A stretch of 32,000 bases of DNA. It comes from Candidatus Brocadia sp. (GTDB taxonomy: Bacteria > Planctomycetota > Brocadiia > Brocadiales > Brocadiaceae). Below are positions 1 through 32,000 of the stretch, in pieces. The translations under genes were made by a program, and so were the position numbers. Under the pieces are notes generated by a model. It was given only the letters and a program-made list of their open reading frames with translations, made no database searches and had not been told where the DNA came from. Location: contig CP091279.1 of the NCBI GenBank assembly GCA_021650915.1, positions 3,870,001-3,902,000 of the forward strand, read 5' to 3'. Positions within the stretch are counted from its first letter, which is position 1. Every line of letters begins with the position of its first letter.

Positions 1-1778
1 CCGTCATGGGGCTTATTGTGGTAGGTATGGGGCTCCTTGATATTTCTCTCTGGTTCTTTGTGTTCCGCAAATTTACCAGCATTTCGCTGCTTGATATGGC
101 TATGATGCTGCCGTGTTTTGGCATCGGCGCAAGCTCTCAGGCCTTGTTTGCCAGGGTAGGTGGTGGGATATTCACCAAGGCTGCCGATGTAGGAGCTGAT
201 CTGGTGGGTAAAGTGGAGGCAGGCATTCCCGAAGACGATCCAAGAAATCCCGCCACGATTGCCGACAACGTCGGTGACAACGTTGGCGACGTAGCAGGGA
301 TGGGCGCTGACTTGTATGAATCGTACTATAATTCCATGCTGGCCTGCGCGGCGCTGGGGGTAACTGCCGGTCTTGGCATCGCCGGTATGGTGGTGCCGAT
401 GATTCTGGCGGGGCTTGGCATATTCCTCTCCATTATCGGAATTTATGCGGTTAAAACAAAGGAAGAGGCATCCCAAAAAGAACTCCTGAAGGCGCTGGGA
501 AAAGGCATCAACCTCAGCTCTGTCCTGATCTTGATTTCCTCAGCTGTGGTGATCAAGTATATGCTGCCCCAGAATTTTGGCATCTGGGGTTCGATTGTGA
601 CCGGATTGATAGCGGGCGTTATAGTCGGTAAGGGTACCGAATACTATACCTCTTCCAATTATTCGCCGACCAAGGGCATTGCCGGAAATGCAAAGACAGG
701 CCCGGCAACGGTCATTATCGACGGTATTGCCACGGGCATGATGTCTACCATTATCCCCGTTATTACCATTTCTGCGGCGATTTTATTAAGTTATGCCTTT
801 GCAGGCGGTTTTTCAAATATTTCACTTGGTCTTTACGGGATTGCCATTGCAGCAGTGGGTATGCTTTCCACTCTGGGATTAACCTTGGCAACGGATGCTT
901 ACGGGCCTATTGCCGATAATGCCGGTGGTAATGCAGAAATGAGCGGTCTTGAACCCTATGTCAGGGAAAGGACGGATGCACTCGATGCATTAGGAAATAC
1001 CACGGCAGCAACCGGAAAAGGTTTTGCCATCGGTTCTGCTGCGCTCACGGCCATGGCCCTGATCGCCTCCTTTGTTGAACAAATAAAAGTGGGATTGGAA
1101 CGATCGGGGACGACGGTTATTCAGGTTGCCGGAACATCGATTAATTTGGCCAGTGCAAAATTATCTGATCTGATGGGTTACCTGGATGTTACCTTGATTA
1201 ACCCCAAGGTGCTCATCGGTTTATTTATTGGCGGTATGGCGTCGTTTGTATTCAGCGCTATGACGATGAAGGCGGTGGGGCGTGCCGCAGGAAGTATGGT
1301 GGAAGAGGTGCGAAGGCAATTTAGAGAAATCGCGGGGATCATGGAAGGAACCGGCAAACCAGACTATGCAGCCTGTGTGGCGATCAGCACCAAAGGAGCG
1401 CAGCGTGAGATGTTTGTGCCTGCCCTTCTCGCCTTACTGGTACCAATTGTTACCGGCTTGATTTTAGGTGTCCCCGGAGTTGTAGGCCTTTTAGCGGGAA
1501 GCTTAACGGTAGGGTTCCTGCTGGCAGTCTTTATGGCCAATGCAGGCGGCGCCTGGGATAACGCGAAAAAGTATATTGAAAGCGGCATCCTGGGCGGAAA
1601 GGGTTCGCCGGCGCATAAGGCTGCAGTCGTTGGCGATACGGTGGGAGACCCCTTCAAAGACACATCAGGTCCGTCTTTGAATATCCTGCTGAAACTCATG
1701 TCAATTGTGTCGGTTGTCTTTGCGGGCATTATCATCAAATTTTCACCCAAAATAGGCGCCCTTTTGCACCTTCACTAG
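1..1778 (+). CDS. hppA: Membrane-bound ion-translocating pyrophosphatase, 5' end cut by window edge
   Basis: ORF 6..1778 is open to the window start. Multi-TM protein with V-PPase motifs GDNVGDVAGMGADL, DAYGPIADNAGG and GDTVGDPFKDTSGPSLNIL. Confidence 0.93.
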   Translation, partial: VMGLIVVGMGLLDISLWFFVFRKFTSISLLDMAMMLPCFGIGASSQALFARVGGGIFTKAADVGADLVGKVEAGIPEDDPRNPATIADNVGDNVGDVAGMGADLYESYYNSMLACAALGVTAGLGIAGMVVPMILAGLGIFLSIIGIYAVKTKEEASQKELLKALGKGINLSSVLILISSAVVIKYMLPQNFGIWGSIVTGLIAGVIVGKGTEYYTSSNYSPTKGIAGNAKTGPATVIIDGIATGMMSTIIPVITISAAILLSYAFAGGFSNISLGLYGIAIAAVGMLSTLGLTLATDAYGPIADNAGGNAEMSGLEPYVRERTDALDALGNTTAATGKGFAIGSAALTAMALIASFVEQIKVGLERSGTTVIQVAGTSINLASAKLSDLMGYLDVTLINPKVLIGLFIGGMASFVFSAMTMKAVGRAAGSMVEEVRRQFREIAGIMEGTGKPDYAACVAISTKGAQREMFVPALLALLVPIVTGLILGVPGVVGLLAGSLTVGFLLAVFMANAGGAWDNAKKYIESGILGGKGSPAHKAAVVGDTVGDPFKDTSGPSLNILLKLMSIVSVVFAGIIIKFSPKIGALLHLH

Positions 1779-1812
1779 AAAGGCTAACCATCGGAAATAC
1801 TGTGAAATGGGT

Positions 1813-1836
1813 AGGGGCGAACATCTGTTCGCCCCT
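1813..1836. repeat. REP-like perfect hairpin: stem AGGGGCGAAC/GTTCGCCCCT, loop ATCT
   Basis: Read directly, 35 nt after the hppA stop. No T-tract follows, so terminator function is uncertain. Related GGGCGAA...TTCGCCCCTAC arms occur inside the MITE at 15575-15724. Confidence 0.5.
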
Positions 1837-1888
1837 GCCGGATGCTGTGGTCAATGTCTGAAAATACCCTTATCAATGGGAGGTAGTT

Positions 1889-2146
1889 ATGTCCGATCAG
1901 ATTCTTACAGAAAGGGATGACAGGGTATGCCCAAATACGAATTGTCAATATGACAATCATGTAAAAGGCGCAAATTTCTGCATCCTGTGCGGCACGCTTT
2001 TGTATCACAGGTGTGAAAATTGTCTTGATGTGAATCCGCGGTACGCAAGATTTTGTTATTATTGCGGAAGCAGTTTGTCAGAAATAAAACCCTCAGTACA
2101 ATATGAGGCAGATTTTGGTGAAAGTTTTGGTAAAAAACCGCGATAG
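1889..2146 (+). CDS. Small double zinc-ribbon protein (85 aa)
   Basis: Four Cys pairs: CPNTNC, CILCG, CENC, CYYCG. GGGAGG lies 6 nt upstream of the ATG. The 3' end overlaps the rsfS reading frame. Confidence 0.55.
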   Translation: MSDQILTERDDRVCPNTNCQYDNHVKGANFCILCGTLLYHRCENCLDVNPRYARFCYYCGSSLSEIKPSVQYEADFGESFGKKPR

Positions 2147-2519
2147 ACGCTTAGGTGGGAGAGAGACAATAGAATCAACAGAAATTGCGATTCTCTGCGC
2201 ACAAATTGCCGATGACAAAAAGGCGGAGGATATTCTGGTATTTGACGTGCGGGGTTTAACCGTTATTACCGATTTCTTTGTTCTGTGCAGTGGTATTAAC
2301 AAACGGCAATTGCAGGGTATCGCAAGAGAGATAGAATTAAAGCTGCATAGTTATGGTATCCATGGGGTTGGCATGGAAGGATATCAGGATGCCCGATGGA
2401 TACTCATGGACTATGGGGATGTCATCATGCATCTCTTTGATAAAGAAACACGTCACTTTTATGACCTGGAACTCTTGTGGGGAGATGCACCCAAGTTGTC
2501 ATGGAAGGCCAATACTTAA
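2103..2519 (+). CDS. rsfS: Ribosomal silencing factor RsfS (iojap family)
   Basis: DILVFDVRGLTVITDFFVLCSG...WILMDYGDVIMHLF...YDLELLWGDAP is typical RsfS. The true start may be an internal TTG/GTG (2115-2127), because the first ~15 codons overlap the upstream ORF. Confidence 0.85.
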   Translation: MRQILVKVLVKNRDRRLGGRETIESTEIAILCAQIADDKKAEDILVFDVRGLTVITDFFVLCSGINKRQLQGIAREIELKLHSYGIHGVGMEGYQDARWILMDYGDVIMHLFDKETRHFYDLELLWGDAPKLSWKANT

Positions 2520-2770
2520 AATGACGAGTATTTGGAATAGGTATTCTTTTGCGTCCGGGAAGGAGTTGCCAGGCCTGAAATGCCTAACTTTTGCGCCCTT
2601 TTAATATTCTTAATTCTCCGGCTTTCCTCACGACGTTTCCTTTCAGAAGGTTTTTCGAAATAAGCAATACGTTTTGATTGATTAATGATGCCTTCTTTAT
2701 CACACATCTTTTTAAATCTTCGTAGCGCTTCGCGTATATTTTCGTCTGACGTTATTTGTATTTTTGCCAT
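2516..2770 (-). CDS. rpsU: 30S ribosomal protein S21
   Basis: MAKIQITSDENIREALRRFKKMCDKEGI...KPSERKRRE matches the S21 pattern. I chose the MAKIQ start (2770) over the upstream ATG at 2785. Confidence 0.85.
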   Translation of the reverse strand: MAKIQITSDENIREALRRFKKMCDKEGIINQSKRIAYFEKPSERKRREESRRIKNIKRAQKLGISGLATPSRTQKNTYSKYSSF

Positions 2771-2906
2771 AAATAAACCATGCATCCTTTCTAAAAAGTG
2801 ATAATAATAATTTTATTCATTCAATACGAAGTTTATCATTTTAATTTATCTCATATTCCACGTCAAGGAAAAACTCCGGTTTTAACAACGCCTGGCTTCT
2901 ATCTCT

Positions 2907-3929
2907 GTGCCCGTAAAAAAAGCTATTACTAAGCTGGTAAATAACCAGCACCTGACTGTAGAAGAAAGTCTGGCAGCGATGACGCATGTCATGGAAGGGA
3001 ATGCCACCGATGCACAGATCGCCTCTTTTATCACCGCCCTGCGTATGAAGGGAGAGACGGTTGATGAAATTACCGGATGCACCCTTGCCATGAGAAAAAG
3101 GGCAGTGAAACTCGTGGCAGGAACTGATATCGTTGTTGACACGTGCGGAACGGGAGGGGACGCCAGAAATACCTTTAACATCTCCACTGCCGCGGCTTTT
3201 GTTGTTGCAGGCGCTGGATTGAAGGTTGCTAAGCACGGTAATAGGGCATTTTCCAGCCAATGCGGAAGCGCCGACGTCCTGATGCGATTGGGAGTCAATA
3301 TTGAGGCCAATGTAAAAACGGTGGAAAAATGTCTTGCTGTTGCTAATATCGGGTTCCTTTTTGCGCCGCTTTTACATCAGGCAATGAAATACGTTGTTGG
3401 CCCCAGAAAAGAGATTGGCATTCGTACGATATTTAATATCATTGGTCCTTTGGCAAATCCTGCCGGGGCTACGCATCGTGTGCTGGGTGTGTATAGTGAG
3501 CAGATGACCCTTATTATGGCAGAGGCGTTGAAAATGCTGGGTGATAAACACGCATTTGTTGTGCATGGATTAGATGGTTTGGATGAAATAACGACAACGA
3601 CCCGAACGAAGGTTTGCGAGCTTGCCGGGCATACGATAAAAAGCTATTATCTGAATCCGGAAGAATTTGGCATAAAAAAGTCAAAACTTTCTGACCTGAC
3701 CGTCCATACTGCCGAGGAAAGCGCCGCGGCAATCAGAGGAATACTGGAAGGCGTTCACAGCCCCAAGCGGGACGTCGTGCTCGTAAATGCAGCCGCGGCA
3801 ATCATTGCCGGAGGATTGACGGGTAATTTTGCAGAGGGCATAGAAATCGCTTCACGATCTATCGACACGGGCAGTGCAAAGGAGACGCTCAAAAAGCTTA
3901 TGGAAACCAGCTGGCAATCGTCACAATGA
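2907..3929 (+). CDS. trpD: Anthranilate phosphoribosyltransferase
   Basis: GTG start. Motifs DTCGTGGD, KHGNRA, GPLANPA and the glycosyltransferase family 3 layout. Confidence 0.92.
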   Translation: MPVKKAITKLVNNQHLTVEESLAAMTHVMEGNATDAQIASFITALRMKGETVDEITGCTLAMRKRAVKLVAGTDIVVDTCGTGGDARNTFNISTAAAFVVAGAGLKVAKHGNRAFSSQCGSADVLMRLGVNIEANVKTVEKCLAVANIGFLFAPLLHQAMKYVVGPRKEIGIRTIFNIIGPLANPAGATHRVLGVYSEQMTLIMAEALKMLGDKHAFVVHGLDGLDEITTTTRTKVCELAGHTIKSYYLNPEEFGIKKSKLSDLTVHTAEESAAAIRGILEGVHSPKRDVVLVNAAAAIIAGGLTGNFAEGIEIASRSIDTGSAKETLKKLMETSWQSSQ

Positions 3930-3955
3930 GGAATAGTTGCAATTTAACCTTTATT

Positions 3956-4663
3956 GTAACACTTTAGTTCTTTGAAAAATTAACAAGCGATTTTGCAAGC
4001 AAACCCAGAAGGCGTTTTCACCATAAGGGCATTTTTTGCGCTAGCCAGAAGATTTTCCACTGGATTGATTCTTTGTAATTCAGCAGAACGAAGCAGAGAC
4101 ATAAGGATGGCCTGTGTCTTAGCGCCATCCTCAGAGCGGTTCTGCTGTGAGACCTTTCTGGTCAATACTGGCTTTCGCATCTGTTGCTCAGCATGGTTGT
4201 TATAGGGACTGACACCCTCATGTTCCAGGAACGTGAAGAGTTCCTGTTTATGGCGGTTCAGGCGTTTGATCAATCTTTGTGCGTCTTTATCCTGGCAGGG
4301 TGTTGCCAAAAACTGTTCAAGCCTGCAATACAGTCTATTTTTGAGCCTGAGAAAGCATACCGGGTTTATCTGGTGCTTTTTCTCGGATAGCCGGATGGCA
4401 TCCCTGAGTAATCGGGAGAGTTTTCTCCTGAAACTTTTCCATGAGACAGAATGGTTGTAGGTGTCTACTTTCACGAGTTCCGTAAAGAGATGATAGAAAC
4501 ACCGCTGCTTTGCCAGTGCGCTTGTCTTGTTATAAGCGCCCCAGAAGTCGCAGATCAGGATGCCCTTGAAGAGTCTGCCTAAGAACCTTTTTATGACAGG
4601 CGACCCCCGATTCCGTGTTATAAGGTAGTAGCAGAGGGTTTTGGTGGTAAAACACCATAACCA
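3956..4663 (-). mobile_element. IS66-family (single-ORF type) element, 3' ~700 bp only
   Basis: Terminal repeat GTAACACTTTAGTTCTTTGAAAAATTA at 3956. The transposase frame is open from 4663 down to the stop at 3980 (GILICDFWGAYNK...NNHAEQQMRKPVLTRKVS). 4105-4663 is colinear with 22681-23258. Homology stops abruptly at 4663/4664. Confidence 0.8.
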
Positions 4664-4829
4664 ATGGGGGGGACCTTGGTGTCACCCATTAGAAGGCTTT
4701 TGTCAAGCGAAAAAAAATTCTCCGTAGCAAAAAATCGTAGATTTTTTACCTTATCAAATGAAAAAAATTTACCTTATCCAACAAGCATTCATCCCATTGA
4801 CCGCACCCGTATTTTCTCTTGTTTTTTAG
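4664..4829 (-). repeat. Repeat P, copy 1 (paralog of 20462-20677)
   Basis: The reverse complement starts CTAAAAAACAAGAGAAAATACGGGTGCGGTCAATGGGATGAATGCTT, almost identical to 20462-20508. Similarity then weakens but stays colinear to ...AAAAAATCTA.GATT.TTTGC. Confidence 0.6.
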
Positions 4830-5483
4830 TTACGGATTACAAAAAATCCGCACCAGTCACCCATCCGGATCTAGGCTCGTGCTGAACAAATCCAGCACAC
4901 ATTCAGGAATTATTCCCCATGTACATGAGGACATGCTTATATGATGAATTCCTTTGCCCCTGGCAAGTTTCTGCCCCAGAAAATCATTGGTACTATGCTG
5001 TGTCCAATTGATTGTCACAAACCTGTGGCTCTCTGGCCAACCCCTTGTGGCTCGCAGCATAGGCGGACTTTGAAGATGATGCCTTCAGCCCCTGTTTTAT
5101 GAATGGAACAGCTTCCCAATCAAACCTCATGGATTGATTACCAACCCCACTACCGGTTCACTGTCCCATTCTTTCATTCCTTTACATACCTCTGCTTCCC
5201 TGCTCTTTCATCTCTGTGATCTGGCCCTCCTCTCTTGCACTTGTTCCTTTGCCTTTGCTCCTCACATGACTTCCTCTTTAAACATATCTTTTTTCGGGTG
5301 TTGAATAATCCATGAATGGCTTTTTCCAAGGCAATCTCCTGCCACCCCTCGTACCGATTATTGGCAAAAGTATCCGGGATTCCCTTTCCCTTACTCCTTT
5401 CTCTGGTGAGTGGAACAGTTTCCATTCGGTTTGGGTTTATAAACCACTTTGTATCTCTTTGGTTCCCTGCTCCACTCACAGTT
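4830..5483 (-). ncRNA. 654-nt coding-free right arm of the IS110 element; candidate structured or guide RNA region
   Basis: No convincing ORF. A 13-bp stem (5406-5418 with 5467-5479) and an 11-bp stem (5101-5111 with 5161-5171) each contain a G.U pair that is valid only in the transposase-sense transcript. Palindrome GGTTTATAAACC at 5434-5445. Confidence 0.35.
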
Positions 5484-6500
5484 CTATTGAAATAATTTCT
5501 TCGGATCAAATGGCGTTTGGTCTTTTATGATAAAGTAGCACGCCCTGGCTACCTTGTTACTCAATGCCTTAATCGCCACGATCTTGTTCGTCTTCGCTGC
5601 CTTGCGTTGATGCCAACTCCTGGCAGGTTCGCTATACCTCCGCATAAAATTTGCCGCTTCCACATATGCCCATGCCAAATACTTATTCCCGTTCTTCTTA
5701 TTCCCCTCTCCTTTCTTCTTCCCGTTTGATATCTTTTGGGACGATACACACCGGCAGTATGAGGAATAATCTGATACCGTGGGAAATCGGTTAATATCTC
5801 CGGTCTCAAGCATGATCGTTATCCCTAATATCTTGCCTATCCCCGGCACGGTGAGCAGTTCTTCATACGGATATCGTAATTTTACCTCTTTCAGTACGGC
5901 CTTTTCTATCCGGTCTATCTGTTCATGGAAAAAGTCTATGACTGCCTTGTCGCTCTGCACGGCCATTTTGTGGTGTTCGTCCGTTAACTGCTCGCTTATC
6001 TTTTCTTCGCTCAGTCTCTTCGCATCGTTGACGTTCACCTTTCTTCCGGTATTGCGATTCACCATGTTTTGCAGGCTTAATAGGTGCGCCGTTCTGTGCC
6101 GTACCAACATGGTTCGCTTTCTTAACAAATCCCGTATCGGCCTTATCTCTTTCGGATAAATGTACCCTTCCGGTAACATGCCCAAACGAAGTAAATGCGC
6201 CAGCCAATAGGAATCCCAGGTATCATCCGTGTACTTCATTCCACTATACTGCTGCATCTCTGCAGGATTTGCCAGGTGCACCTTGTATTTCGCCGCCTGC
6301 AGTCCGTCCACCAGCCAATACCAGTTGTACGTCGACTCTACCACGATCCCTTCTATCTCTTTCTGAAACGGCTTTAATTCCTTTAATATTAAGCCAAGAT
6401 CATTGGGGAGCTTCTTCCCAAATATCCGACTATCGTTCTTATCTATCACCCCCACGTAACTATTATCCGAATGCAAATCTATTCCCACAAAATATCTCAT
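5484..6500 (-). CDS. IS110-family DEDD transposase/recombinase (338 aa)
   Basis: N-terminal MRYFVGIDLHSDNSYVGV (RuvC-like DEDD start) and a C-terminal Transposase_20-like region (LLTVPGIGKILGITIMLETGDINRF...SG...GNKYLAWAYVEAA). AGGAGG lies upstream of the ATG. Confidence 0.9.
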   Translation of the reverse strand: MRYFVGIDLHSDNSYVGVIDKNDSRIFGKKLPNDLGLILKELKPFQKEIEGIVVESTYNWYWLVDGLQAAKYKVHLANPAEMQQYSGMKYTDDTWDSYWLAHLLRLGMLPEGYIYPKEIRPIRDLLRKRTMLVRHRTAHLLSLQNMVNRNTGRKVNVNDAKRLSEEKISEQLTDEHHKMAVQSDKAVIDFFHEQIDRIEKAVLKEVKLRYPYEELLTVPGIGKILGITIMLETGDINRFPTVSDYSSYCRCVSSQKISNGKKKGEGNKKNGNKYLAWAYVEAANFMRRYSEPARSWHQRKAAKTNKIVAIKALSNKVARACYFIIKDQTPFDPKKLFQ

Positions 6501-6643
6501 ATCTGCTCCTCCTTCTTTCTTACTGTTTTCATGGTTTATTTCACGATGCCTCTATGATACATTTTCGCATCGCTTTGTGAAGGAGCCTTCTATATGATTA
6601 TCAAACCTTGATTTGTGATTTTGATTTGTGATTATTAATGGAC
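6501..6643 (-). promoter_or_regulatory. 143-nt left arm of the IS110 element with a tandem 13-nt repeat
   Basis: Sense AATCACAAATCAA x2 (plus strand 6608-6633), small stems GAAGG/CCTTC and CGATGC/GCATCG, then the RBS. The LE start carries AATAAT, positioned to act as a -10 if joined to the RE end. Confidence 0.35.
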
Positions 6644-6650
6644 AGCCAGG

Positions 6651-7059
6651 ATAGGGGTAGGGAAGGTTTTCGCCTCCCCTTCCTCCGAACCGTACAGGCG
6701 GATCTCCCGCATACGGCTCTCCAGTCAGTGGTTACCCCTTCGGGATTGACAGACTAATGCATGGGCTGTGGTTAATGTGAACAACCCAAGATTAGCAAAG
6801 TACGCATTTGGCCATCTCTGATGGTCTGCACCTCGGCCTCTTCCTTTCCCTCCCCGACGCTTTCTCAGGATGCTCCTCAGTCTCATTCGTATCCAACTGT
6901 CTACTCTTGGAAATGTCGTTTTGTGGCTGTGTTTAAAGTATTCATACCAGTCCCTGAGACTTTTGTTGAGTTCTCCTGTTATACATTTCATGCTCTCTCC
7001 TGAGGTTCGTCTCGTCTTGTGGCGGATTGCTTCTTTGGGAAAAGCCAAGGGTCACATCT
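6651..7059 (-). mobile_element. 5'-truncated group II intron remnant (second intron type): maturase C-terminus plus domains V and VI
   Basis: ORF 6725..7048 ends ...LNKSLRDWYEYFKHS...VDSWIRMRLRSILRKR...NLGLFTL (X/maturase domain). Domain V lies downstream, followed by a hairpin ending ...CCCTACCCCTAT at 6651. Confidence 0.8.
6687..6719 (-). ncRNA. Group II intron domain V
   Basis: Sense sequence GAGCCGTATGCGGGAGATCCGCCTGTACGGTTC matches the canonical DV, with the AGC triad and paired arms. Confidence 0.85.
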
Positions 7060-7061
7060 TA

Positions 7062-8154
7062 TAGATTGTTGCATTAATTAAGTTAATAATTAGTTTCATT
7101 GCTAGATAAAATGTTGTAAAATAGGAGCATGAAAGATGACGGAAGGAAGCTGTCAAGGGAGGTATTGGAGTCTTATCGAATCCGGGCGATCACGCTCAGG
7201 GATAAGATGCATTATTCCGTTAAAGAAATAGGCGAGATATTTGGCATTAAGTATGAAAGTGTCTCAAGGTGGTTCTCTCAATACCGTCGTGGTGGTATAG
7301 AGGCGCTTAAGGAACGCAAAGCAAAGGGCAAGGCGCGAATTGTAAATGCGGATGATTTAAGATGGTTGCAAAGTGTTTTGCAGAATGTCGCGACAAAATA
7401 TGGTTTTTCGACTCCGCTGTGGACCGGAACATATGTTAGAATTCTTTTCCGGCGAGAACGAAAAGTGAATTTGGATCGCAGCACAATATGGCGATATCTG
7501 GTTCGGTTGGGTTTGAGTTTTCAAAAGCCGGAAAAACGTTATTCACAGCAAGACATGGATTTGGTAAAGACATGGATTAGCAAGGAGTGGCCTGAAATTC
7601 AGAAGTGGGCTCAGAAAAACCGGGCTATTATCTATTTTGAGGATGAGTCGGGCGTTTCCCTTGCGCCTGTTATTGGAAAAACATGGGCTCCGATAGGAGA
7701 AACCCCCGTTGTGCGTGTGACCGGGAAACGGGCGGCGTTTTGGCCATGTCGGCGATTTCGCCATCTGGCAGGATGTGTTTCCGTCTGGAGAAACGAAAAG
7801 TTAACGCCCAGGTTCTTATGGAATTTCTGAATCAAATTAGCGTGCAACATCCGCGGCGTAAGGTGGCGGTGATCATGGACCAAGCGCCTTGCCATGTTGC
7901 CAAAAGAATTAAAGCATTGAATGAGGGGTCATCGAAGCTACGCGTATTCCATCTGCCGCCGTATTCACCGGATCTGAATCCGGATGAAAAAGTTTGGCGG
8001 CATATGAAGCATGTCACGCTAAAGAATCACCAGGCACAGGACAAAAAACAACTTGGACGTTTAGTCATTGGAGCGCTTAGAAAAATACAGAAGAACCCTG
8101 AATTGACCAAGAAATTCTTTGAGAATTATTTAACATAGTCAATGCAACGAACTA
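7062..8154 (+). mobile_element. IS630-family element A (1093 bp)
   Basis: Inverted repeats TAGATTGTTGCATTAATTAAG (7062) and reverse complement TAGTTCGTTGCATTGACTATG (8154). TA on both sides (7060-61 and 8155-56), the IS630/Tc1 target duplication. Confidence 0.85.
7129..8138 (+). pseudogene. IS630-family transposase split over two frames (7129..7830 and 7683..8138)
   Basis: HTH N-terminus, DE...D (IYFEDESG, IMDQAPCH) and PPYSPDLNPDEKVW. A -1 frame change is needed near 7720-7740. No convincing slippery site is in register, so a mutation is as likely as recoding. Confidence 0.75.
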
Positions 8155-8247
8155 TAAATGATAAGCAATTGTAGCCTGGTAGGTTGGGTTGAATGAAATG
8201 AAACCAACGGATTTTTCAATAGTCGGGTAGCGTAGGCATCGCCTACC

Positions 8248-10250
8248 ATAGCTGGTAGGAAGGAGGCGAATCGCCTCCAACCCCCAATCGTCGCCAGATA
8301 CTTTGGACAACGTGACAAAGTATCCTTTTAAACCATACGGCTTTCCCGTAGTTAGCGACCCCATAGTGTTGCTCTGGAGCAGAGAAAAGTAAACTATCAT
8401 GCCTTTGCACGTGCCTTAAGAAATTCTCTTTCAAATGAGAGTAACCCCATCTTAAAGAATCGGTGTACCGGGAAACGTTTGTTGTCAGTTTTCCATTTTC
8501 TCGAAAACTTGAAACTTCTCAGTCTCATGCGTACCCAGCAGTCTAACGAGCGATATACCGTTTGTACATTGCCCAGCCGAAAATAGTTGACATGTCCCCT
8601 TATGACAGGATTTAATGTATCAATGACGGCTTGCAGGTTGACGCCTTGTGTGCGTTTGGTGATGTCTCTGACGGCGTCCTTGAGTTTGTCCAGGGATTTC
8701 ATGCTTACACCCTTGTTCTTGCCCATGAAATTATATCCGAGAAACCGGAAGCCTCGTTTGAAGTTGGTGAGCCTGGTTTTATCCTCGCTCAGCTTCATTT
8801 CAAGTTTCCCTTCGATGATTTCTTTGACGTACTGAAGGGCGGCAGGGAGTTCTTCTTTTGTTTTAGTCATGACAACGAAGTCATCGGCATAGCGGACAAA
8901 TTTATATCCTGCCTTTTCAAGCTCCTTGTCGATGATGTCACCGATAAGGTTTGCAAGCAAGGGAGATATGACGCCTCCTTGCGGAGTGCCTTGATTTGTC
9001 TCATGCACGATGCCGTCCTCCATGACCCCTGCCTTGAGCATGTTCTCGATACTGTTCAAAACCCATCCGTCAGCGATTTTCTCACGCAAGGAGTTCATGA
9101 TAAGCTTGTGAGGTATGGTGTCATAGAACGCCTTTATATCGGCGTCCAAAATGTTCCGATACCCTTGCTGCTTATACTGTTCAATCCGTTTGATAGCATC
9201 ATGACAGCATCTGTTTGGACGAAATCCAAAGCTGTTATCCGAGAATTCTTTCTCGAATATTGGCTCTATGATTTGTCTGAACGCCTGCTGTACTACCCTG
9301 TCCTTGACAATGGGAATGCCAAGAGGTCTCTTGTCATGCCTGCCTTTGGGAATGTAGACCCTTAAGACGGGCGCAGGGTTGTATATGGCGGTTTTCAGTT
9401 CCTTGTGAATAGCTTGTAGATTATTCTCAAGGTCACTTTCAAACTGCTTAATACTTACCCTGTCGAGACCAGCCTTGCCTTTATTCTTCTTTACGTGCCC
9501 AAAAGCCGCATAAAGGTTTCTCAGACTGAATACCTTGTCTCTTAAAGAATGATACTTAAGCATCTCCCGATATGTTCCTTTTGATTGATTCCGGATAATA
9601 GACTTGTCAATCGTGTTTCCTGAGTCGAGATTCCTCCTGACAGAGGCAAAACAAGAGAGGCTCTTGCTACTACTTGCCCATGCAAAGAGTCTCTTTTCTC
9701 ATGGAACGTATTCAATCTACCACGTTTCATCAACTCCACTACGGTTATGCCCCTTCATTCCTGGCTTACACCAGAAACTATTATGAGCAATGCTGACGAC
9801 TTCAAAGACAGACCTGTGAGAGCCAGTCGTCCGTCACCATCTCATACAGCTTGGATTTCGGATTTCCCTTATACCTCGCTGTTAGGGAATTTCTTCCCAA
9901 GACGTAAGTCCTCCCCCGGTCATATGGATTACCCCTTTTCCCTTCGTGATGTATGTTCAAACGCATTATCCAGAGATGTTTTCACCAGGTCTCTTTTGAC
10001 ATCTCCAACAAGGACATTGTCAGTGCTTCACTGAGAAAGGGCAGTTGGCACGAACTAACACGCCATACTCATACACCCCAAAAGGTCGTCTGTACCTCGT
10101 AACTCCGTCATACCCCTCACGGGAATACGCTATCCTTCTACGCATACGGATTGCTCCTTTGTATACGCATAGGTACAAACTTCTCTACGAGGATTTAGGC
10201 TCGCAGAGGTGATATTTTCAACCACTTAGGTATCCCATACTTCAAGGCAC
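8248..10250 (-). mobile_element. Group II intron, copy 1 (about 2003 nt)
   Basis: Colinear and about 99% identical to 20678-22680 on the opposite strand. The 3' end reads ...CCTACCAGCTAT. The 5' boundary is uncertain by about 3 nt (sequence GCGTGCCTTGAAG). Confidence 0.85.
8397..9563 (-). CDS. Group II intron reverse transcriptase/maturase (388 aa, no endonuclease domain)
   Basis: RT blocks include RVYIPKG..RPLGIP, GTPQGGVISPLLAN and YADDFVV. The maturase X domain carries LNPVIRGHVNYF. The protein ends soon after X. Confidence 0.93.
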   Translation of the reverse strand: MLKYHSLRDKVFSLRNLYAAFGHVKKNKGKAGLDRVSIKQFESDLENNLQAIHKELKTAIYNPAPVLRVYIPKGRHDKRPLGIPIVKDRVVQQAFRQIIEPIFEKEFSDNSFGFRPNRCCHDAIKRIEQYKQQGYRNILDADIKAFYDTIPHKLIMNSLREKIADGWVLNSIENMLKAGVMEDGIVHETNQGTPQGGVISPLLANLIGDIIDKELEKAGYKFVRYADDFVVMTKTKEELPAALQYVKEIIEGKLEMKLSEDKTRLTNFKRGFRFLGYNFMGKNKGVSMKSLDKLKDAVRDITKRTQGVNLQAVIDTLNPVIRGHVNYFRLGNVQTVYRSLDCWVRMRLRSFKFSRKWKTDNKRFPVHRFFKMGLLSFEREFLKARAKA

Positions 10251-10316
10251 GCATCTCTCAACCAGTTCAATGGCAGCCATCATATCTTTAGGTATCCTGA
10301 TAGATTTTGTTTTCAT
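10251..10316 (-). pseudogene. First 22 codons of a ribbon-helix-helix-like small gene, cut by intron copy 1
   Basis: MKTKSIRIPKDMMAAIELVERC has a beta-strand plus helix pattern typical of CopG/RHH N-termini. The ATG overlaps the upstream ORF stop (TAATG). Confidence 0.4.
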
Positions 10317-10462
10317 TACTTCCCCCAATTTTCTAAAATGGCCTTCATAACATTATACTCTTCGTCACTTACAAATGATGATAAACAATCTAATTTCTCA
10401 TGCGCCTTTTGTATTGTTAGCCTTCCTTTCTTTAATAACAAAGCAATAAATACCGCCGGAGT
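10316..10462 (-). pseudogene. 3' half of small ORF-A, interrupted by the IS at 10465-12321
   Basis: The frame ...TPAVFIALLLKKGRLTIQKAHEKLDCLSSFVSDEEYNVMKAILENWGK* continues in frame from 12324-12417 once the IS plus one TA is removed. Confidence 0.4.
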
Positions 10463-10464
10463 TA

Positions 10465-12321
10465 TATAGTGTCTGAACGAAAACGCACTTTTTGTAAAAG
10501 TGCGAGGTCGATTTTCTATTTACCAATAGATAATTTTAAGATTTGAGATTAGGGTTTTTGGCAAAAATACTGTTCTTTTACATATTTCCCTTGTTTTCCC
10601 CTTTATTTTAGCCTTGTCTGGGCGTACCTGCCTCCCGGCAGACTGTTTTTCTTCGTGTTTTTTGCTTGCTTAGGCGGCTTTTCGCAACTTTTCGCACTGC
10701 TTCCGTGCCTTCTCCTGCAGCACGTTTCCCAGCTTGTGCAAATTCGCAGCTAACACGCCCATTGCACAATATCTTTTAAAGGCATGCAGCCCTTTGTCCG
10801 GACACCTATCCAAGCCGTGATGCTCCAAACGATTGATATCCGATTCTACCGCCGAGTGCTTGTGCCTTAGCTTCTTAAATGTCTTACCCGATTCCTCTTC
10901 CTGTTCCGCCTTATTCTTCTTGCCCTTCTTGGGAAGGATTACCTCTGGTATATACAAACTCAGCAACTCTTTATTCTCTTTCTTGTAAAAACCTTTATCA
11001 AAACTTATACTCTTTATTGTGCCTTCTCCGTAACGGCTCAACAACCTATCTGCCAATGGAATTACCAACGATACATCCGCCTGTTTTTCTCCTACCACAT
11101 GGTCCACGATGAAACCCCACTGATCGCTTGCTACCAGAATATTATGTCCCAACTCTACCCTTTTGTTTGACTTGCCTTTGTACAGCCACTCCGTATGCGG
11201 CTCAAACAACGAATGAACCTTTTCTGCCGCCGGTATTACCTCATCCCGGATCACCCTTCTCTCCACCAGGTCTATCTGTTTATTCAACATCCCGTGAAAA
11301 TACTCCAGTGTCCCTATTTTCCCTGCATGCTTGTCTACCTGGTTCGTCGTTAGCACCTTTTCGTAGATGGCTAACAGACTCGCTCCTATCTTTTCACTCA
11401 AACCCCTCGATAATTCCAAGTAACTCCTCACATGCTCTTCCTTGTTTTTCCCCCCGCTGCTTGACGCCTTTGCGCTTATCCTCATCAGCTTTTTTAACTC
11501 TCTCCTCCAATATTTGCTCTTGCGCCATCCTTTCCCCGCCAGGATGCCTTCCTCTATTGCATCCTCTATCATGTCCAGACTCTTGCGTCCCGCATCCCAC
11601 AATAAATTCATATCGGTCGGAAAGTGTACATTCGTCTCTAACACATACGTATCCACCTTAATACACAGTCCTTCGTCCTTTTTTTTAACCAACTGATGCC
11701 CCGATGATATCACCACTTCATTTATCTGCCTGAGGGTCTCCTCATCCAACAATCTTATATTGTCCTTGATGCTCTGCATCGAAAAAACCTTCGCCTCTCC
11801 AAATGCCGTCTCAACCCCCATTATCTGCCTGATAAGTTTGTGATGGTTGGCAAAATCCTCCAACCTGTCATAATCGGCATCTAACCCTAATCTTACCACC
11901 GACAACACCAAAATATGCCATAAATCCATCCCATATCTTCCCGTCTTTTTCTTCCCCTTCGTTACCTTCGCCTCTAATATCCGGAATACCTCCTCGTTCA
12001 ACTCCGGTGTAACATAGATATGTTGCAACGCCCTCAGTATCGGTGGTAGCTCATCTCGACTCTTTATTGGCAGTTTTACCCCTGAAATGGGTATGATGCC
12101 AAGCTTCAATTGCTGCTCAAATCTCTTTCTCATCTTCTATCGAATGTCCTTTGGCTAGTGGGTTAATGAACCGAATATTTGGACTCTTTATACCCAGAAT
12201 CCCTTCATTTTCGCCATATTTTACCCTTTTACCCGAAAAAATTCAATGACTTTCATGAACATTTTTCACCAGCTTCTCCTTACTTTACAGGGCTCTGGGG
12301 GGTTTCCGTTCAAACACTATA
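10465..12321 (-). mobile_element. IS4/IS5-superfamily insertion sequence (1857 bp)
   Basis: About 20-bp terminal inverted repeats TATAGTGTCTGAACGAAAAC (10465) and reverse complement TATAGTGTTTGAACGGAAAC (12321). TA on both flanks (10463-64 and 12322-23). Confidence 0.8.
10670..12133 (-). CDS. DDE transposase (487 aa), IS4/IS5 superfamily; family not resolved
   Basis: ISFDKGFY plus a C-terminal RHKHSAVESDINRLEHHGLDRC...GVLAANLHKLG block that resembles the Y-R-E-K region of DDE_Tnp_1-type transposases. Confidence 0.85.
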   Translation of the reverse strand: MRKRFEQQLKLGIIPISGVKLPIKSRDELPPILRALQHIYVTPELNEEVFRILEAKVTKGKKKTGRYGMDLWHILVLSVVRLGLDADYDRLEDFANHHKLIRQIMGVETAFGEAKVFSMQSIKDNIRLLDEETLRQINEVVISSGHQLVKKKDEGLCIKVDTYVLETNVHFPTDMNLLWDAGRKSLDMIEDAIEEGILAGKGWRKSKYWRRELKKLMRISAKASSSGGKNKEEHVRSYLELSRGLSEKIGASLLAIYEKVLTTNQVDKHAGKIGTLEYFHGMLNKQIDLVERRVIRDEVIPAAEKVHSLFEPHTEWLYKGKSNKRVELGHNILVASDQWGFIVDHVVGEKQADVSLVIPLADRLLSRYGEGTIKSISFDKGFYKKENKELLSLYIPEVILPKKGKKNKAEQEEESGKTFKKLRHKHSAVESDINRLEHHGLDRCPDKGLHAFKRYCAMGVLAANLHKLGNVLQEKARKQCEKLRKAA

Positions 12322-12323
12322 TA

Positions 12324-12417
12324 GGGAATATCTAAAAACGCAGCCTCTTAATAAACCTTTTAGCATCACTGCATATTGCATCGTATCCACCCTGTTGAAA
12401 TATTGAAAAAATTGCAT
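12324..12417 (-). pseudogene. 5' half of small ORF-A
   Basis: MQFFQYFNRVDTMQYAVMLKGLLRGCVFRYS, then the IS terminal repeat. Alternative starts at 12492 or 12381. Confidence 0.35.
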
Positions 12418-12527
12418 CTTCTCCCTTTTAGGGAAGTACGGGTAATTGATAAAGAATACATTGCATTTGATAAGACAGTATCCTGGTTGCAATAGTTATG
12501 ATGGGTGAACTTCACAACCTCAGGTTT

Positions 12528-14585
12528 TTATTCTTTCCGGGCGTGAGTTCCGCGAGCGGCATGGGCGTGGGTAATAATCTGCTGCATCAGGTGCGCCGGT
12601 ACGACATCATAATGTGAAAATTCTATCGTGAATGAGCCCTGTCCACCCGTCATGGACTTCAACTCCGTCTCGTAGTTGGCTATGGATGCCATGGGTATGG
12701 TGGCACGAACGACCTGAAAATCCCCCAGAGAATCCATACCTTTGATATGACCACGATGACTGGAAAGGTTTCCCGTAATTTCACCCATAAATTTCATGGG
12801 AATAGTAACTTCAATATTTACGATAGGCTCAAGCAGTACCGGCCTGGCATGGTTAAAGGCATCGTGAAACGCATGCGAGGCTGCCATTTTAAAGGCTGCC
12901 TCGGAAGAATCCACGTCGTGAAAAGAGCCGTGAAACAATCGCACCCGGACGTCCACAATGGGATGCCCAATCAGGATACCCTTGTCAAGCGCCTCACGGA
13001 TCCCTTTTTCCACGGCCGGGATGTATTGCCGGGGAATGGTGCCGCCGACAACCTCGTCCACAAACTCAAACCCGGCGCCCCGCGGTAACGGTTCGATCCA
13101 GATATGCACTTCGCCATACTGTCCATGTCCGCCCGTTTGCTTCTTGTGTTTATATTGCGCCTGCGCCCTGGCGGTAATCGTCTCCTTATAAGGGATTTTT
13201 GGAGTATGCGCCTCTACGTCTATACCAAAACGCCGTTTTAACCGGACGATCATTACCTGCAAATGAAGCGTGCTCATGCCGGTAATAACCAATTCATTGG
13301 TCAATGCGTCATGGGAAGTTCTGAAGGTCTTGTCCTCCTCGGTAAGTTTATGAAGACACTCGCTGATCTTTTTTTCCGCTCCTTTGTTTAACGGCACCAC
13401 GGCAAGCGAACACAGCGGGTGAGGAAAAGCGATTTCTGGAAATTGCACCGGATGTTTTGGATCACAGATGGTGTCAGAGATATGCATGTCTTCCAGTTTG
13501 GACACGGCGATAATATCCCCTGGAATTGCCCTTGAAACGGGCTGCTGCTCCTTTCCAAAGACCCGATAAAGGTGTCCAGCCTTGTCGGTGTTTTTGCTTG
13601 TCGCGTTATAAAATGACACGTCGCTGCCCAGCATGCCGGAGATAACGCGAAAATAACTTAATTTTCCCACATAAGGATCAACAACTGTTTTAAACACATA
13701 GGCACTGAAAGGGGCTTCTTTTGAGGCTTTCAGGGTAATCTCCTGGTTTTTTTGTATGTCAACTGCAGTCCTTTTGATTCCCTCCGGTGGTGAAGGAGAA
13801 AAATTTGCAATTGCGTCCAACAGGTCTTCAATCCCCAAAACCTTTTTATTGGAACAGCAAAGGACAGGGACTACATACCCGCCCGCAACGGCCTTCACAA
13901 AACAAGGCTGCAACACTGTGTTTTCAAGTTCTTTTCCATCAAGATATTTTTCCATCAGGGCGTCATCGGCAGAAACGACTGTTTCGACCAGTGCGTCATG
14001 ACAGGCGTGAGTGTCACCGGCAATTCCATCCGGTAAAGGACTGGGCAAGGTAAGAAGATTGACAACGCCACGGAAATCGTGTCCTGTTCCGACTGGTAAA
14101 TTCAAAGGAACACAGGTATTTCCAAAGGTGTCTTGGACTGTTTTCAGGAGGGTATGATAATCGAAATTCTCAGCGTCTGCCTTCGTTACCACGATGAGCT
14201 TGCCAAGTCCTTTTTGGCAGGCCATATCCCACAGCTTTCTGGTGTTCACCTGAATGCCGTCCGTGGCTGATATGACGATAATGGCCGTCTCTACGGCGAC
14301 CAGCGCGGTAATCGTGTCACGGATAAAATCAGCGTAGCCCGGCGTGTCAATGATATTGATTTCACGCCCTTTCCAGTTGCAGTGCAGGATGGAGGAGTCG
14401 ATCGAATGCCTTTTCTCTTTTGCGTCGGGGTCGTAATCAGACACCGAAGTGCCATCTTCAACACTGCCAAGGCGTGTGGTTGTCCCGGCCTTAAAAAGCA
14501 TCGATTCAACCAGTGCGGTCTTTCCTGAAGCTCCGTGACCCAGAAGTACAATAGACCGGATGTCTTTTGTCTCATACGGAATCAT
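12528..14585 (-). CDS. Elongation factor G paralogue (EF-G2 type, 685 aa)
   Basis: Five-domain EF-G layout. G1 is GHGASGKT, G3 is DTPG and G4 is TKAD rather than the canonical AHIDAGKT and NKMD. Confidence 0.88.
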   Translation of the reverse strand: MIPYETKDIRSIVLLGHGASGKTALVESMLFKAGTTTRLGSVEDGTSVSDYDPDAKEKRHSIDSSILHCNWKGREINIIDTPGYADFIRDTITALVAVETAIIVISATDGIQVNTRKLWDMACQKGLGKLIVVTKADAENFDYHTLLKTVQDTFGNTCVPLNLPVGTGHDFRGVVNLLTLPSPLPDGIAGDTHACHDALVETVVSADDALMEKYLDGKELENTVLQPCFVKAVAGGYVVPVLCCSNKKVLGIEDLLDAIANFSPSPPEGIKRTAVDIQKNQEITLKASKEAPFSAYVFKTVVDPYVGKLSYFRVISGMLGSDVSFYNATSKNTDKAGHLYRVFGKEQQPVSRAIPGDIIAVSKLEDMHISDTICDPKHPVQFPEIAFPHPLCSLAVVPLNKGAEKKISECLHKLTEEDKTFRTSHDALTNELVITGMSTLHLQVMIVRLKRRFGIDVEAHTPKIPYKETITARAQAQYKHKKQTGGHGQYGEVHIWIEPLPRGAGFEFVDEVVGGTIPRQYIPAVEKGIREALDKGILIGHPIVDVRVRLFHGSFHDVDSSEAAFKMAASHAFHDAFNHARPVLLEPIVNIEVTIPMKFMGEITGNLSSHRGHIKGMDSLGDFQVVRATIPMASIANYETELKSMTGGQGSFTIEFSHYDVVPAHLMQQIITHAHAARGTHARKE

Positions 14586-14609
14586 CGATCACCTCCCGCG
14601 CGCGGTTTT

Positions 14610-15341
14610 TTACTTTTTCACGCAGAGTGAATTACAGAGTTGTTTCGCTTCTGAAAATTTGATATGCCCCGTGTATAAAGCCTTTCCGATAATCATCCCC
14701 GCAAGGGATAGCCGGCTCAGCGTCTCGATATCTTTCAACGACGAGATTCCGCCCGACGCAATAACGGGGGTGGTTACAGCCGCCGAAAACTCTTTTAAGC
14801 TGGCAATATTCGGGCCCTGCAGCATACCGTCCTTTGAGATGTCGGTAAAGATCATGGCGCACGGAGCCGTTTTTTCCATTTCCCGGGCAAAGGCAACGGC
14901 ATCCCATTCACACACGGAAGTCCATCCCTTCACGGCCACTTTCCCGTTTTTTGCATCAATACCAACGGCAATACGCCCCGGGAAAGCTGCACAGAGTTCG
15001 TGCACCCACGATGGTGAATCTATCGCCCTTGTTCCCACAATCACGCGGTCGACGCCCAGATTGAGGAGCGTTTCAACGGACCGGGTTGTCCTCAAACCGC
15101 CGCCAAACTCGACAGGAATCTTTATCTGCTGCAAAATGCGTTCAACAACGGCAAGATTGCGCGGTGCGCCCTCAAATGCCCCATCGAGGTCAACGATATG
15201 AAGATATTCGGCGCCCTGATCCTCCCATGATCTTGCTACTTCCACGGGATCATCAGAAAACACGGTCTCTGCATCCTTCTCCCCCTGGGTTAGTCGCACA
15301 CATTTCCCGTTCTTTAAATCGATGGCTGGAATAATAAGCAT
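14610..15341 (-). CDS. hisA: ProFAR isomerase (HisA)
   Basis: IPAIDLKNGKCVRL...DLDGA...GGGLR...ASGGISS pattern. Start set at MLIIPAIDL (15341), with GAGG 6 nt upstream. The ORF is open to 15362. Confidence 0.9.
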   Translation of the reverse strand: MLIIPAIDLKNGKCVRLTQGEKDAETVFSDDPVEVARSWEDQGAEYLHIVDLDGAFEGAPRNLAVVERILQQIKIPVEFGGGLRTTRSVETLLNLGVDRVIVGTRAIDSPSWVHELCAAFPGRIAVGIDAKNGKVAVKGWTSVCEWDAVAFAREMEKTAPCAMIFTDISKDGMLQGPNIASLKEFSAAVTTPVIASGGISSLKDIETLSRLSLAGMIIGKALYTGHIKFSEAKQLCNSLCVKK

Positions 15342-15574
15342 GTTGCCTCGCGCATGAGTCACCCCTGTCAGATTTTTAAACCCTGGCAGGGTTAATTTTC
15401 GTAACTATACTCCATAGGCTCATAATTTGTGATTTATAGTAGTTCAGCACGGACAAACAGAATTTGTGCTGCCACCTTAGTGTCAATTTAAAATTTACAT
15501 TTTATGAGCATCTTGAGTATATTCAGCGTACTTTCGCTAATACTCACTACAAATGAACAAAATATTGATTCTGT

Positions 15575-15724
15575 GTAACACTTTAGTTTTTTGAAAAATT
15601 ACCATAATAACGATGTTGCCGCACGGTGTAAGGGCGAAGCATTTGCCATAAATGGTATAAATGTATTCATACCTCAAGCTGGCAAATGCTTCGCCCCTAC
15701 TTTTTCAAAAAACTAAAGTGTTAC
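15575..15724. mobile_element. 150-bp MITE carrying the IS66-family terminal repeats
   Basis: Ends GTAACACTTTAGTTTTTTGAAAAATTA ... TTTTTCAAAAAACTAAAGTGTTAC match the IS end at 3956. Perfect 8-bp direct repeat GATTCTGT at 15567-15574 and 15725-15732. Inner 17-bp hairpin GGGCGAAGCATTTGCC/GGCAAATGCTTCGCCC. Confidence 0.85.
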
Positions 15725-15733
15725 GATTCTGTA

Positions 15734-15888
15734 ATCCCGAAGGGATGTCATGATTATAGCATATGGTTATGCAATTATGGTTAACCCCGTAGGGGTGGCA
15801 TAGTATCGCTATTTTCCCGATATTTCACCCCTTACAGGGTTGAATAGGGTGGCGCGCTTTTTCTATAATCATGTCATCCCTTCGCGAT
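15734..15888. repeat. 155-bp palindromic element (26-nt inverted arms)
   Basis: ATCCCGAAGGGATGTCATGATTATAG (15734-15759) versus CTATAATCATGTCATCCCTTCGCGAT (15863-15888), with 2 mismatches. Confidence 0.55.
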
Positions 15889-15971
15889 TTTCCCGTTTAT
15901 CCGTGCCACCCGGCATACTTTTACCTTTTGTTTGTAAGCATCCTGCGAATAGCTCATTTTGACACATCTTG

Positions 15972-16595
15972 TTACAAATTACCAAAGTTTTTCAGGATTG
16001 CAAGGCCGTACTCCTGGCTCTTTTCCGGGTGAAACTGCGTTGCAAAGATGTTTTTGTGCCAGATCATGGAAGTAAACCGCACGCCATATTCCGTTTCCGT
16101 GGCAATAACACTTTCATCATCAGGACAAACGTAATAAGAATGCACAAAATACATGCAGGCATCATTGGGAACCTCGCTCAGGAGCGGTATGCCCTCCTTC
16201 CGGAAACGGATCTGATTCCAGCCCATGTGAGGAATCTTTAAATTCCTGCTCATCTCACCTTCGGGAAAGGCAAACCGGACGACCCTCCCTGAAATAATAT
16301 TTAGCCCATCATGCTCGCCGTCTTCATATCCTTTCGAAAACAGCAACTGCAAGCCAAGACATATTCCAAGGAACGGCTTCCCTGCCCGGATACCATTGGT
16401 CACCGGCTCTATAAGTCTCCTCTGACGCAAACCGTCCATGGCGTCGCGGAATGCCCCGACACCGGGAAGCACCAGTTTCTCTGCACGAACAACCTCACTG
16501 GGGCTGTCGGTAACCTTAACAGGAAAGCCACACCGTTCGAAGGCCTTCTCAACACTGCGGAGATTTCCCATGCCATAATCTACAATCACAATCAT
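15972..16595 (-). CDS. hisH: Imidazole glycerol phosphate synthase, glutamine amidotransferase subunit
   Basis: [15 protein letters not shown]...GVGAF...GICLGLQLL...HSY...QFHPEKS carries the class I GATase triad. Confidence 0.92.
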
Positions 16596-16604
16596 GGTAA
16601 CATT

Positions 16605-17258
16605 CTATCCACCCGTGCCCCGGGGAACAATCACAAACTCTACCCTCCGGTTACTCGCCTTGCCGGACTTCGAATTATTGTCTGTTACGGGCTGATATTG
16701 TCCGAATCCGGCGAGATACACCCTCGTGGGAGAAATGCTGCATTCTTCGACCATGTAATGCAGAACAGCGGCCGCCCGCGCCGTGGATAACTCCCAGTTT
16801 GATTTGTACTTGTCTTTTTGCTTGCTAATCGGGTCATCGTCAGTATGCCCTTCAATTCTGACGACTTCTGATGCCGCCTCGGTCTTCAGGATGCCGGCGA
16901 TCTTCTTAAGGGTTTCTTTTGACTGCGGACGTAAGGTGGTTTGCCCGGAATCAAACAACACGGAACCAGGAAGCGTTACCGAAACCGCGCCATTTTTTAT
17001 CCTCACGGATGCCCCGGTGCCCTGCAGCTTCTCTTCCAGCGCCCGCTTTGAATTTTCAAGCTGACTCAGCTCGCTCTCGTATTGGCCAACCTTCGACGAC
17101 AAATCGGCGTTCTCCTGCTGCAGACTTGTCAATTGCTCATGTAATTGCTGATTTTCCCGCCGCAGCCTTTTTGTCTCGCCACAACCTGTGCCAACTGCCA
17201 ATACCCCTGCTATCCCCATCAGGCAAAAACCCCGCACGAAATTATGCCTTTTCACCAT
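16605..17258 (-). CDS. OmpA/MotB-domain lipoprotein with coiled-coil segment
   Basis: Signal peptide with lipobox (AVGTGC), a heptad-rich middle, and a C-terminal OmpA-like domain (RIEGHTDDDPI...NRRVEFVIV). Confidence 0.85.
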   Translation of the reverse strand: MVKRHNFVRGFCLMGIAGVLAVGTGCGETKRLRRENQQLHEQLTSLQQENADLSSKVGQYESELSQLENSKRALEEKLQGTGASVRIKNGAVSVTLPGSVLFDSGQTTLRPQSKETLKKIAGILKTEAASEVVRIEGHTDDDPISKQKDKYKSNWELSTARAAAVLHYMVEECSISPTRVYLAGFGQYQPVTDNNSKSGKASNRRVEFVIVPRGTGG

Positions 17259-17333
17259 ATATGCTCCTCTCCTTTCACGGTAAAGAAATTTTCACTGAAT
17301 AAGAATAAGGTCGTCCGCGTTCTGTAATGTTTT

Positions 17334-18218
17334 TTATGAATGGAATCCGGTAAATAACACGGTAAAAAGCTGAACATAGGAATTCATCAGTCCCAGAAAA
17401 TAATCCTGTAAAAGGATGCAGAGCAGCGTAGCGAGCGACAAAAATGGCCCATACGGTATCAGGTGTTTTTTTTTCAAAAGTAATACCGGGATACCCATGA
17501 GAAGCCCGAAGAAAGGCGCAACAAAAAAGATCGCTACCGCCAGCTTCCAACCCACCATCCCCCCCACCATCCCCATGAGCTTGACGTCTCCAAAACCCAT
17601 GGCCTCCTTCCTGAATACCCATTTCCCCACAACACTGCAAAAAAATACCAGACCGCCGCCTACCAGCACACCAAGCAAAGATGCGATCAGCGCATCCAAC
17701 CGGATGATACCGGATAGCGAAAAACTTCTCAGTGTCTCCGGTTCATGATGCAAGCCTGGACAGAGGACGCTGAGAACAAGCGCAACGGGAATACCCACAC
17801 AGGTAACCTCATTGGGAATGATGAGGAACTCAAGATCCACAAAGGTCGATATAATCAGGGCACAACAAAGAGCCAGATAACCGGCAAAAAGACATGGAGA
17901 CTCTTGCCGGTATTGAATAAAGAGATACAAATGCACAAAGAGATAACCCGTCAATAACTCTACAAGCGGATACCGTATCGATATCTTCGCCATGCACTCG
18001 CGGCAATGTCCCCGGAGCAGGAGGTAGCTGAACACGGGGATATTATCATACCACCGGACAGGGGTATTGCATGCAGGACACAATGAGCGCGGTGAAATGA
18101 GCGACTTTTTCTTTGGGATACGATAGATACAGACATTCAGGAAACTTCCTATCGTTAACCCAACGATAAAAACAAAGACCCCGGCATATGGACCACCTAT
18201 CAGGAGATTTTTCTGGAT
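17334..18218 (-). CDS. pilD: Prepilin peptidase (A24 family); start codon unresolved
   Basis: CPAC...CREC zinc motif and GFGDVKLMG. The conserved N-terminal helix GLTIGSFLNVCIYRIP lies upstream of the first canonical start (TTG at 18083). The frame is open to 18272 with no ATG/GTG/TTG. 18218 is an ATC preceded by AAGGGA. Confidence 0.7.
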   Translation of the reverse strand: MQKNLLIGGPYAGVFVFIVGLTIGSFLNVCIYRIPKKKSLISPRSLCPACNTPVRWYDNIPVFSYLLLRGHCRECMAKISIRYPLVELLTGYLFVHLYLFIQYRQESPCLFAGYLALCCALIISTFVDLEFLIIPNEVTCVGIPVALVLSVLCPGLHHEPETLRSFSLSGIIRLDALIASLLGVLVGGGLVFFCSVVGKWVFRKEAMGFGDVKLMGMVGGMVGWKLAVAIFFVAPFFGLLMGIPVLLLKKKHLIPYGPFLSLATLLCILLQDYFLGLMNSYVQLFTVLFTGFHS

Positions 18219-18467
18219 ACCAGATCCCTTTCTGAGAATAACAACGGTTTTAACCGTACTTACCCATAAATTTCACGGCATCGTATCAAAATGAGGGGAT
18301 AAATGCAAGACAAATGAATTCGACCAGAAATCTCCGTTGCCGCTCCAGTTTTTTTTATTGAAAGAAAGTGGATGTTCACATTATACTTAACCGCTGTTTG
18401 GTCGATTGTGGGTACAATGCTTATTTCACCCGGAGAGAATCGACTCCTTATTCAGAGGGAAACGACG

Positions 18468-19208
18468 ATGAAAGATCTTTTAGAACTCGACGTAGCAACC
18501 GCAAATAAACAGCTGGATGGCTTCACGGTCACAGAGCGCATCAGCTGGGCGGTGGAAACCTTTGGCAGGGATGCCGTCCTCTTAAGCAGCATGCAGAATT
18601 CCGCCTCGGTCCTGATGCATTGCTTTTATCGCATGGAACTGGACAATGAGGTGCTCTTCGTTGATACGGGATATCATTTCCGGGAAACGCTGCAACTCAG
18701 GGATGAATTTATGCGCCGCTATCATTTGTCCATTGTAACCCTATACCCCGAACTGACCCCGGAACAGCAGGAAAAAAAATTTGAAAAGAAATTGTATTTC
18801 TCCCGCGATGGGCAGAAAGAATGCTGCCGTTTGCGTAAAACCGTGCCCTTTATTACCCATATGAAACAATTCGGGCGCAGGCTTGCAATGGTCGGATTGC
18901 GCCGCAGCGAAGGCGGCCGGCGCGCCAAACTGGCGCCTCTTATCCAGGACCCCCGAACGGGGGGGTACACCCTGCACCCGATATTCGACTGGACGGACGA
19001 ACAGATTCAAACGTACCTCGAGAAAAATGACGTGCCCGTGCATCCCCTGCACAAACAAAACTATCCCAGCATTGGATGTGAATGCTGCACCACACCGGTC
19101 GAACCGGGCGAAGACCCGCGGGCAGGCCGATGGCGACACCTGGCAAGCGCCATCGACGAAGGACCGAAATACTGTAATATCAATTGTTCCGATGGTTCCG
19201 GAATCTGA
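18468..19208 (+). CDS. cysH: APS/PAPS reductase family protein (Fe-S type cysteine pattern)
   Basis: PAPS_reduct fold (LLSSMQNSASVL, FVDTGYHF). Cys pair KECC and GCECC, RAGRW near the C-terminus. Start chosen at MKDLLEL (GAGGGA upstream). The ORF is open from 18372. Confidence 0.8.
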   Translation: MKDLLELDVATANKQLDGFTVTERISWAVETFGRDAVLLSSMQNSASVLMHCFYRMELDNEVLFVDTGYHFRETLQLRDEFMRRYHLSIVTLYPELTPEQQEKKFEKKLYFSRDGQKECCRLRKTVPFITHMKQFGRRLAMVGLRRSEGGRRAKLAPLIQDPRTGGYTLHPIFDWTDEQIQTYLEKNDVPVHPLHKQNYPSIGCECCTTPVEPGEDPRAGRWRHLASAIDEGPKYCNINCSDGSGI

Positions 19209-19211
19209 CCT

Positions 19212-20219
19212 ATGCGCGGTATGGAATACCTTAAAATAGCGGGAACTGAACTGAGCGCTTCACGGATCGGTTTAGGGACATGGGCCATTGGCGGCTGGAT
19301 GTGGGGTGGCACAGAAGAGAAGACCTCGATACTCACCATCCACAAGGCCCTCGAACGAGGGATTAATCTCATTGATACTGCGCCCGTCTACGGGCAGGGT
19401 CGGTCGGAAGAAATCGTTGGAAAGGCGATAGAACAATATGGCAGACGAGATGAAGTGATCATCGCCACCAAGGTTTGCCTGGACTGGAGCGGGACAAAGA
19501 TTGTTCGCAACTCCACCCGCGACCGTATCTTCTCTGAAATTGAGGACTCACTGCGGCGATTGCGCACGGACGTTGTCGACATCTACCAGGTACACTGGCC
19601 TGATCCGCTTGTCCCGATAGAGGAAACTGCCGGAGCCATGAACCATCTGTACCGGCAAGGCAAGATTCGCGCCATTGGTGTAAGCAATTACTCGCCGGAA
19701 CAAATGAACATCTTCCGGCAGACTGCGCCACTCCATGTTGCCCAGCCGCCCTATAACCTGTTCGAACGCCAGATCGAACAGGAGATACTGCCGTATACCC
19801 ACAAACACAACATAACAACGCTCACCTATGGCGCCCTGTGCCGCGGGCTGCTCACAGGGAGGATGAAACCTGACACACAATTTACCGGCAACGACCTGCG
19901 CAAGATCGACCCCAAATTCCAGCAACCGCGCTACGGCCAGTACCTGGAAGCGGTGGCGCAACTCGACCGCCTTGCCCGGAAGCGCTTAAAAAAAGGCGTA
20001 CTGACGCTGGCAGTCCGGTGGTTGCTTGATCAGCCTGGCGTGGGCATTGCCCTGTGGGGCGCACGCAGTCCCAGTCAGATAGACGCGATTGACGAGGTGA
20101 TGGGATGGGCCATAGACGACGAGTCACGCACAACCATCGACCAGATACTCCGTGATACCATCAGAGAACCAATCGGACCAGAGTTCATGTCGCCATCATC
20201 GCGTGACACCGTTGTATGA
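19212..20219 (+). CDS. Aldo/keto reductase (335 aa)
   Basis: GLGTWAIGG...IDTAPVYGQGRSEEIVG...ATKV...QVHWPD...GVSNY is an AKR signature. Confidence 0.88.
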   Translation: MRGMEYLKIAGTELSASRIGLGTWAIGGWMWGGTEEKTSILTIHKALERGINLIDTAPVYGQGRSEEIVGKAIEQYGRRDEVIIATKVCLDWSGTKIVRNSTRDRIFSEIEDSLRRLRTDVVDIYQVHWPDPLVPIEETAGAMNHLYRQGKIRAIGVSNYSPEQMNIFRQTAPLHVAQPPYNLFERQIEQEILPYTHKHNITTLTYGALCRGLLTGRMKPDTQFTGNDLRKIDPKFQQPRYGQYLEAVAQLDRLARKRLKKGVLTLAVRWLLDQPGVGIALWGARSPSQIDAIDEVMGWAIDDESRTTIDQILRDTIREPIGPEFMSPSSRDTVV

Positions 20220-20461
20220 GATTATTTTTACCATCAGTGGGGTGGCTTCTCCTTGGTTTAATCGTTCGGCTGAGCGCTCACGATGAAGCCCGCTCCACGC
20301 AGCCGTCATTGCAAATGAAACGAAACAATCTCTCTTTATCATAATCGTTACCAGCCATTTCGTTCATTCCCCATCCCGCGTAAATTATTCACATGCGCCG
20401 AAAATATGTGGTAGGCAATGCCTGCCAGAAATATATGGCAGACAATAACTACCACTCCCGG

Positions 20462-20677
20462 CTAAAAAACAAGAGAAAATACGGATGCGGTCAATGGGAT
20501 GAATGCTTATGAGACAATACCATTTTTCGTGATAATAAAGGCAAAAAATCTAGTATACAGACATATTAATTACGAATTATATATTGTGGACAATTATAGT
20601 TATATAGTGCTGCAAAACAGCATTTATATGTTTCGTTATTAATATGTCTGTACACTAGGATTGTTTGCGAGAGAGGC
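20462..20677 (+). repeat. Repeat P, copy 2, interrupted by MITE A and ending at the intron 5' junction
   Basis: CTAAAAAACAAGAGAAAATACGGATGCGGTCAATGGGATGAATGCTT... is colinear with the reverse complement of 4664-4829. Confidence 0.6.
20553..20655. mobile_element. 103-bp MITE A (IS630/Tc1-type)
   Basis: TIRs GTATACAGACATATTAATTAC and reverse complement GTGTACAGACATATTAATAAC. TA on both flanks (20551-52 and 20656-57). About 90% identical to the reverse complement of 24983-25085. Confidence 0.8.
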
Positions 20678-22680
20678 GTGCCTTGAAGTATGGGATACCT
20701 GAGTGGTTGAAAATATCACCTCTGCGAGCCTAAATCCTCGTAGAGAAGTTTGTACCTATGCGTATACAAAGGAGCAATCCGTGTGCGTAGAAGGATAGCG
20801 TATTCCCGTGAGGGGTATGACGGAGTTACGAGGTACAGACGACCTTTTGGGGTGTATGAATATGGCGTGTTAGTTCGTGCCAACTGCCCTTTCTCAGTAA
20901 AGCACTGACAAATGTCCTTGTTGGAGATGATGCAAGCGATTCGGTGAAAACATCTCTGGATAATGCGTTTGAACATACATCACGAAGGGAAAAGGGGTAA
21001 TCCATATGACCGGGGGAGGACTTACGTCTTGGGAAGAAATTCCCTAACAGCGAGGTATAAGGGAAATCCGAAATCCAAGCTGTATGAGATGGTGACGGAC
21101 GACTGGCTCTCACAGGTCTGTCTTTGAAGTCGTCAGCAGTGCTCATAATAGTTTCTGGTGTAAGCCGGAAATGAAGGGGCATAACCGTAGTGGAGTTGAT
21201 GAAAGTGGTAGATTGAATACGTTCCATGAGAAAAGAGACTCTTTGCATGGGCAAGTAGTAGCAAGAGCCTCTCTTGTTTTGCCTCTGTCAGGAGGAATCT
21301 CGACTCAGGAAACACGATTGACAAGTCTATTATCCGGAATCAATCAAAAGGAACATATCGGGAGATGCTTAAGTATCATTCTTTAAGAGACAAGGTATTC
21401 AGTCTGAGAAACCTTTATGCGGCTTTTGGGCACGTAAAGAAGAATAAAGGCAAGGCTGGTCTCGACAGGGTAAGTATTAAGCAGTTTGAAAGTGACCTTG
21501 AGAATAATCTACAAGCTATTCACAAGGAACTGAAAACCGCCATATACAACCCTGCGCCCGTCTTAAGGGTCTACATTCCCAAAGGCAGGCATGGCAAGAG
21601 ACCTCTTGGCATTCCCATTGTCAAGGACAGGGTAGTACAGCAGGCGTTCAGACAAATCATAGAGCCAATATTCGAGAAAGAATTCTCGGATAACAGCTTT
21701 GGATTTCGTCCAAACAGATGCTGTCATGATGCTATCAAACGGATTGAACAGTATAAGCAGCAAGGGTATCGGAACATTTTGGACGCCGATATAAAGGCGT
21801 TCTATGATACCATACCTCACAAGCTTATCATGAACTCCTTGCGTGAGAAAATTGCTGACGGATGGGTGTTGAACAGTATCGAGAACATGCTCAAGGCAGG
21901 GGTCATGGAGGACGGCATCGTGCATGAGACAAATCAAGGCACTCCGCAAGGAGGCGTCATATCTCCCTTGCTTGCAAACCTTATCGGTGACATCATCGAC
22001 AAGGAGCTTGAAAAGGCAGAATATAAATTTGTCCGCTATGCCGATGACTTCGTTGTCATGACTAAAACGAAAGAAGAACTCCCTGCCGCCCTTCAGTACG
22101 TCAAGGAAATCATCGAAGGGAAACTTGAAATGAAGCTGAACGAGGATAAAACCAGGCTCACCAACTTCAAACGAGGCTTCCGGTTTCTCGGATATAATTT
22201 CATGGGCAAGAACAAGGGTGTAAGCATGAAATCCCTGGACAAACTCAAGGACGCCGTCAGGGACATCACCAAACGCACACAAGGCGTCAACCTGCAAGCC
22301 GTCATTGATACATTAAATCCTGTCATAAGGGGACATGTCAACTATTTTCGGCTGGGCAATGTACAAACGGTATATCGCTCGTTAGACTGCTGGGTACGCA
22401 TGAGACTGAGAAGTTTCAAGTTTTCGAGAAAATGGAAAACTGACAACAAACGTTTCCCGGTACACCGATTCTTTAAGATGGGGTTACTCTCATTTGAAAG
22501 AGAATTTCTTAAGGCACGTGCAAAGGCATGATAGGTTACTTTTCTCTGCTCCAGAGCAACACTATGGGGTCGCTAACTACGGGAAAGCCGTATGGTTTAA
22601 AAGGATACTTTGTCACGTTGTCCAAAGTATCTGGCGACGATTGGGGGTTGGAGGCGATTCGCCTCCTCCCTACCAGCTAC
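20678..22680 (+). mobile_element. Group II intron, copy 2 (about 2003 nt)
   Basis: Same element as 8248-10250. The 3' end ...CCTACCAGCTAC abuts internal IS66 sequence at 22681. The 5' boundary is uncertain by about 3 nt. Confidence 0.85.
21365..22531 (+). CDS. Group II intron reverse transcriptase/maturase (388 aa)
   Basis: Differs from the 8397..9563 product at 3 residues (D77G, G219E, S256N). YADD and X domain are intact. Confidence 0.93.
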   Translation: MLKYHSLRDKVFSLRNLYAAFGHVKKNKGKAGLDRVSIKQFESDLENNLQAIHKELKTAIYNPAPVLRVYIPKGRHGKRPLGIPIVKDRVVQQAFRQIIEPIFEKEFSDNSFGFRPNRCCHDAIKRIEQYKQQGYRNILDADIKAFYDTIPHKLIMNSLREKIADGWVLNSIENMLKAGVMEDGIVHETNQGTPQGGVISPLLANLIGDIIDKELEKAEYKFVRYADDFVVMTKTKEELPAALQYVKEIIEGKLEMKLNEDKTRLTNFKRGFRFLGYNFMGKNKGVSMKSLDKLKDAVRDITKRTQGVNLQAVIDTLNPVIRGHVNYFRLGNVQTVYRSLDCWVRMRLRSFKFSRKWKTDNKRFPVHRFFKMGLLSFEREFLKARAKA

Positions 22681-23817
22681 ATAAGGATGGCCTCTGTCTT
22701 AGCGCCATCCTCAGAGCGGTTCTGCTGTGAGACCTTTCTGGTCAATACTGGCTTTCGCATCTGTTGCTCAGCATGGTTGTTATAGGGACTGACATCCTCA
22801 TGTTCCAGGAACGTAAAGAGTTCCTGTTTATGGCGGTTCAGGCGTTTGGTCAATCTTTGTGCATCTTTGTGCATCTTTATCCTGGCAGGGTGTTGCCAAA
22901 AACTGTTCAAGCCTGCAATACAGTCTATTTTTAAGCCTGAGAAAGCATGCCGGGTTTATCTGGTGCTTTTTCTCGGATAGCCGGATGGCATCCCTGAGTA
23001 ATCGGGAGAGTTTTCTCCTGAAACTTTTCCATGAGACAGAATGGTTGTAGGTGTCTACTTTCACGAGTTCCGTAAAGAGATGATAGAAACACCGCTGCTT
23101 TGCCCGTGCGCTTGTCTTGTTATAAGCGCCCCAGAAGTCGCAGATCAGGATGCCCTTGAAGAGTCTGCCTAAGAACCTTTTTTATGACAGGCGACCCCCG
23201 ATTCCGTGTTATAAGGTAGTAGCAGAGGGTTTTGGTGGTAAAACACCATAACCAATGGGTTTTTCCATTCAACCGCCACCCGGTTTCATCTGCGTGCAAG
23301 ACGGCGCTGGTAGAGACCTTTTGTCCAATATCGTTATACTGTGGTTCCAGGAGTGTTGCAAGAGCCTTCCAGGCCTGGGTTAAACCACCGGCGCTTACGT
23401 GAAGATTGAAAAATACGGAAACCATCTTTACAAGGTTGTTTACACTGATACCGACTACGTAATGAAGCCAGGCGGTAAAGACAACGAGGCGCAATCCGAG
23501 TCGGGCGTTTGGCAAGGCATCGGTGAGCGCGGGCTGAACGATCTTTTTGCAACAAGCACACCAGTAGCCATGAACCGTATGTTCCGTCACGACAGGGTCG
23601 ACCCGGGGGATATCCTCGATGTATCGCTTATACGTTCTCACCGGCTTTTGTAATGACTGCTGGCAGTCAGGGCACCTCTCCAGGGTATGTGTCTTATAGG
23701 CAGTTATGGTTTCCGGTCGTCTTCGGGAAACCCCCTTATGTCCTGGTTTTCTGCCACAAGGTCGTTTTCTCTTTTTACGGGTAGGCTTGAGATAAGGTGG
23801 CGTCATGCCCGAAGGGG
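22681..23817 (-). pseudogene. IS66-family transposase remnant, copy 2
   Basis: Zinc-finger and DDE region (CPDCQQSL...HADETGWRLNG...). Lesions relative to copy 1: a 10-bp tandem duplication GTGCATCTTT (22859-22878) and one extra T in the run at 23178-23183. The 3' end is replaced by the intron. No terminal repeat is present at the 5' side. Confidence 0.8.
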
Positions 23818-23819
23818 TA

Positions 23820-24980
23820 GTGTGTTGACAAATTAATTACAATACATTATGCTGTGCTTCATGAGACAAGCAAAAATTCAACTTACCGAGGAAGAACGAG
23901 CAAACTTGAAGTCATTTCGCTCCAAGGGGCAGCACATGACAAGAGAAGTCAATCGTGCGCATATATTATCGGCTTTAGACCAAAATGTGCCTGAAAAACA
24001 TATTCTGTCTGTTCTGGGTGTTGGCCGCACTGCCATTTGGCGGACACGCTCTGCATATCTTGAGAAGGGCTTGGATTATGCACTTCACGATGTTGTCAGA
24101 CCCGGTCAGCCGGTAAAATACGGAACCAACCAACAAGCCGAAGTCGTAGCTTTGGCATGTAGTGCACCACCGAAGGGTGCCAGGCGCTGGACAATCGCCT
24201 TGTTGACTGAAGCAATAAGGCAACAGCTAAAACTTAGAAAGATTAGTCGTGAAAGTATCCGTCTCTTTCTAAAAAAAACGACTGTAAGCCGTGGCGGAAA
24301 TTGATGTGGTGTATTGGTAAATTGACTGAGGAATACCGCCAAAGGATGTATGATTTGCTGGAACTCTACACGAGGTCTTATTGTGAGGACGAGCCAGTGA
24401 TTTGCGTAGACGAGAAGAGTAAGCAGCTTTTGGAACAACCGCGCCTCCCAATTCCTGCCAGTCCGGGCAATCCTGTCAAAGAGGACTGCGAGTATAAACG
24501 TGCCGGCACCCGTAATATTTTCATGGCAGTTGAACCTAAGGGTGGTTGTAGACAGGTTGAAGTGACAACCCGTCGTACCAAGAGAGATTTTGTCCAGTTC
24601 ATCGGCCATTTGGTAAAAAAAGTCTATGTAAGGGCGCTCAAGATTCATCTGGTGTTGGACAATCTTAATACTCATTTTCGCAGTAGTTTTGAAGAAATAT
24701 TGGGTGTTGAAGAAGCGACCCAAATGTTGGAACGAGTAGAATTTCATTATACTCCCAAGCATGCCAGTTGGCTTAATATGGCTGAAATTGAAATCGGCAT
24801 CATGGATCGGCAGTGTACTGGGTGCCGAATACCAAACGAACAAACCCTTCGGTCGGAAGTCGCTGCGTGGACTGACCGACGCAATCAGGCCAAATCAACA
24901 ATAGATTGGAAGTTTACACGGCAAGATGCTGATCAAAAGCTGTCAAGGCACTATGTTTCGTAATTAATTTGTTGTAATAC
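23820..24980 (+). mobile_element. IS630-family element B (1161 bp)
   Basis: IRs GTGTGTTGACAAATTAATTAC (23820) and reverse complement GTATTACAACAAATTAATTAC (24980). TA at 23818-19 and 24981-82. Confidence 0.85.
23849..24963 (+). CDS. IS630-family transposase, two frames joined by a -1 shift at an A8 run
   Basis: orfA 23849..24304 (HTH) and orfB frame to 24963 (VICVDEKS...VLDNLNTH...HASWLNMAEIE). A -1 slip on CTA-AAA-AAA-ACG (24271-24278) gives LKKNDCKPWRKLMWCIG, the usual IS630 KKN..KPW...WCI junction. Confidence 0.8.
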
Positions 24981-24982
24981 TA

Positions 24983-25085
24983 GTGTAGAGACATATCAAT
25001 AACGAAACATATAAATGCTGTTTTGCGGCGCGATATAGCTAAAATTGTCCACAATATATAATTTGTAATTAATATGTCTGTATAC
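24983..25085. mobile_element. 103-bp MITE B (IS630/Tc1-type)
   Basis: Inverted copy of MITE A. TA at 24981-82 and 25086-87. The left TA is the same TA that flanks IS630 element B. Confidence 0.8.
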
Positions 25086-25087
25086 TA

Positions 25088-25362
25088 GAATACATGCTGT
25101 AATTTCTTTAAAAATTCGATAAAGTCTGCACGCTTATGGCTTTTACTTACATGGGCAATTACTTTTCCACTATGCAAGTCAATACCACTCAGCAATGAAA
25201 CAGTTCCGTGTCTTACGTATTCATGGTCTCTCATCAGGGTTGGATGTTTGCCAGGTACTGGCAATAAATCTTCCGATGTGTTTCCCTTTGCCTGAATTCC
25301 GGGTTTTTCATCATAACTTACAGTAATTTTGTCTATGGCAAAGTCTTGGTAGAGTAGAAAAA
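25088..25362 (-). pseudogene. Internal fragment of a third IS630-like transposase
   Basis: ...ITVSYDEKPGIQAK...YVRHGTVSLLSGIDLHSGKV...RADFIEFLKKL. Cut by MITE B on one side and by the IS at 25363 on the other. Confidence 0.7.
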
Positions 25363-26419
25363 GAGAGACTTGGTTAAAGAAAAAGCCCTCCAAATATGGT
25401 AAAAAATAGTTTTGATACAAGAAACTAAACCATAAAGAAAAGGAGGGCTATATGGGAGCAACCCCATGCACAGATGGTATCACAATAGAATTTGGTTGTC
25501 AAATTCGGGTTGAATTAAAGGACGGCAGCCTGGAGTCGATTCTCAAGGCATTTTGCAAGATACTGCCGGAGATATTAAGGGATTTTATTCAGAAGATCGT
25601 GTAGATGTTTGGCTGGACAGTAGACAAGATGACGATAGGGAAATCGGTACAAAAGACGGCAGCAGAGATAGATTTTCAACTCGACGAGAAGGGACTTCCC
25701 TTGGGAGAAGCAGACGGGACAGGGGTAGGGATTAAGGGGATAGCCAAACGAGGCAAGGAGCTCAAGGTCTTTGTGCAATACAAGAGCGGTGGAGGGGTGA
25801 GAGTGGCAGGGCTTGACATAGGGGATTACAACGGTAGTTGGGATACGCTGTTTGGTAAGAGTGTTAAGGTGTTCAGGAAGTTTTCCCAGTTTCTTTTGAT
25901 AACCGATGGCGACACCTCTATTTTGGATAGTTTGAAAGGTAAGATCAAGGTGCTTGTACAGAGATGTTTGTGGCATATTCCGTATCAGGCAAAGTATGTA
26001 TTGTGGCAAGATGGGGTCAAGAGCAAGGGGAAAGAATGGCTGGAGGTGATGTCTGAGCTTATGGAGGTCTGTGCGATACGGCCATTGGTTGATTGTCAGA
26101 AGACCATCGAGAAAATGATAGAGTCCAAGAGGAAACGATTGGATGCGGTGATTCAGCATTGTTTGTCGAAGGGATATACTCATACCGCATCCTATCTTGA
26201 GAATGCCAGGCCTGATATGTTTACGGCGATAGAAAAGAGGCTCAATGGCAGAACGACAAGTAAAGTAGAGCGCGTCATGCGTACGGTTAACCTGCGGGTG
26301 AATGTGAGCAAATGGAGTGTTACTGGGGCGCTGAACGTTACCAAAATTCGGCTTGCCTATTACTACAACGGCTTTGATGCGTGACAACTATACATTGGAG
26401 GACTTTTCTCAGGTCTCCA
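25363..26419 (+). mobile_element. Small IS (about 1.06 kb), boundaries approximate
   Basis: Imperfect inverted repeats GAGACTTGGTTAAAGAAAAAGCCCTCCAAATATGG (25365-) versus the reverse complement of 26385-26417, GAGACCTGAGAAAAGTCCTCCAATGTATAG. Confidence 0.5.
25452..26384 (+). pseudogene. Mutator/IS256-like DDE transposase with one in-frame TAG
   Basis: AAGGAGG RBS. 25452..25601 and 25605..26384 are in the same frame, separated only by TAG at 25602-25604. Motifs EADGTGV, LITDGD, QRCLWHI and TTSKVERVMRTVN resemble the IS256/Mutator D-D-E layout. Family call is tentative. Confidence 0.6.
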
Positions 26420-26432
26420 CTTGACAACGCTA

Positions 26433-27287
26433 CTAATTGTTTTGCCCCTTTAATCGTTCATATTCTGCAAATTCCCTGTCGGCCTCTGTACGCATCCCTT
26501 TCTTTTTATAGGCGAGGCCTAAATTGTAATGAACGTTGGCAAGGTTTGGTTCAGCAGACGCTACCTTCTGAAACTCCCTTATCGCCTCATCGTACATTCC
26601 TTTTTTACCATATTCAATACCCTTTTCGTTGGTCTTTTTAATGTCTAATCCATAATCCTCTGCGCCTTTTACTTCTTCAGGTTTTGTCACGTCAGCGACT
26701 CTTTGCGAATAAGAATCCGGAGAGGATGTGGTTTCTGTTTTTTCAGACTGCGGAGTCTTTTTCCCCGTTTTTGTTGCCATTTTCGTTTTAGCGGCGCCCT
26801 TCTTTGTAACGCTCGTTTTCTTTTGGGTTGTTTTTTTACCAGACTTTTTTTGCGCAACCGACTTTGTCTTCTTTGGGGCTTTCACGGCATACGCCCTGTT
26901 GGATAACTTTTTATAGGCCGCTTCCAGTGATGCGGCCTGTTTCTTCATCCTGGCTTGCTCTTTTTCTAAAGTAGCCTGCTTTACTCTCATTTGTGTATGA
27001 GCCTTACTCAGCTTGTCGTTTTCGGAGGAAAGCATATTGACTCTCCCCTCGAGGTTTTGATTCATTGCCTCAAGGTTGTCTGATTTTTCTTCCAATTTAT
27101 ACAGCGCACGATGAAGGTCCGTTTGAAATCGGGAAAAGGAGCTTTTTTTAAACCTTTCCGCCTGCTTTGAATATTTATACGCATTTTCTTCGCCAGAACT
27201 TATTTTGCCGGTAAAGGGCTGCATGACGATAACAAAAAGAAGCGCCTTTACGACACAATGAAATTTCTGAAATTTTCTGGTTATCAC
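26433..27287 (-). CDS. Secreted coiled-coil, Lys-rich, TPR protein (284 aa)
   Basis: N-terminal hydrophobic signal, heptad-like region, a K/T-rich linker and a C-terminal TPR (AIREFQKV...NLGLAYKKKGM). Confidence 0.8.
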   Translation of the reverse strand: MITRKFQKFHCVVKALLFVIVMQPFTGKISSGEENAYKYSKQAERFKKSSFSRFQTDLHRALYKLEEKSDNLEAMNQNLEGRVNMLSSENDKLSKAHTQMRVKQATLEKEQARMKKQAASLEAAYKKLSNRAYAVKAPKKTKSVAQKKSGKKTTQKKTSVTKKGAAKTKMATKTGKKTPQSEKTETTSSPDSYSQRVADVTKPEEVKGAEDYGLDIKKTNEKGIEYGKKGMYDEAIREFQKVASAEPNLANVHYNLGLAYKKKGMRTEADREFAEYERLKGQNN

Positions 27288-27590
27288 GGTCTTCCTCCTC
27301 CAGGAAAAGATGGAAGTGAGCTATTTACCCTATAGTGGTTATTCCGTTCCCACAAGAGAGGTATCTATGAGTTGTGGATATATTACCTTTATCAATAAAT
27401 TTTGCAAGCAATTTCGGGCAAATTTTTAAAAATTACACCGGCAATTCAGGTCATTCTTTTCTTCCCAATGCAAAGAGGCGTGTGATTTCCGTCTATCAGT
27501 TTTTTACGTTGACTTAGTCTGTATCAATTCGGTAAAATTTTATTATTGCTCATTTCTATATTTCTACTAACCCCTAAGGAGCATGAGTAG

Positions 27591-27782
27591 ATGAAAAACA
27601 AAAAGGCAAAAAAAAGCATTTGTTTTGGATGCAATTACGCAATCGTTTTGGATGGTAAAATTGTTTTTTGCAATATCCTTATGCGTGACGTGGCTTATAA
27701 GTCCTGCACTGCCTTTGAACGCAATTGGCAGATAGATGACATCGTTCCGGAAAAAACAAAAGAGAGAAAAAAGGAGCAATAA
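27591..27782 (+). CDS. Small basic Cys-containing protein (63 aa)
   Basis: AAGGAG lies 8 nt upstream. CFGC...C...C spacing. Followed by a strong intrinsic terminator. Confidence 0.55.
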   Translation: MKNKKAKKSICFGCNYAIVLDGKIVFCNILMRDVAYKSCTAFERNWQIDDIVPEKTKERKKEQ

Positions 27783-27817
27783 AAACCCTCCCTGTCAGAC
27801 ATTTTTAAAATCAATAA

Positions 27818-27860
27818 AACGGATAGCGTTCAGAACAGAATACTATCCGTTTTTTGTTTT
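27818..27860 (+). terminator. Rho-independent terminator
   Basis: Stem AACGGATAG / CTATCCGTT followed by TTTTGTTTT. Confidence 0.7.
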
Positions 27861-28017
27861 GCAGATTTTTTAGAAAGACATCCGCAACAGGAGACGGACA
27901 GAGGCCGGGAGTGTTATTGATTATTTCCCTTTTTTCATCCGATTTCGTCTCAAATTCTGTTGACTAGGTTTATTTTATATGATATTGTGTTGGTTTAAGT
28001 TTTAGTCCGCGTATTCT

Positions 28018-28055
28018 GTCACAGAAAAGGGTATAATCTTTTTGGTCACAGAAAA
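28018..28055 (+). promoter_or_regulatory. Putative promoter: TATAAT (28032-28037) bracketed by direct repeats GTCACAGAAAA
   Basis: Repeats at 28018-28028 and 28045-28055, about 95 nt upstream of the dksA-like start. No good -35. Confidence 0.3.
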
Positions 28056-28148
28056 TAAGCCTCCCAAAAGGCATTGCCTTCATACCGCGCTCGTGACGTT
28101 ATAGGATGTGGCATGTGCAATCTGATTCGTTATCTCTTTATTTAACTC

Positions 28149-28541
28149 ATGGAGAACAAGATGAAAGAAGAATTTGCCCAATTTAAAAAACTCCTCCTTT
28201 CGTTAAGGGAAAAACTTGTTGGAAAAGTAGATTCTATGCAAGATGAGGCATTAAAAAGATCCAGGCAAGACGCATCGGGAGATTTGTCCAACGTGCCCAT
28301 CCACATGGCAGATGTCGGCACGGACAATTACGAAAGGGATCTGATGATTGAGCTTATTCAAAGCGGGGAAGAAAGCCTCCGCAATATCGATACCGCCTTA
28401 GAAAAAATTGAGGAAGGTACGTTTGGCGCTTGTGAATTGTGCGGGAAAAAAATCAACAGAGAACGTCTGAAAGCGTTACCCTACGCAAAGCTTTGCATCG
28501 ATTGCCAAAGAGATGAAGAGACAGACAGCGGTTTGAAATAA
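28149..28541 (+). CDS. dksA: DksA/TraR-family C4 zinc-finger regulator
   Basis: Coiled-coil N-terminus, C-terminal CELCGKKI...CIDCQ. Confidence 0.85.
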   Translation: MENKMKEEFAQFKKLLLSLREKLVGKVDSMQDEALKRSRQDASGDLSNVPIHMADVGTDNYERDLMIELIQSGEESLRNIDTALEKIEEGTFGACELCGKKINRERLKALPYAKLCIDCQRDEETDSGLK

Positions 28542-28546
28542 CGCTT

Positions 28547-29023
28547 ATGAAAGCCATCACAACCTTTGTTGTTGCAGCTATAGGCGGCGCTATCCTCGAC
28601 ATCGTATCAAAATGGATCGTCTTCTCTCAAATAGATGAATTCGATAAAATAACATTAATTCCCGGATTGATCAATCTCTTGCACAGTAAAAACGAAGGGG
28701 TTGTTTTTGGGATGTTTCCTGGCAAGACCAATTTTTTTATCATTTTTTCCATCATAGCAATTGCGGTCATTATTTATATTTACCTGAAGTCTGACAAGAC
28801 TCCTTTTGCATCGAACCTCGCTTTAGGCCTAGTTCTGGCGGGTGCTATGGGAAACCTCTGGGACAGGATAAGATATGGTTATGTGCGGGATTTCATTGAC
28901 TTACACCTTGGGAGCAAATACCACTGGCCTACCTTTAATATCGCCGATAGCCTGATCTGTATCGGCATAGCATGTATGGTGTTTACTTCCATCTCGGTTT
29001 CAAAGACACGAACAGTGCATTAA
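28547..29023 (+). CDS. lspA: Lipoprotein signal peptidase II
   Basis: NEGVVFGM, GNLWDRIRYGYVRDFID and FNIADSLICIG motifs. 4 TM segments. Confidence 0.9.
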   Translation: MKAITTFVVAAIGGAILDIVSKWIVFSQIDEFDKITLIPGLINLLHSKNEGVVFGMFPGKTNFFIIFSIIAIAVIIYIYLKSDKTPFASNLALGLVLAGAMGNLWDRIRYGYVRDFIDLHLGSKYHWPTFNIADSLICIGIACMVFTSISVSKTRTVH

Positions 29024-29883
29024 TTACCCGTTCTTGTCAAATCGCGATACCCTTTTAATAATTCAAGAGTGACTTTTCCGGGCTTGCCGTTCCCAATGAC
29101 CCGGCCATCAATCTTCACGACGGGAATAATTTCAGCGGCCGTTCCTGTCAGGAAACATTCATCGGCAATATAGACGTCGTACCGGGTCATCAGATATTCT
29201 TTCACCTGCATTCCTAATTTCACCGCCAGGTCCATTACCACATTTCTCGTGATACCAATTAATATTCCAGCACTCGCGGGCGGGGTTAAAAGGACGTTGT
29301 CTTTGAAAATAAAAATATTATCGCCGGCGCATTCTGCAACGTACCCATCCTTATTCAACATTAAGGCTTCCCCGGCGCCTGCCTCAAGGGACTCAAGTTT
29401 TGCCAAAATGTTGTTGAGATAATTGAGGGATTTGATTTTAGGATCAAGGGCAGAAAAATGATTTCTGATGGTGGTTACCGTAACAATATCGAGCCCATTT
29501 TCATAAAGCGCTTTTGAATACAACTCAATCGTATCCGTGATAATGATAATCTGCGGCGTTACGCATTTGTTTGGGTCTAATCCGAGTTTCCCGACACCAC
29601 GGGTAACAACGAGGCGGATATAGGAATCGGTCAGATTGTTGGCAGACATGGTTTTTTTAATCGCCTCTGCCATTTCATCCTTTGTTATGGGTATCGTAAG
29701 AGCAATTGCTTTTGCAGAATCATAGAGCCTGTCCATGTGTTGCTGCAGCATAAAAATTTTCCCATTATAGGCGCGTATTCCTTCAAACACTCCGTCTCCG
29801 TAAAGCAGCCCATGGTCAAAAACTGATATTTTGGCGTCTTCCTGAGGAAGTATTTGACCGTTTAGATAAATTTTTAAACCCAT
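29020..29883 (-). CDS. ilvE: Branched-chain amino acid aminotransferase (class IV)
   Basis: DHGLLYGDGVFEGIRAYNG...RLVVTRG...GITR...TGTAAEI pattern. Confidence 0.88.
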   Translation of the reverse strand: MGLKIYLNGQILPQEDAKISVFDHGLLYGDGVFEGIRAYNGKIFMLQQHMDRLYDSAKAIALTIPITKDEMAEAIKKTMSANNLTDSYIRLVVTRGVGKLGLDPNKCVTPQIIIITDTIELYSKALYENGLDIVTVTTIRNHFSALDPKIKSLNYLNNILAKLESLEAGAGEALMLNKDGYVAECAGDNIFIFKDNVLLTPPASAGILIGITRNVVMDLAVKLGMQVKEYLMTRYDVYIADECFLTGTAAEIIPVVKIDGRVIGNGKPGKVTLELLKGYRDLTRTGN

Positions 29884-29913
29884 CTCTCTGATTTCTACTC
29901 CTTTCTCTCCTCA

Positions 29914-30642
29914 CTATTCCATAATGCTTCCGTCAACAATTCTCACCACTCGTCCGGCGTGTTTCGCCATCTCTTCGTCGTGAGTAACAATTACCACGGT
30001 TTGATTCATTTTTTTATTCACGTCCCAGATCAATTCCCGGATTTCATGACCGGTCCTGGTATCCAGGTTACCCGTAGGTTCGTCACACAACAATAATTCC
30101 GGATTATTAATCAACGCCCTTATGATGGCCACCCGCTGCCTTTCACCGCCAGAGAGTTGAGAAGGCTTGTGCGTTATCCGGTCCCCCAGACCCACTTGTT
30201 TCAGCAAAGAAATCGCCCGGTCGGTCTTCCCTTTCGCCGCCGCTCCTCCTTTTAAAAACCTGCTCCCAATAAAGCAGGGCAGCAAAACATTCTCTAAGGC
30301 AGTAAAATCAGGCAGGAGATGGTAAAATTGGAAGACAAAGCCAAAAATGCAGTTTCGCATATATGCCTGTCTCTTTGCGTTTAATTCCGTAAGATTTATC
30401 CCCTTGTATAGAACGGAACCGGACGTTGGCGTATCTAAAATCCCCAGAATATGCAATAACGTGCTTTTCCCGGCGCCAGAGGCACCCACAATTACGACAA
30501 TCTCACCTTTTTTAACGGCTAAATTAATCCCTCGCAAGACAGGCACAGCGCGTTCTCCATTCGTGTATTCCTTGACTAAATCTTTGGCCTGTAAGAGCGT
30601 CCCGTTATTTACAATATTCTCAGATACCATAATCATGTACAA
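29914..30642 (-). CDS. ABC transporter ATP-binding protein (LolD/MacB/FtsE-like)
   Basis: Walker [10 protein letters not shown], signature LSGGERQR, Walker [13 protein letters not shown]. Confidence 0.87.
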
Positions 30643-30719
30643 TGAACAGTCATTTTAAAATCGCAATGTGCGACTATATCACATCACCAGGTATTAGTCA
30701 ATTTTTTATTTATCCCGCG

Positions 30720-31322
30720 CTACCCCCGCGAGTCGATGCCCTGATTGGCCAAAGCGTCCGCAATGACATTGTCCTCTCTGCGGACGTGTTGAATCTTCCA
30801 TGCGGGTATCTTATCCAGTAATTTCACGAGTTCCTGATAGAGCGGGAGGATGTTTGCGCTTTTTACACGGTATGCACCATGAAGCTGCCTCACCAGGAGT
30901 TCGCTATCCGTTCTGAAAATTACCTCTTTGGCATGACAGGCAACGGCCTTCCGGGCTGCAAGTATCATGGCCTGATATTCGGCGACGTTATTCGTAGTCT
31001 CTCCAAGAAACCCGCACACCTCCTCGATAAGGTGATAATCCTTATCAAAAATGGCAACACCAATACCCGCCTTGCCCGGATTTCCTCTCGATGCGCCATC
31101 GGTGTGAATAATAAGTTTGCAAAAATCTTTTTGCCCCCGGCGTGGAAGTTCTTCGGGCGCCGAGCAAGAGTCATCCTGCCCTCTTTCTTCCGTCTGGCAA
31201 ATTTCACGAAAGAATGCGTTGATCATTTCTCTGGTAACCGCGGGATTTTCCCTGATCAATTTTTCGGCATCGAGGTATTTCGATATCAACATTATGAATT
31301 CCTGTGGAGACATATTCCCCAT
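30720..31322 (-). CDS. RNase HI-type ribonuclease with a ~70-aa N-terminal extension
   Basis: IIHTDGASRGNPG...NNVAEYQA...TDSELLV...REDNVIADALAN gives the DEDD RNase H fold residues. Confidence 0.8.
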   Translation of the reverse strand: MGNMSPQEFIMLISKYLDAEKLIRENPAVTREMINAFFREICQTEERGQDDSCSAPEELPRRGQKDFCKLIIHTDGASRGNPGKAGIGVAIFDKDYHLIEEVCGFLGETTNNVAEYQAMILAARKAVACHAKEVIFRTDSELLVRQLHGAYRVKSANILPLYQELVKLLDKIPAWKIQHVRREDNVIADALANQGIDSRG

Positions 31323-31387
31323 GGTATAACAACCCTCCTTGTAAAATTTATGTTAAGGAATTTCAATCTTGTATCATAGCATACCAG

Positions 31388-31489
31388 ACAACCCCCTGAA
31401 TCCCCTTTTGGTAGGGGAGACTTCCCTGTCCCCCGCTGGTGGGGGTAGGGGGTGGATATCCCCCTTAATAAAGGGGGCGAGGGGGTTGT
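31388..31489. repeat. G/C-tract palindromic element
   Basis: Outer arms ACAACCCCCT / AGGGGGTTGT. Inner hairpin CCCCCTT-AATA-AAGGGGG (31460-31477). Confidence 0.5.
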
Positions 31490-31595
31490 TTATCATGGCA
31501 TTTGCTAGTATCGAAAAGTCGTTGGGTTTTTGTCTTTTAAAACCCAACCTAATTTAATTGTATAGGAATTTTCATTTTATTTAAGCTGGTTTGCG

Positions 31596-31685
31596 GTAGG
31601 GTGGATTAAGCGAGAGCGAATCCACCTTTCCAGGAAATAGTTGTGGTGGATTCGGTGTAAAAACCAACGCCTTAATCCACCCTAC
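31596..31685. repeat. Nested 90-nt hairpin element
   Basis: GTAGGGTGGATTAAG (31596-31610) pairs with CTTAATCCACCCTAC (31671-31685). Inner CGAATCCACC / GGTGGATTCG. A third CGAATCCACC occurs at 31757-31766. Confidence 0.55.
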
Positions 31686-31782
31686 TCATAATTTGTCATT
31701 CATCATAAAAATCAATTCTAAAAAATCTTTTTCCATAGGGTGAATTGAACGTCAGCGAATCCACCAGAATGCCCTCATCGGC

Positions 31783-32000
31783 TTACAATACTATCCTCAC
31801 GTCACCCGTCCTTTTGGTAAAATGGATGGCATCGAGATACTCGAGCAACGGGACGGCATATTTACGGGTAGTCCTGATCAGATCTCTGAATTGCGCCACA
31901 CTCATAGGGCCGTTTTTGGCGACATGATCCCGAACCAGTTCCTTTATTTTGTTCAGTATCGTTGCGTGAAAATAGAGACCATTCTCAATCATAATGAGCT
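31783..32000 (-). CDS. selB: Selenocysteine-specific elongation factor, C-terminal winged-helix end (5' part outside the window)
   Basis: ...MSVAQFRDLIRTTRKYAVPLLEYLDAIHFTKRTGDVRIVL resembles the SelB WH4 domain. The frame is open to the window end. Confidence 0.75.
   Translation of the reverse strand, partial: LIMIENGLYFHATILNKIKELVRDHVAKNGPMSVAQFRDLIRTTRKYAVPLLEYLDAIHFTKRTGDVRIVL

What the first reader, a model, noticed from the sequence alone, without database searches (positions are those of the whole stretch)
4830..6643. IS110-family element with long non-coding arms: candidate element-encoded guide (bridge/seek-type) RNA
Seen in sequence: a 338-aa DEDD-type IS110-family recombinase (5484-6500, minus strand) sits between a 143-nt upstream arm and a 654-nt downstream arm that has no credible ORF. 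If 4830-6643 is removed, the joint reads ...CTACCCCTATCCTGG-CT-AAAAAACAAGAG. This resembles the uninterrupted paralog at 20447-20475 (...CTACCACTCCCGG-CT-AAAAAACAAGAG). CT is present at both junctions. Joining the proposed right end to the left end gives TTGTAA-16 nt-AATAAT, a plausible sigma70 promoter that exists only in a circular or tandem junction. The right arm contains long stems whose G.U pairs work only in the transposase-sense transcript. It also contains a near-copy of the left terminus (sense CTGTTCCATTCATAA at 5097-5111 versus CTGTCCATTAATAA at the LE start, 6632-6645). Established knowledge: IS110/IS1111 recombinases have been reported to use an RNA encoded in a non-coding end, with two loops that pair with target and donor DNA. 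Inference: one of these arms encodes such an RNA. The right arm is much longer than I would expect for this family, so it may hold extra cargo. I could not identify the guide loops by eye.
Basis: partly seen in the sequence, partly recalled or inferred. Interest (0 to 1): 0.75.

Follow-up and report, generated by a model that had tools for sequence, protein, structure and literature searches.

The report
IS1111-type insertion sequence with guide RNA
This is an intact RNA-guided insertion sequence of the IS110/IS1111 family in an anammox bacterium (Candidatus Brocadia); its long downstream non-coding arm encodes a conserved multi-loop RNA whose first loop spells out the DNA site the element inserts into, so it is a known kind of mobile element, though relatives carry extra, alternative guide loops that have not been described in the papers I could search.

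Summary
The proposed boundaries are wrong. Multi-copy relatives and a 96%-identical copy elsewhere put the element at about 4682-6603, with 8-bp subterminal inverted repeats and a shared TGA at both junctions. The "uninterrupted paralog" at 20447-20475 is an internal fragment of a second right arm, not an empty site. The downstream arm is about 800 nt. About 500 nt of it are conserved in 60-70 loci across phyla. They include a 226-nt two-loop RNA (5176-4951): 34 base pairs, 27 with compensatory changes, 0/500 shuffles. The 3' side of loop 1 equals the five left-flank bases plus TGA (4.39/5 against 2.76 shuffled, 0/2000). Its 5' side complements TGA-CCCC on the right flank. This is the IS1111/seekRNA layout. 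The corrected circle junction gives TTGACA-17-GATAAT. What loop 2 does, and how the donor ends are recognised, are unresolved. An internal copy of the right end covaries with the true end in four lineages. Relatives carry a third loop, and their flanks match either loop (21/29 against 5.2, 0/5000). Verdict: a known kind with a variant RNA architecture.

The parts
4682..6603 (-). Whole IS1111-type element, counting the TGA present at both junctions (about 1.92 kb)
   Evidence: 96.3% identity to L081-L083 over window 6610..4678 and none beyond. Termini conserved in multi-copy families.
6601..6603 (-). TGA shared core at the left junction. The left flank AGGTT (6608-6604) is target-derived.
   Evidence: Junction table of 58 loci. 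The five flank bases vary between copies of one element and match RNA loop 1.
6585..6600 (-). Left end: extension TAATCATA (6600-6593) plus subterminal inverted repeat TAGAAGGC (6592-6585)
   Evidence: Conserved across families. Inverted repeat partner is 4697-4690.
6554..6581 (-). Promoter-like site TTCACA-16-TATCAT upstream of the recombinase gene (possible resident promoter)
   Evidence: Consensus scan, 10/12 matches. The number of such sites in the region is not above shuffles, so this is weak.
5484..6500 (-). Recombinase gene, 338 aa, DEDD RuvC-like domain plus Tnp C-terminal domain
   Evidence: Pfam PF01548 and PF02371. Distant match to IS621 (8wt6, E 1.4e-6) and ISCro4 (9t56, E 4.6e-7), with the GID, E, D..D and S positions aligned.
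5382..5482 (-). Degenerate extra loop module M0' (outer stem 5479-5467 / 5418-5406) directly after the stop codon
   Evidence: Covariance model hit of 20.1 bits, E 3e-4. Conserved in L001, L010, L002 and L081. The equivalent position in relatives holds a full guide loop (63-81 bits).
5177..5381 (-). Purine-rich lineage-specific spacer, non-coding. L002 lacks 5194-5393.
   Evidence: Present only in Brocadia-type copies. A+G is 68%, and the ORF is not conserved.
4951..5176 (-). Two-loop guide RNA (seekRNA / bridge-RNA-like): module 1 at 5171-5101, module 2 at 5064-4992, third hairpin at 4975-4962
   Evidence: Model R1 hit of 184 bits, E 2.9e-46. 34-pair structure: 91% paired against 78.7% shuffled, 27 pairs with compensatory changes, 0/500.
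5142..5153 (-). Module 1, 5' guide GUAGUGGGGUUG: complementary to the top strand of TGA + CCCC + nnn (right half of the target)
   Evidence: Diagonal of complementarity, RNA cols 26-36 against +9..-1, mean 0.82. CCCC positions 0.72-0.93, next three 0.43-0.52, 2/2000 shuffles.
5120..5127 (-). Module 1, 3' guide AGGUU-UGA: identical to left flank + core, so it would pair with the bottom strand
   Evidence: Window flank AGGTT-TGA is an exact match. Family-wide 4.39/5 against 2.76 +/- 0.17, 0/2000. Replicated in metagenome loci.
4853..4871 (-). Internal copy of the right terminus (ATGGGTGA at 4864-4857): candidate left-donor guide or alternative end
   Evidence: Nearly invariant. It mirrors lineage-specific changes of the true terminus in L026, L078, L031 and L053, but not the copy-specific T/C at the first core base.
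4832..4851 (-). Conserved hairpin GCGGAU..AUCCGU.
   Evidence: Alignment A1 and coordinates. Homology continues across 4830 in about 60 loci.
4716..4747 (-). A/U-rich hairpin (4747-4729) followed by a U-run. Possible transcript end.
   Evidence: Conserved position in alignments A1 and the distal-arm alignment. It is not called as a terminator by the scan, so its function is inferred.
4682..4706 (-). Right end: -35 box TTGACA (4706-4701), inverted repeat GCCTTCTA (4697-4690), extension ATGGG (4689-4685), core TGA (4684-4682)
   Evidence: CTTGAC is invariant in 42 sequences. The circle junction gives TTGACA-17-GATAAT here and TTGAC[ACGT]-15..18-GATAAT (or a close variant) in 58 of 63 loci.
20457..20554 (+). 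Not part of this copy.
   Evidence: nhmmer E 1.2e-9 to element positions 1807-1905. Inverted repeat I5.

Best explanation
Window about 4682-6603 (minus strand) is an intact IS1111-type member of the IS110 family. Transposition is carried out by a DEDD/serine recombinase and guided by an RNA encoded downstream of the gene.

Shown: the element ends, the 8-bp subterminal inverted repeats, a shared TGA at both junctions, and a preferred target of about AG-nnn/TGA/CCCC. Also shown is a covariation-supported two-loop RNA at 5176-4951. In loop 1, the 3' side is identical to the five left-flank bases plus TGA, and the 5' side is complementary to TGA plus the right flank. The two matches overlap at the crossover, and the top-strand match lies 5' in the RNA, as in published IS1111 seekRNAs.

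Inferred: the element excises as a circle whose junction creates the promoter TTGACA-17-GATAAT. That promoter would transcribe the recombinase gene and the downstream RNA as one transcript, which would then be processed. The recombinase-RNA complex would pair loop 1 with both strands of a matching target and exchange strands at TGA.

Unresolved: how the donor ends are read. Candidates are the protein-bound subterminal repeats, loop 2, or the internal RNA-level copy of 'right end + core' at 4864-4857.
For: Protein family and catalytic positions. Ends from five multi-copy families and from a 96%-identical independent copy. About 500 nt of the arm are conserved in 60-73 of 80 loci. RNA structure: 91% paired against 78.7% in shuffles and 29-42% when slid, 27/34 compensatory pairs, covariation 0.418 against 0.203, 0/500. 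Abundant G.U pairs fix the strand. The model finds the RNA downstream of the gene in 70 or more loci. Left-flank identity is 4.39/5 against 2.76 +/- 0.17, 0/2000. Right-flank complementarity is 0.72-0.93 over CCCC, and 2/2000 for the next bases. An unbiased diagonal search recovers exactly these two matches. The window's own flank AGGTT-TGA equals its loop-1 guide. The junction promoter is conserved. The layout agrees with IS1111 seekRNA features in PMC11187229 and with the bridge-RNA logic in PMC11208160.
Against: There are no expression or activity data. The window's right flank (CACCAAGG) matches the loop-1 prediction (CCCCACUA) only partly. L081 shares CACC, so a few bases there may belong to the element. 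Right-half covariation is weak. No loop matches the circle-junction donor. Thermodynamic folding alone does not favour the sense strand (z -1.83 against -2.26). The C-terminal motif reads ..SQKISNGK rather than the G(L)-P----S/TG consensus quoted for IS1111 transposases. Rfam has no matching family.
Confidence: 0.85

Rival explanations
1. One reading: the element spans 4830-6643 with a CT core, inserted into a site like TATCCTGG-CT-AAAAAACA, whose empty paralog is at 20447-20475.
For: 87 nt left of 4830 are 77% similar to 20462-20548. CT occurs at both proposed junctions.
Against: Homology to relatives runs through 4830 to 4679 in about 60 loci. Five identical Scalinduaceae copies end at the position equivalent to about 4682. 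The 96% copy matches to 4678 and starts at 6610. The 20457-20554 piece is therefore internal arm sequence.
Confidence: 0.02
2. The conserved downstream region is a 3' UTR, a protein-binding region or a regulatory structure with no guide role. The match between loop 1 and the flank would arise because those five bases belong to the element and are merely co-inherited.
For: Positions inside the element also show 0.25-0.38 excess 'covariation' with RNA columns because of shared descent. There are no functional data.
Against: Co-inheritance does not make two distant segments identical. The five bases differ between copies of one element (AGTCC / AGGCC / ATGCC in L044-47; AGATT / AGACT in L005-9) while the rest is 99.8% identical. 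In three-loop elements, sister copies carry flanks equal to one or the other loop. The two matches overlap at the crossover, as in experimentally proven seekRNAs.
Confidence: 0.05
3. Loop 2 (5064-4992) is the donor-binding loop of a classical two-loop bridge RNA.
For: It has the same architecture as loop 1 and a conserved position. Published models predict a target loop and a donor loop in IS1111 elements. Its guide-equivalent bases are much less variable than those of loop 1, as expected for a loop that reads conserved ends. In some lineages its 3' side contains UGAyAAUCA, resembling core + left end.
Against: No diagonal of identity or complementarity to the circle junction reaches significance. 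Its best matches are short versions of the target matches. It shows no covariation with left-end variants (TATCCA, TAGTCA, TATTCA, TATACA). Its 5' variable bases do not track anything tested (1460/2000).
Confidence: 0.35
4. The internal right-end copy (4871-4853) is a second DNA end used for modular transposition, as with the A/B and A'/B' boxes of ISPpu9. It would not be an RNA guide.
For: It resembles the true end (GCCTT..ATGGGTGAC) and covaries with it. Solo pieces of the distal arm exist (window 20457-20554; L010 5231-5289). There is precedent in PMC12288879.
Against: No copy was found that ends at this motif. L032 and L071 continue normally until the contig ends. No left-end-like box follows it. 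The solo fragments do not start at it.
Confidence: 0.25

Closest known systems
IS1111-family elements with a seekRNA (ISEc11, ISKpn4, ISPa11, ISPst6; Siddiquee et al. 2024, PMC11187229)
   Same: A 338-aa DEDD transposase. Subterminal inverted repeats with short terminal extensions. A long non-coding region downstream of the gene. [quoted passage not shown] A junction promoter. Site-specific insertion without a true duplication.
   Different: The conserved non-coding region is about 500 nt (about 800 nt in this copy), against a 70-100 nt seekRNA or 145-170 nt long form. It holds two or three tandem loops of the same design, plus an internal copy of the right terminus. The transposase C-terminal motif is ..ISNGK.. 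and the protein is only distantly related to characterised members.
IS621 bridge RNA (Durrant et al. 2024, PMC11208160; Hiraizumi et al. 2024, PMC11208158)
   Same: An internal-loop guide that reads the left half on the bottom strand and the right half on the top strand. Both guide segments include the core. The same recombinase family, with catalytic positions aligned.
   Different: The RNA lies downstream rather than upstream of the gene. The guide order within the loop is reversed. The core is TGA rather than CT. No loop could be matched to the donor junction.
ISPpu9 modular element (PMC12288879)
   Same: An IS110-family element with a repeated end-like box inside its downstream region, and solo copies of downstream pieces elsewhere in the genome. 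It targets palindromic repeats.
   Different: ISPpu9 belongs to the IS110 group, has A'/B' boxes flanking a separate sRNA gene, and forms no junction promoter. Here no left-end-like box follows the internal motif, and a junction promoter is conserved.
Target-loop-only RNA of CazIS110-1 (bioRxiv 10.1101/2025.10.25.684509)
   Same: A stand-alone target-binding loop RNA that acts alongside the full RNA. This is conceptually close to the extra single-loop module M0.
   Different: There the short RNA is a truncated product of the one bridge RNA. Here the extra loops are separately encoded and carry different guide sequences.

Membership tests
IS110 family (DEDD recombinase elements) | N-terminal DEDD RuvC-like domain (PF01548) plus C-terminal Tnp domain (PF02371) | tested here: met
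   5.7e-15 and 1.6e-13, both above the curated cut-offs.
IS110 family (DEDD recombinase elements) | Catalytic D, E, D, D and the C-terminal serine, as in IS621 | tested here: met
   The phmmer alignment to 8wt6 places GID, vvEs, tDdtwD and kiSng opposite the IS621 GID, iEa, tDtvD and eSg. The alignment is low-scoring (31 bits), so this is positional only.
IS1111 subgroup | Subterminal inverted repeats of 7-17 bp with short terminal extensions | tested here: met
   TAGAAGGC (6592-6585) and GCCTTCTA (4697-4690), with extensions of 8 and 5 nt. Conserved family-wide.
IS1111 subgroup | Longer non-coding region downstream of the transposase gene; transposase of 330-350 aa | tested here: met
   About 100 nt upstream against about 800 nt downstream; 338 aa. 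Criteria from PMC11187229.
IS1111 subgroup | C-terminal GL-P----S(t)G motif | tested here: inconclusive
   The protein reads ..YCRCVSSQKISNGKKKG.. A serine aligns with the IS621 catalytic serine, but the G/L/P positions and the 'SG' dipeptide are not present as such.
IS1111 subgroup | Site-specific, orientation-specific insertion without target duplication | tested here: met
   Consensus AGAyT|TGA|CCCC across 46-62 independent junction pairs. One TGA is shared between element and target.
IS1111 subgroup | Promoter formed at the circle junction | tested here: met
   At the sequence level only: TTGACA-17-GATAAT in the window, and spacing of 15-18 in 58 of 63 loci. Circle formation and promoter activity are not testable with these tools.
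seekRNA / bridge RNA | Structured RNA in the non-coding end, supported by covariation | tested here: met
seekRNA / bridge RNA | Two guide segments in one internal loop that match opposite strands of the target and overlap at the core | tested here: met
   Replicated for the left half in an independent metagenome set. The right-half signal is weaker.
seekRNA / bridge RNA | A second loop whose guides match the donor (joined ends) | tested here: not met
   No significant match of loop 2, or of any loop, to the circle junction. The only donor-like segment is the internal copy of right end + core.
seekRNA / bridge RNA | The RNA is expressed, binds the recombinase, and is required for transposition | not testable with these tools
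   Needs RNA-seq, co-purification and genetics.
Rfam-curated RNA families | Match to a curated covariance model | tested here: not met
   No hit in the element at gathering threshold or at E up to 10. The only real hit nearby is group II intron domain V/VI at 6651-6721.

The most novel reading that the evidence does not exclude
This clade of IS1111-type elements (anammox Planctomycetota, Desulfobacterota, Nitrospirota and others) encodes an array of two or three seekRNA-like loops, not one seekRNA or one target-plus-donor bridge RNA. The loops would serve as alternative target guides, so one element could home to several different sites. The array would be followed by an RNA-level copy of 'right end + core' that acts as the donor guide. 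In the window copy the first loop has decayed, loop 1 is the active guide, and loop 2 has an unknown role.
Probability: 0.45. Interest if true: 0.65.

Novelty: new variant of a known kind. Interest (0 to 1): 0.5.

Why it matters
RNA-guided IS110/IS1111 recombinases are being developed as programmable tools for inserting DNA. This element is an ordinary member in principle. Its clade, however, shows natural solutions that the characterised systems lack or have not been reported to have.

- **Tandem guide loops.** Flank evidence indicates that either of two loops can specify the left half of the target. This amounts to a natural multiplexed guide array.
- **Internal end mimic.** A conserved internal copy of the right end covaries with the real end. 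It may be how this subgroup reads its donor, which is still an open question for IS1111-type elements.

The work also gives a covariance model and exact ends for a widespread, unannotated family in anammox and sulfate-reducing bacteria. Finally, it shows how a flank-similarity argument can misplace the ends of an IS that has no terminal repeats.

Tried and rejected
- Looking up the exact protein found no contig. Rfam found no bridge-type family.
- I searched the window for an empty target site, and checked beside the second IS66-like copy. There is none.
- **Loop 2 as a target loop.** Its 5' variable bases do not track the right flanks (1460/2000). Its 3' guide (AGAUU/AGAUC) rarely equals the flank.
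- **Loop 2 or other segments as donor guides.** Wobble-tolerant diagonals gave many weak, non-covarying matches, for example GAUUUUC against GATAATC and UGAUUG against TAATCA. None follows the left-end variants.
- 'Rescue' of loop-1 mismatches by another loop was not significant in the first 49 loci (371/5000). It became significant only for the M0/M1 pair in the metagenome set.
- **Coupling test.** The right flank does not agree better with the loop that matched on the left (1.79 against 2.29, n = 14).
- No copies end at the internal end-like motif.
- The 83-aa ORF in the spacer is not conserved, so it is not cargo.
- RNAalifold on the whole distal arm was uninformative because the variable parts align poorly.
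- MFE z-scores do not separate the strands.
Full report
**Observation.** The window comes from an anammox planctomycete. The closest proteins are annotated Candidatus Brocadia. The ORF at 5484-6500 (minus strand) encodes a 338-aa protein with the two Pfam domains of IS110-family recombinases. It aligns distantly with the solved IS621 and ISCro4 transposases, and the catalytic Asp/Glu/Asp/Asp and serine positions line up. The neighbourhood is a pile-up of mobile DNA:

| Window position | Feature |
|---|---|
| ends 4668 | IS66 fragment |
| about 4682-6603 | this element |
| 6651-about 7128 | 3' fragment of a group II intron (domain V/VI plus maturase remnant) |
| from 7129 | IS630-like element that cuts the intron fragment |
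| 8249-10259 | intact group II intron |
| 10670-12133 | IS4-like gene |

**Ends.** I fetched 80 related loci from species-representative genomes. Nucleotide homology to the closest ones runs from about 6621 to about 4681, which passes straight through 4830.

Five copies in one Scalinduaceae genome are 99.8-99.9% identical and then diverge abruptly. Four Desulfobacterota families behave the same way. All share these features:
- a left end ..TGATAATCATATA[AG]A[AG]GGC;
- a right end ..CTTGAC-N-GCCTTTTAATGGGTGA;
- an 8-bp subterminal inverted repeat (here TAGAAGGC and GCCTTCTA);
- TGA at both junctions.

A copy encoding a 98%-identical protein sits beside a Mur ligase gene in another Brocadia genome. 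It is 96.3% identical to window 6610..4678 and unrelated beyond. The element is therefore about 4682-6603.

The 'paralog' is a 98-nt fragment (20457-20554) of the interior of another right arm. No empty site exists in the window.

**The arm.** The downstream non-coding region is about 800 nt. nhmmer shows that its last ~500 nt (5183-4679) are conserved in 60-73 of the 80 loci, from Planctomycetota to Desulfobacterota, Nitrospirota and others. The first ~295 nt occur only in Brocadia-type copies. That lineage-specific part has two pieces. One is a degenerate stem-loop directly after the stop codon (5479-5406). The other is a purine-rich spacer. Gene callers place an 83-aa ORF in the spacer, but it is destroyed by frame-breaking indels in L001 and L010, and L002 lacks 200 nt of it. 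There is no cargo gene.

**The RNA.** An alignment of the conserved region shows two tandem modules of identical design:
- an outer stem;
- a 2-bp inner helix;
- an internal loop;
- a small inner hairpin (GGGGUUGG..AACCAC);
- the internal loop again, then closure of the stem.

A third hairpin follows. On a 37-sequence alignment the 34-pair structure is 91% paired. Column shuffles give 78.7%, and sliding the partners gives 29-42%. Compensatory changes occur in 27 pairs, the covariation score is 0.418 against 0.203, and no shuffle out of 500 reaches it. Several pairs alternate C-G with U-G or G-C with G-U, which only makes sense on the transposase-sense strand.

A covariance model built from this alignment hits the window once at full length (5176-4951, 184 bits). 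It also finds the RNA downstream of the gene in almost every related locus. Thermodynamic folding alone is not discriminating.

**Guides.** Following the logic of the bridge-RNA paper, I anchored both termini in every locus and compared RNA columns with junction positions.

- The 3' side of loop 1 reads AG-nnn-UGA-UUGG. Its five variable bases equal the five bases left of the element. Examples are AGGTT in the window and AGGTG, AGATG, AGATT, AGACT, AAGCC, AGGCC, ATGCC, AGGTC and TTTTT elsewhere.
- The mean is 4.39 of 5 against 2.76 +/- 0.17 when flanks are exchanged between families, with 0 of 2000 shuffles as high.
- Those five bases differ between otherwise identical copies. They are therefore target-derived, not part of the element.
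- The 5' side (..nnnGGGGUUG) is complementary to TGA-CCCC-nnn on the right flank. Agreement is 0.72-0.93 over CCCC and 0.43-0.52 for the next three bases (2 of 2000).
- An unbiased search for diagonals recovers exactly these two matches against the reconstructed target.

The two matches overlap at TGA, and the top-strand match lies 5' in the RNA. This is the arrangement reported for IS1111 seekRNAs, and it is reversed relative to IS621. Many targets look like GGGTCAA-N8-TTGACCC hairpins cut within the right arm, reminiscent of REP targeting.

**Junction promoter.** With the corrected ends, joining right to left gives CTTGACA-AAAGCCTTCTAATGGGT-GATAAT. That is a perfect -35 in the right end, a 17-bp spacer, and a -10 made from the core GA plus TAAT of the left end. 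The CTTGAC box is invariant in the alignment. A comparable junction with 15-18 bp spacing can be built in 58 of 63 loci. In the integrated state the same -35 faces GACACC. This fits the known Pjunc of IS110/IS1111 elements and co-transcription of the gene with the downstream RNA.

**What remains unclear.**
- **Loop 2.** It has the same layout as loop 1, but its guide-equivalent bases are far less variable (AGAUU/AGAUC-UGn; nnAAGGGG). They do not track the flanks, and nothing in loop 2 matches the circle junction. I could not demonstrate a donor-binding loop.
- **Internal end copy.** The only donor-like segment is a nearly invariant internal copy of 'right end + core' (GAUGGGUGAC, 4864-4857 within 4871-4853). 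It mirrors lineage-specific changes of the real terminus in four independent lineages: TGC in L026 and L078, GGA in L031, GAG in L053. It ignores the copy-specific T/C at the first core base. It could be a left-donor guide. Alternatively, by analogy with ISPpu9, it could be a second DNA end. No copy ending there was found.
- **Published precedent.** For ISEc11, a single 82-nt loop suffices if the donor flanks match it. A dedicated donor loop may therefore not be needed in this subgroup.

**Extra loops in relatives.** The model also detects a third module (M0) directly after the stop codon in about ten genome loci. The window keeps only a decayed version (20 bits). M0 has the loop-1 design but different guide bases. 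L075 and L076 are two copies of one element: one has flank AGCTT, which equals M0, and the other has AGATG, which equals M1.

In the first data set this kind of 'rescue' was not significant. I therefore scanned metagenomes for relatives of that element. About 50 of the 80 new loci carry M0. Among 29 elements with two different guides, the left flank equals M0 in 15, M1 in 6 and neither in 8. Shuffling gives 3.0 and 2.2, and 'either' is 21 against 5.2 +/- 1.9 (0 of 5000). Tandem loops therefore act as alternative left-half guides in this clade.

A coupling test on the right flank was negative. How the right half is read in three-loop elements is open, including whether it is read across loops. 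I found no description of such arrays in the searchable literature. The nearest precedent is the target-loop-only RNA of CazIS110-1. Absence from that library is not proof of novelty.

**Verdict.** The finding is a real, intact, probably recently active IS1111-type RNA-guided insertion sequence. Its guide RNA is located, and its target guide is matched to its own insertion site. The element is a known kind. The variant features are clade-level observations worth following up: a ~500-nt conserved RNA region, tandem alternative guide loops, and an internal end mimic.

Noticed in passing
window 6651-7128 (-): 3' fragment of a group II intron: Rfam domain V/VI at 6651-6721 (53.9 bits) and a maturase-domain remnant at 6725-7048. 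It is cut off at 7129 by an IS630-like element (HTH + DDE_3, with a frameshift between 7129-7830 and 7683-8138). The IS1111-type element sits about 46 nt downstream of the intron's 3' end.
   Followed up: partly
window 8249-10259 and 20669-22679: Two inverted copies, 96-99% identical, of a complete ~2-kb group II intron with a 388-aa RT/maturase ORF (8397-9563 minus; 21365-22531 plus).
   Followed up: partly
window 4094-4668 and 22674-23259: Direct repeat (96-100%) of an IS66-family element end. The first copy keeps only the C-terminal part of the transposase (3980-4474). The second abuts the group II intron copy. The flanks beyond the shared end (4668 and 23259) are unrelated.
   Followed up: partly
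window 6608-6633 (-): Perfect tandem duplication of 13 nt (AATCACAAATCAA x2) in the left flank, immediately before the target half-site AGGTT. L001 and L002 have a single similar unit (AATCACTAATCAAGGTG) at the same place, so Brocadia-type copies may prefer a longer conserved target.
   Followed up: no
window 20543-20583 / 20625-20665, and 24976-25104: AT-rich inverted repeats (83-88%) next to the solo arm fragment and the intron copy. Possibly a small non-autonomous element. Not analysed.
   Followed up: no
L010:5205-5289: An apparently empty target-like site (CCAGATG-TGA-CCCCAATTT, matching that element's own loop-1 guide AGAUG-UGA), followed after 13 nt by a solo copy of the last 60 nt of the right arm. 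Its right flank resembles that of the main copy.
   Followed up: no
L033, L034, L035 (Desulfobacteraceae Eth-SRB1): Three copies with an intact recombinase gene and normal ends that lack both RNA loops. They keep only the internal end mimic and the distal arm. They may depend on guide RNA supplied in trans by other copies in the same genome (L028 has the loops).
   Followed up: no
right junctions of many loci (e.g. L016, L033-35, L041): The right junction AATGGG-TGA-CCCCATT is a near-palindrome, and a second TGACCCC often lies 10-20 nt downstream. [quoted passage not shown] UGAUUG in the 3' guide is complementary to TAATCA of the left end. This could allow a single loop to read both target and donor. 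It is speculative and shows no covariation.
   Followed up: partly
window 4678-4681 and L081:4314-4317: Both Brocadia copies have CACC, not the usual CCCC, right after the TGA at the right junction, in unrelated contexts. Either these bases belong to the element in this lineage or the lineage tolerates or prefers this mismatch to its GGGG guide.
   Followed up: no
L104: One metagenome contig carries two different elements of this family in tandem (guides AGACG/AGATG/AGATG and TGGCC/TGATC). This fits the tendency of these elements to insert next to each other.
   Followed up: no
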